From an uncultured Gemmatimonadales bacterium (GTDB lineage: Bacteria; Gemmatimonadota; Gemmatimonadetes; Longimicrobiales; Longimicrobiaceae): a stretch of 64,000 nt of DNA. Shown one piece after another: positions 1 to 64,000 of the stretch. Under the pieces are notes generated by a model. That model made no database searches. It worked only from the letters and a program-made list of their open reading frames with translations, and was not told where the DNA came from. Both the position numbers and the translations under genes were made by a program. Within the stretch, counting starts at the first letter, position 1. The number at the start of each line of letters is the position of its first letter. The DNA lies in contig OY970303.1 of NCBI GenBank assembly GCA_963716255.1, positions 896,001-960,000 of the forward strand. The letters run 5' to 3'.

Positions 1-45
1 CGGGCGCTGCGCGTGCAGCCGAGCGAAGCGCTGCGCGTGGAGTAG
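1..45 (+). CDS. 3' end of a probable ABC transporter permease (MacB/FtsX-like), truncated by window start
   Basis: Frame 1 reads RALRVQPSEALRVE-stop, the typical RA.R..P.EALR.E C-terminus of this permease family; only 14 codons are visible. Confidence 0.5.
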   Translation, partial: RALRVQPSEALRVE

Positions 46-126
46 GGCCCGACCCACGACGATGAACGCGGAGAGCCCCGGCAGCGACGGCGCCGGGAGG
101 TCCCCGCGGACGCCAGCACGAAGCCT

Positions 127-259
127 GCGTGAGGGATGCGAGCGCGAAGCGGCGAGACCGCGCGGCTGTTTGCGCGGGCTCGCCTCCGTTGCACACGGTT
201 GTTTCGTGTGCTACGGAGCCGCAGCCCGACCCCGCGCCAGCGGGGGCACGCCCGAACCC
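127..259 (+). repeat. Dispersed multi-hairpin element family A, copy A1 (most diverged)
   Basis: GCGTGAGGGAT...GAGACCGCGC-GGCTGTTT-GCGCGGGCTC...CTCCGTT-GCACACG-GTTGTTT-CGTGTGC-TACGGAG...CACGCCCGAACCC; colinear with 7 other copies. Confidence 0.9.
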
Positions 260-362
260 ACGTACCTGTCTCCAATCCCTTGCCGTTTACGGATCCACGA
301 CTAAGATGCAGGGGTACACCGGCCACACACCGTGCCGCGATCTACACCCCTGGAGAACGTTC

Positions 363-2078
363 ATGCAACGAGTTCCGTATGCCGCCGCCGCCCTCCTCGC
401 GCTCGGGATCTCCGGGTGCGCGGCCGCGGCGACCGAGGAAACCTCCGCGCCGGCTCCCGCCGCCGCGCCGGCCGAGACCGCCCCGGACGGGGCCGCGCCC
501 TCCACGGCCATGACGACCATCGCCGACCGGCTCGCCAAGTACACCACGGTGCGCCTGACCGCGGACGTGTCGCGGCTGAGCGCCAGGGAGCGCCGGATGC
601 TCCCGCTGCTCATCGACGCGGCGCGCGAGCAGGACGGCATCTACTGGCGGCAGGCCTACGGCGACCGCGAGGCGCTGCTGGTGCGGGTCACGGACCCGGA
701 GATGCGCCGCTTCGTGGAGATCAACTACGGGCCCTGGGACCGCCTGGAGGGCGACGAGCCCTTCCTGCCGGGGGTGGGCGCCAAGCCGGCGGGGGCGGCC
801 TACTACCCGGCGGACATGACCAAGGAGGAGTTCGAGCGGGCGGTGGCCGGCGGGGGGGCGCGCGCGGACTCGCTGCGCAGCCTGTACACGCTGGTGAGCC
901 GCGACGCGTCGGGCGCGCTGGTGGCGACGCCGTTCTCGCGGGCGTACGCGGACGCCAACCGCCGCACGGCGGAGAAGCTGCGGGCCGCGGCGGCGCTGGC
1001 GGACGACGCGGGGCTGAAGCGCTACCTGACGCTGCGCGCGGACGCGCTGCTGAACGACCGGTACCAGGCCAGCGACCTGGCCTGGATGGACATGAAGAGC
1101 AACACGCTGGACGTGGTGATCGGGCCCATCGAGACGTACGAGGACCAGCTCTTCGGCTACAAGGCGTCCAACGAGGCGTACGTCCTCATCAAGGACCAGG
1201 ACTGGAGCCGCCGCCTTTCGCGCTACGTGTCCATGCTGCCGGCGCTGCAGCGCGGGATCCCGGTGGACCCGCGCTACAAGCAGGAGACGCCGGGGGCGGA
1301 GTCGGACCTGAACGCGTACGACGTGGTGTTCTACGCGGGGCAGGCGAACGCGGGCTCCAAGACCATCGCCATCAACCTGCCCAACGACGAGCAGGTGCAG
1401 CTGCAGAAGGGCACCCGCCGGCTGCAGCTCAAGAACGCGATGCGGGCCAAGTTCGACAAGATCCTGGTGCCGATCGCGCAGGAGCTGGTCGCGGCGGACC
1501 AGATCCCCATGGTCACCTTCGACGCGTTCTTCGGGAACGTGATGTTCCACGAGGTGGCGCACGGCCTGGGGATCAAGAACACCATCAACGGCCGCGGCAC
1601 GGTGCGCGAGGCGCTCAAGGAGCGGGCGAGCGCGCTGGAGGAGGGCAAGGCGGACATCCTGGGCCTGTACATGGTGCAGCAGCTGAACCGCCAGGGCGAG
1701 CTGCGCGGCGAGGACATCCGCAACAACTACGTGGCCTTCCTGGCGAGCCTGTTCCGCTCCATCCGCTTCGGGGCGTCGAGCGCGCACGGCCGCGCCAACG
1801 TGGCGGCGTTCAACTACATGCAGGCGAAGGGCGCCTTCACCCGCGGCGCGGACGGCAAGTACCGCGTGGACTTCCCCCGCATGGAGGCGGCGATGAACGC
1901 GCTGGCCCAGGACATCCTGGTGATGCAGGGCAACGGCGACTACGCGGGTGTGGGCCAGTTCACGGAGCAGTACGGCAAGGTGAGCCCGCAGCTCCAGGCC
2001 GACCTGGACCGCCTGGGGAGCAAGGGGATCCCGGTGGACATCGTCTTCGAGCAGGGCGCGTCGGTGCTGGGGCTGTAG
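363..2078 (+). CDS. Peptidase family M49 (dipeptidyl peptidase III-like) lipoprotein
   Basis: Lipobox (ISGC), GPIETYED, AINLPND, HEVAH zinc motif and EEGKAD; start moved to ATG 363 because the ORF-track extension runs through repeat A1. Confidence 0.85.
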   Translation: MQRVPYAAAALLALGISGCAAAATEETSAPAPAAAPAETAPDGAAPSTAMTTIADRLAKYTTVRLTADVSRLSARERRMLPLLIDAAREQDGIYWRQAYGDREALLVRVTDPEMRRFVEINYGPWDRLEGDEPFLPGVGAKPAGAAYYPADMTKEEFERAVAGGGARADSLRSLYTLVSRDASGALVATPFSRAYADANRRTAEKLRAAAALADDAGLKRYLTLRADALLNDRYQASDLAWMDMKSNTLDVVIGPIETYEDQLFGYKASNEAYVLIKDQDWSRRLSRYVSMLPALQRGIPVDPRYKQETPGAESDLNAYDVVFYAGQANAGSKTIAINLPNDEQVQLQKGTRRLQLKNAMRAKFDKILVPIAQELVAADQIPMVTFDAFFGNVMFHEVAHGLGIKNTINGRGTVREALKERASALEEGKADILGLYMVQQLNRQGELRGEDIRNNYVAFLASLFRSIRFGASSAHGRANVAAFNYMQAKGAFTRGADGKYRVDFPRMEAAMNALAQDILVMQGNGDYAGVGQFTEQYGKVSPQLQADLDRLGSKGIPVDIVFEQGASVLGL

Positions 2079-2098
2079 GCCACGGCGCAGCCGGATGG

Positions 2099-2139
2099 AG
2101 CGCCGCCGCGGCTCATGCCGCGGCGGCGCTTTCGTTTTC
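2099..2139 (+). terminator. Rho-independent terminator
   Basis: AGCGCCGCCGCGGC-TCAT-GCCGCGGCGGCGCT hairpin followed by TTCGTTTT. Confidence 0.6.
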
Positions 2140-2254
2140 GCGCCGGGGGTCTGGCGGGTTTCCCTCCGCGCTGCATTTTACGGGGGCGAAGACCGCGCAC
2201 CGCGGGCGGGGGCAGGCGTGCTCCGCGCCGGACCCCTCATCCCCTGGAGGAGCC

Positions 2255-3178
2255 ATGAAGACACGCTGGATCGCCGCGGTCGTGCTGGCCGGGCAGCTCG
2301 CCGCCCAGCCGGCGTACGCGTGGGACGAGATCGGCCACGAGGTGATCGCCCGGATCGCCTGGGAAAGCATGAGCCCGGAGGCGCGCGCGGCCGCCGCGGC
2401 GCTGCTCTCCAACGCGCCGGAGGACTCGGGGCTCCTGGCGCTCAACCCCGGGTCGGGGGCGGAAAGCAGCCGCCGCCGCACCTTCTTCGTGGAGGCCAGC
2501 ACCTGGCCGGACATCGTCCGCGACGACGCCTTTCCGCTGCGGCGCCGCGCCTACCACCACGGCAGCTGGCACTACGTCAACTACTTCTTCGAGAGCACGC
2601 CCGAGGGGCCGCGCGACCGCCCGGACGTTCCCCAGAACAGCGTCAACGTGGTGGAGCGGCTGGAAAAGCTGCGGGCCTCGGTCGTGGACCTGAAGCGGCC
2701 GTCGGCGGAGCGCGCGGTGGACCTGGCGTGGATCCTCCACCTGGTGGGCGACGTGCACCAGCCGCTGCACACCACGGCCCGCATCACCGCGGAGGCGCCC
2801 CGCGGCGACCAGGGCGGCAACCTGTTCCGGATGAACGGCCCGGCCAACCTGCACTCGTACTGGGACGGCGCCCTGACCCGGTCGCTGCGCCGCAACCGGA
2901 ACGAGGGCGAGCAGGCGTACGTGTCCCGCATCGCGAGCGCCGTCATGTACCAGCACCCGCGCAGCGCGTTCACCCCGGCGCAGCTGGACTCGCTCCCCCC
3001 CGAGCAGTGGGCCCGCGCGGGCTTCGCGACCGCGAAGACGCAGGCCTACGCCACCCCCGAGGGCCGGGCTCCCAGCGCGGAGTACCAGGACGCCACCCTC
3101 GTCACCACGAAGCAGGCAGCCGCGCTGGCGGGCTACCGCCTGGCGCGGATGCTCGACCGGCTGCTGGCGGGGAGCTGA
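2255..3178 (+). CDS. S1/P1 nuclease, secreted
   Basis: GGAGGA RBS; signal peptide ending AYA then W-x-x-x-G-H; WPDIVR, WHYVN, HLVGDVHQPLH, DQGGN, NLHSYWD, AGYRLA motifs. Confidence 0.9.
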   Translation: MKTRWIAAVVLAGQLAAQPAYAWDEIGHEVIARIAWESMSPEARAAAAALLSNAPEDSGLLALNPGSGAESSRRRTFFVEASTWPDIVRDDAFPLRRRAYHHGSWHYVNYFFESTPEGPRDRPDVPQNSVNVVERLEKLRASVVDLKRPSAERAVDLAWILHLVGDVHQPLHTTARITAEAPRGDQGGNLFRMNGPANLHSYWDGALTRSLRRNRNEGEQAYVSRIASAVMYQHPRSAFTPAQLDSLPPEQWARAGFATAKTQAYATPEGRAPSAEYQDATLVTTKQAAALAGYRLARMLDRLLAGS

Positions 3179-3241
3179 GCGGACGAGCGACCTTCCCGGA
3201 CCGGCCCGAGGTCCGGGGCCCACCTTCTCCGGAGCCCCGAC

Positions 3242-4600
3242 ATGATCTCTGAACCACAGAAGGAAGAGCGGCGCGACCTCTGCTTCGTCCTGATGCCCTT
3301 CGGGAAGAAGCCCGACGGCGCGGGCAAGGAGATCGACTTCGACGCGGTGTACCGCGAGCTGATCGCGCCCGCCATCGAGGACGCGGGGCTGGAGCCGCTC
3401 CGCGCCGACGAGGAATCGGTGGGAGGGATCATCCACAAGCCGATGTTCGAGCGGCTCGTGCTCTGCAAGTTCGCGGTGGCCGACCTGACGACCGCGAACG
3501 CCAACGTGTTCTACGAGCTGGGCGTGCGGCACACGGCCCGGCCGTGGAGCACGGTCTCCATCTTCGCGGAAGGGAGCCGCCTCCCGTTCGACCTCAACTA
3601 CCTTCGCTCGCTTCCATACGCCCTGGGACCCGGGGGGACGCCCACGGACGTGGAAAAGCCCCGGGCGTCGCTCGCCGGTCTCCTGCGGAAGGCCCGCGAG
3701 GCGGCCGCGGACAACCCCGCCGTGGACTCCCCGCTCTTTCAGCTCCTGGACGGCTTCCCGGAAATAGGCCACGAGCGGACCGACGTGTTCCGCGAGCAGG
3801 TGGAGTATTCGGCGAGGCGGAAGCGGGAGCTCCGCGAAGCGCGCCGGCAGGGCGTCGCCGCGGTGCGAGCCGTGGAGGACACCCTCGGCGACCTGGACAA
3901 CGTGGAGGCGGGGGTACTGGTGGACCTGCTCCTTTCCTACCGGGCGGTCTCCGCGTGGGAGGACGTGGTGCGCCTGGTGGGGGACAGGCTTCCCGGCGTG
4001 CTTGCCGGCACGGTCCTGGTGCGGGAGCAGTACGCCCTCGCCCTGAACCGCGTGAAAAGAAGGGCCGACGCAGAGCAGGTGCTCACGGAGCTCATCGACG
4101 AGCGCGGCCCCAGCAGCGAGACGTACGGAATCCTGGGCCGCGTCTACAAGGACCAGTGGGAGGAAGCCCTCGAAGCCGGGAAGACCGACCTCGCGGCGGG
4201 CCTCCTGGAGCAGGCGACGGAAGCCTACCTCCGCGGCTTCGAAACCGACTGGCGCGACGCATACCCGGGGGTGAACGTTCTCACCCTCATGGAGATCGCG
4301 GACCCGCCCGACCCGCGCCGCGCGAAGCTTCTCCCGGTCGTTTCATACGCGGTGGAAAGGAGGATCGCGAACGGGAAGCCGGACTACTGGGACCACGCGA
4401 CCCGGCTGGAGATCGGCGTCCTGGAGAACGACCGGGCCAAGGCGGAGGAGACCCTTCGCCGCTCGCTGGTCAACATGCGCGAGAAGTGGGAGGGCGAGAC
4501 CACCGCCCGCAACCTGCGGCTCATCCGCGAGGCCCGCGAGCGGCGCGGCGAGGACGCCGCCTGGATCGCCGACCTGGAGAAGCGGCTGGCGCCGGCGTAG
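3242..4600 (+). CDS. DUF4071 / MAP3K TRAFs-binding-domain protein (nucleoside deoxyribosyltransferase-like N-domain + TPR region)
   Basis: CFVLMPFG...RADEE...ADLTTANANVFYELGVRH N-domain; LLLSYRAVSAW, YALALNR, SETYGILGRVYKD, YPGVN, DYWDHAT, WEGETTARNL. Confidence 0.8.
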   Translation: MISEPQKEERRDLCFVLMPFGKKPDGAGKEIDFDAVYRELIAPAIEDAGLEPLRADEESVGGIIHKPMFERLVLCKFAVADLTTANANVFYELGVRHTARPWSTVSIFAEGSRLPFDLNYLRSLPYALGPGGTPTDVEKPRASLAGLLRKAREAAADNPAVDSPLFQLLDGFPEIGHERTDVFREQVEYSARRKRELREARRQGVAAVRAVEDTLGDLDNVEAGVLVDLLLSYRAVSAWEDVVRLVGDRLPGVLAGTVLVREQYALALNRVKRRADAEQVLTELIDERGPSSETYGILGRVYKDQWEEALEAGKTDLAAGLLEQATEAYLRGFETDWRDAYPGVNVLTLMEIADPPDPRRAKLLPVVSYAVERRIANGKPDYWDHATRLEIGVLENDRAKAEETLRRSLVNMREKWEGETTARNLRLIREARERRGEDAAWIADLEKRLAPA

Positions 4601-4630
4601 GCACGGGCGGCCGGCGGCGCGCAGCCCGCG

Positions 4631-5539
4631 TCACATCTCCACGTGCTCCTGCTCGGCGGCGCCGCGCATCCTCGCGCGGCGCCCCGCCAGCGCGCTCAGC
4701 GCCACCCCCGCGAAGATCAGCCCCGCGGCCGGGAGCAGGCGCGGCGACAGGCGCTCCCCCAGGACCGGTCCGGCCAGCAGCGCCGTCACCACCGGCTGGA
4801 GGTACACGTAGATGGCCACCACGCTGGACTCCACCCGCTTGAGCGCCCACACGTTGAGGTAGTACGCCAGCACCGTGGGAAACACCACGATCCACGCCAG
4901 CACCGCCCAGGTGGTCCCCGACACCGGCCCCGTCTCGGCGAGCAGCGACGGCAGCCCCCAGGGGACGATCCCCGCCGCGCCGAACACGAACACCCAGGTG
5001 ATGACGGTGAGCGGGTCGTAGCGCTGCACCACGCCGCGCGAGACCACCAGGTACAGCGAGAACGCCACCACGTTGAGGAGCGCCAGCAGGTTCCCCACCC
5101 CGCTCCCCGAGCCGAAGTCCACCCCCACCAGGTACAGCACCCCCGACGCCGCCAGCGCGATCCCCACCCACTTGCCGGGCGAGGACGATTCCCGCCCCAG
5201 GAGCAGGGCGATCAGCAGCGTGAACGCCGGCCCCGCCGTCTGCAGCATCTGCGCGGCGGTGGCGGTGGTGAGGGTGAGCGCGGTGATGTACAGGAGCTGG
5301 TTGGCCACCACGCCCAGCAGCGCGAAGCCGGCCAGCAGCGCGTAGTCGCGCCGGGAGCGCACCCGCTCCCGCACCAGCGCGAGCTGGAGGACGACGAAGA
5401 GGAGCGCCGCGCCGGTCACCCGGAGCAGCGCCAGCGAGGGGCTGGACAGGTCGCGCAGCGCCAGCTTCACCCCGATGGGGAGGGTGGCGAAGATCACCTG
5501 CGTCGCCAGCAGGACCACGTACACGGGGGACGGCTTCAC
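4631..5539 (-). CDS. DMT/EamA family transporter
   Basis: About 10 hydrophobic helices in two EamA repeats (YLQPVVTALLA..LGE); GTG start chosen at 5539. Confidence 0.85.
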   Translation of the reverse strand: MKPSPVYVVLLATQVIFATLPIGVKLALRDLSSPSLALLRVTGAALLFVVLQLALVRERVRSRRDYALLAGFALLGVVANQLLYITALTLTTATAAQMLQTAGPAFTLLIALLLGRESSSPGKWVGIALAASGVLYLVGVDFGSGSGVGNLLALLNVVAFSLYLVVSRGVVQRYDPLTVITWVFVFGAAGIVPWGLPSLLAETGPVSGTTWAVLAWIVVFPTVLAYYLNVWALKRVESSVVAIYVYLQPVVTALLAGPVLGERLSPRLLPAAGLIFAGVALSALAGRRARMRGAAEQEHVEM

Positions 5540-5763
5540 GCGCCACCGGCGGTGGGGGACGGAAAACGAGCGTCCGGCCCCCTCGCGCGGGGGCCGGACG
5601 CACGGGGCGGCCTGCGCGCCGGGAACCGGGCCGGCGCGGCACAAGACTACCCGGTCGCCGCCCGGGTGTCCACCCCGCCCGGGGCCTTTCCCCGGCGGCG
5701 GGGGGCCCGTATCTTGCGCCGCCTCGAAGCACCCAATCCAGTGACCGAACCGCGGGAGGAACG

Positions 5764-6150
5764 ATGGAGCACCACCACGATCACGACGACCACGAGCACG
5801 GCGACGGCGAGAGCTTCGGCATGGCCCTCGGCTTCCGCATCTTCGAGGACGACGGCCAGCTCTTCCTCGCGGAGGTGGAGATCACCCCGTACGTGGACGA
5901 GCCCACCGCGCTGGGGGCGACCCTGGTCTTCCACCCGCTGAGCGGCATCGACCCCACCTCGCCCGACCAGGAGGGCGACGCCGAGGCGTGGCCCGTGGAC
6001 GTGGACGACGACCTGGACCGCGACACCGGCGCTCCCATCCCGGAGCAGTTCATGGCGATCGCCCGCCAGGCGGGCCGCTTCACCGAGGAGCAGCTGCGCG
6101 ACTACCTCGCCCTCGCCCGCGAGGAGCAGGAGGACGTCGGGGCGGAGTAG
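5764..6150 (+). CDS. Hypothetical acidic protein with His-rich N-terminus
   Basis: GGAGGA RBS, good codon usage, MEHHHDHDDHEH start. Confidence 0.75.
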   Translation: MEHHHDHDDHEHGDGESFGMALGFRIFEDDGQLFLAEVEITPYVDEPTALGATLVFHPLSGIDPTSPDQEGDAEAWPVDVDDDLDRDTGAPIPEQFMAIARQAGRFTEEQLRDYLALAREEQEDVGAE

Positions 6151-6179
6151 GCTCTCCGCCGCTCGACACTCGACGCGCC

Positions 6180-6224
6180 GCGGGGGCGGCGGATCACACG
6201 ATCCGCCGCCCCCGCCGCTTTTCC
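6180..6224 (+). terminator. Rho-independent terminator
   Basis: CGGGGGCGGCGGATC-ACAC-GATCCGCCGCCCCCG hairpin, then CTTTT. Confidence 0.55.
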
Positions 6225-6234
6225 GCGAGCCGAC

Positions 6235-6370
6235 GGCCCCACCCGGCGGCCTTAGAGCCGCCACCCTCCCCCAATTCTGGCGGAGGGCTTCCTGATCCCC
6301 GCCTCCCGCGTGTCGTGCTCCCCCTTTCCCCCGCTTGCGGGGGAGAGGGGGTCGGGGGGTGAGGGGGCCC
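6235..6370. repeat. REP-like palindromes D (GGCCCCACCCGGCGGCCTTAGAGCCGCCACCCTCCCCCAATTCTGG) and C (CCCCCGCTTGCGGGGGAGAGGGGG..GGGGGGTGAGGG)
   Basis: Near-identical copies at 40173-40313; related copies at 14081, 25509, 34295, 47541, 49611. Confidence 0.85.
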
Positions 6371-6397
6371 GCACTCGCGGACGCCAGCGCGAACCCC

Positions 6398-6532
6398 GCG
6401 TGAGGGATTCCGGCCCGAAGGGGCGAGACCCGCGGGCAGTTTCGCGGGGCTCGACTCCGTTAGCCCGCGTTGTTTGCGGGCTTACGGAGCCGAAGCCCGA
6501 CCCCGGCGCCCGCCGGGGGCACGCCCGAACCC
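6398..6532 (+). repeat. Family A element, copy A2
   Basis: Full colinear copy; stems CCCGCG/CGCGGG and AGCCCGC/GCGGGCT. Confidence 0.95.
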
Positions 6533-6537
6533 ACGAT

Positions 6538-8472
6538 TCAAACCCGCTCCAGCTCCTCCCGCAGCACCCGCCGCAGCGCTTCCGCGAACCCGCCGATGAA
6601 ATCCACCCTGCCCCGCCGCGACGCGAGAAACGGGTCCATCACCGTGCAGCGGATCACGCTCACCCCGCCCGCCTCCAGGTAGTCCTCGTGGCGGAAGCCC
6701 AGCCCTTCCACCACCGGGTCCGCCGCGCGCCCGTACTCCGCCGCGCGCAGCACCGTCTTGGTGACGAAGTAGTCCAGCGCCCGCGCCGGGTGGGTCTCGG
6801 ACACGCTCATGGCCCGGTAGACGCGGTCCGCGAAGGCGTTGGTGGCCTCCAGCCCCGCGAGCGCCGGGTGCCCCACGGCGAAGCAGACGATGTTGATGTC
6901 CGGCGTGGGGAGCAGCACCAGCCGGAAGGGCGCCCACTCGCCCATGGCCAGCCGGCGGTGCAGCATCAGCGCCCCGCGCGCCGTTTCCCCCACCAGGCGG
7001 CCGTAGCCGCGCGAGTCCAGCGGCAGCACCTTGTGCGACATCCACACCCCCGCCGCCGCCGCGCCCGGCTTGGAGCCCTCGAAGATGAAGCGGCCGATGT
7101 ACCCCCACTCCGACGCGCCCCGGTGGAACAGGTACGGCGCCTCCACCGCCACCAGGTCGCGCACCCGCCGGTCGCGGAAGGAGACCGCCCCCGCCGGGTA
7201 GGGGATGAACCCCAGCTTGTGCGGGTCGATGGTGACGGAGTCCGTGCGCTCCAGCGCGGTGAGCGCGCGGTATACCCCCTCCTCCGGCCACGCCTCCGGC
7301 GCGTAGTCCGCCAGCGTGTCCTCGTACGAGCGCCGCGCGCCGTCCGCGCCCCGGGTGATGGAGGCCGCGTAGCCGCCCCACGCCGCGTCCGCGTGGAGGT
7401 GGAACGCCACCCCCAGCTCCCGCCCCGCGCGCTCCCGGACGTCGGCGAGCAGGTCCAGCCGGTCCACCGCGCTCTCCTCCGTGGTGCCGATCACCGACAC
7501 CGCCGCGATGATGGGGGTGCTCCGCTCCGCCAGCGTGCGCACCCGCTCCTCGAACGCTTCCGGGTCCATGCGGAAGCGGCGGTCCACCGGCACGTGCACC
7601 AGCTGCGCCGCCCCGATCCCCAGCGCCCGGCAGATCTTTTCCCACGAGTAGTGCGCCGTGGAGGGCACCAGCACCACCCCCGACGCCAGCGCGTCCCCGA
7701 ACCCCGAGTGCAGCCGCCGCCCGAACTCCTGGTAGCCCAGCCCCGCCAGCGAGTGGCGGCGCATCACCTCCAGCGTCTGGTACACGTCGCCCGCCCACCC
7801 CTGGAGCGCCGCCGCCGCGTCCAGCGCGTCGTCCGGGGCCAGGTTGAGGAGCCGCCACAGGTCCAGCTCCAGCAGGTTGGCCGATTCACCGCCGGGGAGC
7901 CGCACCGGGATGTCGTCGGCACCCATCTCCTCCGCGGCCCAGCGGGTCTCCACCGGCAAGTACTTGACGTTGCGGGCCACCCAGAGTGCCTCGAAGTTGG
8001 CGACCGTCCCCCCCGAGGTCAGGTGCCCCCACTGCCGCTCGGTGTCGTAGCCGATCATGCGCGCCAGCTGGTCCGCCACCTCCAGCTCCATGCGCGTGGT
8101 CACCGGCGACGCCTCCGCGGCCACGTTGTTGGGGTTGTAGAGCATGGTGGCGAAGTACCCGATCAGGCTGGCCATGGTCAGGTCCGACGACATGTGCCCG
8201 ATGTAGCGCGGGCTGAAGAACGGCACCCCCGCCTTGAGCTCGCCCAGCAGGCCCATCAGCTCCTGCGACAGCGTGGAGATGGAGTGCTCGTAGTCGGGCG
8301 AGTGCTTTTCCGTCTCGCGGACGATGAAGCCGTCCTCCGGGTGGAAGTTGCGGCGCCAGAAGACGTGGTCGCGGAACGCCTCCAGCAGCAGGCGCTCGAA
8401 GGTCTCGGCGTTCTCGCCCTTGGGGCCCAGGAAGATGGAGCCCAGGTCCAGGCCGTTCTGTCGATCCGTCAT
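6538..8472 (-). CDS. Group II PLP-dependent decarboxylase (tyrosine decarboxylase-like)
   Basis: FLGPKGEN, PRYIGHM, YNPNN, GGTVANFEALW, HYSW.K, HADAAWGGY, DPHK (PLP lysine), EGSKPG; start at ATG 8472 because the upstream extension lies in repeat B1. Confidence 0.9.
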   Translation of the reverse strand: MTDRQNGLDLGSIFLGPKGENAETFERLLLEAFRDHVFWRRNFHPEDGFIVRETEKHSPDYEHSISTLSQELMGLLGELKAGVPFFSPRYIGHMSSDLTMASLIGYFATMLYNPNNVAAEASPVTTRMELEVADQLARMIGYDTERQWGHLTSGGTVANFEALWVARNVKYLPVETRWAAEEMGADDIPVRLPGGESANLLELDLWRLLNLAPDDALDAAAALQGWAGDVYQTLEVMRRHSLAGLGYQEFGRRLHSGFGDALASGVVLVPSTAHYSWEKICRALGIGAAQLVHVPVDRRFRMDPEAFEERVRTLAERSTPIIAAVSVIGTTEESAVDRLDLLADVRERAGRELGVAFHLHADAAWGGYAASITRGADGARRSYEDTLADYAPEAWPEEGVYRALTALERTDSVTIDPHKLGFIPYPAGAVSFRDRRVRDLVAVEAPYLFHRGASEWGYIGRFIFEGSKPGAAAAGVWMSHKVLPLDSRGYGRLVGETARGALMLHRRLAMGEWAPFRLVLLPTPDINIVCFAVGHPALAGLEATNAFADRVYRAMSVSETHPARALDYFVTKTVLRAAEYGRAADPVVEGLGFRHEDYLEAGGVSVIRCTVMDPFLASRRGRVDFIGGFAEALRRVLREELERV

Positions 8473-8519
8473 CGTCTTGCCACGCTTCCTTGGCTGAATG
8501 CCGCTTCGTCGGGTTCGGC

Positions 8520-8675
8520 GGGCCGCTACGGAGCCCGGGCAAACTGCGCCCGGTCTCCTGCGCGGGCTCCGGGAGCCCCGCCAAACCGCCGGCGGGTCTC
8601 CCTGCGCCGGAGTGAGCCTCGCCAAACAGCCGGCGAGTCTCCCTCCGAACAGAATCATGTGGGTACTGCGGAACC
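8520..8675 (+). repeat. Dispersed triple-hairpin element family B, copy B1
   Basis: Three GAGC-stem-AAACNGC(C)-stem-TCTC units; colinear with 34098-34251 and 45071-45230. Confidence 0.9.
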
Positions 8676-8707
8676 GCGAACAGCCACGGCTCGCGGGGGA
8701 GGGGTCG

Positions 8708-9874
8708 TCAGCCGGCGAGGCCGGCGCGGTGGAGCGCCTGGTCCAGGTCGGCCACCAGGTCGTCCGGGTCCTCCAGGCCCACGTTGAGGCGCACCAGGCG
8801 GTCGCCGTAGGGGGTGCCGTGGGTGCGCTCCAGGTGGAACCAGGGGAGCGCCAGGCTGTGCACCCCTCCCCAGCTGAACCCCACCCGGAACAGCTCCAGC
8901 GCGTCCACGAAGGCGGCGATGGCCTCGCGGGCGGTCCCCGCGGCGAAGACGATGGAGAACACGCTGGTGGAGCCGGTGAAGTCGCGGCGCCACGTCTCGT
9001 GGCCCGGGCAGGAGGGGAGCGCCGGGTGCAGCACCGTGGCGACCGCGCTCCGGGTCGCCAGCCACCGGGCCACGTGGAGCGTGCCGCGCTCCAGCGCCGC
9101 CAGGCGGACGCCCAGCGTCTGCATCCCCCGCAACGCCAGGTAGCAGTCGTCGGGAGACACGGCCATCCCCAGGCGGTCGTGCACCACGCCCAGCCGCTCG
9201 TACGCCTCCGCGGTGCGCACGGTCACCGATCCCAGGAGCAGGTCGCTGTGCCCGCCCACGTACTTGGTGAGCGCCTGCAGGGCGACGTCCACGCCGTGCG
9301 CGAACGCGTCGAAGTACACGCCGGCCGAGTAGGTGTTGTCCAGCGCGACCACGGCGCCGTGGCGGTGCGCCGCCTCCGCGATCGCCGGGACGTCCTGCAC
9401 CTCCAGGGTCACCGAGCCCGGGCTCTCGCACCACACCAGCCGCGTGTTCGGGCGCATCAGCGCCTCGATCCCCGCGCCGGCCAGCGGGGGATAGTACTCG
9501 GCGTCCACGCCGAAGCGGCGCAGCACGTCCTCCGCGAGCTGGCGGGTGGGGCCGTACGCGCTGTCGGGGATCAGCACGTGGTCCCCCGCGGAGGTGAAGG
9601 CCAGAGCGACCAGGGAGATGGCGGCCTGGCCGCCCGGGGTGACGAAGGTGTGCGCGCCCCCCTCCAGCTCCGCGATGCGCGCCCCCAGCTCCCGCGTGGT
9701 CGGGGTGCCGTACAGCCCGTACGTGTACCCGGCCTCGTGCCGCCAGTCGTCCGTGACCTCCGCCGCGCCCGTGAACAGGGTGGTCGACCCGCGATACACC
9801 GGCGGGACCAGCGACCGGAAGCCCTCCTGCGGCCGCGCGTCGGAGTGGATCAGCTTCGTCGTCCACTTCTTCAT
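8708..9874 (-). CDS. metC: Cystathionine beta-lyase
   Basis: PPVYRGST, YGLYGTPT, ESPGS, DNTY, TKYVGGHSD, FSWGG, RLNVGLED motifs of the MetC family; alternative GTG start at 9904 overlapping the PHP gene stop. Confidence 0.85.
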   Translation of the reverse strand: MKKWTTKLIHSDARPQEGFRSLVPPVYRGSTTLFTGAAEVTDDWRHEAGYTYGLYGTPTTRELGARIAELEGGAHTFVTPGGQAAISLVALAFTSAGDHVLIPDSAYGPTRQLAEDVLRRFGVDAEYYPPLAGAGIEALMRPNTRLVWCESPGSVTLEVQDVPAIAEAAHRHGAVVALDNTYSAGVYFDAFAHGVDVALQALTKYVGGHSDLLLGSVTVRTAEAYERLGVVHDRLGMAVSPDDCYLALRGMQTLGVRLAALERGTLHVARWLATRSAVATVLHPALPSCPGHETWRRDFTGSTSVFSIVFAAGTAREAIAAFVDALELFRVGFSWGGVHSLALPWFHLERTHGTPYGDRLVRLNVGLEDPDDLVADLDQALHRAGLAG

Positions 9875-9900
9875 CGGCGCTCCGTCCTCCCGCGGGGCGG

Positions 9901-10575
9901 TCACGTTCGGCCCAGCCCCAGCATCTTGTGCACCTTGGCGTAGGTGGAGGCCGCGGCCACCAGCGGCGACGACACCCCCCGCCCCGCCACCCGACCGGCC
10001 CGCAGCGCGCCCAGCAGCCCCTCGCGCGTGGGCTCGAAGGGGGGCACCTCCATCCAGGCTCGCCCCATCTCCCCCAGCGAGTGCGAGTCCGAGCCGGCGC
10101 CCAGGAGCTTGCCGCGGTCCAGCGCCCAGCGCTCCCCGCGCAGGTTCACGCCGCGCTTCCAGGTGCGCGCGTTGTGCGCCTCCACCACGTCCACCAGGTC
10201 GGCCAGCTCGTCCAGCAGTCCCCCGCCCCCCGCGCGCCGCGTGTCGAAGGGGTGGGGCACGTACACCACCCCGCCCTGCGCGCGGATCCGCTCGCACGTC
10301 TCGCGCGCCGGAGTGCCCTTGGGGATGCGCTCCGTGAGCAGGATGCCGATGATGTCCGCGCCCTCGCGCGTCTTCACCTCCTCGCCCACCAGGATCCGCT
10401 CCGGGTCCATGCGGTGCAGCTCCTGCGCGGCGTGCACCTCGTTGTGGTCGGTGACCACCAGCCGGTCGATCCCCCGCTCGCGCGCGGTGGCGAGCACGCG
10501 CTCCGGCGGGCACAGGCAGTCGTGCGAGGCGCGCGTGTGCGAGTGCATGTCCAGGCGCAGGCGCCGCTCAGCCAA
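9901..10575 (-). CDS. PHP-domain metal-dependent phosphoesterase
   Basis: DMHSHT, VTDHN, GEEV, PHPFD, GSDSH motifs. Confidence 0.85.
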   Translation of the reverse strand: MAERRLRLDMHSHTRASHDCLCPPERVLATARERGIDRLVVTDHNEVHAAQELHRMDPERILVGEEVKTREGADIIGILLTERIPKGTPARETCERIRAQGGVVYVPHPFDTRRAGGGGLLDELADLVDVVEAHNARTWKRGVNLRGERWALDRGKLLGAGSDSHSLGEMGRAWMEVPPFEPTREGLLGALRAGRVAGRGVSSPLVAAASTYAKVHKMLGLGRT

Positions 10576-11183
10576 CGGCCGCCTCCGCGCGCCGCCCCAG
10601 CTCCGCCCACACCCCGGCGGCGCGGGCCTCCAGCTCCGCGGGGGAGCCCCCGTTCTCGATCACCACGTCGGCGCGGGCGCGCTTCAGCTCCGCGGGCATC
10701 TGCGCGTCGATCATCCGCACCGCCTCCTCGGGGTCCAGCCCGCGGTCCTCCACCAGCCGCCGCAGCCGCTCCTCCTCCGGGGCGTCCACCAGCACCACCA
10801 CGTTCGAACTCGTCCGCCATCCCCACCTCGAAGAGGAGGGGGACGTCGGCCACCACGCGCCGCTCGCCGCGCTCCTCGGCGAGGCGGTACTCCTCGCCGC
10901 GCAGCGCGTACACCGCCGGGTGGACGATCTCCTCCAGGCGGGCGCGCGCCTCCGGGTCCGCGAAGACGATGCGGCGCAGCGCCGCGCGGTCCAGCGTGCC
11001 GTCCGCGTCCAGCACCGCGGGGCCCCAGGCCTCCACGATGCGGGCGAGCCCCGGCGTCCCCGGCTCCACCGCCCGCCGGGCCAGCTCGTCCGCGTCCACC
11101 ACCGTCGCGCCCAGCGAGCGCCACACCCGGGCGACGCTCGACTTTCCCGCGGCGATGTTGCCGGTGAGTCCGATCCTGAGCAT
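10568..11183 (-). pseudogene. coaE: Dephospho-CoA kinase with a +1 frameshift near 10804 (probably a sequencing or assembly indel)
   Basis: IGLTGNIAAGKS P-loop, DAD, LDRAAL, VHP, DVPLLFE in one frame; VVLVDAPEE.R..RL..R and ADVVIEN.G continue in another; GAG TTC GAA CGT G would read EFDVV if one A were removed. Confidence 0.9.
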
Positions 11184-11336
11184 GGGCCTCCAGGGCGAGG
11201 GTGAGCGGCCGACCGGGGCGAAAGCTACGCCCCCGCGCCGGGCCGGGCAACGCGCGGCACCCAAGGACGAAGGGCCCCGGCGCGCGCGCGCCGGGGCCCC
11301 ACGGGCACCCGTCCCGACGTGGCGGAGGGCGTTCCC

Positions 11337-11708
11337 TCAGCTCCCCGCCGCCAGCGGCTCCAGGAGGTCGTCGGCGGTGCCGCGCACGCCGTCGCGCCCG
11401 GCGGAGCCCACGGCGAGCCCCGCACGCTCCTTCTTGAGGTAGAAGGGCACGCCCCACGGGTCCTCCGCCCCCCCTTCGCCGGGGTACCGCCGCGCCATGA
11501 ACTCCGGGAATTCCTTGGGCGTGGGGATGGGCCGCCCCGCGGCGCGGTCCGTCTGGATCATCCGCGCGATCTCCTGCAGGCGCGACTTGGTGGACCACTC
11601 GTACACGGGGTCGAGGGCCGGCTGGGCGTAGGGCTGAAGCCTGGCGCGGACGACGGGGCTGGCGAGCGCCGCGGCGGCGAGGACCAGGACGAACAGAACG
11701 CGACCCAT
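11337..11708 (-). CDS. Small membrane-anchored protein with GspG (T2SSG)-like C-terminal motif
   Basis: N-terminal hydrophobic helix; DPWG.PF...SAGRDG..GTADD. Confidence 0.65.
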   Translation of the reverse strand: MGRVLFVLVLAAAALASPVVRARLQPYAQPALDPVYEWSTKSRLQEIARMIQTDRAAGRPIPTPKEFPEFMARRYPGEGGAEDPWGVPFYLKKERAGLAVGSAGRDGVRGTADDLLEPLAAGS

Positions 11709-11809
11709 GGCTGGATCCTGAGAGGGGGGGACGGCGGGGGGAGGAGGGGTCGGGCGACTCCCAATGTAATCCCCGGCCCCGGCCGTGTAAACCTCGGCGG
11801 AGCTGCCAC

Positions 11810-12805
11810 CTACCCGCCCCCGGCCCGGAACTCGGCGGCGCCGTCCTCCCGCGCCGCCTCGTGGGCGCGCCCCGCCAGCACCAGCCGGTCCAGGTGCGCC
11901 AGCGTCTCGCGGAGGGCGTGCATCATCACCGCGGGCGGGTACTCGGGGTGCGGGTGCCGCAGCCGCGCGGCCTCCCAGGCGGTGCACGGGCCCTCCGCCA
12001 CCAGCGCCGCCACCGCCTCCGTCTCCTCCTCCGCGGAGCGCCGCAGTTCCGCGATACGCTCCGCCGGCGCGTCGATGGGCTCGCCGTGGCCGGGGAGCAC
12101 CCGCCCCGGGCCGAGGGCGTCCAGCCGGTCCAGCGCGCCCAGGTAGTCCCCCACCGGGTCCGGCCGCTGGCGGTTCACCCCCAGGGTGGGGGTGATGCGG
12201 GGGAGCACCGCGTCGCCCGCCACCAGCACTCCGTCCTCCTGCCGGAAGAGCGACACGTGCCCCGCGGTGTGCCCGGGCGTCCACACCCACCGCCACCCCG
12301 GCGCCTCCGCCAGCTCGCCCCCCTCTCCCGCCAGCGCCGCGTCCGCCGGCACGAAAGCCGAGAACGGGTCCGCTTCCCTGCGGCTCTGCTCCACGCCGGC
12401 CCCCAGCGCCGCCAGCGCCCCGCCCCGCCGCAGCAGCCGGACACGGTAGGCGGCCTCATCCTCCGGGTGGGCGCGCGCGTGCGCCATGCGCTCCGCGTCC
12501 AGCGCCCCCATCAGCAGCCGCGCCCCCGACGCCGCGCGCACCCGCTCCACCAGCCCCACGTGGTCCAGGTGCATGTGCGTCACCAGGTGCGCCGTGACGC
12601 CCTCCCACCCGCCCGCGGCCGCGCGGACGGCCTCGTCCAGCTCGACCCACGCCTCGCCGGTGTTGGCGCCGCCGTCCACCAGCATCCACCCCTCGCCCGC
12701 GCGGAGCAGGTAGGCGTGGACGAAGCGCGGGCGAAAGGGGAGCGGCGTGGTGACGCGCCAGACGCCGGGGGCGAGGAGGACGGGGCGCGCGGGGAGTTCG
12801 GTCAT
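11810..12805 (-). CDS. MBL-fold metallo-hydrolase
   Basis: LVDGG, THMHLDHVG (HxHxDH), PGHTAGH, GDAVL, PGHG. Confidence 0.9.
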   Translation of the reverse strand: MTELPARPVLLAPGVWRVTTPLPFRPRFVHAYLLRAGEGWMLVDGGANTGEAWVELDEAVRAAAGGWEGVTAHLVTHMHLDHVGLVERVRAASGARLLMGALDAERMAHARAHPEDEAAYRVRLLRRGGALAALGAGVEQSRREADPFSAFVPADAALAGEGGELAEAPGWRWVWTPGHTAGHVSLFRQEDGVLVAGDAVLPRITPTLGVNRQRPDPVGDYLGALDRLDALGPGRVLPGHGEPIDAPAERIAELRRSAEEETEAVAALVAEGPCTAWEAARLRHPHPEYPPAVMMHALRETLAHLDRLVLAGRAHEAAREDGAAEFRAGGG

Positions 12806-12962
12806 GGCGGCGGCGCGGGGACGTGGGACGGACGTGGTCCCCCCGAAGATAGCGGCCGCGCCCCCCGTCGCCAGGGAGCCGCGAGACCGCCGCTCGCCGC
12901 CGGCGGCGCGCGCCCGTAGATTGGCGCCGCGCCGGCTCCCCTCTCCACCCTCCGCCCCGCAC

Positions 12963-13883
12963 ATGCGCGACGCCACCGCCGCCGATCCGCCCGGCCGTCC
13001 CCTCCGGGCGCTGCTCCTGTACCTCGCCGCCGTGTTCGTGGGCGGGGCGCTGCTGGCGCCGTGGCTGTACGCCGCGGTGCAGGCGCTGGCGCCGCACTCG
13101 CCCGCGCTGGAGAAGCTGGCGGAGATGAAGTTCGCGCGCTACGTGAACCGCGCGCTCCTGGTGCTGGCGCTCGTGGGGCTGCCGTTCTTCGTGCGGGGGG
13201 CGGGGATCCGCAGCTGGGCCGACGCCGGAATCGACCCGCGCCGCTTCGCCTGGCGGCGCTTCGGGGCGGGCTTCGCGCTGGGGCTCGTGTCGCTGGCTGC
13301 GGTCTGCGCGGCCGCGCTGCTGGCGGGCGGACGGCGGCTGGCGGTGGGCGCCACGGCCGGCGAGCTGGCGGTGGAGGCCGCGGGCGCGCTGCTCACCGGC
13401 ATCGTGGTGGGGGTGATGGAGGAGCTGCTCTTCCGCGGCGCCATGTTCGGGGGGCTGCGCCGCGCCATGCGCTGGCCGGCGGCGCTGCTGCTGTCCAGCG
13501 CCGTCTACGCCATCGTACACTTCATGGGGCGCCCGGCCGACCCGCCGGAGGTGACCTGGCTCTCCGGGCTGCGGACGCTGCCGGGGATGCTCGCCGGGAT
13601 GGCGGAGCTGCACCGCATCGTCCCGGAGCTGCTGACCCTCACGCTGGCGGGGGTGATCCTGGGCCTGGCCTACCAGCGCACCGGCGACCTGGCGGCCTCC
13701 ATCGGCATCCACGCGGGGTGGATCTTCTGGCTGCGCTTCTACGCCCTGCTCACGGACTCCGTGCCGGGCGCGGACCCGTGGTTCTGGGGGACGCAGAAGC
13801 TGATCGACGGCTGGCTGGCGCTCGCGGCGATCGTGCTGGTGCTCGCGGCGGTGGTGGCGTCGGGGCGGAGGGAGAGGAGCTGA
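12963..13883 (+). CDS. CPBP/Abi (CAAX) family intramembrane metalloprotease
   Basis: Multiple TM helices; EELLFRG, Y..VH, IGIHAGW motifs. Confidence 0.85.
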   Translation: MRDATAADPPGRPLRALLLYLAAVFVGGALLAPWLYAAVQALAPHSPALEKLAEMKFARYVNRALLVLALVGLPFFVRGAGIRSWADAGIDPRRFAWRRFGAGFALGLVSLAAVCAAALLAGGRRLAVGATAGELAVEAAGALLTGIVVGVMEELLFRGAMFGGLRRAMRWPAALLLSSAVYAIVHFMGRPADPPEVTWLSGLRTLPGMLAGMAELHRIVPELLTLTLAGVILGLAYQRTGDLAASIGIHAGWIFWLRFYALLTDSVPGADPWFWGTQKLIDGWLALAAIVLVLAAVVASGRRERS

Positions 13884-13916
13884 TACCGGATTTTGCCAGA
13901 TCGGGGTGGACGGCCG

Positions 13917-14051
13917 GGGTTCGGGCGGGCCCCCGGCTGGCGCCGGGGTCGGGCTTCGGCTCCGTAACGCAGCAAACAACGCTGCGTAACGGAGTCGAGC
14001 CCCGGCAAACCGCCGCCGGGTCTCGCCCCTTCGGGCCGAAATCCCTCACGC
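13917..14051 (-). repeat. Family A element, copy A3, followed by palindrome C at 14081-14134
   Basis: Reverse-complement full copy; stems CCCGGC/GCCGGG and ACGCAGC/GCTGCGT. Confidence 0.95.
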
Positions 14052-14163
14052 GGGTTTTGCGCTGGCGCCCGCGAGGGTGGGCCCCCTCACCCCCCGGCCC
14101 CCTCTCCCCCGCAAGCGGGGGAAAGGGGGAGAACCGCACGGCCTCCCGGCCCCGGCCGCGCGG

Positions 14164-14397
14164 TCAGAACCGCTGGCAGGTGCAGCAGCCGTCCTCGCAG
14201 GGCGAGGACAGGGGATACCCGGCGGCCGCGCAGACCGACGGGCAGTCGGCCCAGCAGTAGGTGCCGAGGGGGAACTCGTTCTCGCCGTCGCAGCTCTTCC
14301 CGGGGCCCGCGAAGGCCTCGGTCGCGCCGAAGCCGAGGGCCGCCAGGACCCCCGCGGCGAAGAGTCCGCGCCGCCCCCGTTCCAGGTACTCGCGCAT
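14164..14397 (-). CDS. Secreted 8-Cys peptide, defensin-like
   Basis: GGAGG RBS; signal peptide ending AFA; mature GPGKSCDGENEFPLGTYCWADCPSVCAAAGYPLSSPCEDGCCTCQRF. Confidence 0.75.
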   Translation of the reverse strand: MREYLERGRRGLFAAGVLAALGFGATEAFAGPGKSCDGENEFPLGTYCWADCPSVCAAAGYPLSSPCEDGCCTCQRF

Positions 14398-14590
14398 ACG
14401 CCACCTCCGGTCGGACAGGGTGTCGAAGCCCGCGGGACGCCCGGCGGCGAAGCGCCGAGGCGGGCGTCCCGCCACCCAAAGGTGGTCGCGGCGCCGCCGC
14501 GCGACAAGCAAACTTCTGTGTCGGAGCGCCGCGGGCCGCGCCCCCACGGGAGGAGGCGCGGCCCTGGTCCTGCCCGGCAAGGTGCGCGCT

Positions 14591-14815
14591 CTACGAGATC
14601 CCGATGCAGACGCACTCCCCGGTGAGCCGGTCGCACTTCCCGGTCGTGTACCCCGAGGTCGTGCACTGGACGTTGCACGTCACGTTGTTGCACACCCGCT
14701 CGGCCGTGTCCCGCACGGCCGGGCCCGCAAACGCCTGCACCGCCCCGAAGCCGAGCGTGCCCACGAAAGCGAGCGCCGCGAAGGCGCGGCCGGTCCGTCC
14801 CATGGTGCCTTTCAT
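14591..14815 (-). CDS. Secreted 6-Cys peptide with CS-alpha-beta defensin cysteine pattern
   Basis: GGAGG RBS; signal peptide ending AFA; C-x4-C-x3-C-x9-C-x6-C-x-C with GKC gamma-core. Confidence 0.8.
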   Translation of the reverse strand: MKGTMGRTGRAFAALAFVGTLGFGAVQAFAGPAVRDTAERVCNNVTCNVQCTTSGYTTGKCDRLTGECVCIGIS

Positions 14816-15024
14816 GAATCCCTCCGCGATGAAGTGGTCCGCCGGCCCGGCCGTACGCCGTGACCGCGCGAAACGGAATCTGGCGCGCGGGGAGCGGAAA
14901 TCCAGCGGCGGGGGGCAGACCGGCGGGAACCGGGGGCGAGGACCATTCAAGCAGGGGCGGAGCCCGGCGGATCACGCGGAAGCGAGTCGCAATCCCGCCC
15001 GCTCCCGCCACCGCTCCGAACCCC

Positions 15025-15159
15025 GCGTGAGGGATTCCGGCCCGAAGGGGCGAGACCGCGCGGCTGTTTGCGCGGGCTCGACTCCGTTAGCCCGCGTTGT
15101 TTGCGGGCTTACGGAGCCGAAGCCCGACCCCGGCGCCAGCCGGGGGCACGCCCGCACCC
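15025..15159 (+). repeat. Family A element, copy A4
   Basis: Full colinear copy. Confidence 0.95.
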
Positions 15160-15194
15160 GCCGCGTCCGTAAGCAGTTCAATCAGTTCAAGCCC

Positions 15195-15956
15195 TCAACA
15201 GCCGAACGCCTCCCTGACTCGCTCCCGGTAGCCGCGGCTGGACTGGACCCGGGTCCCATCCCCCAGCACCAGCAGGAACTCCCCCAGCCCCCACGACTCG
15301 ATGCTGCGCACCCGGTCCACGTTGACCATCGTGGACCGGTGGACACGGGCGAAGCGCCGCGGGTCGAGGGTGCGCTCCATGGCCGCCAGCGTCTCGCGCA
15401 TCAGGTGCGACGCCGCGCCCACGTGCAGGCGCACGTAGTTGTCCTCGGCCTGGATCCAGTCCACGTCCGCCACGGGGACCACGACGTAGCGCGTCCCGGT
15501 GCGCACCGTGAGCCGCTCCGGGAAGGCGCCCGGGGCGGGGAGGCCCCGCAGCAGAGCCAGGACGCTCGCGTCCAGTCCGGGCCCGCCCGACGCGATCCGC
15601 TCCCGCGCGCGCTCCATCGCGGTCCGCACGCGCTCCTCGTCGAAGGGCTTGAGCAGGTAGTCGAGCGCGCCCACCTCGAACGCCCGCAACGCGAAGGCGT
15701 CGTACGCCGTCGCGAACACCACGAACGGCATCCGCTCGGGGCCCACCTCGCGGATCACGTCGAAGCCGCCCGTCCCCGGCATCTGCACGTCCAGGAAGAC
15801 CAGGTCCGGGGCGACCGCGCGGATCGCGGCGACCGCCTCGTCCCCGTCCGCGCACTCCCCCTCCACCCATACGTCGCGCTCGGCAGCCAGCAGCTGCCGG
15901 AGCCGCTCCCTGGCGAGCGGCTCGTCGTCGACGATCAGCGTCCGGATCTTCTTCAT
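15195..15956 (-). CDS. LytTR family response regulator
   Basis: IVDDEPLAR, FLDVQMP, TAYD, DYLLKP receiver; AEDNYV..H and FARVHRSTMVN LytTR domain. Confidence 0.95.
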   Translation of the reverse strand: MKKIRTLIVDDEPLARERLRQLLAAERDVWVEGECADGDEAVAAIRAVAPDLVFLDVQMPGTGGFDVIREVGPERMPFVVFATAYDAFALRAFEVGALDYLLKPFDEERVRTAMERARERIASGGPGLDASVLALLRGLPAPGAFPERLTVRTGTRYVVVPVADVDWIQAEDNYVRLHVGAASHLMRETLAAMERTLDPRRFARVHRSTMVNVDRVRSIESWGLGEFLLVLGDGTRVQSSRGYRERVREAFGC

Positions 15957-15963
15957 GTCCACG

Positions 15964-17088
15964 TCATTCGCCCTGGTTCGCGTACCGCAGCGGAAGGGTG
16001 ATCTCCACGCGCGTCCCTCCGCCTTCCTCGGGCCCGATCCGGAAGCGGTGCGCCGGGCCGTACAGCGCCGCCAGCCGGGCGCGGGTGTTCGCCAGGCCGA
16101 TCCCGTTGCCGCTCCCCGGCCGCCCTTCGGCGTACCCCGCCCCGTCGTCCCGGACGACGAGCCGGAGACCGCCGTCACCCAGGGCGGCCCGCACCTCCAC
16201 CCGCCCCGGTCCGCGCCGGCGGGAGATGCCGTGGCGGATGGCGTTCTCCACCAGGGGCTGCAGGAGGAGGTGGGGAACCAGCGCTCCCCTCGCCGCGGGG
16301 TCGACGTGAACCTCCACGCCCAGCCGGCCGCCGAAGCGCACCCGCTCGATCCCGGCGTACAGCTCCAGTACGCGCAGCTCCTGCTCCAGCGGCACCTCCT
16401 GCTGCGCCCCGCGCTCCAGGGTGGTCGCCAGCAGGTCGCGCAGCAGGCCGAGCACCGTGCGCGCCGTGTCCACGTCGCGGTACATGAGGGTGGAGACCGA
16501 CTGGAGCGTGTTGAAGAGAAAGTGCGGGTGGAGCTGCATCTTCAGCGCGGAAAGCCGCGCGTCGGCCAGCTGCGCCTCCATGCGCCTTTCCGACAGCTCC
16601 CGCTCGCCGTGCCGCCGGGCGAGCTGCAGCGCGTAGCCGAGCCCCAGCAGCCCCAGGTACGCCGTGCCGATGTTCGGCACCACCGTGAACAGCGCCGGAA
16701 AGGACGAGCACACCCCCAGCGGGAACCGGCACCAGATCCCCCGCGTCAGCACGAACCAGCCGAGGACCACCCCCACCGCCGACAGGGCGACCATCCCCAG
16801 GTTCCGCCACCGCCCCCTGCCCAGGGGGAAGCGCTCGGCCACCGCGAGCGCCGCCATGCACATCGCCAGCAGGATCCCCGTCTGCCACGCCGCGGTGACG
16901 ACGCTCCCCCACACCCGGTACGGCAGGGGAGCGCCCTCCATCCGGTGGTACTTCACCGCCAGCATGATCGCCGCGAACACCGTCCAGAACGCCCAGAACA
17001 TCCGCCGCGCCAGCGGATCCCCCAGCACCACCGCCACGCCCGGGATCCACGGGAGCCCGGAGACCGCCCCCCCCGCGCGCGCCCTCAC
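15964..17088 (-). CDS. LytS/YehU-type sensor histidine kinase
   Basis: TM helices; LKMQLHPHFLFNTL H-box, QPLVENAIRHG N-box, DDGAG, GIGLAN; GTG start overlaps upstream TGA. Confidence 0.9.
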   Translation of the reverse strand: MRARAGGAVSGLPWIPGVAVVLGDPLARRMFWAFWTVFAAIMLAVKYHRMEGAPLPYRVWGSVVTAAWQTGILLAMCMAALAVAERFPLGRGRWRNLGMVALSAVGVVLGWFVLTRGIWCRFPLGVCSSFPALFTVVPNIGTAYLGLLGLGYALQLARRHGERELSERRMEAQLADARLSALKMQLHPHFLFNTLQSVSTLMYRDVDTARTVLGLLRDLLATTLERGAQQEVPLEQELRVLELYAGIERVRFGGRLGVEVHVDPAARGALVPHLLLQPLVENAIRHGISRRRGPGRVEVRAALGDGGLRLVVRDDGAGYAEGRPGSGNGIGLANTRARLAALYGPAHRFRIGPEEGGGTRVEITLPLRYANQGE

Positions 17089-18239
17089 TGCGGCCCCGCG
17101 GCCAGTCGCAGCGGAAGGCTCAGCGTGGCCGCGACTCCGCCGCCGGGGAGGTCCGCCAGCGTCCAGCCCTGCCCTTCCCCGAAGCGCCGCTCCAGCATCG
17201 CGTTCACGAGCTGCACGTCGCGCCACGCCGGACGGGCGCGCCGCTCGGCGGCGGAGGCCCGCCCCGGGTCCCGGACCTCCACCCGGAGCGACTCCCCGTC
17301 CCGGCGCGCGGCGACCTCCACCTCCGGCGCCCCCTCCGTGATGCCGCCCGCCTCGCTCCAGGCCTGCTCGATCAGCGGGAAGACCGACATGTGGGGCACC
17401 AGCGCGAGGTGCGCGGGGGGGTCCAGCGCCGTGCGCAGCCCCACGGGGCCGGGGCCGCGGCACGTCCGCTCGATCTCCAGGTACAGCCGGGCGAAACCCA
17501 TCTCCTCCCCCAGTGCCACTTCGTCCGTGGCGGTGCCGGCGAAGGTGGCCCGCAGCACCTCGCTCAGGCGGACCAGCAGTCGGTCCGCCTCGCGGACGTC
17601 ACGGTCCATCCGCCCGGAGATCGCGTCCAGGGCGGCGAAGAGGAACCGCGGCTGCAGGCGGCCCCTGGCGCTCCGGAAGCGGGCCTCGGCGAGCTCCGCT
17701 TCTCGCCGGGAGAGCGCCAGGGCGGCCTCCCGCTCGCGGAGGGCGTAGCGGATCGCGTAGCCGGTGCCCACCAGCGCCGTCACGATCAGCGTCTGCATGG
17801 GGATCGCGCTCGCCAGGTCGAACCAGGTGATGCGGGACGGCGTCCACTCGGCCCGGTAGAACACTTCCGTGATCCCGGCGAAGCGGAGCTTCGCCACCAG
17901 CAGCGACACGCCCAGGATCGCCGCCACCCCTCCGCGCCAGCGCCGCCGGTCCAGGGGAAGCATCCACGCCACCGCCAGCGCCGTGGGTCCCAGGAGCCCC
18001 CAGCTCGCCGCGTCCACGGCGGCCATGAGGAGCCCCCACGCCAGCCAGTTGGGCACGCCGATCCCCCGGAGCCCCAGGGAGTACGTCATCCAGTCGAAGG
18101 GGAAGGCGAGGAGGAAGAGTCCCAGGAAGGCGGCCCAGGGGATCGGGCCCCGGAACAGCTCCCGCACCGTGCCGGGCGAGGAGCCGGTGCCCGCGGGCGC
18201 CCGCGGGGCGTGCTCGTGGAAGGGAGAAGGATCGGTCAC
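17085..18239 (-). CDS. LytS-type histidine-kinase paralog with degenerate catalytic motifs
   Basis: TM helices; [11 protein letters not shown] replaces the H-box, PLIEQA replaces PLVENA, RDPG replaces DDG.G; start uncertain. Confidence 0.75.
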
Positions 18240-18511
18240 GTGCGGGAGTATCGGCCGGGGGACGGGCGAGGTGGAGACCGGACCCGGTTTACACCCGTGA
18301 GGCGCGGTCCCGTTCCCCGGGCGCCGCCGGGCCGCCGGGGCCGGCGCGCGGCGGCGTTTTTCGAACACGCGCGTCGAACGCGTGTACGAGTGGCCGCGAA
18401 AACCCTGGCCCGGATCTTCCCGGGAGCGTATCTTCCCGTGCTTTCAGCGTCGAAGCGCACCCGGTGCCCCGCGGCCGCGCGCCGCCCCGAACCGTTCTCC
18501 ATCGCGACACC

Positions 18512-20650
18512 ATGGCCACCAAGACCAGGCAGAAGCCACAGCCCGCCGCCGTTTCCCGGGCGGAGCTGGACCGCGACACCCTCGTCGGGTTCTACCGCAC
18601 CATGCTCCTGTCGAGGCGGCTGGACGACAAGGAGATCCAGCTCAAGGGGCAGAACAAGATCTTCTTCCAGATCTCCGGCGCGGGGCACGAGGCGGTGCAG
18701 GTGGCCGCCGCCGCGCACGCCCGCCCCGGCTACGACTGGTTCTACTTCTACTACCGCGACCGCGCCTTCACGCTGGCGCTGGGGATGACGGCGCTGGACC
18801 ACCTCCTGTCGGCGGTGGGCGCAGCGGCGGACCCCAACTCCGGCGGGCGGCAGATGCCCTCGCACTGGGGCCACAAGGACCTCAACATCGTGTCCACCTC
18901 GTCGCCCACGGGAACGCAGTTCCTGCAGGCGGTGGGAACCGCCGAGGCGGCCATCCGCGCCCGCAAGGTGGGCGAGCCGCTGGTGGAGACCGCCGGCGCC
19001 AAGCCGGACGAGGTGGTGTTCGTCACCACCGGCGACGGGACCACCTCCGAGGGCGAGTTCTGGGAAAGCCTGAACTCGGCGTGCAACCTCCGGGTGCCGG
19101 TGGTCTATATCGTGGAGGACAACGAGTTCGCCATCTCGGTGCCGGTGGAGGTGAACACCGCGGGCGGGAGCATCTCCAAGCTGGTGACCGGCTTCCCCCA
19201 CCTGCTGGTGGAGGAGTGCGACGGCACGGACGTGTGGGACAGCTACGCGGCGATGGGCCGGGCGGTGGAGCACGCGCGCTCCGGCCGCGGCCCCGCCCTG
19301 GTGCACGCCCACGTCATCCGCCCGTACTCGCACTCCCTGTCGGACGACGAGCGGTTCTACAAGACCGAGGTGATGCGGAGCGAGGAGGCCAAGCGCGATC
19401 CCATCGCCAAGCTGGCGCGCGCGCTGGTGGACGGCGGCATGGCCACGCAGGACGACCTAGAGCGGATCGACGGCGAGGTGAACGCGGAGGTGCAGCGCGC
19501 CACGGACGAGGCGCTGGAATCGCCGCAGCCGGACGTGAGCACGGCGATGGACTTCCTGTTCTCGCCGGACGTGGACCCCACGGCGGAGCAGTTCGACACC
19601 GAGGACGACCCGCGCTTCTCGGGGAACGACACCACCATGGTGGACCTGATCAACGCGACGCTCCGCGACGAGATGCGGCGCGACCCGCGGATCGTGGTCT
19701 TCGGCGAGGACGTGGCGGACTGCTCGCGCGAGGACATGCTCCCCGACGTCAAGGGCAAGGGCGGGGTGTTCAAGGTAACGGCGGGGCTGCAGCGCGAGTT
19801 CGGCGGGACGCGGGTCTTCAACTCGCCGCTTGCGGAGGCCAACATCGTGGGCCGCGCGGTGGGGATGGCGGTGCGCGGGCTCAAGCCGGTGGTGGAGATC
19901 CAGTTCTTCGACTACATCTGGCCCGCCATGATGCAGATCCGCGGCGAGCTGGCCACCATGCGCTACCGCTCCAACAACGCCTTCAGCTCGCCGGTGGTGA
20001 TCCGCACCACCTACGGCGGCTACCTCAAGGGCGGCGCCATCTACCACTCGCAGACGGGCGAGTCGCTGTTCGCGCACTGCCCGGGGCTGCGCGTGGTGCT
20101 CCCCTCAAACGCGGTGGACGCGGCGGGGCTGCTGCGCACGGCCATCCGCTGCGAGGACCCGGTGCTCTTCCTGGAGCACAAGCACCTGTACCGCCAGGTG
20201 TACAACAAGGGCAAGTATCCGGGCCCCAACTTCATGATCCCCTTCGGCAAGGCGAAGACGGTGCGCGAGGGATCGGACGTGACCATCATCACCTGGGGCG
20301 CGCTGGTGCAGCGCTCGCTGGTAGCCGCCAAGCAGGCCCAGGAGCAGCACGGCGTGTCGGTGGAGGTGATCGACATGCGCACGGTGAGCCCGCTGGACAT
20401 GGAGGCGGTGGCCGCGTCGGTGAAGAAGACCAGCCGGCTGATCGTGGCCCACGAAGACTCGCTGTCCTGGGGGATCGGCGCCGAGGTGGTGGCCCGCGTG
20501 GCCGACGAGCTCTTCCCCTGGCTGGACGCGCCGGTGAAGCGCGTGGCCTCGATGGACACCTGGGTGGCGTACGCGCCGCAGGTGGAGCGCGAGATCCTGC
20601 CGGAGCCGGAGGACGTGCTCAAGGCCATCGTGGACGTGGCGGGGTACTGA
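18512..20650 (+). CDS. 2-oxoacid dehydrogenase E1, fused alpha/beta subunits
   Basis: [26 protein letters not shown] (ThDP motif), HSLSDD; GEDV, NSPLAEA, EIQFFDY, YHSQ, FLEHK beta-subunit motifs. Confidence 0.95.
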
Positions 20651-20690
20651 ACCCGGCAGTCCGAAGCACGGAGTTCGAAGCACGCAACCG

Positions 20691-20723
20691 CGCCCCCGCC
20701 GGGATTCCCGGCGGGGGCGATTT
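20691..20723 (+). terminator. Terminator-like hairpin
   Basis: CGCCCCCGCCGGGA-T-TCCCGGCGGGGGCG then ATTT; near-identical hairpin at 25461-25496. Confidence 0.55.
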
Positions 20724-21030
20724 GCGTCGGGCGCGCAGACGCCAGGGACCCGGAGCATGGCTTTCCGGAGCCCGGCGTGGGGAGGGACCGGCGCCGTGGA
20801 CTTGCTCCCGGGTCCCTCCACAGGTGGTCTACCCACCCCTAAACGGATCTGCAGCAACGATCTGTGCGGCAGGTCAGGCCCCTGGCGTCCACCTTGTCCA
20901 TGTCGCTTCGCGGGGACCCGGACGCGGGACCGGCCGCACGTTTCCCGCCTTTGCCCTCCGCAATATCGCCGCGGGCCGGATCGGCTGCATCGTAGTGCTT
21001 AGCGAAGCGAACCTCGAACGGGGCGAGGAC

Positions 21031-21471
21031 ATGCGGGAGGAAGAACCATTGAGGCGGACGGGCGTGGGGCCGGGCCGGACCGGGGAGCTGAACCGGGTGG
21101 CGGAGGCGTGGAGGCTGGAGGAACTGCGGCAGGCGGTCCGCCGGGAGCTGCGCACGCACCGCGGACAGCTGGCGCTCGCGCGGATGATCGGCGTGGGGCG
21201 GTCGGTGGTGAGGAAGCTGGTGGAGATGCGGAGCGCGCCCCGGGACGCGAACCTGGACCGGCTGCGGGAGTGGGCGGCGGACCGACCGGCGGTGGAGACG
21301 CCCCTGGAAACGGTGTGCCTGGCGGTGCTGGTGGAGGGGCTGCCGGCGGCCGCGCGGTACGGCGCCCGGCTGGAGCTGGCCCGGGCGCTGACGCGCCTCT
21401 GCCGGGAGGCGGGGGGCGAGGTGCCGCGGTGGCTCGCGGTGGAGACGGAGGACCGGCGGAGGCACGGGTGA
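21031..21471 (+). CDS. Putative XRE-like helix-turn-helix protein
   Basis: GAGG RBS; GQLALARMIGVGRSVVRKLVE resembles an XRE HTH. Confidence 0.6.
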   Translation: MREEEPLRRTGVGPGRTGELNRVAEAWRLEELRQAVRRELRTHRGQLALARMIGVGRSVVRKLVEMRSAPRDANLDRLREWAADRPAVETPLETVCLAVLVEGLPAAARYGARLELARALTRLCREAGGEVPRWLAVETEDRRRHG

Positions 21472-21563
21472 GCGTGCCGGCGGCACCCACGGCGCGCGCC
21501 GGACCGGATCGAGGCTGCTGCCTTCGGGCAGGGGGAGGAGGCGGGTCGCGGGAGGGTGGCGCG

Positions 21564-21587
21564 GTGTCCACTGTGTCCGCTAATATG
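21564..21587 (+). promoter_or_regulatory. Conserved upstream motif of TPR gene 1 (GTGTCCACT-GT-GTCCGCT-AATATG; TAATAT -10-like)
   Basis: Matches the motif upstream of the paralogous TPR gene at 59153-59178. Confidence 0.6.
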
Positions 21588-21631
21588 ACGCTCCGCGGAC
21601 GCATGCCACACGCCACCTCGCGCTGCTACTG

Positions 21632-23023
21632 ATGGGGCAGACCACGATCGAAAGGGCCCCGCGCCCGCGGAGCCTCCCGCCGGTGCCGCGGTGGCTGCCG
21701 GAACACAAGCTGATCGAGGACGCGGACGCGATCGGCGACGACGTGGTGGCGCTCGCGCTGCTGCTCCTGCTGCGCGACATCCGTCTCTGGGTGGAGTCGC
21801 CTCCCGAAGAGAGATCAAGTCTCCTCCTGCCCCCGAGCCGGGATCGCGTCGAGACCATCGAGCGCGCTTCCGCACGTGCACAGAGCATCGCGGAGGCGCT
21901 GAACGATCTCTCCGCCATGCGCTCAAAACCTGAACGTGCGACTGACGAAGTCCTGAACGCAGCCTGCCAGCGCATTGCTAGGTGGGCTCATCGGCAGTCT
22001 CTGAGTTGCATCGCACTACTATACGCCGAAGCCGCCGCACGCATTGCTCTGGCGACGGCATCCAATGCGAACTTCGCGGGGCGAATGGCTCGGATTGCAG
22101 GCTTTCCGGACCGGTCCGAATTGTGGTTTGATCACGGTATCAGAATCGCTGGCCGTGACGGGAACAGGAACAGAGGCGAATTGATCCGTGCTTTACTTGG
22201 CAAAAGTACGATTCTGCGGGAGAAAGGATCCTTTCAAGATGCACGATGCCTCCTGGATCGAGCAGCTCGCCTTTGTGCCTCAACGCGCCGGTACAGGCAA
22301 GCTGCGGAAACGCAGCACGACCTCTTCGCACTAGCCGTCGTGGATGGAACCTTTGTAGAGGCCGAGGGACACATGGCGCTGGCTGTTGAGCACTACCCAA
22401 TCCACCATCCTGCGATTCCAATACTAATACATGACTGGTGCTTTCTACTTGTTCAGCATGGGTACTATTCCGAGGTATTACCTCTACTCTGCGAGTCGAT
22501 CCCACGCATCCAGCGACTTGAAGTCCAACTGTTTAGTCTGGGCCCCCTTGCGCGGGCTGCTGGTGGGGTCGGGCTCAGGAAACTATATGATGAGGCAGTG
22601 CAACGGATTGAAGTGCTCGTTGAGCGCACCAAAGCGTATGCTGCACCAGCACTTGCGCATGCAGCCTATGGAGCGCGATTCTTCGCAGATTGGGAGCGGG
22701 CATTCAACCTTGCGACACAGGCTAGGGCAATTGCGCTTGCCAGAGGCGAAATAGAAGTAGCGAACGGAGTTGAGGAGTTCCTCTCGGCCATCCGCGCGAA
22801 GGTGCCGCCTATACCGTCCGCGACGCCTCCAGACTCCAGTCGTGTTACGGAAATCCACGACCGCATAATGCGCCTTCTAAAGGCACGCGAGCGACCTGTT
22901 CGTCGTCCCGTCGAGCCGACCGAGGCGCGGGAGGCAGGCGGCATCCAAGTGCCTGCCTCCACAACAACCTCAGCGTCATTAACCGCCAGACCCCCCCAAC
23001 CACCCCGCGAACGCAGCCGTTGA
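21632..23023 (+). CDS. TPR-like all-helical protein, candidate peptide receptor 1
   Basis: Repeating Ala/Leu-rich helical pairs; aligns by eye along its length with 57777-59099. Confidence 0.8.
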   Translation: MGQTTIERAPRPRSLPPVPRWLPEHKLIEDADAIGDDVVALALLLLLRDIRLWVESPPEERSSLLLPPSRDRVETIERASARAQSIAEALNDLSAMRSKPERATDEVLNAACQRIARWAHRQSLSCIALLYAEAAARIALATASNANFAGRMARIAGFPDRSELWFDHGIRIAGRDGNRNRGELIRALLGKSTILREKGSFQDARCLLDRAARLCASTRRYRQAAETQHDLFALAVVDGTFVEAEGHMALAVEHYPIHHPAIPILIHDWCFLLVQHGYYSEVLPLLCESIPRIQRLEVQLFSLGPLARAAGGVGLRKLYDEAVQRIEVLVERTKAYAAPALAHAAYGARFFADWERAFNLATQARAIALARGEIEVANGVEEFLSAIRAKVPPIPSATPPDSSRVTEIHDRIMRLLKARERPVRRPVEPTEAREAGGIQVPASTTTSASLTARPPQPPRERSR

Positions 23024-23209
23024 GGCTGAATCGGGGATACTGGTCGAAGAGGGCGTCGCCCCTGTGTCATCGCCCGACCGTCCTCCGCTGCCACCCAAGA
23101 AGCCACTGTAGGCCGGACCCGCGGGAGCGCTCACGCCTGTGGGAGTCTCGCTGCCGCACCCCGCCAGTGAAGCAAGAAGGCAAAAACCGAGAATTGTCTT
23201 TCTATGCAT
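22979..23209 (-). CDS. Small lipobox-bearing secreted peptide A with duplicated GGSGG core
   Basis: MHRKTILGFCLLASLAGC; cores GFLGGSGG and C-terminal GWLGGSGG; paralog of 23295-23531. Confidence 0.8.
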   Translation of the reverse strand: MHRKTILGFCLLASLAGCGSETPTGVSAPAGPAYSGFLGGSGGRSGDDTGATPSSTSIPDSASTAAFAGWLGGSGG

Positions 23210-23294
23210 GTGGATCCCCTGTGTTTGAGGAAGGCGTCAGCCGCGAAGTGGCCGACACACAAGCCGCCGTCATCCTGTCGAGCGGCGCGGCAAG

Positions 23295-23531
23295 CTAGTT
23301 CCCTGACCCCATCGTCCAGCCGCCGAAGGCAACCGTCGTAGTCGAGCCAGACGTGCCGGTAGAAGTCGGAGTTGTCCCAGAGCCGCCGTCGCCCGACCGG
23401 TTGCCGCTTCCCACCATCAATCCAGTGTCGGATCTCGGACCTACAGGCGTATCCACGCCCGTGGGAGCCTCGCTGCCACACCCCGCCAGCGACGCAAGAA
23501 GACAAAGGCCGAAAATCAACGTTCTGCGCAT
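23295..23531 (-). CDS. Small lipobox-bearing secreted peptide B with duplicated GSGN core
   Basis: AGGAG RBS; MRRTLIFGLCLLASLAGC; cores GLMVGSGN and C-terminal GWTMGSGN. Confidence 0.8.
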   Translation of the reverse strand: MRRTLIFGLCLLASLAGCGSEAPTGVDTPVGPRSDTGLMVGSGNRSGDGGSGTTPTSTGTSGSTTTVAFGGWTMGSGN

Positions 23532-23679
23532 TGGAATCTCCTGCCGCCGAAGGGGAAACCGGGTGTGAACGATGCAAACTATCCACACCGTACATAACCC
23601 GCCAGCACCCTCCGGTAAATAGAGATGACAGCAAACTCCGGGTTTTCGCGCCGTCCACGAAACGGCGACATTCGCCGCA

Positions 23680-24252
23680 ATGGACACGAGCCCCGACGCC
23701 GCCGTGCTGCGGTACCTGCGCTACCTCGCGCTCCGCGAGGGCGGCTACACCCGCCGCGGTGTACCCGGCTGGGCCCTTCGCGAGGACGTGGAGCGCGCCA
23801 CCCGGAAGCGTCTCCCCGGATGCCTGCCCCGCCTGCACGCGCGCGTGCTGCTGGACCGCGAGGACGTCCGCGCTCCCTGGCTGACCCGCCCGGTGTGGAT
23901 CTACCGCGTCACCCGGGTCGGGGCGGACCTCGCGGCGGAGCTTGCCCACCTGCCCCGGCTCCCGCCGCTGCGCCCGCTCCGCCTCGCTGAGCGCGCCGCC
24001 GACGCCGCCGGCGAGCGGTGCCGCTGTTCCGCGTCACCGCGCCCGGCGGCGCGGCGATCCCGCTGGAGTGGCGAGCCCCCCGCTGAAGCGGATGGGACGG
24101 CTGTCTCCCGCCGGAGCCCCCGAAGGATTCCGCGGGCGGCGCGGCTTGTGCGAAGGTGGAACACGGACCCTCCCTCCACCCGACCGTCCGGAGCCCCGCG
24201 ATGCAGGAAAACGAGCCCATCGAGCCGCAGGGGGACGGGAATTCCGTCCTGA
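23680..24252 (+). CDS. Hypothetical protein, N-terminal ~100 aa possibly winged-helix; 3' end doubtful
   Basis: LPRLHARVLLDREDV...WIYRVTRVGA resembles a wHTH wing; the C-terminal part is low-complexity and overlaps the next gene. Confidence 0.45.
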   Translation: MDTSPDAAVLRYLRYLALREGGYTRRGVPGWALREDVERATRKRLPGCLPRLHARVLLDREDVRAPWLTRPVWIYRVTRVGADLAAELAHLPRLPPLRPLRLAERAADAAGERCRCSASPRPAARRSRWSGEPPAEADGTAVSRRSPRRIPRAARLVRRWNTDPPSTRPSGAPRCRKTSPSSRRGTGIPS

Positions 24253-25421
24253 CGCCGGACGTGGATCCCACGGCGCAGGCGGTGCCGGCGAGCGAGCATG
24301 CCGCCGAGCCGGACCTGGAGCGGACGGGGGAGGCGATCGACACCCACCGTGCGCACGCCGTCTCCGTGACGGTGCTCGCGGTACTGGCGGTGCTGTACAC
24401 GCTGTACTTCGCCCGCGAGTTCCTGCTCCCCATCGCCATCGCGCTCCTGCTCAGCTTCCTGTTCAGCCCGCTGGTGCGGGCGCTGGCGCGCGTGAAGGTC
24501 CGCCCGCCGCTGGGCGCGGGGCTGGTGGTGCTGGGGCTGCTGGGGCTGCTGGGGCTGGGCGTGTACGAGCTGTCGGGGCCGGTGCAGAGCTGGGCCGCGA
24601 GCGCCCCGGAGACGCTGGCGAGCGCCCAGGCGCGTCTGCGCACCGTGATGCGGCCGCTGGAGCGCGTCAGCCGCACCGCGGAGCAGGTGGAGAGCGCCGC
24701 CAGCGGGGTGGGCAGCGGACAGGCGAAGCCGCGCGAGGTGGTGGTGCGCGGGCCGGGGCTGATGTCGCGCATCTTCGGGACGACGCAGCGCTTCGCCACG
24801 GGGATGATGGAGGTGCTGGTGCTGCTGTACTTCCTGCTGGCCGCGGGCGACCTGTTCCTGCAGAAGCTGGTGAAGGTGCTCCCCAACCTGCGCGACAAGC
24901 GCAAGGCGGTGGGGATCGCCCGGGCCACCGAGTCGGCGATCTCCACCTACCTGCTGACCGCCCTGCTGATGAACGTGGCGGAAGGAGTGGCGGTGGCGCT
25001 GGCGATGTGGCTGCTGGGGATGCCCAACCCGGCGCTGTGGGGAGCGCTGGTGGTGGTGCTGGAATTCATCCCCTACCTGGGCGCGCTCACCATGACTGTG
25101 ATCCTGTTCCTGGCGGCAATCACCACCTTCGACAGCGTGGGCCACGCGCTCGTCCCCCCCGCGGCCTTTCTGGTCATCAACCTGGTGCAGGCCAACTTCG
25201 TGAGCCCCATGCTCTTCGGCCACAAGCTCGCGCTCAACCCGGTGGCGCTCTTCGTGGGGCTGGCCTTCTGGTTCTGGATCTGGGGGATCCCGGGGGCCTT
25301 CATCGCGGTGCCGCTGCTGGCAACCTTCAAGATCTTCTGCGACCACATCGAGTCGCTGGCCTCGGTGGGCGAGTTCCTGGGGATGCGCGACGCGGAGGAG
25401 CGCCGCGCGACGGTGCGGTGA
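24201..25421 (+). CDS. AI-2E family transporter (PurR-regulated permease PerM-like)
   Basis: Multiple TM; FIPYLGA, P.LFG..L.LNPV, WIWGIPGAFIAVPLL. Confidence 0.9.
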   Translation: MQENEPIEPQGDGNSVLTPDVDPTAQAVPASEHAAEPDLERTGEAIDTHRAHAVSVTVLAVLAVLYTLYFAREFLLPIAIALLLSFLFSPLVRALARVKVRPPLGAGLVVLGLLGLLGLGVYELSGPVQSWAASAPETLASAQARLRTVMRPLERVSRTAEQVESAASGVGSGQAKPREVVVRGPGLMSRIFGTTQRFATGMMEVLVLLYFLLAAGDLFLQKLVKVLPNLRDKRKAVGIARATESAISTYLLTALLMNVAEGVAVALAMWLLGMPNPALWGALVVVLEFIPYLGALTMTVILFLAAITTFDSVGHALVPPAAFLVINLVQANFVSPMLFGHKLALNPVALFVGLAFWFWIWGIPGAFIAVPLLATFKIFCDHIESLASVGEFLGMRDAEERRATVR

Positions 25422-25460
25422 GCGCGGGAGCTGGAGCCATGGAGTACGGAGTACGTCGAA

Positions 25461-25500
25461 GCGCCCCCGCCGGGATCTCCCGGCGGGGGTGCTTTTCGTT
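25461..25500 (+). terminator. Rho-independent terminator
   Basis: CCCCCGCCGGGA-TC-TCCCGGCGGGGG then GCTTTTCGTT. Confidence 0.6.
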
Positions 25501-25564
25501 GTTCCGCAGTTCTCCCCCTCTCCCGCTTGCGGGGGAGGGGGCCGGGGGGAGGGGGCCAGCAGCT

Positions 25565-25701
25565 GCGTGAGGGATTTCGGCCCGAAGGGGCGAGACCGCG
25601 CGGGTAGTTTCGCGCGGTCTCGACTCCGTTGGGCTGCGTTGTTTGCAGCCCTACGGAGCCGAAGCCCGACCCCGGCGCCAGCCGGGGGCACGCCCGAACC
25701 C
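25565..25701 (+). repeat. Family A element, copy A5, preceded by palindrome C at 25509-25557
   Basis: Stems GAGACCGCGCG/CGCGCGGTCTC and GGGCTGC/GCAGCCC. Confidence 0.95.
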
Positions 25702-25736
25702 GCCGTTCGTACGTCCGGCCGGAGATCCGAAGCCAG

Positions 25737-26267
25737 CTACATCGCGTGCCCCGGAATCGCCCCGCACACCACCGGCGGCCCGATGTTCTCGCCCGCGGCC
25801 TGGTGGTAGGCGACGATGTGCTTCCCGTTCATGGCGATGGAGGTGGGGATTGCGACCGTGGAGGTCGCCGTGCCCGCGCCGCCCGCGTCGGCGGTGATGT
25901 CCTGGAGCGGGGCGACCGGTGCGCCCGGAGCGTCGCAGGTCCCCTGGTGCACGTGGCCGGAGTGGGCGCTGTTGGGCTGGAAGCCCGCGAGGCGCACGGC
26001 GACCTGCGTCTGGCCGGCGGCCTCGGTGAGGATGGCCTCGCCCGAGACGCCGGAGCCGGCGACGGCGGCCATGGGCACCATCTGCGGGGCCATGGCGGCG
26101 TGGGCCGTGTCCGTCGCGACGGGGGCCGGCACGGCCGCGGCGGCGGCGGCGGAGTCCGCGGCGGCGCCGTCGGTGGGATCGTCCTCTTCGGCCTCGGTGT
26201 CGTTCATCCCGCAGGCGGCGAGCGCGAGCGGCAGGCCGAGGAGCAGCCAGTACCTGGACAGCTTCAT
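25737..26267 (-). CDS. Lipoprotein with Cu/Zn-SOD/CHRD-like beta domain
   Basis: LAAC lipobox; SGVSGEA.L, HSGHVHQGTC, IVAYH, VVCGAI. Confidence 0.75.
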   Translation of the reverse strand: MKLSRYWLLLGLPLALAACGMNDTEAEEDDPTDGAAADSAAAAAAVPAPVATDTAHAAMAPQMVPMAAVAGSGVSGEAILTEAAGQTQVAVRLAGFQPNSAHSGHVHQGTCDAPGAPVAPLQDITADAGGAGTATSTVAIPTSIAMNGKHIVAYHQAAGENIGPPVVCGAIPGHAM

Positions 26268-26393
26268 GATTCCTCCCATTCCACGTGGACGGTACGGGCC
26301 GGCGTTGCCGGCCGGGGCGCCGCAATCTACGCCGCGGCCCCCGGGTGAGCACCCCCGTGCGGGAAGGCGCGCCCGCGCCGGCGCCTCCGTGGC

Positions 26394-26431
26394 AAAAAAG
26401 ACGCCCCGGACGCAGGTGCGTCCGGGGCGTC
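26394..26431 (-). terminator. Rho-independent terminator between the two lipoprotein paralogs
   Basis: GACGCCCCGGACGCA/TGCGTCCGGGGCGTC hairpin followed by T6 on the minus strand. Confidence 0.75.
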
Positions 26432-26451
26432 CTTGATCCGCGGTCCGAAGA

Positions 26452-26979
26452 CTACATCGAGTGCTGCGGGATCGCGCCGCAGACGACGGGGCTCCCCGGG
26501 TTCCCGCCGGCTTCGTGGTAGGCGATGACGTGCTGCCCGTTCATGGCCGTCGCGATGGGGACCGGAACGGTCGCGGTCATGGTCCCGCCGCCGCTACCGT
26601 CCGCGGTGATGGGCTGGAGCGGAGCCACCACGGCGCCGGGGGGGTCGCAGGTGCCCTGGTGGATGTGGCCCTGGTGCGTGCCCGTGCCGGTGGTGCCGGT
26701 GAGCGTCACCATCACCTGCGTCTGCCCGCTCATGTCCGTCAGCACGGCCTGCCCGCCCACCCCGGAGCCTCCGACGGCGCTCAGCTGCACCGTGTCGCCG
26801 CCGGCCATCGCGGTGGCCCCGGTGTCCATCGGCGCCGCCGGCGGCATCGTGGACATGGCGCCGGTGTCGGCGGTCTCCGTCACGGCTCCCACGTCCGTTT
26901 CAGCCTCGGTGTCGTTCCCGCCGCACGCCGCGAGCGCGAACGGCAGCGCGGCCAGCAGCCACAGCCTGGTGGTCTTCAT
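26452..26979 (-). CDS. Lipoprotein with Cu/Zn-SOD/CHRD-like beta domain (tandem paralog)
   Basis: LAAC lipobox; HQGHIHQGTC, VIAYH, VVCGAI; colinear with 25737-26267. Confidence 0.8.
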   Translation of the reverse strand: MKTTRLWLLAALPFALAACGGNDTEAETDVGAVTETADTGAMSTMPPAAPMDTGATAMAGGDTVQLSAVGGSGVGGQAVLTDMSGQTQVMVTLTGTTGTGTHQGHIHQGTCDPPGAVVAPLQPITADGSGGGTMTATVPVPIATAMNGQHVIAYHEAGGNPGSPVVCGAIPQHSM

Positions 26980-27096
26980 GGTGCCTCCCTGTCGAGTGAA
27001 GGATGGGCGGGCGCCTACGGCCGTCCGCCTTCCTGCGGCTCACGGGCCGCTGGGCCGCACCTCTGTTCAAGGTTCGTTCCACCATCCGCCGATGCG

Positions 27097-27804
27097 TCAG
27101 CTCCGGCCGTAGACGGGAACTGCGGCGCCGTTGACGGTGCGCGCGGCGTCGGAGGCCAGGAAGTGGATCACGCGGGCGATCTCCTCGGGCGCCGTCCAGG
27201 CGGAGTGGTCGGCGTCGGGCATGGCGCGGCGGTTGTCCTCGGTGTCCACGGTGCCGGGGAGCACGGCGTTGGCGCGGATGCCGTCGGTGCGGTACTCCTC
27301 GGCGAGCGCCTCCGCCAGCGTCACCAGCGCCGACTTGGCGACGGCGTAGGCGGCGCTGCCGGCGCGCCCCTCCCGCGCGGCGCGCGAGGACACGAACACC
27401 AGCGACCCGCCCCCGCCGCGCACCAGGGCGGGGATGGCGGCGCGCGCCACCAGCCAGGCGGACTTGAGGTTGAGGTCCATCATGCGGTCCCACACGTCGG
27501 TGGGGGTGTCGGCCAGCTTCATCCCGCCACGCCAGCCGCCCACCAGGTGGGCCACGGTGTCCAGCCGGCCGCCCCACTCCACCACCTGCTCCACGGCGGA
27601 GTTGGCGCCGCGCTCGGTGGTGAGGTCCAGGGCGAAGGGGAGGAGCCGGCCGCCGAACTCGCCCTTGAGCGCGTCCAGGGCGCCGGGGTGGTCCGTCTTG
27701 TGGACGGGGACCGCCACCCGCGCGCCGCCTTCCAGGAAGGCGCGGGTCACGGCACGCCCCAGGTTGCCGGCGCCGCCGGTGATCAGGGCCACGGAATCCG
27801 CCAT
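27097..27804 (-). CDS. SDR family oxidoreductase
   Basis: TGGAGNLG, VSS, YAVAK (YxxxK), NAVLPG. Confidence 0.9.
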   Translation of the reverse strand: MADSVALITGGAGNLGRAVTRAFLEGGARVAVPVHKTDHPGALDALKGEFGGRLLPFALDLTTERGANSAVEQVVEWGGRLDTVAHLVGGWRGGMKLADTPTDVWDRMMDLNLKSAWLVARAAIPALVRGGGGSLVFVSSRAAREGRAGSAAYAVAKSALVTLAEALAEEYRTDGIRANAVLPGTVDTEDNRRAMPDADHSAWTAPEEIARVIHFLASDAARTVNGAAVPVYGRS

Positions 27805-27876
27805 GCAGAAAGTCCCGGTTGAATGGATGCGGGGCGCCGCCGGGTGGGTCCCGGCCGCGCCGCTGGAAAGGGCCGC

Positions 27877-29379
27877 CTACGGCGCGCGGCCGGTGCCGCG
27901 GGCCAGGTCGCGGAGACGGCGGGCCAGCTCCGGGGTGAGCACGCCCTCGCGGAAGCGCCACGCCCAGTTGCCCGCGCCGGTGCCGGGGGTGTTCATCCGC
28001 CCCTCGCTCCCCAGCCCGAGCGCGTCCTGCAGCGGGACGACGGCAATTTTCGCGCGCGACTCCATCACCAGGCGGATCATCCCCCAGCCGGGCTCCTCGC
28101 CGGGGGCGAGCAGGGCGCCCAGGCGGGCGCGCTCCTCCTCCCCCGCGCCGCGGTGCCACCCCAGCGAGGTGTCGTTGTCGTGCGTGCCGGTGTACGCCAC
28201 CGAGCCGGCCGGGTAGTTGGCGGGAAGGTGCGGGCCGTGCGGGTCGTCGCCGCCGAAGGCGAACTGCAGCACGCGCATCCCCGGCAGCCCCAGCCCGTCG
28301 CGCAGCGCCTCCACCTGGGGGGTGATGTCGCCCAGGTCCTCGGCCACCAGCGGCAGATCGCCCAGCTCGCGGCGCACGGCCGCGAACAGCGCCTCGCCCG
28401 GTCCCGGGCGCCACTCGCCGTCCACGGCGCTTGCCGCGGCGGCGGGGATCTCCCAGTACGCCTGGAAGCCGCGGAAGTGGTCCACCCGCACCACGTCCAC
28501 CAGCTCCAGGACGCGGCGGAACCTCGCGGTCCACCAGCGGAAGCCGTCCGCGCGCATCACCTCCCAGCGATACAGCGGGTTTCCCCAGCGCTGGCCCGTG
28601 GCGCTGAAGTAGTCGGGCGGCACCCCGGAGACCCCCGTGGCGCGCCCGCCGGAGTCCAGCTCGAACAGGTCGGGGTGCGACCACACGTCGGCGCTGTCGT
28701 ACGCCACGAAGATGGGGAGGTCGCCCACGACGCGCACTCCGCGGGCATTTGCGTACTCGCGCAGCGCGCTCCACTGGCGCTGGAAGATCCACTGCCGGAA
28801 CTCGTGGTATTCCACCGCGCCGTCCAGCCGGTGCCGGGCGCGGGCCAGCGCCTCCGGCTCGCGCAGGCGGACGCCCGGCTCCCACTCGCTCCAGGGGGCG
28901 CCGCGGTTCTCGTCGCGCAGCGCGCGGAAGAGCCCGTAGTCCTCCAGCCAGCCGGCGGCGTGCGCGCGGAAGGCGTCGAACTCGCCCCGCAGCTCCAGGG
29001 CGGCCCCGGCGCGGAAGGCCATCCACGCCCGCCTCAGCAGCGCCTCCTTCCAGGCGAAGACGCGGGGAAAGTCCACGCGGTCCGCCGGCAGGTCGCCGCC
29101 GTCCACCTGGTCCGGCTTCAGCAGCCCGTCCGCCACCAGCACCTCTGGGCTCGCCAGCAGCGCATTCCCGGCCATGGCGGAAAGGCCGTTGTACGGCGAG
29201 CCACCCGCGTCCACCGGGCCCAGCGGCAGAATCTGCCAGACCGTCTGCCCGGCTTCCGCCAGCCAGTCCACGAAGCGCCGGGCCGGCTCCCCCAGGTCGC
29301 CGATCCCCCGCCCCGGCAGCGAGGTGGGGTGCAGGAGAACGCCGGAGCAGCGGGGGAAGGCGAACAGCGGGTCAGGCAT
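27877..29379 (-). CDS. malQ: 4-alpha-glucanotransferase (GH77)
   Basis: GVLLHPTSLPG, WQILPL, GDLPIFV, GVPPDYFSATGQRWGNP, RVDHFRG, AEDLG, YTGTHDNDT, RMNTPG. Confidence 0.95.
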   Translation of the reverse strand: MPDPLFAFPRCSGVLLHPTSLPGRGIGDLGEPARRFVDWLAEAGQTVWQILPLGPVDAGGSPYNGLSAMAGNALLASPEVLVADGLLKPDQVDGGDLPADRVDFPRVFAWKEALLRRAWMAFRAGAALELRGEFDAFRAHAAGWLEDYGLFRALRDENRGAPWSEWEPGVRLREPEALARARHRLDGAVEYHEFRQWIFQRQWSALREYANARGVRVVGDLPIFVAYDSADVWSHPDLFELDSGGRATGVSGVPPDYFSATGQRWGNPLYRWEVMRADGFRWWTARFRRVLELVDVVRVDHFRGFQAYWEIPAAAASAVDGEWRPGPGEALFAAVRRELGDLPLVAEDLGDITPQVEALRDGLGLPGMRVLQFAFGGDDPHGPHLPANYPAGSVAYTGTHDNDTSLGWHRGAGEEERARLGALLAPGEEPGWGMIRLVMESRAKIAVVPLQDALGLGSEGRMNTPGTGAGNWAWRFREGVLTPELARRLRDLARGTGRAP

Positions 29380-30691
29380 CGGCCGCGGGCACCGCGGGCA
29401 GCACGTACGCCACCTCGGCGCGGTCCAGGCGCACCCGCGGCGGCACCGTCTCGCCCGCCTCGGGGGCGTCGTCGCGGCAGACGCGGAAGAGGCGGTGCCC
29501 CTTCCGCCCCGCGGCGCCGGGGGCGAGGTCGGCCAGGCCCACCTCGCGCGGGCCGTCGCCGTGGTTCACCAGGATCCAGCCGCGCGCGGCGTCCGCCCCC
29601 TCGTCGCCGGCGCGGCGCTCCAGCACCAGCACGTCGTCCGCCAGGCCGCGGGGGGCGCGCAGCACGCCCTCGCCCCGGAGGAGCGGGTGGCGCAGCTTGA
29701 GGCGGTTGACGCGGCCCACGAAGGCGCGCAGGTCCCAGTGGCGGCGTTCCCAGTCCGAGGGCACGGTCGCCACCACGTCGACCTGCCTGCGGAAGCCGAA
29801 CTCGTAGCCCGTGGTCATCATCACCCCGGCCGAGAAGGCGGCGGCAAAGGCGTAGCGCTGCCGCTGCACGGCCTCGTCGCCGCCGGTGTCGGCGGCCAGG
29901 CGGGTGGTGTCGTGCGACTCCGGGAAGGCCACCGACGGGGCGATGCGGCGCAGCTCCTGGTGCTGCTCCAGCGCCCACGGCTCGCGGAAGTCCCACCACT
30001 TGCTGGAGTTGAAGAAATAGTCGAAGCCCGCTTCCTTGAGCCCCACGACCTGCTCCAGCGGCGCCCCCAGCGTCTCGGCAAAGAACTGCGCGTCGGGGCG
30101 CACGCGCCTGGCCTCCTCGATCAGGCGGCGCCAGAGCGCGGTGGGCACCTTGTACGCGGCGTCGCAGCGGAAGCCGTGGAAGCCCAGCTCCAGCGACTCG
30201 CGCACCAGCGACGCCCAGAGGCCCCACAGCCCCTCGCGGCCGGGCGAGTGCTCGTTGTCGATCTCCGCCAGGTCGCCCCAGGTGGTGACCTTGGTGGGGT
30301 CGTCCGGGTCCACCACGAAGGGGCTGCGCACCTCGCCGCGCCGGTCGCGCACGTACCACTCCGGGTGCGCGGCGATCAGCGGCGAGTCCTTGGAGGTGTG
30401 GTTGACCACCAGGTCCATCATGGGGCGCACCCCCAGCGCGGCGATGCGCTCCACCGCGTCGCGCAGCGGCTCCAGGCCGGCGGGGTCGGCGCCGGGAGGG
30501 AGGAAGAGCGGGTTGAGCCGCCCGTACTCCTTGACGGCGTACAGGCTCCCGGAAAAGCCGGGGTAGTGCCAGGGGTTCAGGTACAGCCAGTTGAACCCCA
30601 TCTCCGCGGCGCGGGCGGCGTGCTCCGGCCAGCGGGTGGTGGGGCCCACCAGCCGCGGGAAGAGGTTGTAGACCAGCGGCGGCGGGGTCAT
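29372..30691 (-). CDS. GH13 alpha-amylase-family glycoside hydrolase
   Basis: YNLFPRL, DLVVNH, GFRCDAAY, AETLG, FPESHDT. Confidence 0.9.
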   Translation of the reverse strand: MTPPPLVYNLFPRLVGPTTRWPEHAARAAEMGFNWLYLNPWHYPGFSGSLYAVKEYGRLNPLFLPPGADPAGLEPLRDAVERIAALGVRPMMDLVVNHTSKDSPLIAAHPEWYVRDRRGEVRSPFVVDPDDPTKVTTWGDLAEIDNEHSPGREGLWGLWASLVRESLELGFHGFRCDAAYKVPTALWRRLIEEARRVRPDAQFFAETLGAPLEQVVGLKEAGFDYFFNSSKWWDFREPWALEQHQELRRIAPSVAFPESHDTTRLAADTGGDEAVQRQRYAFAAAFSAGVMMTTGYEFGFRRQVDVVATVPSDWERRHWDLRAFVGRVNRLKLRHPLLRGEGVLRAPRGLADDVLVLERRAGDEGADAARGWILVNHGDGPREVGLADLAPGAAGRKGHRLFRVCRDDAPEAGETVPPRVRLDRAEVAYVLPAVPAADA

Positions 30692-33600
30692 CCGGCGTCC
30701 CCGAGAAGGGCGCGGATGCCGCGGATGGGCACCCAGATCCACGCCGGCCGGTTGTTCATCTCGTAGCCCAGCTCGTACACCGCCTTTTCCAGCTCGAAGA
30801 CGGCGAGCACGCGCCGCAGCGCCTCCGGGTCGTCGGGAACGAAGCCGCCGCCCCGCGCGCCCTCGGCATAGCCCTCCAGGAACACGCCGCGCACCATGCG
30901 CAGCCACGAATCCGCCCACCCCTCCAGCGCCGAGCGCACCCGCAGGTCCGCGGCGTCCTGCTCGGCCAGCGCCGTGCGCGCCGCGTAGTCGAAGGAGCGG
31001 AGCATGCCGGCCACGTCGCGCAGCGGCGACTGCTTGGCGCGGCGCTCCGCCAGGGGGCGCGCGGGCTCGCCCTCGAAGTCCATGACGAACCACTCGCTCC
31101 CGGCCGCCTCCGGGTCCGCGGCGCGCAGCACCTGGCCCAGGTGGTAGTCGCCGTGGGTGCGGGTGCGGACGAGCCCCGCCTCGTGGAGCAGGCTCAGGTC
31201 GGCGGCACGGTGGCGCAGCTCCGCGCCCTCGCGGACGATGGCCGCCAGCTCGTTGTGGCTCCCCGCGGGGAAGGCGCCCGGGATGGCCTCCAGGCGCCGC
31301 CCCACCTCGTCCAGCACCCGGGCGGCGTCGCGCTGGAACGCGTCGGTCCACGCGCGCACGTCCTCCGCGGTCACCGGCTCCGGCGCGAAGTCCGCGTTCT
31401 CCGGCCCGGCCGAGGCGAGCGCCGCGTGCAGCTCGCCGGTCACCCGTCCCAGGGCGCGGGCGGCGGCGTGGAAGTCGCCCATCATCCGCCGCGTGGCGTC
31501 CTGCCCCACGGGAGTGGACGGGTCGGCGGCGCTGCGGCCGGCCGCCGCGAAGAAGCGGTCCAGCGCGCGCCGCGTGTACGCCCACGCGTCGCCGGAGTTG
31601 GGGATGAAGCGGAACACCCCCGCCACCGACGCGCCGGCCACCCCCTCGCCGGCGTAGTCCAGCCAGCCGGCCAGCGCCGGGATGCCGCGGAACTCCGTGC
31701 TCTCCACCAGGAAGCGGGTCACCTCCAGGTCGGGGTTGACCCCCGCCTCCAGCTTGCGGAACAGCTTCATGATCAGCCGCTCGCCGAAGACGATGGAGGT
31801 GTTGCTCTGCTCGGCGCTCACCCGCTTCACCGGCGTCAGGCGCCCGTGCTCGTGGTCGGGCACCGCGCCCTGCACGCGGTGCCCGCGGAAGCGGCCGGTG
31901 GCGGAGGGGAGCGCCTCCTCCTCGCGCATGACACGCAGCAGCGCCAGCGCCGTGTAGCGGTCCACCAGCGCCTCGTACAGCCGCACCTCCCCCGTCTCCA
32001 TCGCCACGGTGGCGATGGGCTCCGCGGTCACCCCGCGCTCCAGCGGCGGGCGCAGCGAGAGCGGGAGCAGGTACGTGTCCGGCTCCCCGGCGGCGAACCT
32101 CACCTGGATCACCCCCACCATCCAGCGCGGCCCGTGCTCCGGCGCCACCACCGCGTGGTCGCGCAGCTCCACGGCCACCACCTCGCGCCCCTTGCCGCGG
32201 AACCAGCGCTGCGCGGTCAGCCACTCCGTCGGCACGGCGCCCACCAGCGCCGCCACCGTGTCGCGGCTCTCCAGCACGCGCATGTCCTGCTCCGCCCACT
32301 CCCGGGCCACCGTCTCGTCCACCTCCGCATGCTCCTCGCCCGCCGCGCGCGAGCGGAGCGCGAACCAGAAGAAGCCGTACGGCTGCAGCGTGAGCGCGTA
32401 GGGCGTCTCGTCGATGGGAAGGAACTCGGTGCTGCCCAGCATCTCCACCGGGACGCGGCCGGAGAAGCGGGCCAGGTCCAGCCGCACCGCCTGCGCCGCG
32501 CCCGACAGGTTGTTGACCACCAGGATGGCGTCGTCGCCGTGCTCGCGCAGGTACGCGAGGACGTGCGGGTTCTCCGGCTGCAGGAACTCGATGCTCCCGC
32601 GCCCGAAGGCGTGGTGCTGCTTCCTCACCTGCACCAGCCGCTTCATCCAGTTGAGGAGCGAGAAGGGCGACTTCTCCTGCGCCTCCACGTTGATGGACTG
32701 GTGCCCGTAGATGGAGTCGGCGATCACCGGCAGGTACAGCCGGGCCGACTCCGCGCGCGAGAAGGCGGCGTTGCGGTCCGGGGTCCACTGCATGGGCGTC
32801 CTCACCCCGTCGCGGTCGCCCAGCCAGATGTTGTCGCCCATCCCCAGCTCGTCGCCGTAGTAGATGATGGGCGAGCCGGGCATGGTGAACAGGATGGAGT
32901 TGAGCAGCTCGATCTTGCGCCGGTCGTTCTCCATCAGCGGGGCCAGGCGGCGGCGGATCCCCAGGTTGATCCGCATGCGCGAGTCCTCGGCGTACTGCGA
33001 GTACATGTAGTCGCGCTCCTCGTCGGTCACCATCTCCAGGGTGAGCTCGTCGTGGTTGCGCAGGAACATGCACCACTGGCAGTCCTCGGGGATCGGCGGG
33101 GTGCGCTGGATGATCTCCACGATGGGCTTCCGGATCCCCTGCCGCACCGCCATGAAGATGCGCGGCATCAGCGGGAAGTGGAACGCCATGTGGAACTCGT
33201 CGCCGTCGCCGAAGTAGGGGCGCACGTCGTCCGGCCACTGGTTGGCCTCGGCCAGCAGGATGCGCCCCGGGAAGCGCGACTCGATGCGGACGCGGAACTC
33301 CTTGAGGATGTCGTGCGTCTCCGGGAGGTTCTCGCAGATGGTGCCTTCCCGCTCGATCAGGTACGGCACCGCGTCGGCGCGGAAGCCGTCCAGCCCCCGC
33401 TCCAGCCAGTACTCCATCACCCCGAACATCGCCTCCTTGACCGCCGGGTTGTCCCAGTTCAGGTCGGGCTGGTGGGCGAAGAAGCGGTGCCAGTAGTACT
33501 GCCCCGCCACCGGGTCCCAGGTCCAGTTGCTGGGCTCGGTGTCGGTGAAGATGATGCGGGCGTCGCGGTAGGGCTCGTCCGTGTCGCTCCACACGTACCA

Positions 33601-33981
33601 GTCGCGCTCCGGCGACCCCCTGGGGGCCCGGCGGGCGCGCTGGAACCAGGCGTGGTCGCTGGAGGTGTGGTTGAGCACCAGGTCGGCGATCACCTTGAGG
33701 CCGCGCTCGTGGGCCGCGTCCAGGAAGCGCTGGAAGTCCTCCAGGTTGCCGTACTGCGGGTTGATCCCGTAGTAGTCGGCGATGTCGTACCCGTCGTCGC
33801 GCAGCGGCGACGGGTAGAAGGGGAGCAGCCAGATGGCGTCGACGCCCAGGTCGCGGACGTAGTCCAGCCTCTCGATCAGCCCCCGGAAGTCGCCCACCCC
33901 GTCGGCGTTGGAGTCCTGGAAGGCCTTGACGTGCAGCTCGTAGAAGACGGCATCCTTGTACCACGACCGGTCGTCACTCAC
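30688..33981 (-). CDS. treS: Trehalose synthase / maltokinase fusion (TreS-Mak)
   Basis: WYKDAVFYE, DDGYDIADY, HRFFAHQPDLN, FLRNHDELTLE, DRDGVRTPMQW; C-terminal EQSNTS, HGDYHLGQVL, DFEGEP, RDVAGMLRS. Confidence 0.95.
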   Translation of the reverse strand: MSDDRSWYKDAVFYELHVKAFQDSNADGVGDFRGLIERLDYVRDLGVDAIWLLPFYPSPLRDDGYDIADYYGINPQYGNLEDFQRFLDAAHERGLKVIADLVLNHTSSDHAWFQRARRAPRGSPERDWYVWSDTDEPYRDARIIFTDTEPSNWTWDPVAGQYYWHRFFAHQPDLNWDNPAVKEAMFGVMEYWLERGLDGFRADAVPYLIEREGTICENLPETHDILKEFRVRIESRFPGRILLAEANQWPDDVRPYFGDGDEFHMAFHFPLMPRIFMAVRQGIRKPIVEIIQRTPPIPEDCQWCMFLRNHDELTLEMVTDEERDYMYSQYAEDSRMRINLGIRRRLAPLMENDRRKIELLNSILFTMPGSPIIYYGDELGMGDNIWLGDRDGVRTPMQWTPDRNAAFSRAESARLYLPVIADSIYGHQSINVEAQEKSPFSLLNWMKRLVQVRKQHHAFGRGSIEFLQPENPHVLAYLREHGDDAILVVNNLSGAAQAVRLDLARFSGRVPVEMLGSTEFLPIDETPYALTLQPYGFFWFALRSRAAGEEHAEVDETVAREWAEQDMRVLESRDTVAALVGAVPTEWLTAQRWFRGKGREVVAVELRDHAVVAPEHGPRWMVGVIQVRFAAGEPDTYLLPLSLRPPLERGVTAEPIATVAMETGEVRLYEALVDRYTALALLRVMREEEALPSATGRFRGHRVQGAVPDHEHGRLTPVKRVSAEQSNTSIVFGERLIMKLFRKLEAGVNPDLEVTRFLVESTEFRGIPALAGWLDYAGEGVAGASVAGVFRFIPNSGDAWAYTRRALDRFFAAAGRSAADPSTPVGQDATRRMMGDFHAAARALGRVTGELHAALASAGPENADFAPEPVTAEDVRAWTDAFQRDAARVLDEVGRRLEAIPGAFPAGSHNELAAIVREGAELRHRAADLSLLHEAGLVRTRTHGDYHLGQVLRAADPEAAGSEWFVMDFEGEPARPLAERRAKQSPLRDVAGMLRSFDYAARTALAEQDAADLRVRSALEGWADSWLRMVRGVFLEGYAEGARGGGFVPDDPEALRRVLAVFELEKAVYELGYEMNNRPAWIWVPIRGIRALLGDAG

Positions 33982-34097
33982 GCGGCGGGCTCCTCGGGAT
34001 CGGTTCTCGGGTCCGGGCGTCCTGGCGAAGGTGCGGAGTGTTGCAGAAAACGTTCCGGGTGGCGGAGGGGAAGCGTTTTCGGAGGGGGTGGGCGTGG

Positions 34098-34251
34098 GGG
34101 CCGCTACGGAACCAGGCCAAACAGCCGGCCTGTTTCCTACGCGGGCTCCGGGAGCCTCGCCAAACGGCCGGCGAGTCTCCCTGCGCCGGAGTGAGCCAGC
34201 CAAACTGCCGGCTGTCTCCCTCCGAACCGACTTTGGGGGGTACTGCGGAAC
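34098..34251 (+). repeat. Family B element, copy B2, followed by palindrome D-like at 34295-34360
   Basis: Three hairpins CAGGCC/GGCCTG, CTCGCC/GGCGAG, CAGCC/GGCTG with AAACNGCC loops. Confidence 0.9.
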
Positions 34252-34411
34252 GGCCACGACACGTCGGAGGGCGAGGGATGCCAGCGCGGAGATTCCCCTC
34301 CCCCGGAACGGGGGATATAGGGGGCAAGCCGTGCGAGCCTCAAGCGAGCCGGGTGGGGGCCGTCGCCAGGATCCCGCCTCCGGCCGGGCCCACACGCTCC
34401 ATCCCGGGCCG

Positions 34412-35797
34412 TCAGAACTGCTCGTCGAACATCTCCGACGCGCGCTCGCGCAGCTTCTTGTACCACGGGCGCCGCCGCCACTCCTCCAGGCGCACCTCCT
34501 GCGAGCGCCGCAGGTCGCGCAGGAACGTCGCCTCCACCTGCGCGGCGAAGCGGGCGTCCACGATCCCCAGCACGTTCTCCTGGTTCAGCTCCATGCTGCG
34601 GATGTCCAGGTTGGACGACCCCACCACCGTCCACACGCCGTCCGCCACCAGCGTCTTTGCGTGCAGCATGGTGCCCTGGTACTCGTAGATGCGCACCCCG
34701 GCCTCCAGCAATTCCTCGAAGTGCGACTGGCCGGCCCAGCGCACCGGCTTCGCGTCGGTGAGCGGGCCGGGGACCAGGATCCGCACGTCCACCCCCGCCC
34801 GGGCGCGCTCCTTGAGCGCGGCCAGCAGCCCGTGGTCCGGGACGAAGTAGGCGTTGGTCACGTAGAGCCGCCGCCGCGCCGACGCGAAGGAGAGCCAGAA
34901 CACCTTGCGCAGCGGCAGCTGCTCGTCGCTGGGAGAGCTGAGCACCCCCACGTGGACCGAAAGCGGCTCCCCCGCCGCGGCGGCGGAGGGCTCCGGGTCC
35001 GGCGGGTAGAACGCCGGGCCCACCAGCACCTCGCCGGTGAGGACCGTCCACGTCTGCGCGAAGGCCGACTGCAGCGAGCGGGCGGGCGGCCCGGTGACCC
35101 GCACCATGTCCTCGCGCCACTCGTCCGGGGTGCGCGCGTCGCCCAGCCACTTGTCGCCCACCGCGGCGCCGCCCGTGTACCCCACCGCACCGTCCACCAC
35201 GATGGCGCGCCGGTGGTTGCGCTTGTGGAAGCGCGTCAGCTCCCCGAAGCGCAGCGGGTGGAAGCGGGCGACCCTTCCCCCGGCCGCGCGGAGCGCCCGG
35301 AACCCCTCGTCCGGCGCGTTCATCGCGCCCATCCCGTCCAGCGCCACCCGCACCTGCACCCCCGCCCGCGCGCGCTCCACCAGCACCGCCAGCACCGAGT
35401 CGCTGGCGCGCCCCGGCTCCCAGATGTAGACCATGAAGTCGATGCTGCGCCGCGCCGAGCGCAGGTCCGCGAGCAGCGCGGGGGTGAAGCGGTCGCCGTT
35501 GCTCAGCAGCTGCGCCGTGCCGCCGCGCCGCAGAGGCGCGTTGGTGGCGCCGGAGAGCGCCGCCAGGAACTCCGGCGAGCCCACCGGCGGGCGCGCCGTG
35601 GCGTACAGCCGGTCCGCGCGCTGCCCGAAGGGGGAGAACAGCGTCAGCAGCACCGACCCGGTGGCCAGCACCCCGATGACGAAGAAGAGCACCCCCCACC
35701 ACGTGTAGTGCCGCTTCTGCTGCCGGTCCAGCTCGCGCCAGCGCGGCAGGCGCCTGGGGCGCTCCGCCCTCTTGATCCGCCGGAAGCCGAGCCGCAC
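34412..35797 (-). CDS. Phospholipase D / cardiolipin synthase family
   Basis: N-terminal TM; RNHRRAIVVDG and HAKTLVADG..VGSSNLD HKD-type motifs. Confidence 0.9.
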   Translation of the reverse strand: MRLGFRRIKRAERPRRLPRWRELDRQQKRHYTWWGVLFFVIGVLATGSVLLTLFSPFGQRADRLYATARPPVGSPEFLAALSGATNAPLRRGGTAQLLSNGDRFTPALLADLRSARRSIDFMVYIWEPGRASDSVLAVLVERARAGVQVRVALDGMGAMNAPDEGFRALRAAGGRVARFHPLRFGELTRFHKRNHRRAIVVDGAVGYTGGAAVGDKWLGDARTPDEWREDMVRVTGPPARSLQSAFAQTWTVLTGEVLVGPAFYPPDPEPSAAAAGEPLSVHVGVLSSPSDEQLPLRKVFWLSFASARRRLYVTNAYFVPDHGLLAALKERARAGVDVRILVPGPLTDAKPVRWAGQSHFEELLEAGVRIYEYQGTMLHAKTLVADGVWTVVGSSNLDIRSMELNQENVLGIVDARFAAQVEATFLRDLRRSQEVRLEEWRRRPWYKKLRERASEMFDEQF

Positions 35798-35798
35798 C

Positions 35799-37115
35799 TC
35801 AGTACTGCTCCGCGAACAGCACCCAGAAGCGCTCCTTGATCCGCGGCCAGATCCCGCGGCGGCGCCACTCGTCCGCCGTGATCTCCCGGGCCCGCTCCAG
35901 GTCCTCCAGAAAGGTGCGCTCCACGTCGCGGGCGAACCCTTCGTCCAGGATGCCGATGACGTTCTCCTGGTTCAGCTCCTCCGAGCGGATGTCCATGTTG
36001 GCCGATCCCATCACCGACCACCTGCCGTCCACCACCAGCGCCTTGGCGTGGATCATGGTGCCGCCGTACTCGTAGATCCTCACCCCCGCGTCCAGCAGCG
36101 GCTGGAAGTACGAGTGGCTCGCCAGGCGGATGGGCTTCGCGTCCGTGTGGTCGTCGGGGAGGAGGATGCGCACGTCCACCCCCTTCTGCGCACGGTCCGC
36201 GATCACCTTGCGCGTGTCGTCGTCCGGGACGAAGTACGGGCTGGTGAGGTACAGCTTCTCGCGGGCGCAGCGGAAGGAGATGAAGAAGAACTTGCGCAGC
36301 GGGTGCGCCTCGTCCGCGGGGGAGGAGATGACGTTGACGTGCCGCGACAGGCTCTCGCCCTGGCCTTCCGCCTCCTCGGCCGCCTCGTCGTCCGGGGGAT
36401 AGATGGCGGGCCCCAGCAGGATCTCCCCGCAGACGCTCGACCACAGCTGCGTGAACGCCGACTGCAGGTTGCTGGCGACGCAGCCGCGCACCTCCACCAT
36501 CATGTCGCGCCACTGCTCCTTGTCGGCGGCGTCGCCCAGCCACTTGTCGCCCACCGCCGCCCCGCCGGTGAACCCCACCTTGCCGTCCACGATGATGGCC
36601 CGCCGGTGGTTGCGCTTGTGGAAGCGGGTGATCTTGCCGGGGCGGAGCTTGCGGAACCAGGTCACCTCCCCGCCCGCATCCGTCAGCCGCTTGATCCCCT
36701 CGTCCGGGGCGCGCATGCCGCCCATCCCGTCCAGCATCACCCTCACCTCGACACCCTCCTTCGCTTTTCGGCAGAGCACGTCCAGGATCTGGTCGCTCAC
36801 CTTCCCCGGCTCCCAGATGTAGGCCATGAAGTTGATGGTGTGCTCGGCCTCCTCGAAGGCTTTCAGCATCGCCGGGAAGATCTCGGAGCCGTTGTTCAGC
36901 AGCTTCGCGCTCCCGCCCTTGAGGAGCGGGGCGTTGACGGTGCCGGAGATGCCGGCCATGAAGTCGTCGCTCCCCACCTCGGGGGCGCGGTTCACCCAGA
37001 TGTCGGCGGGGCGCCGCCCGAAGGTGGTGAACAGGGACACGAGGACGGAGACCGTGGCCAGCATCCCCAGCACCGTGAAGAGCGTGATCCACCAGGGATA
37101 GTCGGCGAGCTGCAT
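35799..37115 (-). CDS. Phospholipase D / cardiolipin synthase family (tandem paralog)
   Basis: N-terminal TM; RNHRRAIIVDG and HAKALVVDG..GSANMD. Confidence 0.9.
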   Translation of the reverse strand: MQLADYPWWITLFTVLGMLATVSVLVSLFTTFGRRPADIWVNRAPEVGSDDFMAGISGTVNAPLLKGGSAKLLNNGSEIFPAMLKAFEEAEHTINFMAYIWEPGKVSDQILDVLCRKAKEGVEVRVMLDGMGGMRAPDEGIKRLTDAGGEVTWFRKLRPGKITRFHKRNHRRAIIVDGKVGFTGGAAVGDKWLGDAADKEQWRDMMVEVRGCVASNLQSAFTQLWSSVCGEILLGPAIYPPDDEAAEEAEGQGESLSRHVNVISSPADEAHPLRKFFFISFRCAREKLYLTSPYFVPDDDTRKVIADRAQKGVDVRILLPDDHTDAKPIRLASHSYFQPLLDAGVRIYEYGGTMIHAKALVVDGRWSVMGSANMDIRSEELNQENVIGILDEGFARDVERTFLEDLERAREITADEWRRRGIWPRIKERFWVLFAEQY

Positions 37116-37134
37116 GTGCGCGTGGGGACGGGGT

Positions 37135-38199
37135 TCAGGCTTCGCCCAGCGTGACGCGGGCGAGGAGCGGGTGGTGGTCGGAGCCGTAGATCGCCTGGCC
37201 CCGGTCCCGGGGGTGCTCGTCCAGCCGCTGCACCTCCACCGCGGCGACGTGGCCGCCGCCCGGGTGGTACAGCACGTGGTCCAGGAGGAAGCGCACGAGC
37301 CCGTGGTGGGTGTGCTTCCACGCCCAGCGGCGGCGGGCGGGAACGAGGCCCGCGCCCACCAGCGCGCGGAAGGCGGGGTCGCGCTCCCCCAGGGGCGTGT
37401 TGAAGTCCCCGGCGAGGACCACCCCGCCGGGCGCGTCGCGCCGCACGACGGCTTCGGCCAGCCGCTCGGCCTGGTGCGCGCGGGCGGCGCCCAGCCACAG
37501 GCGGGGCGAGTCGCCCTCGAACAGGCGGCGGTGCGTGTCCAGGTGCGCGCTCACCACGTCCACCCCCGCCACCCCGGCCACCTGAGCCCCCACCGCCACG
37601 CGGCGCTGGCGCACGTACAGCAGCGAAAAGGCGTGCGAGCGCCCCAGCGCGGCGGTGGCCAGCACGGCGTTGCCGCGGTCGCTGCGGGCGGCGCCGTTGC
37701 GCATGGAGGGGGCGTAGCGCAGGCTCAGGCCGTGCCGCCGGGCCACGTCCGCCAGGTCCTCCGGGTGCGGCGGCGTCAGGTCGCCCCCCGCGAAGCCTGG
37801 CTCCGGCGCCCGCTCGGGGACGGTGCCGTCGGCGCGGTACGCCTCCTGGACCAGCAGCACCAGCGGGCGGCGCGGGTCCGTCCCCGCGCCGCCGTATGCG
37901 CCCTCGCGCAGCCGCCCCAGCAGGCGGTCCAGGCGGGCCGCCCCCACCTTGAGGTTCCAGCTCAGCAGGTCCAGCTCGCGCACCTCCGCCGGTGCCGGCG
38001 GCGCCAGGTCCAGCGCCACGGGCGCGCCCACGTTGCGCCGCCAGCGGGCGAGGACGCGGTGCTCCGCCTCGTCCGCGATCTCGAAGACCGGGATGGGCGC
38101 GCCGCTCCCCCCCGCTTCGGCGGGTGGGCTGGGGCCGGGCTCGGGGGGCGGGCTCTCGGTCGGGATGGGATGCCTCCGGGTTCGCCCCCGCCCTCTCAA
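37135..38199 (-). CDS. Endonuclease/exonuclease/phosphatase family protein (start uncertain)
   Basis: LSWNL, LVQEA, GNAVL, SAHLD, AGDFN, LDHV, SDHHP; possible TTG start overlapping the RDD gene stop. Confidence 0.85.
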   Translation of the reverse strand: MRGRGRTRRHPIPTESPPPEPGPSPPAEAGGSGAPIPVFEIADEAEHRVLARWRRNVGAPVALDLAPPAPAEVRELDLLSWNLKVGAARLDRLLGRLREGAYGGAGTDPRRPLVLLVQEAYRADGTVPERAPEPGFAGGDLTPPHPEDLADVARRHGLSLRYAPSMRNGAARSDRGNAVLATAALGRSHAFSLLYVRQRRVAVGAQVAGVAGVDVVSAHLDTHRRLFEGDSPRLWLGAARAHQAERLAEAVVRRDAPGGVVLAGDFNTPLGERDPAFRALVGAGLVPARRRWAWKHTHHGLVRFLLDHVLYHPGGGHVAAVEVQRLDEHPRDRGQAIYGSDHHPLLARVTLGEA

Positions 38200-39362
38200 G
38201 AAGCGGGCCGGGGCTCCCCCTCGCGTACCACCACCGTCTCGCTGATCTTGTCGTGCAGCGCCATCCGGTTGCGGTCCCAGAGGATCTGCGCGAAGCCCAG
38301 AAGCCCGGTGAAGATGGAGGCCGCGTAGCCGCCGAAGCGCTCGAACGCCGCCCACCAGCCGATGGGCGCGCCGTTCAGTCGCACCACGCGCATCCCCAGC
38401 ACCCGCTTCCCCGGGGTCTGCCCGCGCCACAGCGCCAGGAAGGCGGTGAAGTACAGCCCGGTCCACCCGAAGCCCAGCCCCAGCTCGTCCGCCACCTTGC
38501 CCACCCAGGTGAGGACGCCGATGCTTTCCCGCTCCTCCTCCAGCGCGTCGTCCAGCCGCTCCTTCTCGGCGCGGGCCGCGGCCAGCTCGGCGCGCAGCGT
38601 CCCCAGGGTGTCCGCCGCGAGCGCGCCGGTCGCCTGCGGGCGCAGCGCGCGCGCGGCCGCGGTGTCCCCCGCCTCCAGCGCCGCCGCGTAGGCGCGCACC
38701 AGCGAATCCGGGGAGGGCGCCGCCGCCACCGCTCCGCCCTCCCCGGCCAGCACCCGCCTGACCCCCGCCTTCACCGCCTCGACGTCCACTTCCGCGGCGG
38801 CATCGGCGAGGCTTGCGCGGATCTCCGTGTCCGGCCGCCCCGCCGCCTTCATCCCCGCCGCGAACGCGGACGCGTGCGTGAACGCTTCCTGCTCGGTGTC
38901 CGCCGTCCGCAGCGCGATCAGCTCGGCGCCGGCCCGGAGCGCCTTCCCCGCCTGGCCCTCGGTCCCCACGACGCGGGAGGCCACCTGCATGGCCCGCGCG
39001 GCCTCGCGGTTGCCGTCGGCGCCGGACCCGGCCCCCTTGCCGCCCATCCCGTCCGCCACGCGGTCCCACAACGCGCTCCCGGCGCCGAAGAGCACCAGCG
39101 CCCCCACCACCGCCGCCCCCACGCGGACCGGCCGCGGCACCACGCGCGGCCCCTTCCTTGCGGCGACGCGGAAGAACACCCAGGCCAGCGCCAGCCCGAA
39201 GAGCACGCCCCCGCCCACGTTCACCAGGAAGGACACCAGGATCAGGTCGATGGCCATGGCCGCGGCGCGGCGGCGCGGGCTGGCGAGCGGGAGCCCCAGC
39301 AGGTGCGGGGCGACGGAGAACGCGTCGGGGGTGATGACGCTGCGCGGATCGACGGCGGTCAT
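38196..39362 (-). CDS. RDD family membrane protein with large central insertion
   Basis: LASPRRRAAAMAID at the N-terminus; GQTPGKRVLGMRVV and R.ALHDKISETVVV at the C-terminus. Confidence 0.85.
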   Translation of the reverse strand: MTAVDPRSVITPDAFSVAPHLLGLPLASPRRRAAAMAIDLILVSFLVNVGGGVLFGLALAWVFFRVAARKGPRVVPRPVRVGAAVVGALVLFGAGSALWDRVADGMGGKGAGSGADGNREAARAMQVASRVVGTEGQAGKALRAGAELIALRTADTEQEAFTHASAFAAGMKAAGRPDTEIRASLADAAAEVDVEAVKAGVRRVLAGEGGAVAAAPSPDSLVRAYAAALEAGDTAAARALRPQATGALAADTLGTLRAELAAARAEKERLDDALEEERESIGVLTWVGKVADELGLGFGWTGLYFTAFLALWRGQTPGKRVLGMRVVRLNGAPIGWWAAFERFGGYAASIFTGLLGFAQILWDRNRMALHDKISETVVVREGEPRPAS

Positions 39363-39461
39363 GGGCGGGGAGGGGAGAGGAGGAAGCGCGGCCCGGCGGG
39401 GGGGACTGCCTGCCGCACGACAAACATGCAGCCGATGCGCCGCTGCTGCAACGAAATGCCG

Positions 39462-40097
39462 CTACCTCACCGCCTCCGCGCGCCACAGCGTCCATGGCCA
39501 CCCGATGCGGCAGCGCTCCACGGTATCCACCTGGAACCCCACGGCCCACAGCAGCACCAGCGCCTCCTTCACTGTCAGCACCCGGTGGTGGCTCCGCCCC
39601 CCGGACCGCAGCCGCAGCCACCACTCCAGCAGCCGCATGGCGGCGGGATCGCGCGACCAGTCCACCAGCAGGAGCCGCCCGCCCGGCCGCAGCACCCGCC
39701 TCACCTCCACCAGCGCCGCCTCCGGCTCCGGCCAGAAGTGCAGCGACGAAGCGGACACCACCGTGTCGAACGCCGCGTCCCCGAAGGGGAGCGCGTCCGC
39801 TGGGGCCGCCACGAAGCCCGCCGGGAACGCCACCGGCGCCGCCTTCCCCGCCGCCACGCGCAGCATTTCCGCGGACAGGTCCACGCCGGTATACCGCGCC
39901 ACGCCGCCATCCCACGTCCCCAGCCGCGGCAGCAGCGCCCCCGTGCCGCACCCCAGGTCCAGCACGCGCCCCGCCTCCCGCCCCGCGAGCAGCGGGCGAA
40001 TGAGCTCCAGGCTCTCGCGCGTGTAGTGCTCCCAGCGCCGGTCGTAGCGCGCCGCCAGCGCGTCGTACTCGCGGCGGACGGGGGGGCGGGGCGTCAC
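39462..40097 (-). CDS. Class I SAM-dependent methyltransferase
   Basis: VLDLGCGTG, GVDLSAEML, LPFGDAAFD, RVLRPGG. Confidence 0.9.
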   Translation of the reverse strand: MTPRPPVRREYDALAARYDRRWEHYTRESLELIRPLLAGREAGRVLDLGCGTGALLPRLGTWDGGVARYTGVDLSAEMLRVAAGKAAPVAFPAGFVAAPADALPFGDAAFDTVVSASSLHFWPEPEAALVEVRRVLRPGGRLLLVDWSRDPAAMRLLEWWLRLRSGGRSHHRVLTVKEALVLLWAVGFQVDTVERCRIGWPWTLWRAEAVR

Positions 40098-40122
40098 GGG
40101 CGGGGACTCTCCGCGCGACGGT

Positions 40123-40479
40123 GACCCCCTCCCCCGACACCTCCCCGCAAGGGGGAGGGGAGAACGGCACGACGGCCCCCACCCGGCGGCCTTAGAGCCG
40201 CCACCCTCCCCCAATTCTGGGGGAGGGCTTCCTGACGCTCGACTTCCGGCGTGTCGTAGCCGTTCTCCCCCTTTCCCCCGCTTGCGGGGGAGAGGGGGCC
40301 GGGGGGTGAGGGGATCCACCCACGCGGACGCCAGCGCGAAACCCGCGTGAGGGATTTCGGGCCGAAGGGGCGAGACCCGGCGGCAGTTTGCCGGGGCTCG
40401 ACTCCGTTACGCACGGTTGTTTCGTGCGTTACGGAGCCGAAGCCCGACCCCGGCGCCAGCCGGGGGCACGCCCAACCCC
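40123..40479. repeat. Mosaic repeat cluster: palindromes C-D-C followed by family A copy A6 (40345-40479, +)
   Basis: Same D-C-A order as 6235-6532. Confidence 0.9.
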
Positions 40480-40575
40480 GCAGTCCAAGCCGTTCAGCCG
40501 TACAAAAACGAGGGCCGCGCCCCCGCACACCGGAGACACGGCCCTCGAAAGAACTCATACGGAAACGCCCTCCGC

Positions 40576-42246
40576 CTACATCTGCTTGTACGCCGGCCCG
40601 CTCCCCCCCTCGCGCGGGGTCCAGCGCGGCCCGATCACGTCCGTGGCCTTGCAGTCGATGCAGTTGGGCGCGTTCACCACCAGCCGGTCGCCCTGCATCT
40701 CGTACACGCCCGCCGGGCACATGTGCACGTACATCTCGGCCACCTCCGCGGGCACGTCCTTCCCCACGACCAGGTGCGAGGGGATGTCGTCGCGGGTCTG
40801 GTTGCCCGCCTTGAACACCGCGTCCACCTTGCTGAAGGTGAGCCGCCCGTCCGGCGTGAACGGCTCGGCGGGGGCCGGCTCGCGCTGCGCCTCGGCATCG
40901 GAGTGCATGCTGATCTTTCCGCCGGGGAACCGCCCGCCGGTGAGCGTCATCAGCCCCGCCTTCGCCCCGCCCACGAAGAACCCGTCCTTGAAGGCCAGCC
41001 GCATGTTGCGGGTGCGGTACAGGTCGTCGCGGATGTAGCTGCCCTTGACCGTGGTGTCGTACGAGGCCAGCCCCGCCGCGGAGGTGTCGCCGCGCTTCAG
41101 CGCCTCGAAGATGGCGCGCGCCGCGAACATCCCGGACTGCATGGCGTAGTGGATCCCCTTGAGGGAGGGGACGTCCACGAAGCCCGCCGTGTCGCCCGCC
41201 ATGAGCAGCCCGTCGCCGTGCAGCCGCTCGGGAAGGGCGTAGAAGCCGCCCTCGGGGATGGTCTTCGCGCCCCACTCCACCATCTCCCCGCCCTCCAGGT
41301 ACTTGCGGAAGAAGGGGTGGAGCTTCATGCGCTGGAAGAGCTGGTGCACGTCCAGCGTGCTCCTGCGGTAGTCCATCCCCGCCACCAGCCCGATCGCCAC
41401 CAGGTTGGGCGCCAGCGGGTACATGAAGCTCCCGCCGAAGGTGTCGCGCGGCAGCGGCCACCCCAGCGTGTGCACGATCTCCTCCAGCGGCACCCTGGTC
41501 TCCCACACCTCCTTGACGCCCAGCGCGAAGATCTGCGGGTTCTGCGAGGGGATCCCCTGCCACTGCCGGTACGCCTGGGCCAGCGGCCCGCGCGTCCCCT
41601 CGGTGAGCACCGTCACCCGGGCGGTGAGGTCGGTGGGCGGCTCGTAGCCGGAACCCGGCTCGCCGGCGCGGTTGAGCCCCGCGGGGGTGGTGCGGACGCC
41701 CACCACCTTCTGTCCGTCCACCAGCAGCGAGTCCGCCGGGAAGCCGGGGAGCACGTTGACGCCCAGCTCCTCCGCCTTGCCGCCCAGCCAGCGCACCATC
41801 TCGCAGATGGAGCCGATGAAGTTGCCCTGGTTGTGCATGGGCGGCGGCGTGGGGATGCGCACCGCCCCGGTGCCCGTGAGCAGGTGCACCGACTCGCCCC
41901 TGACCGCGCCGCGGAAGGGGAAGTCCTCGTCCCCGAGCTCCGGGAACAGCTCGCGGAAGGCGCGCGGGTTGACCACGGCGCCGCTCAGGTTGTGCTCGCC
42001 CAGCGAGGCGGCCTTGTCCAGCACGGCGATGTTGACCTCGCCCAGCGAGCCGCCCGACTCGGCGTCCTTCTGGACCAGGCGCGCGAGCTCGATGGCGCCG
42101 GCCAGCCCGGCCGGCCCCGCGCCGACGAAGACCACGTCCATCTCGATGGCCTCGGCGTCGGGCGCCTCGGCGAGGATCATCCGGTCCTGCGGGAGGCCGG
42201 GCTGGAAGCGTGCGGGGACGAAGGGCCCGCGAGCGCCGTCTGCCAT
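40576..42246 (-). CDS. Electron transfer flavoprotein-ubiquinone oxidoreductase
   Basis: VGAGPAGL, SGAV, GVKEVW, GAKTIPEGG, KGIHYAM; C-terminal CPAGVY...NCIDCKATD Fe-S region; W..REGG.GP.Y. Confidence 0.9.
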   Translation of the reverse strand: MADGARGPFVPARFQPGLPQDRMILAEAPDAEAIEMDVVFVGAGPAGLAGAIELARLVQKDAESGGSLGEVNIAVLDKAASLGEHNLSGAVVNPRAFRELFPELGDEDFPFRGAVRGESVHLLTGTGAVRIPTPPPMHNQGNFIGSICEMVRWLGGKAEELGVNVLPGFPADSLLVDGQKVVGVRTTPAGLNRAGEPGSGYEPPTDLTARVTVLTEGTRGPLAQAYRQWQGIPSQNPQIFALGVKEVWETRVPLEEIVHTLGWPLPRDTFGGSFMYPLAPNLVAIGLVAGMDYRRSTLDVHQLFQRMKLHPFFRKYLEGGEMVEWGAKTIPEGGFYALPERLHGDGLLMAGDTAGFVDVPSLKGIHYAMQSGMFAARAIFEALKRGDTSAAGLASYDTTVKGSYIRDDLYRTRNMRLAFKDGFFVGGAKAGLMTLTGGRFPGGKISMHSDAEAQREPAPAEPFTPDGRLTFSKVDAVFKAGNQTRDDIPSHLVVGKDVPAEVAEMYVHMCPAGVYEMQGDRLVVNAPNCIDCKATDVIGPRWTPREGGSGPAYKQM

Positions 42247-42446
42247 GGAATCACCCTGTGCGTCTGTAGATGCGCGGGCCTTGGTCGGGCCCGCCGGTGT
42301 GGCGGGATAATACGGGCTCGCCGTTCCGGCCGCAAAGTATGCGCCCCCGGGGCCTCTCAAGGTTCCCCGCCGCGCCGCCGATGTTTACTTCGTGGACATC
42401 GGCCGTCCCTTCCCGCGCGCCGGTCCCCCCCCTCCACCGGCCACGC

Positions 42447-43562
42447 ATGGACACCACGCGCTCGCTCGGCACCTACCGCCGGCTCTCCCGGCTCCCCTTC
42501 CCGCGCACCTACCTGGGCAAGTTCCTCCTCACCGCCTTCCTGGGCGTGCACGTGCCCCTCATCGCGGTGCTGGCGTACGTGGCGCTCCGCTCCGGCGACT
42601 GGAGCGCGGCGCTCCCCGTGCTGGGAGTGACGCTGGGAGCCACCCTGGGCGGCACCGCCGCTACGCTTTACGTGCAGGCGCGGCTGCTGGCCCCCGTGCT
42701 CCGCACGGCGGAGGCGCTGGATGCCTACGTCGCCCGCCGCGAGCTCCCATCCCTCCCCACCGGCTTCGGCGACGAGGCGGGGCGGCTGATGCGGGGCGCG
42801 CGGGAGTGCATCGAGCACCTGGACCGCCTGGTGCGGCTCCGCAGCGACCTGCTCGCGGTGGTCTCGCACGACATCCGGAACCCGCTCACCAGCATCTCCG
42901 CCGCCAACGACCTGTCGCGGCTGGTGCTGGCCGGCCCCCTGTCCGAGCCGGACGTGGCGGAGCTGCGCGAGTACACCGACATCATCCGCGACGCGGCGCG
43001 CCGGCAGCTGGAGCTGATGAACCACGTGCTGGGCCTGGCCCGCGCCGAGTCGGGCGAGCTCCAGGTGTCGCGCGAGACCACCACGCCGGGGCGGCTGATC
43101 CGGCGCGCGGTGGACGGGCTTCGCCTCCAGGCCCGGCAGAAGGGCGTGGAGCTGGCGGTGCGCGAGTCCGCGGGCGACGACGACCGGCCGGTGGAGCTGG
43201 ACGCGGCGAAGACGGAACAGGTGCTGGCGAACCTGGCGCAGAACGCGCTCAAGTTCACCCCGGCCGGGGGCCGGGTGGAGGTGGGAGCCGACGTGGCGGG
43301 CGGCGGGGTCGAGTTCTGGGTGCGCGACACGGGCGTGGGGATCCCCGCCGAGAGCGTGGAGCACCTGTTCCAGCCGTTCAGCCGGGCGCACCGCCCGGGC
43401 ACGGCGGCGGAGGGGGGCTCCGGGCTGGGGCTCTGGATCTGCCGCACCTTCACCGAGGTGCAGGGGGGCCGCCTCACCGTGCAGAGCGCTCCGGGGGAAG
43501 GGTCGGTGTTCCGCGTGGCGCTGCCGTTTCCTCCCGCCGGCGGCGCCGCCGCGGCAGCCTGA
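42447..43562 (+). CDS. Membrane sensor histidine kinase (HAMP-like, HisKA, HATPase)
   Basis: 2 TM; SHDIRNPL, NALKFT, DTGVGI, GSGLGL. Confidence 0.9.
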   Translation: MDTTRSLGTYRRLSRLPFPRTYLGKFLLTAFLGVHVPLIAVLAYVALRSGDWSAALPVLGVTLGATLGGTAATLYVQARLLAPVLRTAEALDAYVARRELPSLPTGFGDEAGRLMRGARECIEHLDRLVRLRSDLLAVVSHDIRNPLTSISAANDLSRLVLAGPLSEPDVAELREYTDIIRDAARRQLELMNHVLGLARAESGELQVSRETTTPGRLIRRAVDGLRLQARQKGVELAVRESAGDDDRPVELDAAKTEQVLANLAQNALKFTPAGGRVEVGADVAGGGVEFWVRDTGVGIPAESVEHLFQPFSRAHRPGTAAEGGSGLGLWICRTFTEVQGGRLTVQSAPGEGSVFRVALPFPPAGGAAAAA

Positions 43563-43953
43563 AACGGGGGTAGCCGGCCCGGAGGAGCCACCCTGTCGAG
43601 AGATCGTAAGCGGGGCGCGCGCGGCGAATGGAGGCGCCGGCAAAACGCCCGAAAACCGCTTTTCACGATTCCAGCCGCCCTCCGCACCTGGGTGTTTCCG
43701 GGTGTGTCCGTGACTAAATCGTTGTAAAACGGGGGTGTCCGGGTGGAAAACTCGGGAATTGACGGTGGGAAACCCCGACAATTGTGGAAAACTCACGACC
43801 TGGCACGCATTTTGACGTAGTTTGCCGGTTCCCCAGCACCCGCGCGGCCCCGCGCCCGGCTCCTCCGCCGGGCGGTTATTTTTTTCTTGCGTCCGTGCCC
43901 CGCGCGAACGATCTTGGGTTGCCCCGTCCGGCTCCCTCTCCCCCGCCCCGTCC

Positions 43954-44364
43954 ATGCCAGACTCCACCCCCCGCGAACAGCTCCTCCAGGAGCTGGAGCA
44001 GCTCGCCGAGCGCGCGACCCCCGGCCCCTGGGAGGCCAAGGTGGCGGTCGACTTCGTCGCCGGAGAGGCACACCGTACCGTGGTCCACTACCCCGCCGGC
44101 ACGCACCACTGCGTCCCGGTCGTTTCGCCCGACGGCGAGATCTCGCCCGAGGACCAGGCCTTCATCGCCGCCATGAGCCCTTCCGCCGCGCAGTGGATGC
44201 TGCGCGAGCTGCGGCGCCTGGGGCGCGTGGAGCGCCAGTACCAGCGCATGGCCAGCCACATGCGCCACGTGGACGAGTTCCTGCGCCGCCGCGGGCTCCA
44301 GGGCGAGGCGCAGCGCTTCGCGGCGGTGCGCGAGCAGCTCAGCGAGATCGACTGGGCGTCCTGA
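43954..44364 (+). CDS. Hypothetical protein with phage Ead/Ea22-like motifs
   Basis: LAERATPGPW...DQAFIAAMSP...MLRELRRL. Confidence 0.6.
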   Translation: MPDSTPREQLLQELEQLAERATPGPWEAKVAVDFVAGEAHRTVVHYPAGTHHCVPVVSPDGEISPEDQAFIAAMSPSAAQWMLRELRRLGRVERQYQRMASHMRHVDEFLRRRGLQGEAQRFAAVREQLSEIDWAS

Positions 44365-44644
44365 ACGGCAGGGGACAGGGGACAGCCTGCAGCTGCGACG
44401 GCAGTCGGAAAAGTTGAAGCGCCCCCGCCGGCAGGTCCGGTGGGGGCGCCGTCGTTCGTCGTGCCCGCGCGCCGGCGCCGCCGCGGCCATTCGCAGAGGA
44501 AGAGCCCACGATTCGCTACCGATTTTCCCTTATGACTGGAAATGTATTAAGATGGCATACGCGCCGAAGCTGCCATTCGCAGAGGAAAGGACTCGGCACG
44601 GCGCTTCGGCGGGCCGCCCCCACTTCCTGCACTCACGGAGATCC

Positions 44645-45046
44645 ATGACAATCCGGAACTCGTTGCTCGCCCTCGCCTTCGTCGGCGGACTCGCCGCATG
44701 CGAGCAGGCCCCCACCGCCTCGCCGGACGATGCCCACATCAGGGCAAATGTTGCTCCCTACGCAGTGATCACCGTCGATTCGATCCGGCCGGACGGCTAC
44801 AGCTACCGCTACTACCTGAACGGGGCGGGCTCCTACGACCCGGACGGGCTGTCCGTGACCTACTACTGGACGACGACCTGCCCGGACGCCTTCGCCTCGC
44901 GGTACTCGTCCACGTTCTACGCCCAGAACGGCCAGTATGCCGCCCTGGGAGCGACGTGCAGGGTCACGCTGCAGGTCACCGACGTGAACGGAGCCACCCG
45001 CTCCACGGCCGTCTTCGTGGAGAACAGCCCTCCGCAGATCGATTGA
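44645..45046 (+). CDS. Lipoprotein with PKD-like beta domain
   Basis: LAAC lipobox; LNGAGSYDPDG..VTYYW, VTLQVTD.NGAT. Confidence 0.75.
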   Translation: MTIRNSLLALAFVGGLAACEQAPTASPDDAHIRANVAPYAVITVDSIRPDGYSYRYYLNGAGSYDPDGLSVTYYWTTTCPDAFASRYSSTFYAQNGQYAALGATCRVTLQVTDVNGATRSTAVFVENSPPQID

Positions 45047-45070
45047 TCCGAAGCCCGGCAGCCGTTCGCC

Positions 45071-45230
45071 GTTCCACAGTTGTGCCCATATGAATCTGTA
45101 CGGGAGGAGACTCGCCGGCTGTTTGGCGAGGCTCCTCCCGTGCGCAGGGAGACCCACAGCAGTTCCGTGGGGCTCCCGGAGCCCGCGCAGGAGACGGACG
45201 GCTGTATCGTCAACGGCTCCGGAGCGGCCC
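45071..45230 (-). repeat. Family B element, copy B3 (diverged)
   Basis: Reverse complement is colinear with B1/B2 (CTCCTGCGCGGGCTCCGGGAGCC; GAGCCTCGCCAAACAGCCGGCGAGTCTC). Confidence 0.85.
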
Positions 45231-45259
45231 GCCGACCTCAACGCATCACGACAAAACCC

Positions 45260-47269
45260 TCACCGCGCGTCCACCAGGTTGGGCTCCATGAAGTAGTCGA
45301 AGTCGTGCTCGGAGCTCCGCCACGCCCGCACCCGGAAGATGCGCGCCGGCGCCCCCGGATCCAGGTACACCCGCTGCGCGGACCCCTGCCAGAAGAAGCG
45401 CTCGCCGGTGAGCAGCTCCTCCACCTCCCAGGGATCGTGCTGGCCCATGCCCATGAGGTCCAGCGGGAACCAGAGCGAGGTCTCGTGCCCCTGGAACGGG
45501 TCCAGGCTCACGGCCACGAACACGATGTTGGTGCGGTCCGGCGTGGCCTTGCCGTAGAACAGCACCTGCTCGCTGTCCGCCCCGTAGAAGCGCAGGTTGT
45601 CGTACTCCTGGAGCGCCGGGTTGGCCCTGCGCACGGCGTTCAGCCGCGTGATCAGGGGGCGGATGTTTCCCTCGCGCTCCCAATCCCACGCCTTGATCTC
45701 GTACTTCTCCGAGTCCAGGTATTCCTCCTTGCCCGGCCCCAGCGGCGTGTTCTCGCACAGCTCGAAGCCGGAGTAGATGCCGTACACCGACGACAGCGTG
45801 GCCGCGAGCACGGCGCGGATCATGAACGCCGGCCGCCCGCCGCGCTGCAGGAACTCGGGGAGGATGTCGGGCGTGTTGGGGAAGAGGTTGCCGCGGAAGT
45901 ACTCCCGCATGGGCCCCTGCGCCAGCTCCTGGAAGTACTCCGTGATCTCGCCCTTGAAGTTGCGCCAGGTGAAGTAGGTGTAGCTCTGCGTGAAGCCCGC
46001 CTTCGCCAGGGCGCGCATCATCTTGGGGCGGGTGAACGCCTCGGACAGGAAGATGGCCTCCGGGTGGTCGCGCTGCACCTCGCGGATCACCCACTCCCAG
46101 AACTGCACCGGCTTGGTGTGCGGGTTGTCCACGCGGAAGATCTTGACGCCCTGCTCGATCCAGAACAGGAACACCGACTTCCACTCCTCCCACTGCGCCT
46201 CCCGGTCCTCGCCGTAGAAGTTGAGCGGGTAGATGTCCTGGTACTTCTTGGGCGGGTTCTCGGCGTACTTGATGGTGCCGTCCGGCCGCACGTAGAACCA
46301 CCCCGGGTGCTCCCGTGCGTACGGGTGGTCGGGCGAGACCTGGATGGCGAAGTCCAGGGCGATCTCCAGCCCGTGCTCGTGCGCCGCGGCCACCATGCGG
46401 CGGAACTCCTCCAGGCTCCCCAGCTCCGGGTGCACGTCCTTGTGCCCCCCCGCCTCCCCGCCGATGGCGTACGGCGAGCCCGGCTGGTCGGGCCCCGCGT
46501 TCAGCGTGTTGTTCTTGCCCTTGCGGAACTGGAGCCCGATGGGGTGGATGGGCGGAAAGTACAGCACGTCGAACCCCATGTCCCGCACGTACGGCAGCTT
46601 CCGGATCACGTCGTCCCAGGTGCCGTGGCGCGCCGGGTCGTCCGACATGGAGCGCGGGAACAGCTCGTACCACGCCGCGAAGCGCGCCGCCACCCGGTCC
46701 ACCTGCACCGGCAGCTCGCGGTCGTGGCGGGTCAGGTCCCAGCGGTCCTGCCAGCGCTCCATCAATTCCAGCAGCCCGGGGTCCAGCGCCGCGGCCACCC
46801 GCTCCGCCTGCGTGCCGTCGCCCATCTCCCGCAGGTACGCCTCGATACGCTCCCGGTCGCCGCCCTGCGCCCGTCCCGCCGCGGTGCGCAGCAGCGCCTC
46901 GCCCTCCAGCAGCTCGCTCGCCACGTCCTGCCCCGCGTCGTACTTCTTGCGCGTGTCGGAGGCCCACGTCCCGAAGGCGTCCGTCCACGCCACCACGGTG
47001 AACAGGTAGCGCAGGTTCTCCGTCACCGGGAAGGAGCCGCCCCAGCGGTCGTTGTCCACGAAGCGCATGCGCGCCTCCCTCCACTCCGTCTCGCGCTCGG
47101 TGCGGAACCACACCGCAGCGGCGATGGCGTCGTGCCCCTCCTTGAAGACGTCGGCCTTCACCTCCACCACGTCCCCCACCTCGCGCTTCACGGCGTAGCG
47201 GCCGCAGTCGAGCTCGGGGGACACGTCCTCGATCACGATCTTCCGGCTGGCGTCGATCTTCGGCGGCAT
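45260..47269 (-). CDS. glgE: Alpha-1,4-glucan:maltose-1-phosphate maltosyltransferase
   Basis: WYELFPRS, PPIHPIG, RKGKNN, AENPPKKYQDIYP, FRVDNPHTKP, EAFTRP, QSYTYFTWRN, EEYLDSEKYE. Confidence 0.95.
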   Translation of the reverse strand: MPPKIDASRKIVIEDVSPELDCGRYAVKREVGDVVEVKADVFKEGHDAIAAAVWFRTERETEWREARMRFVDNDRWGGSFPVTENLRYLFTVVAWTDAFGTWASDTRKKYDAGQDVASELLEGEALLRTAAGRAQGGDRERIEAYLREMGDGTQAERVAAALDPGLLELMERWQDRWDLTRHDRELPVQVDRVAARFAAWYELFPRSMSDDPARHGTWDDVIRKLPYVRDMGFDVLYFPPIHPIGLQFRKGKNNTLNAGPDQPGSPYAIGGEAGGHKDVHPELGSLEEFRRMVAAAHEHGLEIALDFAIQVSPDHPYAREHPGWFYVRPDGTIKYAENPPKKYQDIYPLNFYGEDREAQWEEWKSVFLFWIEQGVKIFRVDNPHTKPVQFWEWVIREVQRDHPEAIFLSEAFTRPKMMRALAKAGFTQSYTYFTWRNFKGEITEYFQELAQGPMREYFRGNLFPNTPDILPEFLQRGGRPAFMIRAVLAATLSSVYGIYSGFELCENTPLGPGKEEYLDSEKYEIKAWDWEREGNIRPLITRLNAVRRANPALQEYDNLRFYGADSEQVLFYGKATPDRTNIVFVAVSLDPFQGHETSLWFPLDLMGMGQHDPWEVEELLTGERFFWQGSAQRVYLDPGAPARIFRVRAWRSSEHDFDYFMEPNLVDAR

Positions 47270-47372
47270 CGGCGTTTCTCTGGTCGATTCTGGCAGGTCT
47301 GCTGCGGACGGGGCGGGCGGGCCGCAAGCGGTGGGCCATGGTCATTCTGCAACGGAAACGGCTCTGAACTGC

Positions 47373-47507
47373 GGGGTGGGGCGTGCCCCCGGCTGGCGCC
47401 GGGGTCGGGCTTCGGCTCCGTAGGGCTGCAAACAACGCAGCCCAACGGAGTCGAGCCCGCGCAAACAACCGCGCGGTCTCGCCCCTCCGGGCCGTAATCC
47501 CTCACGC
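47373..47507 (-). repeat. Family A element, copy A7, followed by palindrome D at 47541-47597
   Basis: Reverse-complement full copy. Confidence 0.95.
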
Positions 47508-47608
47508 AACTGCCTTCGTGACCTCAATATCCCGCAGTTGCCCCCTTTCCCAGAATTGGGAGAGGGTGGCGAGCCTCAAGCGAGCCGGGTGAGGGCCGGT
47601 GCCGTCCT

Positions 47609-48829
47609 TCACTCCTTCCTCTCCGGCGGGTCGAACCCCGCCAGCTCCGGGCTGAACCCGCGCTCCGCCAGCGGGCGCACCTCGCGGCGGGGGAACATCC
47701 ACCGCCCCAGCTCCGGCGCGAAGCGGATCCCGGCCGTGCCCACCAGCGACAGCGACAGCACCAGCATCGCCACCAGCGCGGCCAGCTCGTGGTAGCCGGC
47801 GGCGGCGGCGATGCCGGCCAGCACGATGGAAAACTCGCCGCGGGGAACCAGGGTGAGCCCCAGGGTGAGCGCGCTGCGCGGCGGCAGCCCCTCGCGCCGG
47901 CCGATCCACCACCCGCCGGCCACCTTCAGCGCCACCCCCAGCAGGGTGAGCGAAAGCGCCTGCGGCCACACCGCGGCGAAGGTCGCCGGGTCGATGGACA
48001 GGCCGAACCCCAGGAAGAAGACCGCCGCGAAGAGGCCCTGGAGCGGCGCGAACAGGCGCTCCACCCGCTCGCGGTGCTCCGTCTCCGCCAGCGCCAGCCC
48101 GGCCAGGAAGGCGCCGATCGCTTCCGAGAGCCCCGCCGCGAGCGCCGCCCACGACAGCAGCAGCACCAGCGAGGCCGCCAGCAGCAGGAACAGGTCGTCG
48201 CTCTCCAGGTCGAAGGCGCGGTCCAGCGCCCGCCGTCCCCACAGCGCCGCCCCCACCACCGCCCCGAAGAAGAGCAGCGCCTTCCCCACCCCGCCGGCCA
48301 CCGCCAGCGCGCTGGGCTCCGCCACCAGCACCGCCCCCGAGAGCACCGCCAGCAGCAGCGCCACGAACAGGTCCTCGAACACCAGCACCCCCAGCGCCGT
48401 TTCCGTCTCCGGGTTGGCGGAGCGGCGCATCTCGATCACGCTCTTGGCGATGATGGCGCTGGACGACACGTAGAAGGCTCCCGCCAGCAGCAGCCCCCCC
48501 GCCCACCCCCACCCCATGGCGAGCGCCGCCAGGAACCCCGCGGGAAAACAGACCGCCAGGTCGATGGCGCCGTTGCGGAGGATGCTGCGGCGGTTGCGCA
48601 GCAGCGCCGCCAGCGAGAACTCCACCCCCATCAGGAAGAGCAGCAGCACCACCCCCAGCGTGGCCAGCACCTCCACCATGTGCTCGTCCAGCGCGTACGG
48701 GCGCGCCGCCATCCCCAGCAGGATGAAGGCGGGGATCACCGACTGGCGAAGCCGGCTGAACAGGAGACCCCCGAGCGCGAGCACGCCCAGGAGGACGCCC
48801 GCGCCCAGGAGAAAGCCGCCGTGCTCCAT
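47609..48829 (-). CDS. CPA2 cation:proton antiporter (KhtU/YhaU-like)
   Basis: GVVLLLFLMGVE, SSSAIIAK, VFEDL, GAFLAG, PRGEFS; paired with a KhtT-like gene. Confidence 0.9.
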   Translation of the reverse strand: MEHGGFLLGAGVLLGVLALGGLLFSRLRQSVIPAFILLGMAARPYALDEHMVEVLATLGVVLLLFLMGVEFSLAALLRNRRSILRNGAIDLAVCFPAGFLAALAMGWGWAGGLLLAGAFYVSSSAIIAKSVIEMRRSANPETETALGVLVFEDLFVALLLAVLSGAVLVAEPSALAVAGGVGKALLFFGAVVGAALWGRRALDRAFDLESDDLFLLLAASLVLLLSWAALAAGLSEAIGAFLAGLALAETEHRERVERLFAPLQGLFAAVFFLGFGLSIDPATFAAVWPQALSLTLLGVALKVAGGWWIGRREGLPPRSALTLGLTLVPRGEFSIVLAGIAAAAGYHELAALVAMLVLSLSLVGTAGIRFAPELGRWMFPRREVRPLAERGFSPELAGFDPPERKE

Positions 48830-48837
48830 CGCGTCCG

Positions 48838-49332
48838 TCAGGAGCCGGGCGGGCGTCCGCGGAGCAGGCCCCCGAAGCGCCCCACCTGCTCGCGGTCGCC
48901 GATGACCATCAGCGTGGACCCTGCCTCGATGCGCTGGTCCGGCTGCGGGTTGGGGGTGGCCCTGCCGTCCCGGAGCACCGCGATGATGCTGGCGCCCGTG
49001 CGCTCGCGCACCGCCGCCTCCAGCAGCGTCATCCCGGCCAGCGGCGACGACGGCTCCACCTTCATCCACTCCACCGAAAGCTGCCCCAGCACCATGTCCA
49101 TGGATTCCCCCATGGCGGGCTGGAAGTAGGCGCCGCCCAGGATCGCCCCCAGCTTGCGGGCCTCCGCGTCCTCCAGGCGCACCGCCGCGTGCGGGAAGTC
49201 CTCCCCGCGCTCGAACAGGTAGACCTCGCGGGCGCCGGTGTTGTGGATGATCACCGTCAGGCGGTCGCCGTCGTCGGTGGTGCAGGCGAACTTCTTCCCC
49301 ACGCCGGGGAGGTCGTGCTCGCGTACGTCCAT
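48838..49332 (-). CDS. KhtT-like antiporter regulatory subunit (TrkA-C/RCK_C)
   Basis: LPGVGKKF, EARKLGAILGG, VRERTGASIIAVLR...PNP. Confidence 0.85.
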   Translation of the reverse strand: MDVREHDLPGVGKKFACTTDDGDRLTVIIHNTGAREVYLFERGEDFPHAAVRLEDAEARKLGAILGGAYFQPAMGESMDMVLGQLSVEWMKVEPSSPLAGMTLLEAAVRERTGASIIAVLRDGRATPNPQPDQRIEAGSTLMVIGDREQVGRFGGLLRGRPPGS

Positions 49333-49429
49333 GGTCCGGGTGCGCAGGGTGGAGGATCGTGAATGCGGAGCCGTGGGGTTTCGGACGGCAGGATGTGCGC
49401 CAGCGACATCTTCAACGGCACGTGACGAC

Positions 49430-49568
49430 GGGTTCGGGCATGCCCCCGGCTGGCGCCGGGGTCGGGCTTCGGCTCCGTAAGCGAGCAGACTACGCTCGCC
49501 AACGGAGTCGAGCCCCGGCGGAAACAGCCCCGCCGGGTCTCGCCCCTTCGGGCCGTAATCCCTCACGC
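49430..49568 (-). repeat. Family A element, copy A8, followed by palindrome C at 49611-49653
   Basis: Reverse-complement copy; stems CCCGGCGG/CCGCCGGG and GCGAGC/GCTCGC. Confidence 0.95.
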
Positions 49569-49790
49569 GACGGCAGCTCCGCACGATTCCGGAACGGCTC
49601 CGCAGTTGTCGTTCTCCCCTCCCCCTTGCGGGGAGGGGTCGGGGGAGGGGGTCGCCGTCGTCGTACTCCCCATCCCCACGACCTCGATCGAGCCGGGTGA
49701 GGGCCGACGTTCCGCTGCCCTACCCGGCACATGCCTTGCGGCCCCCCCAGCGGCAAGCGCGGGAAAGCACCGGCTACTACACGCGGGGGG

Positions 49791-51569
49791 ATGAGAAACG
49801 AGATCGGCGTGACACACGAGGAGCACCCGCGGCAGGCCGCCCCGCTGGCCGAGCGGGCGCTCCGGCAGATGCCGGCGGCGGTGGCCGTCGTGGACGCGGA
49901 CACGGGGCGCGTGGTGCTGGCGAGCGCGCGAGCGGAGGACGGCGAGGGCCCGCCCGGGTTTCCCGGTGCGGGCCCCGGTGCCGCCCTGCGCCCCGACGGA
50001 ACGCCGTACCCGCCGGGGGAGTGGCCGCTGGCGCGCTCCCTCCGGGACGGCGAGACCGTCACCGGCCAGGAGGTCGCGTTCCGGCGGGAGGACGGGTCCA
50101 CGGTCGTGTACCTGCTCCATACCGCCCCGGTGCGCGACGACGCCGGGCGCATCGCCGCGGGGGTCGCGCTCTGGACCGAGGTCACCGGGGCGCGCCGCGC
50201 CGCCGCCGAGCACGAGGACCTGCTGGGGCGCGAGCGGGAGGCCCGCGAGGAGGCCGTGCTCGCCCGCACCGTGGCCGAGGCCGCGCAGCTGGAGGCCCAG
50301 GCGGCGGACACCGCCAAGTCCAGCTTCCTGGCCAGCATGAGCCACGAGATCCGCACCCCCATCAACGCCATCATGGGGTACACCGACCTCCTGGACCTGG
50401 GGCTCAGCGGGCCGGTGAACGAGGGGCAGCACGCCCAGCTCGCCCGCATCCGCGACAGCAGCCGGCACCTGCTTTCGCTGGTCAACGAGGTGCTGGACGT
50501 CGCCAAGATCGACGCCGGCGAGATGGAGGTGGACCGCGAGCCCGGGCGCCTGGCCGACGCCGTGGACGCCGCGCTGGACATGGTGCGGCCCCAGGCGGCC
50601 GAGCGCGGCCTCGCCCTGTCCGAGCGCTGCGAGGGCGACCCGCACGCCTCCTTCCTGGGGGACGCCGGGCGCGTGCGCCAGATCGCCGTCAACCTGCTTT
50701 CCAACGCCGTCAAGTTCACCCCCTCCGGGGGGCGGATCCGCGTGGCGTGCGGGGTCGCGCCGCACCCGCACGGCGAGGTGTCCGCCACGCACGCCGGGCC
50801 CTGGGCGTACCTGGCGGTGGAGGACAACGGCATCGGGATCGCGCCGGGGGTGACCGTGCGCATCTTCGAGCCCTTCGTGCAGGCCGAGGAGGGGCGCACC
50901 CGGCGCGCCGGCGGCACGGGGCTGGGGCTCACCATCAGCCGCAAGCTCGCCCGCCTGATGAAGGGCGACCTCACCGTCCGCAGCCAGCCGGGCGAGGGCT
51001 CCACCTTCACCCTCTGGCTCCCGGCCGCGGAGCCGCCCCAGGACGGGGGCGGCGACCCCACCGCGGGGCGCGCCGCCCCGCCCCGCATCCGCGGCATCGC
51101 GGGGCTGGGCATGCGCATGCTGGACGAGGTGGACTCCGTGTGCCAGCGGTTCGTCCTGCGGTTCCGCGCCGACCCTCCCGTCCCGCAGGTGGCCGCCCTC
51201 CCCGACTCGGTGGTCCGCAACCACTTCGCCGCGCTGGTCACCGACGCGGTGCAGTGCCTGGTCATCCTGGAAGAATCGCCCGACGACGCCGCCGACCTGA
51301 TGCTGGACGGCAGCGCCATCCAGCGCACCATCGCCGACCGCCACGGCTTCCAGCGCCACCGCCTGGGGTGGACCGAGGAGGCGGTGCGCGAGGACTACCG
51401 CGTCCTCATGGAGGAGGTGGAGGCGTGCACCCGGGACTCCGCCCGGGACGTCCCCGACCCCGACCCGGAGCTCGCGCTCTCGCTGCTGCGCAGCTTCATG
51501 CAGCAGGCCGTGAACATCAGCATCCGCGCCTTCCGCATCGCCCGGCGGGCGGACGAGCACCCGCGGTAG
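49791..51569 (+). CDS. PAS-domain histidine kinase with extra C-terminal helical domain
   Basis: PAS/PAC; MSHEIRTPINA, NAVKFT, DNGIGI, GTGLGL; C-terminal HGFQRHRLGW..EDY. Confidence 0.9.
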   Translation: MRNEIGVTHEEHPRQAAPLAERALRQMPAAVAVVDADTGRVVLASARAEDGEGPPGFPGAGPGAALRPDGTPYPPGEWPLARSLRDGETVTGQEVAFRREDGSTVVYLLHTAPVRDDAGRIAAGVALWTEVTGARRAAAEHEDLLGREREAREEAVLARTVAEAAQLEAQAADTAKSSFLASMSHEIRTPINAIMGYTDLLDLGLSGPVNEGQHAQLARIRDSSRHLLSLVNEVLDVAKIDAGEMEVDREPGRLADAVDAALDMVRPQAAERGLALSERCEGDPHASFLGDAGRVRQIAVNLLSNAVKFTPSGGRIRVACGVAPHPHGEVSATHAGPWAYLAVEDNGIGIAPGVTVRIFEPFVQAEEGRTRRAGGTGLGLTISRKLARLMKGDLTVRSQPGEGSTFTLWLPAAEPPQDGGGDPTAGRAAPPRIRGIAGLGMRMLDEVDSVCQRFVLRFRADPPVPQVAALPDSVVRNHFAALVTDAVQCLVILEESPDDAADLMLDGSAIQRTIADRHGFQRHRLGWTEEAVREDYRVLMEEVEACTRDSARDVPDPDPELALSLLRSFMQQAVNISIRAFRIARRADEHPR

Positions 51570-51681
51570 GCCCGGTCCGCCAAAACTGCGCACGGTGCTT
51601 GCACGGGCCGGGCGCTCCGCCGCGGGTGGAGGGTTCCGGCCCCCGCGGGCATCGCGACACCACCCGGAGAAGAGAGACACC

Positions 51682-52278
51682 ATGGCCGACATCGACATCG
51701 AGAAAAAGAAAAGCGGAATGGGGATCCTCCCGTGGATCCTGGGGCTCATCCTGCTCGCTCTGATCCTGTGGGGGCTGACGCGGTGCGGCGGCGACGACGC
51801 CGGGGAAAGGGAGACGGTGATCACGACCACGGGCGACCGCGGCGACCCGGCCGTGGCGCCCATGCCCATGGACACCGGGATGGCGATGGCCGACACCACG
51901 GCGGCGGGCGCGGCCGGCGTGGCGGGCGCGGCAGGAGCAGCGGGTGCGCTCCCGATCGCGGCGATCCTGGCCAGCCCGGGGCAGTACGGCACGCAGTCCG
52001 TGTCCGGCAGCGCCCGCGTCACCGACGTGATCTCCGACCGCGGGTTCTGGGTGGAGGAGGGCGGCCAGCGCATGTTCGTGGTCATTGCCGAGCCGCAGTC
52101 CGCGGAGCAGGTCGTCGACATCAACGCCGGGCAGACGATCCGCCTTTCCGGCTCCGTGCGCGAGGGCTCGACCGCGGGCCAGCTCACCGGGGTGGAGCAG
52201 GAGGCGCAGCGGACCGCGCAGGGCCAGCCTGCCTTCCTGCTGGTGAACCCGTCGGAGGTGTCCGTCTCCACGCCCTGA
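51682..52278 (+). CDS. Hypothetical membrane-anchored protein
   Basis: MADIDIEKK then one TM helix, Ala/Gly linker and an OB-fold-like C-terminal part. Confidence 0.75.
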   Translation: MADIDIEKKKSGMGILPWILGLILLALILWGLTRCGGDDAGERETVITTTGDRGDPAVAPMPMDTGMAMADTTAAGAAGVAGAAGAAGALPIAAILASPGQYGTQSVSGSARVTDVISDRGFWVEEGGQRMFVVIAEPQSAEQVVDINAGQTIRLSGSVREGSTAGQLTGVEQEAQRTAQGQPAFLLVNPSEVSVSTP

Positions 52279-52400
52279 GACGGCTTCGCGGCGGGGGGTG
52301 CCACGGCACCCCCCGCCCGCGCCGCCCTCGCCCCGCCCCGCCCGGCACCCTAGATTCGTGTCGCCCCGGCGCTCCGCCGGCGCCGCCCCGCGACCCCACG

Positions 52401-53273
52401 ATGCGACCCGACCCCGACCTCGCTCCCCCCGCTTCCGTGTCCGGCCTTCCCTGCCGGGTCGCCACCCGCTACGTGCAGCCGCTGCGCGAGGGCGGCACGC
52501 TCCCGGCCGTGGTGGACACCGACGGCGGCGGGCTGTTCGTCGTCAAGTTCCGCGGCGCGGGTCAGGGAGCGAAGGCGCTGGTGGCGGAGCTGGTGGTGGG
52601 GCTGCTCGCCCGCGAGGCGGGGCTCCCCGTCCCGGATCTCGCCCTGGTGGAGGTGCTCCCCAGCTTCGGGCGCACCGAGCCCGACCCGGAGATCCGCGAG
52701 CTGCTGAAGCGGAGCCACGGCGTCAACGTGGGAATGCGCTACCTGGACGGCGCCTTCAACTTCGACGCGTCCGCGGCGGGCGACCTGGTGTCGCCGGAGC
52801 TGGCGGCGCGCGTGGTGTGGCTGGACGCCTTCGCCACCAACCCCGACCGCACCGCCCGCAACCCCAACCTGCTGGTGTGGGAGCGCCGCCCCTGGCTCAT
52901 CGACCACGGCGCCGCGCTGTATGCCCAGCACAACTGGCCCTCGGTGGACGAGACGCGCGCCCGCACCGCTTTTCCCCTGATCCGCGACCACGTGCTGCTG
53001 GCCGCCGCCGGCGACCTGGAGGCCGCCGACGCGGAGCTGGCCGCGCGCTTCACCGACACGGCGCTCGCCGGCGTGCTCGCCCGGGTGCCTGACTCGCTGC
53101 TGGAGGATCCCGCCGTGGCGGCGGACTTTCCCTCGCCGGAGGCGGCGCGCGAGCGCTACGCCGGCTACCTGGCCACGCGGCTGCGCGGGCCGCGCGCCTG
53201 GGTGGCGGAGGCCGCGTCCGCGCGCGAGCGGCGGCTCGCGGAGCCGCCCCGCCGGCTCGCCGCCCGCCGGTGA
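52401..53273 (+). CDS. HipA-like kinase (HipA_2 type)
   Basis: PLREGG.LP, VKFRGAGQG, N.DRTARNPN, LIDHGA. Confidence 0.85.
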   Translation: MRPDPDLAPPASVSGLPCRVATRYVQPLREGGTLPAVVDTDGGGLFVVKFRGAGQGAKALVAELVVGLLAREAGLPVPDLALVEVLPSFGRTEPDPEIRELLKRSHGVNVGMRYLDGAFNFDASAAGDLVSPELAARVVWLDAFATNPDRTARNPNLLVWERRPWLIDHGAALYAQHNWPSVDETRARTAFPLIRDHVLLAAAGDLEAADAELAARFTDTALAGVLARVPDSLLEDPAVAADFPSPEAARERYAGYLATRLRGPRAWVAEAASARERRLAEPPRRLAARR

Positions 53274-53716
53274 GGGGCGGCGTGGGGGCCCGCGCCTGGA
53301 ACGGCTACGACTTCGCGGTGGTGCGCGTGGTGCCGCACCCCTTCACCGGCGCCTTCGTCCCGGTGGGCGTGGTGGTGCACGCCCGCACCCGCGAGTTCCT
53401 GGGAATGCGCGTGGTCACCGACCCCGCCGAGCTGGCGGCGCGGGTGCCGGAGCTGGACGCCGAGCTGCTCGCCCGCTACCTGTGCGCCCTGCGCGCGGTG
53501 TGCGAGGGGGAGCCCGCGGCCGGCCCGGTGGCGCTCGCCTCGCCCTCGGAGCGGTTTCACTGGCTCACCGCGCCCCGCTCCGACGTGATCCAGAGCGGAC
53601 CCGTGCACGGCGGCCTGTGCGACGACCCGGAGGCCGCGCTGGAGGAGCTTTTCGCCACGTACGTACAGGGCTCCGGGGGGAAACACGCGGTTCAGGGCCG
53701 CCCCGGTGGCCCCTAA
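53270..53716 (+). CDS. DUF3037 family protein
   Basis: YDFAVVRVVP, VGVVV, ERFHWLTAPRS, PVHGG; GTGA overlap with the kinase gene. Confidence 0.85.
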   Translation: MRGGVGARAWNGYDFAVVRVVPHPFTGAFVPVGVVVHARTREFLGMRVVTDPAELAARVPELDAELLARYLCALRAVCEGEPAAGPVALASPSERFHWLTAPRSDVIQSGPVHGGLCDDPEAALEELFATYVQGSGGKHAVQGRPGGP

Positions 53717-53811
53717 CCTGCATGCAGGATTGCAGTTATGCGAAACCTCCGGCCGCGGTGGCGGCCGGTGGGGGCGGGACCCCGGATCCAGCGAGCGGAG
53801 CGCGAAGGAGA

Positions 53812-54177
53812 ATGGCACTGAGAAGCTTCACGGCCCCGGACGGAACGGCCTGGCTGGCCTGGAAGGTGACCCCCGCCTCGGTGCTGTACGACGGTCCTCA
53901 GCGGCGCCTCCGCGACCGGCGCGGGCAGGACGTGATCCTCTACCGCGGCCCGGAGCGCAGGGTCACCGAGCGGCGCCGGAGCGCGCCCAGCCGCCCCCTG
54001 CTCACGGGCAAGCTCGACAACGGGTGGCTGGCCTTCGAGGCGGAGTCGGGCGAAGCGAAGCGCCGCCTCTGCCCGCCGCCCGAGGGGTGGGAGCGCCTCC
54101 CGGACGCCGAGCTGGTGCGGCTGTGGCACGCCGCCGAGCCCGTCCGGGGCACCGTCCCCGCCGCCGGCCACAACTAG
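53812..54177 (+). CDS. Hypothetical protein
   Basis: AAGGAG RBS; RSFTAPDG..W..W, ERR repeats, GWLAFE...KRRL.P.P.GW. Confidence 0.7.
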   Translation: MALRSFTAPDGTAWLAWKVTPASVLYDGPQRRLRDRRGQDVILYRGPERRVTERRRSAPSRPLLTGKLDNGWLAFEAESGEAKRRLCPPPEGWERLPDAELVRLWHAAEPVRGTVPAAGHN

Positions 54178-54280
54178 CCGCGGCACCGTCCCTGCACCGG
54201 CACTCCACCCGGGAGCGGCGCGCTCCCGGGCGCGCCGCCCGTCCGCCCCGTCCACCCACACCCGCCGGGACCAGACTCCG

Positions 54281-54520
54281 TTGACCAGCGAAGCCGAGCC
54301 GGCCGCGCCCGTGCGCGACCCCCACGAGGCGGACGTGCGCCGCCTCACCGCCGCCCTGGAGGACATCGTGGCCCTCGCCCTGTCGGCGGGGGACGCCCGC
54401 CAGCGGGCCATCCTCATGCACCGCCGCGCCGTCGCCGCGCTCTCGGGCGCGGACCGCCCGCAGGCCGCCGGCGACGCCGGGCCCCCCGCGCGGCCCCGGG
54501 CCGACGCCGCGAACCCGTAG
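54281..54520 (+). CDS. Small hypothetical protein
   Basis: Host-like codon usage, helical; TTG start. Confidence 0.45.
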   Translation: MTSEAEPAAPVRDPHEADVRRLTAALEDIVALALSAGDARQRAILMHRRAVAALSGADRPQAAGDAGPPARPRADAANP

Positions 54521-54719
54521 CCCGCTCTCAGGGGGGCTTTCCCCTCGTCCGTTTCCCGCTCCACCGCTGCCGCCCCACGGGGGCGAGGCTCGCCGCCTCG
54601 CGCCCGTCTCGGCGCGCCCACGCGCCGCGCGCCTGGCCCCACAGTTGCGAATGCCGGGGGTCGCGGCACCCCGTGAAACGACCACGCAACCAGGGACGCA
54701 GCCCGGAGATACGCCACAC

Positions 54720-56564
54720 ATGCCACCCAGCCCCGACCCCGCAGCCGCCGCCGCCGAGCCGCCCGTCCGCGAGGCCGGCGAGCGCCGGGCCGCCGTGCTG
54801 CGCAGCGAGCAGCGCGCCCGCGAGCGGGCCGCGGGGGAGGCGCCCCCGCGCGATCCCTACACCGGCGTGGCCGTGCCGGGAGTCGCCTACCGCGCCTTCG
54901 CCGCGCTCGCCGAGAACGTGCGCGACTATGCCATCTTCCTCATGGACCCGGAAGGCGTGGTCACCTTCTGGGGCGAGGGCGCGCGGCTGATCAAGTTCTG
55001 GACCAAGGACCAGGCGGAGGGCTCCCACCTCCGCATGCTCTACCCGGACGGGGGCGCGGAGGACGGCACCGCCGAGGAGCACCTGCGCAGGGCGGCCGAG
55101 ACCGGCGAGTACTCGGGCGAGGGGCGGCGCATGCGCGGCGACGGGTCCACCTTCTGGGCCGGGATCACGCTCACCGCGCTGCGCGCCGACGACGGCACGC
55201 TGCTGGGCTTCGCCAAGGTCACCCGCGACCTGACGGCGGCGCGCGCGGCGGAGGCGGTGCTGCGGGGGGCGCACGCGGCGGCCGAGGCGGCGCGCCGCGA
55301 CGCGGAGGAGGCGAACCGCGCCAAGAGCATGTTCCTGGCGACCATGAGCCACGAGATCCGCACCCCCATCAACGCGGTGATGGGGTACTCGGACCTGCTG
55401 GACATGGAGATCGCGGGGCCGCTCAACGCGCAGCAGCGCATGCAGCTGGGGCGCATCCGCGCCAGCAGCATGCACCTCCTGGGGCTGGTCAACGAGGTGC
55501 TGGACTTTTCCCGCCTGGAGGCGGACCGGGTGGCGGTGGACCGCTCGGCGGGGCGGCTGGGGCCGGCGGTGGCGGGCGCGCTCTCGCTGGTGCAGCCGCA
55601 GGCGGAGCGGCGCGGGCTGGCGCTGGCGGACTCGGTGTCGGGGCAGGCGGCGGACGTGGCCTACCTGGGGGACGAGGAGCGGGTGCGCCAGGTGCTGGTC
55701 AACCTGCTCTCCAACGCGGTCAAGTTCACGCCGGAGGGCGGGCGCGTCACCGTGAGCGCGGGCACCGCGGAGCTGCCGCCGCCGGAGGCGCGCGTGGAGG
55801 GCGAGGGCCCGTGGGCCTTCGTGCGGGTGGAGGACACGGGGCCGGGGGTCGCGCCCGAACGGCTGGTCGCCGTGTTCGAGCTGTTCGAGCAGGCGGACAT
55901 GAGCCTGACGCGCCAGCACGGGGGGACGGGGCTGGGGCTCGCCATCAGCCGGCGCCTGGCGCGGCTCATGGGCGGCGACCTCACCGTGCGCAGCGAGCCG
56001 GGCGTGGGTTCGTCGTTCTTCCTCTGGCTCCCGGCGGCCCCCGCGGAGGGGACGGGCGTCGCGGCGGGGGTGGAGCCGCAGGGCGCCGCGACGTCGCCGG
56101 GGCTGCTGGAAGGGGTGCGCGACGCGCTGCTCCCCGACCTGGAGCGCATCCTCCACGTGTACGTGGCCCGGCTGCGCAGCGACCCCGGAACGCCCACCGC
56201 GCACGGCATGGGCGAGACGGAGCTGGAGGACCACCTGGCCACCTTCCTGGCGGACGTGGCCCAGACGCTGGGCGGCATGGACCTTTCCTCGGGCGCGGAG
56301 GACGAGGGGCTGCGCGCGGGGTCGGCGATCCAGCACACCGTCGCGGAGTGGCACGGCCGGCAGCGGCGCCGCCTGGGGTGGGGCCCGGAGGAGGTGCGGC
56401 GCGAGTTCGAGATCCTGAGCGAGGAGCTGGGGGCCGCCATCCGGCGGCGGGTGCGGGGCGAGAAGGGGGTGGAGGTGGAGCGAGCGGTGGACGCGGTGGG
56501 GGAGTTCGTGGCAGCGGCGGAGCGCGTGAGCCTGGCGGAGTACGGGGAGGCGGTCGCGGGCTGA
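54720..56564 (+). CDS. PAS-domain histidine kinase with extra C-terminal helical domain (paralog of 49791-51569)
   Basis: DYAIFLMD PAS, GFAKVTRD; MSHEIRTPINA, NAVKFT, DTGPG, GTGLGL; C-terminal HGRQRRRLGW..REF. Confidence 0.9.
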   Translation: MPPSPDPAAAAAEPPVREAGERRAAVLRSEQRARERAAGEAPPRDPYTGVAVPGVAYRAFAALAENVRDYAIFLMDPEGVVTFWGEGARLIKFWTKDQAEGSHLRMLYPDGGAEDGTAEEHLRRAAETGEYSGEGRRMRGDGSTFWAGITLTALRADDGTLLGFAKVTRDLTAARAAEAVLRGAHAAAEAARRDAEEANRAKSMFLATMSHEIRTPINAVMGYSDLLDMEIAGPLNAQQRMQLGRIRASSMHLLGLVNEVLDFSRLEADRVAVDRSAGRLGPAVAGALSLVQPQAERRGLALADSVSGQAADVAYLGDEERVRQVLVNLLSNAVKFTPEGGRVTVSAGTAELPPPEARVEGEGPWAFVRVEDTGPGVAPERLVAVFELFEQADMSLTRQHGGTGLGLAISRRLARLMGGDLTVRSEPGVGSSFFLWLPAAPAEGTGVAAGVEPQGAATSPGLLEGVRDALLPDLERILHVYVARLRSDPGTPTAHGMGETELEDHLATFLADVAQTLGGMDLSSGAEDEGLRAGSAIQHTVAEWHGRQRRRLGWGPEEVRREFEILSEELGAAIRRRVRGEKGVEVERAVDAVGEFVAAAERVSLAEYGEAVAG

Positions 56565-56583
56565 GTGGCAGCCGGGCGCCGCG

Positions 56584-57060
56584 CTATCCGCGCGCGCGCC
56601 CGGCCTGCCGCGGCGGGTCCAGCGCCCTGAAGGCGTCCAGCGCGGTTTCCATGGACGTGCCGTGGCCCTCCCGCCCGGACAGGCGGGCGAACTCCTCCAC
56701 GAACGCGGCGTGGGTCTCCAGCGACGCGGGCTGCCGGGCACCGGCCTCGGTGCTGCGCAGGGTGCTCGTCAGCTCGTCCTCGCCCGGGAAGCCGAGCGAG
56801 CGGCTCCAGTCGGCGAACGCTTCGGCCAGCCGCTGCGACAGGCGGATGGACTCGAACATCGAGAACCCCCGCACGTGCCGCGCGTGCATCCACGCGCACC
56901 GGCGCCCCCGCTGCATGGCCCGCACGCCCGCGTGGCCGTGGTCCTCGGTCTCCGGCAGGGGAGTCATGCCCTTGGACGTCAGGCAGTAGTCCCGCACGGC
57001 TTCGAAGAACACCTCCCACGTGTCCTGGGGACTGCTCGGCTCGGGCGTCTCGGACACCAT
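56584..57060 (-). CDS. Hypothetical protein divergent from peptide C gene
   Basis: GAGG RBS, host-like codon usage; no recognisable motif. Confidence 0.6.
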   Translation of the reverse strand: MVSETPEPSSPQDTWEVFFEAVRDYCLTSKGMTPLPETEDHGHAGVRAMQRGRRCAWMHARHVRGFSMFESIRLSQRLAEAFADWSRSLGFPGEDELTSTLRSTEAGARQPASLETHAAFVEEFARLSGREGHGTSMETALDAFRALDPPRQAGRARG

Positions 57061-57474
57061 GGGGTACCTCTCGCGGCTCGCGTGTCGGCCCGTAGAAAGC
57101 TGGAGAGGCCCGCAGCAAATCAGGTGCCCGATCCGGCGGGGTGCGGAGCCGGGGGCCGGGTGTCGGAGCGCTGGGACATGGGACACGTGTGCCACAGGCG
57201 CGGTGGACAGTGCGGCGCAACGGACCGGCCGTCGCTGCGTGCGTCACGGTGCCGGACGGGGACAGGGTATACCCGCGCGGACTCGGCCGGTTGAGTGTCG
57301 CGGCTGGCTGAGCAACGGAGGCACTTCAGGAGAGTTGTCCCGCCGCGCCTTATTAGCTGAGTGCAGTAGCTAGGGCGGGGTGATGTGAACTGGGGCAAGG
57401 ATGCCCCAGAAAATAAACTCCGGCGGGGACAAGAAGGAGACGGGTGTCAGAATACGTATGGGAAGTTAGTTTAC

Positions 57475-57508
57475 AAAGTGGACAGGACGACACCGTCCGA
57501 TCCACTTT
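57475..57508 (+). promoter_or_regulatory. Inverted repeat in the leader of peptide C gene containing the GTCCACT motif
   Basis: AAAGTGGA-CA-GGACG-ACAC-CGTCC-GA-TCCACTTT. Confidence 0.45.
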
Positions 57509-57537
57509 CTTCCTTCACCCCCTTCAGGAGCAGTCAC

Positions 57538-57771
57538 ATGCGCGTTTCGTATACCTCTCTGGCGGTTGCAGCACTCCTTTTCCTCGCCGCTTGCGGCACC
57601 AGCTCACCGGAGATCGTCGCACCCAGTAACAGTTCGGCGAACTCTGTCGCGGGTGACGGTGGGGGACTCGGAATGAGCGGCTCAGGCAATGCAATCGCGA
57701 CCGATACCACCGCAGCTAATGTCTCCACGACAGAGCGGGGCGGACTCGGGATGAGCGGCTCGGGGAACTAG
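57538..57771 (+). CDS. Small lipobox-bearing secreted peptide C with two identical GGLGMSGSGN cores
   Basis: AGGAG RBS; MRVSYTSLAVAALLFLAAC; second core at the C-terminus. Confidence 0.85.
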   Translation: MRVSYTSLAVAALLFLAACGTSSPEIVAPSNSSANSVAGDGGGLGMSGSGNAIATDTTAANVSTTERGGLGMSGSGN

Positions 57772-57776
57772 TCAAC

Positions 57777-59099
57777 TCAGGGATATACGAGGGCGCGCGT
57801 GGGACTTTCAGGTCCATTGTCTCGCCGCGCCCTCATTGCATGCGCAAGCTGGACAGTGAGTTCATCAACCTCTACATCCGCGTGAGCCGCAGGAGTCGGG
57901 ATCATGCGCCGACGATCTTTGAACACCTTCGCAACCGAATCATCACAAATCACATTCTGGTTCAGTGCTTCGACGATCGCTGCTGCAGCAATAATTGCCT
58001 CTGACTCTTTCCGCTCCCGCGCCACACTTAGTGCTTCGGCCGCCGCAAAAGCTGAACGTTCCCACTGGCCTAAATTTCCGGCTCCCAATGCAAGCTGGAC
58101 CAAGGCCGCAGCATGCCCCTGTCGAGTAACCTGCTGCCGAATGAGAGACCATGCTTCAATCCACATTCCTTCAAATGATTCAACCCACCTCGCCCCAGCC
58201 GCAGCTCGGGCGAGATTGGCAAACAACAGAACTCTGTATGGAGGATCCCAGACGTGCTCAGTCAGAGCCGAGAACACCTGCGCGGCATTCTCGAAATTGC
58301 CGTAGTGGTCCATCCAGAACCACGCCACGTCCTTGGCGAGATGGTAGATCTGGATATGCCCTGTTCCATATGCATTTAGCGCCTTTCGAGCATAGTCTAC
58401 CCCCTGCTTTTCATCCCCGAACGAAAAACTCATCACCGCCAGATCGTAAAGCGCATCTCCCTCCAGTGTCCGCAGCCCGCGGAGCTTTGCCATACGACGG
58501 GTGACTTCGTGCAGCCGCCGCGCTTTCGGAAGATTGCCGCGTTGCCGGTGCAGGTTTCCAAGGCTGGAGAGCGCCAGCGTTGCCACATCCCATTTATCCG
58601 ACGAGCGGGCGACGTAGTGCGCCCACTTCAGCCACGCCTCGGACTCCTCGTAGAAAGCCATCCTCCGGGCGACGCGGCCCAGGTTGTACGCGTAGTGCGG
58701 GTTGTCCGGGTAGATGTCCTCCGCCGCGTGCAGCAGCCCCACCGCCGTCCGGTACGCTCCCCGCTCGTCCGCCCACATCGCCGCGTTGAAGCAGCAGAAC
58801 GCCACAGCTTCCAGGGTGTCGTCGTCGGGCTCCGGGTCGCGCAGCAGCCGGTCGAGCGCGGCCAGGCTCGGCCGCAGCGAAGGGTTCACGTCCGCGTAGA
58901 CCTGGAGCGGCGCGTCCCCGTCGTCCACCGGCGCCCCGTGCCAGTCGCGCACCCGGCGCAGCGCCTGCCACAGGCGCAGCCCCTCGCTCTCCAGCCCCAG
59001 CGATTCGAACTCCGACAGCACGTACATGAACGCGAGGGTGCCCGACTGCGGGATGTGGATCTTGGGCGGAACGGGGGGCTCGCACCGGGATACAGGCAT
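57777..59099 (-). CDS. TPR protein, candidate peptide receptor 2
   Basis: TPR-like YPDNPHYAYNLGRVAR and ALSSLGNLHRQRGNL..A; homologous to 21632-23023. Confidence 0.85.
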   Translation of the reverse strand: MPVSRCEPPVPPKIHIPQSGTLAFMYVLSEFESLGLESEGLRLWQALRRVRDWHGAPVDDGDAPLQVYADVNPSLRPSLAALDRLLRDPEPDDDTLEAVAFCCFNAAMWADERGAYRTAVGLLHAAEDIYPDNPHYAYNLGRVARRMAFYEESEAWLKWAHYVARSSDKWDVATLALSSLGNLHRQRGNLPKARRLHEVTRRMAKLRGLRTLEGDALYDLAVMSFSFGDEKQGVDYARKALNAYGTGHIQIYHLAKDVAWFWMDHYGNFENAAQVFSALTEHVWDPPYRVLLFANLARAAAGARWVESFEGMWIEAWSLIRQQVTRQGHAAALVQLALGAGNLGQWERSAFAAAEALSVARERKESEAIIAAAAIVEALNQNVICDDSVAKVFKDRRRMIPTPAAHADVEVDELTVQLAHAMRARRDNGPESPTRALVYP

Positions 59100-59152
59100 G
59101 GCGATGTGCTGTGCTGGGGACACGTTGTCGGTTAACAAACGCAAGCGAACGG

Positions 59153-59178
59153 CATATTACAGTGGACGGAGTGGACAC
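59153..59178 (-). promoter_or_regulatory. Conserved upstream motif of TPR gene 2 (GTGTCCACT-CC-GTCCACT-GT-AATATG on minus strand)
   Basis: Matches 21564-21587. Confidence 0.6.
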
Positions 59179-59301
59179 ACAAGGAGGGACCTGAAAAGGG
59201 GGGATCGGCGCGCGCCCGGCCGCCGCCGGGCCGTCCGGAGGGTGCAGCCGCACGGGTCCGGTCAAGGCTCCATCCGGCCCGCGCCGTCGCCAGGGGCAGA
59301 C

Positions 59302-59778
59302 TTACCGGCGAGACCCGGGAAGCGGGCGCCCCCGGCCGATTGCCCCAGCATCCGGCTCGCCGTGCAGCCGCGGGTCGTCCAGCATCCCCACCTGCGCCAG
59401 CACCTCGTCCGCGATGCCGATGTCGGCCAGCTCGGCGCGCGCCCAGCCCGCGTCGAGCATGGACTCCACCTGGCCGCGCACCCACGCCGTCTGCTCCGCG
59501 GCCTCGCGCTCCGCGTCCCCGCGCTCCGCGACCAGCTCCCGGGCGGTCTCCTCCATCTCGCGGAGCGTGCGGTGCGTTTCCTGCCACACCGCCATCTGGT
59601 CGCGGAACGACAGCTGGCCGTCACGCAGGACGGCGGAGGCGGCACGGAGCGCCCGGGAGCGGCTTCCCGCCTCGCCCGCCGCCAGCTTCAGCTCCTCGGA
59701 CCACTGCCGGTTCGCGGTCACGTCCACCACGTCCTCCGCCGGCTCCCGCTGGTATCCCGCTGGTGTCCTGTCGCGCAT
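59302..59778 (-). CDS. Hypothetical coiled-coil protein
   Basis: GAAGGGGG RBS, host-like codon usage. Confidence 0.6.
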   Translation of the reverse strand: MRDRTPAGYQREPAEDVVDVTANRQWSEELKLAAGEAGSRSRALRAASAVLRDGQLSFRDQMAVWQETHRTLREMEETARELVAERGDAEREAAEQTAWVRGQVESMLDAGWARAELADIGIADEVLAQVGMLDDPRLHGEPDAGAIGRGRPLPGSRR

Positions 59779-59915
59779 GCTGCCCCCTTCGCCGATGCAG
59801 TCGGGTCGACGAGCACTCCTCTGCTCCGTGCAACTCGCGTGCGACAGACGGAGGACCCGGACACGGAGGGCACGCGCCGAGAGGGCCACGCGGCGCCGGC
59901 CGGCCAGTCCCCGCC

Positions 59916-60947
59916 TCAGTCCGCGGCGTGCCCCGCCGCGCGCACCGACTCCGTGCTGAGGGTGCGGTTGCGCATCGCCACATCACGCACCATCTCCGCG
60001 ATCACGGCGGCCTCCCGCGCCCTGCGCTCCAACGCCTCCGCGCCCACGCCGGCCGGCGCGTTCTCGCGGGCGTGCCGCGCCACGTGCTCCAGCAGCAGAA
60101 TCCCCTCCTCCATGGCCCGGACCGCGCCCCAGAGCGTGTCCTCCATGGACGTGGTGACCGCCGCCAGCAGGCTGTCCAGCGAGTACGCGTGCCCCGTGTG
60201 GCAGCGGAAGCGGGGGACTCCGCCCTCTCCCAGGCTCACCAGCACTCCGTGGCACTCCGGGCAGGTGTAGGGCGTGAACGGGCCCAGGTCCAGCACCCCT
60301 GCCCTGAGCGCGTTCTCCTCCGTGGCGATGCGCGTCTCGATCTCCATCTCCGCGGACGCCTCCGCGACCTCCGCCGCCCGGGGGGGCTCGCCGGCCAGGC
60401 GCGCCAGCAGCGGCGCCAGCGCGGAGACGGGCACCACCTCGTCCACCTCCACGTAGCGGATGGCGCTGCGGGGCATGGACGGGTAGGTCGCCTCTTCCGG
60501 GTCCTGCACCAGCGCCGCCCCCCCGCGCCGCTTCACCGCCCACAGCCCCGCCGTGCCGTCGTCCAGCCGGCCGGTGAGCACCACCCCCACCACCCGCGGC
60601 CCGAAAACGTACGCCGCCGAGCGGAAGAGCGGATCTATGGCCGGGCGGCACAGGTTCTCCTTGGGGCCGCGCGACACCCGCACCCGGTCGCGCTCCACCA
60701 GCAGGTGGCAGTCCGGCGGCGCCACGTACACGCGGCCGCGGCGGATCTCCTCGCCGTCGCGGGCGTGCTCCACCGGCAGCGGGCAGCTCTCCTGGAGGAT
60801 GCGGGGGAGGATTCCCGGGCTGTCGGCCGCCACGTGCATCACCACGAACACGGCGGCCTCCAGGTCCCCCGGAAGACCGCCGAGCAGAGTTCTCAGGGCG
60901 TCGATGCCTCCGGCCGACGCGCCGATCACGATGATGTCCCGGTTCAT
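59916..60947 (-). CDS. cheB: CheB-type methylesterase without receiver, with C-terminal CPEC..CH domain
   Basis: GASAGG, VMH, RPAIDPLFRSAA, LTGRLDDG, QDP.EA; YTCPECHG..RCHTGH. Confidence 0.9.
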   Translation of the reverse strand: MNRDIIVIGASAGGIDALRTLLGGLPGDLEAAVFVVMHVAADSPGILPRILQESCPLPVEHARDGEEIRRGRVYVAPPDCHLLVERDRVRVSRGPKENLCRPAIDPLFRSAAYVFGPRVVGVVLTGRLDDGTAGLWAVKRRGGAALVQDPEEATYPSMPRSAIRYVEVDEVVPVSALAPLLARLAGEPPRAAEVAEASAEMEIETRIATEENALRAGVLDLGPFTPYTCPECHGVLVSLGEGGVPRFRCHTGHAYSLDSLLAAVTTSMEDTLWGAVRAMEEGILLLEHVARHARENAPAGVGAEALERRAREAAVIAEMVRDVAMRNRTLSTESVRAAGHAAD

Positions 60948-61287
60948 GGCAGCAGGGCTCCTGTGGACGGCCCGGTGGAGTGGAGCGCCCACCATCCCGG
61001 GCGGACGTGCGGCACGCTCCGCGCCCGGAGCACGATGTCCCGGGAGCGCCGCCGCGTCATCTCGCACTGCGCGAACACCCGGCGAAGGCCCTCGGGCCCC
61101 GGCCGGATCATCTCCCGTCTCCTGTTTCCCGTCGCTCATCCGCACACTCCCCGGGGATGGTTTCCGCCGCGCGCGGACGCGTTTTTTTCTGCCGCCGTGG
61201 CTCGGGACGGGGCCGGGCGCGATTTTCGCTGGCGCAGCGCAGGCGGAATTCCGACCCTCACCCCCCCGCCCCCGCACGAGTGAAGCC

Positions 61288-61929
61288 ATGGAGAAGCCGC
61301 TGACCCCGGACGAGCTCGCCGAGATGGAGCGGCGCGCCGGCGGCGCCACCCCCGGGCCGTGGGAAGCCGGCGCGCGCTACGAGCGCTTCGGAGTGAACGA
61401 GGGCTTCCGGCCGGGGGAGGGCCCTTTTTCCTTCCTGCCGGTGGGGCGCTGCCACTGCTGCGCCGAGAGCGGCGAGCCCCCGCTGGGGATCGAGCGCGAC
61501 CGGCACGGCGCCGTGTACCACGTGCACCGCGTGGGCGGCGGGCGGCCGCCGTCCGCCGCGGGGTGGCGCACCATCTCCAGCGCCGCCACGCGCGAAACGG
61601 TGGTGGAAAGCTACCAGGGGATGATCTCCTCGGGGTTCCACCCGCGCGACGCCGAATTCATCTCGCACGCGCGGGTGGACGTGCCCCGGCTCGTGGCCGA
61701 GGTGAGGCGGCTGCGCGCCGCGGTGGAGACCTCGGAGGAGCTGCTGCGCGCCGCCGAGGCGGTGCAGCGCACCGTGCGCTCCCTGCGCGAGGAAACGGAG
61801 AGGCTGCGCGCGGAGCGCGAGGCGACGCTCGCGGCCGTGCACCGCTCGCGCGACGAGCTGCGCGGGAACGTGGAGAGCCTCCCCCCCGCACGGTACGCGG
61901 CGAGGCCGGGCGTGCGGGGCGAGAGCTGA
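61288..61929 (+). CDS. Hypothetical protein with phage Ead/Ea22-like motifs and coiled-coil tail
   Basis: ATPGPWE...DAEFISHARVDVPRLVAEVRRLR. Confidence 0.6.
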   Translation: MEKPLTPDELAEMERRAGGATPGPWEAGARYERFGVNEGFRPGEGPFSFLPVGRCHCCAESGEPPLGIERDRHGAVYHVHRVGGGRPPSAAGWRTISSAATRETVVESYQGMISSGFHPRDAEFISHARVDVPRLVAEVRRLRAAVETSEELLRAAEAVQRTVRSLREETERLRAEREATLAAVHRSRDELRGNVESLPPARYAARPGVRGES

Positions 61930-61939
61930 GGAGCGGCGG

Positions 61940-62974
61940 TCAGCCGTACACCGAGCGCCCCGTGCCCTGCTCCTCGGCGCCCGCGGCCCCGCCGGCCAGC
62001 AGCACCCGGCGGATCAGCTCCGCCCGCTCCCGCGTCTCCACCTCCTCCTCGCTGTAGCGCGCCGCAAGCCTGGACTGGCCGCGGCGCTCCATCCTCTCCG
62101 CCATCCCCCGCGACAGCGAGGCGCGCTCCTCCAGCGCCCGGAGCGCCGTCCAGAGCGCCGCCTCCATCGCGGTGGACTGCTCGGAGAGCAGCGTCTCCAC
62201 CGAGTAGGCGTGCCCCACCCGGCAGCGGTAGCGCACCAGCTCGCCCTCGTGCATCTCCCACAGCGCGCCGTGGCACTCCGGGCAGGTGTACCCGGACGGG
62301 CGGCCGGGGTGGTCGTCGCCGTGCACCAGGCGCGGGTCCATCTCCACCGCGTCGATGTCGGGCTTCAGCTCGTCGGACACGTCGCCCCCTCCTTGGTCTT
62401 CCTCGACCGGGGTGTTCGCCAGGCGCACAAGCGTCGCCGCGATCTCCGCCAGCGGCAGCACGCCGTCCACCGCCACGTGCTCCGCCGCGCTCCGCGGCAT
62501 CCCCGCGTACATCGCCTCGTCCGGGTCCTGCGCCAGCGCGGTCCCGCCGGCGGCCTTGACCGCCTGCAGGCCGGCCGTGCCGTCGTCCAGCGTGCCGGAA
62601 AGGACCACCCCCACCACGCGCCGGCCGTAGGCCCGCGCCGCGGTGCGGAAAAGCGGGTCCACCGCGGGCCGGGCGCCGTTCTCGCGCGGGCCTCGCACCA
62701 GCCGCACCGCGCCGCGCTTCACCAGCAGGTGGAACCCCGGGGGGGCCACGTACACCCGGCCGGGCTCGATGGGGTCCCCGTCCCGCGGGTGGGTCGCGGG
62801 GAGCGCGCCGCGCCGGCCGAGGATGGCGGGGAGCACGCTGGTTCCGCGGTCGGGGACGTGCAGCACCACGAAGAAGCTCGCCGGCACGTCCCCCGGGAGG
62901 CGCGAGAACAGCTCCGACAGCGCCTCCACCCCTCCGGCGGAGGCCCCGACCACCACGATGTCGTGTCCTGGCAC
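61940..62974 (-). CDS. cheB: CheB-type methylesterase without receiver, with C-terminal CPEC..C..GH domain (paralog)
   Basis: GASAGG, VLH, RPAVDPLFRTAA, LSGTLDDG; YTCPECHG..RCRVGH. Confidence 0.9.
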   Translation of the reverse strand: MPGHDIVVVGASAGGVEALSELFSRLPGDVPASFFVVLHVPDRGTSVLPAILGRRGALPATHPRDGDPIEPGRVYVAPPGFHLLVKRGAVRLVRGPRENGARPAVDPLFRTAARAYGRRVVGVVLSGTLDDGTAGLQAVKAAGGTALAQDPDEAMYAGMPRSAAEHVAVDGVLPLAEIAATLVRLANTPVEEDQGGGDVSDELKPDIDAVEMDPRLVHGDDHPGRPSGYTCPECHGALWEMHEGELVRYRCRVGHAYSVETLLSEQSTAMEAALWTALRALEERASLSRGMAERMERRGQSRLAARYSEEEVETRERAELIRRVLLAGGAAGAEEQGTGRSVYG

Positions 62975-63226
62975 GTGTACGCTCCGTACGGGTTGTCCGG
63001 CCGGCCCTGGCCCGGTCCGGAGACGGCAAATCGCATGCGCGCAGTGGAATAGCGCGGATCGGGTTGACAGGGCCGAGCCCCGGCGACTATATCCACGAAT
63101 GCGCGAGCGTCCCCCTCTCCTACCCGTGTTCGTGCCCCATCCGTCCGACCCGCGGCCCGCCCGTCCTTTCCGAGCTCCCGCCGGCGGCGACCGCTCTCTT
63201 CTCCAACCGGTCTCACCCGAGCACGT

Positions 63227-64000
63227 ATGACCTCTCCGGAACCGGATCCCCCCTTCGAGGGGCTGCTGGAATACCTCAAGAACGACCGGGGCTTCGACTT
63301 CACCGGCTACAAGCGCTCCACGCTGCTGCGGCGCACCCGCAAGCGGATGGAGGAGGTGGGGATCGCGGATTTCGGCGAGTACCACGCGTACCTGGAGACC
63401 CACCCGGACGAGTTCACCCAGCTCTTCAACACCATCCTCATCAACGTCACCAGCTTCTTCCGCGACCCCGAGGCGTGGGACACACTGGCGCGGGAGCTCC
63501 GGATGCGCGTGGTGGACCGCAAGCAGGCCGGCGAGCCCATCCGCGTGTGGAGCGCGGGGTGCGCCTCGGGCGAGGAAACGTACACGCTGGTGATCCTGCT
63601 GGCGGAGATGCTGGGCGTGGAGCGCTTCCGGGAGCAGGTGAAGATCTACGCCACCGACGTGGACGAGGAGGCGCTCGCCCAGGCCCGCTACGGGAGCTAC
63701 ACCGGCACCGACCTGGAGGGCGTCCCCGACGACGTGCGGGAGCGCTACTTCGAGCGCGCGGGTGACCGCCTCACCCTGCGCGCCGACCTGCGTCGCTACG
63801 TGATCTTCGGGCGGCACGACCTGGTGCAGGACGCCCCCATCTCGCACCTGGACCTGCTGGTGTGCCGCAACGTCCTCATGTACTTCAACGCCGAGGTGCA
63901 GGGGCGCGTCATGAGCCGCTTCCACTACGCCCTGGGCGACGCCGGGCTCCTGTTCCTGGGCAAGGCGGAGATGATGCGGTCGCACGGTGGCCTGTTCGCT
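63227..64000 (+). CDS. cheR: CheR-type methyltransferase, truncated by window end (not in the ORF track)
   Basis: Own translation: MTSPEPD...GFDFTGYKRSTL.RR, INVTSFFRD, RVWSAGCASGEE.Y, IYATDVD, HDL, CRNVLMYF. Confidence 0.92.
   Translation, partial: MTSPEPDPPFEGLLEYLKNDRGFDFTGYKRSTLLRRTRKRMEEVGIADFGEYHAYLETHPDEFTQLFNTILINVTSFFRDPEAWDTLARELRMRVVDRKQAGEPIRVWSAGCASGEETYTLVILLAEMLGVERFREQVKIYATDVDEEALAQARYGSYTGTDLEGVPDDVRERYFERAGDRLTLRADLRRYVIFGRHDLVQDAPISHLDLLVCRNVLMYFNAEVQGRVMSRFHYALGDAGLLFLGKAEMMRSHGGLFA

Follow-up and report, generated by a model that had tools for sequence, protein, structure and literature searches.

A TPR gene and a lipobox mini-gene are shown by genome-wide counts to be coupled tail-to-tail in a 35-copy family of a Longimicrobiaceae-like genome. 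At one locus, within a 64,000-nt window (the whole stretch of DNA analysed), alignments with relatives show that one tract, spanning the 3′ half of the TPR gene and the mature peptide, has a past unlike that of its flanks. These comparisons suggest that the gene pairs are a previously undescribed peptide signalling system. Our main reading, to which we give a probability of roughly 60%, is a Rap-Phr-like peptide-receptor cassette of a diderm, in which the peptide would be exported, cut and reimported and alleles would be exchanged by recombination.

Tail-to-tail coupling of TPR and lipobox genes in a 35-copy family

The features of the locus, and of a second copy in the same window (locus 1), are as follows.

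21632..23023, + strand: locus-1 TPR paralogue (by sequence and tree), with an XRE-like HTH gene upstream
22979..23531, − strand: pair of lipobox propeptide genes of locus 1 (76 and 78 aa) that converge on the locus-1 TPR gene
56584..57060, − strand: neighbouring 158-aa gene, in divergent orientation to the peptide gene
57440..57537, + strand: conserved upstream/promoter block of the peptide gene, 93–94% identical to the relatives L001/L065, with a ribosome-binding site and one GTGGACA word
57538..57771 (ATG 57538, stop 57771), + strand: lipoprotein propeptide, 77 aa (by sequence and by convergent homologues beside orthologues)
57600..58440 (approximate limits), both genes: hypervariable, lower-GC specificity tract of ~0.85 kb, holding the mature propeptide and the TPR 3′ half
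57661..57690, + strand: internal core GGLGMSGSGN
57739..57768, + strand: C-terminal core GGLGMSGSGN, preceded by Glu-Arg, a putative cleavage site
57777..59099 (ATG 59099, stop 57777), − strand: TPR receptor candidate, 440 aa (by Pfam, AlphaFold2 and a family of 35); residues ~1–160 are a conserved helical N-terminal part and ~220–440 a variable, putative peptide-binding part
59100..59200, − strand: TPR upstream/promoter region, 92–98% identical to L001/L065

The sequence-only reading had described a 77-aa lipobox peptide gene ending 5 nt from the stop of a TPR gene, and the two ORFs, lying tail-to-tail at 57538–57771 (+) and 59099–57777 (−), bear this out. A CAGGAG ribosome-binding word precedes the propeptide ORF. 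The GTGGACA word, which is enriched upstream of TPR copies, recurs in 59100..59200 and before the locus-1 TPR gene; a scan of the locus for sigma-70 promoters and terminators found none.

The earlier proposal of an expanded family was upheld by a genome-wide count. A family HMM built from the genome's own paralogues gave 35 TPR copies at a cut of >300 bits, after exclusion of one multidomain ORF and addition of one C-terminal fragment, and a second count also gave 35; further iteration of the HMM pulled in long multidomain TPR proteins and enlarged the set to 52 sequences. A convergent small lipoprotein gene accompanies 28 of the 35 copies versus 48 of 5463 control genes (0.9%), which rejects a chance neighbourhood, and seven copies have no adjacent peptide. 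In all 28 pairs the propeptide gene lies downstream of the TPR gene on the opposite strand. The pairing recurs in other genomes, at 41 of 51 evaluable TPR ORFs (some near-duplicates included), and the peptide ORF proved to be conserved beside orthologues, in 10 of the 10 non-duplicate ones used.

The two TPR proteins in the window are homologous, as had been proposed (BLASTP E 2e-7, 23% identity). Alignment along their full length held in part: all quoted motif pairs are present and the family HMM, built from sequences that include both proteins, covers each nearly full-length (413 and 377 bits), but BLASTP aligns residues 90–383 only. The copies, 36 kb apart, sit in different clades of a quick, midpoint-rooted tree whose careful search was unfinished, so they are not a local duplication, and a tandem origin from locus 1 was rejected. 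A small gene is again divergent from the peptide gene, at 56584–57060 (−), as the sequence-only reading had noted, but it is unrelated to the divergent gene of locus 1 (E 11). It is single-copy in the genome, syntenic only in L001–L003 and L066, and has no Pfam, NCBIfam, PADLOC or usable Atlas match. A shared third element was rejected on these grounds, and the gene is probably not part of the cassette.

Neighbours that recur around the 35 copies, up to a distance of 2.2 kb, are AraC-type and XRE-like genes, histidine kinases and an IS-like pair. Nine of the 12 full-length genomic homologues of one AraC-type gene have a TPR copy no more than 0.8 kb away, with AraC-linked cassettes at genome positions ~3.72 and ~4.44 Mb, and HTH_18 scored above cut-off in all seven homologues scanned; 26 of the 35 copies have no AraC gene nearby. 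A phage origin was rejected, since three patterns run against viral contigs found no relative and BFVD yielded generic TPR folds only. A defence system was likewise rejected, as PADLOC returned only a generic TPR match.

The TPR protein has a possibly Rap-like fold

The TPR protein matches Pfam TPR_12 (E 7e-10) and is all-helical in its AlphaFold2 model (pLDDT 92). In a structure search with this model, the top bacterial matches were RapI (Z 19.2, rmsd 6.2, 291 aligned), RapH (Z 18.4, rmsd 5.6, 311 aligned; model 36–366 on RapH 4–370) and Rap pLS20 (Z 18.1), with MalT domain III at Z 17.1 and NprR at Z 15.8. Eukaryotic LGN/Pins is the best match overall (Z 22.4) and outranks Rap, so the modelled fold may be Rap-like or may reflect a generic TPR superhelix. 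Folded alone, N-terminal residues 8–150 reached a best Z of 8.5, equal to background, with no match to the Rap N-terminus. Neither Rap nor any other RRNPP protein appears among the 60 of 85 PDB sequence matches listed.

No Pfam HTH was detected in the protein at E≤1, nor in 79 family N-terminal segments at E≤0.05, and no Pfam family matched more than two of these 79. Pfam and the AlphaFold2 model gave no enzymatic or pore domain. Atlas matches fall in TPR clusters of Gemmatimonadota, and the named homologues belong to Longimicrobiaceae/Gemmatimonadota. Across 63 diverse copies, polar residues are conserved at D257 (100%), R298 (92%), R363 (87%), D219 (81%) and N182 (75%).

The peptide cores are conserved as peptides

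The propeptide comprises a lipobox (LAAC19, Gly at +2), low-complexity Thr/Ser/Ala spacers and two cores. These had been reported as identical peptides encoded by DNA copies that differ only synonymously, consistent with selection on the peptide, and both points hold: the copies at 57661–57690 and 57739–57768 differ at five positions, all third and all synonymous. Because merely 7.7 of 30 sites per core are synonymous, five synonymous-only differences have P of about 0.001; the 30 nt preceding each core match at 12 of 30. Across 14 propeptides of the genome, repeated cores have pN/pS 0.41, and the value is 0 in the propeptide at 57538..57771. By these codon comparisons, the short Gly-Ser-Gly cores are shown to be under purifying selection.

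Six of 63 propeptides lack a G[S/T]G core and were dropped from core scoring and Mantel tests. The last core sits at the extreme C-terminus in 50 of 57 propeptides, and 31 of 57 carry at least two. Of 103 cores, 50 have an Arg at one of the two positions preceding the 9-mer, against a background of 3.2% per site. Every scored propeptide has a lipobox, which is partly a product of the search design. All 21 scored last cores of the genome differ from one another; in several propeptides cores of unlike classes sit side by side, a mixture that makes specificity less clear-cut.

A predicted complex of TPR residues 10–428 with peptide residues 40–77 lends weak support to binding. It scored 0.39 versus 0.01 for the best control. 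For scale, 116 of 157 solved complexes attained the mark, as did 2 of 215 mismatches; at scores of 0.60 or under, only 18 of the 157 did so, along with both mismatches. The runs agree in at least 34% of contacts, with partner pLDDT about 35 and no interface given.

Receptor and peptide ends lie in one hypervariable tract

The new observation is that the tail-to-tail layout places the receptor C-half and the mature peptide in a single ~0.85-kb tract. DNA identity to L001/L065 is 58–73% inside the tract and 84–98% on both sides (92–96% for close-relative flanks), and GC3 is 0.47–0.72 inside versus 0.90–0.97 outside. Fourfold-site differences from L001 number 13 of 86 over codons 1–160 and 55 of 98 thereafter (p 8e-9); those from L065, 11 of 83 versus 61 of 99. 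In all nine orthologues examined, the tract has low GC3 and synonymous sites near saturation.

The receptor halves also tell different histories. L002 and L003 are 97% identical in the N-half and 49% in the C-half, while the L003 C-half is 63–69% identical to those of L007, L008 and L012. Across 12 rows, each half rejects the other's tree (AU p<1e-5 both ways; delta logL 104 and 187). One C-half clade (bootstrap 90%) unites six orthologues, all six with a G-x-G-[LM]-[MS]-GSGN core in the adjacent propeptide, and the other five are without it, although the peptide classes were drawn after the C-half tree had been seen. The other two C-half groups have bootstraps of 46 and 53, and most C-half branches are poorly supported. 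On these alignments, relatives appear to have traded matching receptor and peptide ends as one block at this locus.

Distinct specificities, a further proposal of the sequence-only reading, find indirect support. The 21 differing last cores and the tracking of peptide type by the C-half in orthologues favour them. The Mantel correlation in 11 orthologues is weak (residues 161–370, r 0.22, p 0.08; residues 321–370, a region chosen post hoc, r 0.40, p 0.04), and among the genome's own paralogues (21 receptor-peptide pairs) resemblance in the C-half contributes nothing further after correction for the N-half (partial r 0.04, p 0.33).

Proposed mechanism and alternatives

Under the Rap-Phr-like reading, the propeptide would leave the cytoplasm through Sec, receive a lipid on Cys19 and stay anchored at a membrane; a protease cutting after Arg/Asp would release a core of ~10 residues. 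The core would re-enter cells via an oligopeptide transporter (the genome has three OppA-type PF00496 matches) and bind the TPR groove, with conserved receptor residues recognising the invariant G[S/T]G-x tail and the variable C-half recognising the five variable residues. Binding would switch the conserved N-terminal helices. As no HTH is detected in the receptor, these helices would work through a partner protein. In apparently older cassettes this partner is most likely the adjacent pseudo-receiver/AraC regulator; the studied locus has no adjacent regulator, so the receptor there would act in trans. Because the genes converge, a single ~0.85-kb recombination tract would replace lock and key together. 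The promoters of the two genes would be spared, as would the signal peptide and the output domain, and the locus would stay in place while acquiring alleles that resemble pherotypes.

To reach other cells, a precursor anchored by lipid in a diderm needs a way through or around an outer membrane. TIGR04566 (myxobacterial outer-membrane exchange) had no match in the genome, and the controls likewise had none.

The peptide might instead stay with its cell, with the TPR protein reading the core after periplasmic export, cutting and reimport, or from a cytoplasmic precursor backlog, and so reporting envelope, protease or secretion state rather than neighbours. A lipid anchor would retain the precursor on its producer, all scored propeptides have the lipobox, no outer-membrane exit route for the peptide was identified, and CheB-type and PAS histidine-kinase genes adjoin the locus. 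Such a sentinel or timer has little reason for 21 different cores in 21 copies or for allele exchange between lineages, which fit social or kin-specific selection better, and we regard it as unlikely.

We think it quite improbable that a TPR protein free of its cognate core does harm or arrests growth, in which case the tract would be a toxin-antidote or a kin barcode, possibly handed from cell to cell in lipoprotein form. Immunity and kin loci, too, typically show high copy number, low-GC hypervariable tracts and allele swapping, and some copies lie near what we take, by eye, to be resolvase-like, ParA-like or IS-like genes. Against an addiction or self/non-self module stand the missing enzymatic or pore domain, the seven copies with no adjacent peptide and the link to AraC- and XRE-type regulators.

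The pair may be real while its tract has evolved fast on the spot, or under relaxed selection, with no specificity alleles exchanged, a reading that we regard as very unlikely. It would account for the near-saturated synonymous sites and low GC3, as AT-ward drift would give, and for the poorly supported C-half branches. Saturation yields a star, however, not mutual tree rejection, and the L003 C-half is nearer to L007, L008 and L012 than to its N-half twin L002. Least credible is a RiPP precursor with modified cores released as a natural product and the TPR protein as its chaperone: the leader-spacer-repeated-core anatomy would suit it, as would a weak match in NCBIfam to HaaT, in the latter's TPR stretch (17.8 bits against a cut-off of 1125), but among genes up to 2.2 kb from the 35 copies no family of modifying enzymes is seen repeatedly (30 neighbours Pfam-scanned) and the lipobox directs the precursor out of the cytoplasm.

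Discussion

The Rap-Phr-like cassette and Rap-Phr itself have in common a cytoplasmic helical-domain and TPR protein of about 370–440 aa without HTH, an adjacent small exported propeptide with a C-terminal core, many paralogues and orphan receptors. The 77-aa propeptide falls within the 20–120 aa range of RRNPP(A) exported propeptides, with its core C-terminal as theirs. RRNPP(A) receptors are cytoplasmic proteins with a superhelix of 5–9 TPR motifs, and the all-helical TPR model aligns over about 290–310 residues to RapI/RapH. The rap and phr genes are co-oriented, whereas the cassette genes are tail-to-tail. Also unlike Rap-Phr are the Gly-rich cores of 9–10 residues with a fixed G[S/T]G tail, a family of up to about 35–44 matches per genome, hosts that are diderm Longimicrobiaceae/Gemmatimonadota rather than Bacillota and their mobile elements, and a likely AraC-type or XRE-type target in place of Spo0F/ComA.

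NprR-NprX, PlcR-PapR and AimR-AimP likewise combine a TPR receptor with an exported propeptide, often with repeated cores, but NprR, PlcR and AimR carry their own HTH and none was detected here. In agr and comQXP, a contiguous hypervariable block with conserved flanks holds the peptide and the sensing half of the receptor; those receptors are membrane histidine kinases and the peptides are modified. The cassette resembles them in its block, but with a soluble TPR receptor and contiguity that comes from convergent genes. LGN/Pins (GPSM2) binds extended peptides in its TPR groove but is a eukaryotic scaffold, and MalT domain III is a STAND sensor domain; neither has a linked propeptide gene.

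According to PMC5199041, the B. subtilis group has 11 ± 2 rap paralogues per genome, phr shows both intragenic core duplication and whole-gene duplication, and Rap homologues give no evidence of recombination. The cassette likewise shows core repeats within the propeptide gene and duplication of the whole gene (L002, L003, L010, L065 and locus 1), but its receptor halves appear recombined. RRNPPA systems were surveyed and found in Firmicutes, with SPII (lipobox) export predicted for 211 of 2,734 propeptides (PMC9765709); lipobox precursors occur throughout the cassette family. Intracellular peptide-receptor communication is described as a Bacillota trait in PMC10075063 and PMC9765709, and a term search of PMC12700828 found no mention of Gram-negative hosts. 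Literature searches covering few subscription papers found no description under Longimicrobium TPR proteins or signalling lipoproteins, Gemmatimonad peptide quorum sensing or Gram-negative RRNPP, nor, since 2022, of Gram-negative peptide quorum sensing with a cytoplasmic TPR receptor.

A broader and tentative picture, which we consider possible but doubtful, is of ~30 peptide channels per cell with an RRNPP-independent origin. The tail-to-tail layout would be a specificity-swapping device that moves lock and key as a ~0.85-kb tract while the output half stays, lipid-anchored precursors would serve as kin or neighbour barcodes via vesicles or contact, and precursors with more than one core would use different dialects simultaneously.

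Particular contributions of this locus are the family's large growth within one genus, clades that lack the AraC gene, and the mosaic tract. Short and presumably unmodified, the candidate cores are open to chemical synthesis, and with about 60 receptor-core pairs on the list a binding matrix could be measured directly. The family would offer a natural test of how receptor-ligand specificity changes without a broken intermediate, by block exchange here and by peptide duplication in Rap-Phr. If the Rap-Phr-like reading is true, the 35 copies would exceed the Bacillus rap count about threefold, and peptide-receptor communication would reach across the membrane divide into a Gram-negative soil lineage that is widespread but has barely been cultured.

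A convergent pair of candidate receptor and propeptide

The cassette comprises two open reading frames (ORFs) on opposite strands with 5 nt between their stops (both read from the window sequence):

57777-59099, minus strand: TPR ORF, 440 aa, ATG at 59099 to stop at 57777
57538-57771, plus strand: lipobox propeptide ORF, 77 aa, ATG at 57538 to stop at 57771

The 440-aa ORF has a Pfam TPR_12 match, and its product aligns with the protein of locus 1, the paralogous cassette in the same window, at 23% identity across residues 90-383 (pairwise E 2e-7). The 77-aa ORF carries a ribosome-binding word, a lipobox ending at Cys19, and two GGLGMSGSGN cores. At the DNA level the two copies differ at 5 third positions, all synonymous (P ~0.001, given 7.7 of 30 synonymous sites per core), and the 30 bases ahead of each copy match at only 12 of 30. 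The facts given in the sequence-only reading, the likeness to locus 1 included, hold. That reading also drew attention to a small gene divergent from the peptide gene; the gene exists (158 aa), but we do not regard it as belonging to the cassette: it is single-copy in the genome, found no family match, shows no relation to the gene in the equivalent place at locus 1, and has conserved synteny in L001-L003 and L066 only. In L001, the peptide gene and the 158-aa gene are separated by an additional inserted ORF with no assigned function (5967-6563). Directly upstream of the TPR gene lies a helical gene of 142-158 aa (window 59302-59778, minus strand), syntenic in orthologues L001, L003 and L065 and with no family match above cut-off, a candidate partner.

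A large family in Longimicrobiaceae

The cassette at this locus is real, conserved, and a member of a large family. The window's genome (8.42 Mb, 73% GC) holds 35 TPR family copies. A convergent partner, defined as a small lipobox ORF on the opposite strand ending -60 to +80 nt from the TPR stop, accompanies 28 of the 35 versus 48 of 5463 other predicted genes; for one further copy, the peptide gene lies 1.2 kb off, behind an inserted two-gene element. Outside this genome, a convergent lipobox ORF accompanies 41 of the 51 TPR ORFs that could be evaluated in genomes and metagenomes. Family matches were present in 18/18 Longimicrobiaceae genomes searched (unpublished genomes G010 and G012 included, which enter into this tally alone); each genome of the window's genus has 12-44, those of other genera 1-19. 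Named homologues are all from Longimicrobiaceae or Gemmatimonadota. Phylum-wide, with ~11 candidates scored in each genome, 5 of 151 had a match at E<=1e-15, a profile search returned 906 clusters at 50% identity (E<=1e-30), and none of the viral contigs searched matched.

An IS-like two-gene element occurs twice in the window's genome (4506222-4507339 and 554940-556057); it parts a TPR gene from the corresponding peptide gene and adjoins the truncated TPR copy. Orphan lipobox propeptides with G[S/T]G-type cores and no adjacent family TPR gene lie at 4279156, 5167401, 7420196 and 6466597. Distant TPR relatives from other families (L023, L024, L086, L087) keep a convergent lipopeptide and an AraC gene, some with different cores, ending TNNN/ANNN.

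Most propeptides end in a core, often repeated

We collected 65 propeptides of 42-140 aa. Of 63 scored, 57 contain a core of five variable residues (mostly Gly and hydrophobic), then G[S/T]G and, in most cases, Asn; among these 57, the last core sits at the extreme C-terminus in 50, and 31 have two or more cores. Arg stands 1 or 2 residues ahead of 50/103 cores, versus 3.2% per background site, with Asp second, which points to a putative cleavage site. All 21 scored last cores of the window's genome are distinct, and identical cores recur across lineages: GGLGMSGSGN is also found in the second propeptides of orthologues L003 and L065. Whole-gene propeptide duplications occur at locus 1, L002, L003, L010 and L065. 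The second propeptides of L002 and L003, and another at 5657116-5658519 in the window's genome, are long (121-158 aa, up to seven cores). Those of L002 and L003 combine several core classes that are main cores of other alleles; such propeptides are candidates for multi-dialect or promiscuous intermediates.

The candidate receptor is modelled as a Rap-sized superhelix

The AlphaFold2 model of the 440-aa protein is all-helical (pLDDT 92). A wide structure search ranked LGN (Z 22.4) and Pins (Z 22.2) first, followed by RapI (Z 19.2, rmsd 6.2, 291 aligned), RapH (18.4, 5.6, 311) and Rap pLS20 (18.1), with MalT domain III (Z 17.1) and NprR (Z 15.8) lower. The model is thus a superhelix of the peptide-binding type, similar to Rap in size. 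Descent from Rap does not follow, since no Rap protein is among the 60 matches listed of 85 PDB sequence hits and the N-terminal 143 residues alone gave background structure scores. Pfam found no HTH in the protein or in family N-terminal segments. Among 63 diverse copies, residues D257, R298, R363, D219 and N182 are each conserved in 75-100%. The complex predicted for this protein and peptide residues 40-77 scored weakly, 0.39 versus 0.01 for the best control (partner pLDDT ~35, contact agreement at least 34%); 18/157 solved complexes lie at that level, as do both of the mismatches (of 215) that passed.

A mosaic tract spans both putative specificity-bearing ends

GC content falls from ~72% to 55% across the peptide gene and the 3' portion of the TPR gene. 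DNA identity to the closest orthologues, L001 and L065, declines from 92-96% (TPR codons 1-160) through 76-81% (161-240) to 58-64% (241-440); it is 67-73% in the mature peptide, 84-87% in the signal peptide and 93-94% in the peptide promoter. Fourfold-degenerate differences are more frequent after codon 160 (L001, 13/86 before versus 55/98 after; L065, 11/83 versus 61/99), with GC3 falling from 0.90-0.97 to 0.47-0.72. L002 and L003 are 97% identical at residues 10-200 and 49% at 230-430. N-half and C-half trees (12 rows) mutually reject (AU p<1e-5): this protein parts from its N-half sisters in the C-half tree, where it groups with L067, L003, L008, L012 and L007 (bootstrap 90). With core classes drawn after the tree was seen, G-x-G-[LM]-[MS]-GSGN occurs in the adjacent propeptide of 6/6 members of this group and 0/5 others; the two alleles of GTWI type form a group as well, as do the three of GQ type (bootstrap 46 and 53, respectively). 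A distance-based test on 11 orthologues gave a weak signal (residues 161-370, r 0.22, p 0.08; N-half, r -0.06), 21 own-genome pairs showed no independent C-half signal, and all 57 non-independent pairs gave partial r 0.11-0.16 (p 0.02-0.05). Similar 3' GC3 drops are seen in several other AraC-less paralogues, while five AraC-linked ones hold 0.91-0.97. The block-exchange signature at this locus is unusual.

Neighbouring regulators

One AraC-type gene family (12 full-length members in the genome) has a member within 0.8 kb of nine of the 35 TPR copies; HTH_18 is above cut-off in 7/7 AraC-type genes scanned, and their N-terminal part resembles a degenerate receiver (by eye, with one sub-threshold GlnR match). 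An XRE-like gene (HTH_3 below cut-off) is near 5/35 copies, locus 1 included, and also near six copies from other genomes that belong to the sister clade of this locus. On a 52-row quick tree the AraC label changes 5 times versus 16.6 when shuffled, and AraC linkage holds for all four distant rows, which come from other families; the three-gene form (TPR, lipopeptide, AraC) is therefore probably older, on a midpoint root. This locus belongs to one AraC-less clade and locus 1 to another. CheB-type genes and a PAS histidine kinase neighbour this locus and are kept in several orthologues.

The word GTGGACA (either strand) stands at 21565, 57203, 57478 and 59171 in the window and precedes the TPR genes of both window loci, possibly as a shared regulator site; it is upstream of 11/32 TPR genes versus 130/2673 control regions (the top-scoring of all 7-mers, raw p 2e-7). 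Elsewhere in the genome, at 97634-101552, a ~1200-aa protein with a weak TPR-profile match and a diguanylate cyclase-like start (by eye) is encoded directly after a small lipobox ORF on the same strand that contains a GSG-like motif, which may represent a second type of output. At 5766000-5780000 (L060), MbtH-like, thioesterase-like, PPTase-like and NRPS-like genes (by eye) lie between an AraC-linked cassette and a second AraC paralogue, an arrangement that suggests control of a natural-product cluster.

A proposed Rap-Phr-like circuit

We favour, at roughly 60%, an export-cut-reimport peptide circuit working like Rap-Phr. The precursor would be lipidated and then cleaved, the peptide taken up, perhaps through products of the genome's three OppA-type genes, and bound by the TPR protein, which would act on a partner. 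A same-cell envelope sentinel or timer is the strongest competitor, though an unlikely one; a toxin-antidote pair or kin barcode is less probable again, fast local evolution with no exchange involved is improbable, and a RiPP the least likely of all. For the Rap-Phr-like circuit, the convergent layout sets both putative specificity-bearing C-termini side by side, so a single short tract can swap both.

PMC9765709 assigns RRNPPA systems to Firmicutes and predicts SPII export for 211/2,734 of their propeptides; PMC10075063 describes oligopeptide signals as typical of Bacillota and small molecules as typical of Pseudomonadota and Actinomycetota. For the B. subtilis group, PMC5199041 gives 11 +/- 2 rap paralogues, with orphan receptors and phr duplications, and reports no evidence of recombination among Rap homologues. 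The literature searched, with most subscription papers outside its reach, contained no published description of the cassette. It shares the TPR and adjacent-propeptide features with RRNPP and Rap-Phr systems, but differs in host and strand layout and lacks the HTH of the NprR, PlcR, Rgg, PrgX and AimR branches. It would work like Rap-Phr without being filed as RRNPP, and we propose it as a new variant of peptide-receptor signalling.
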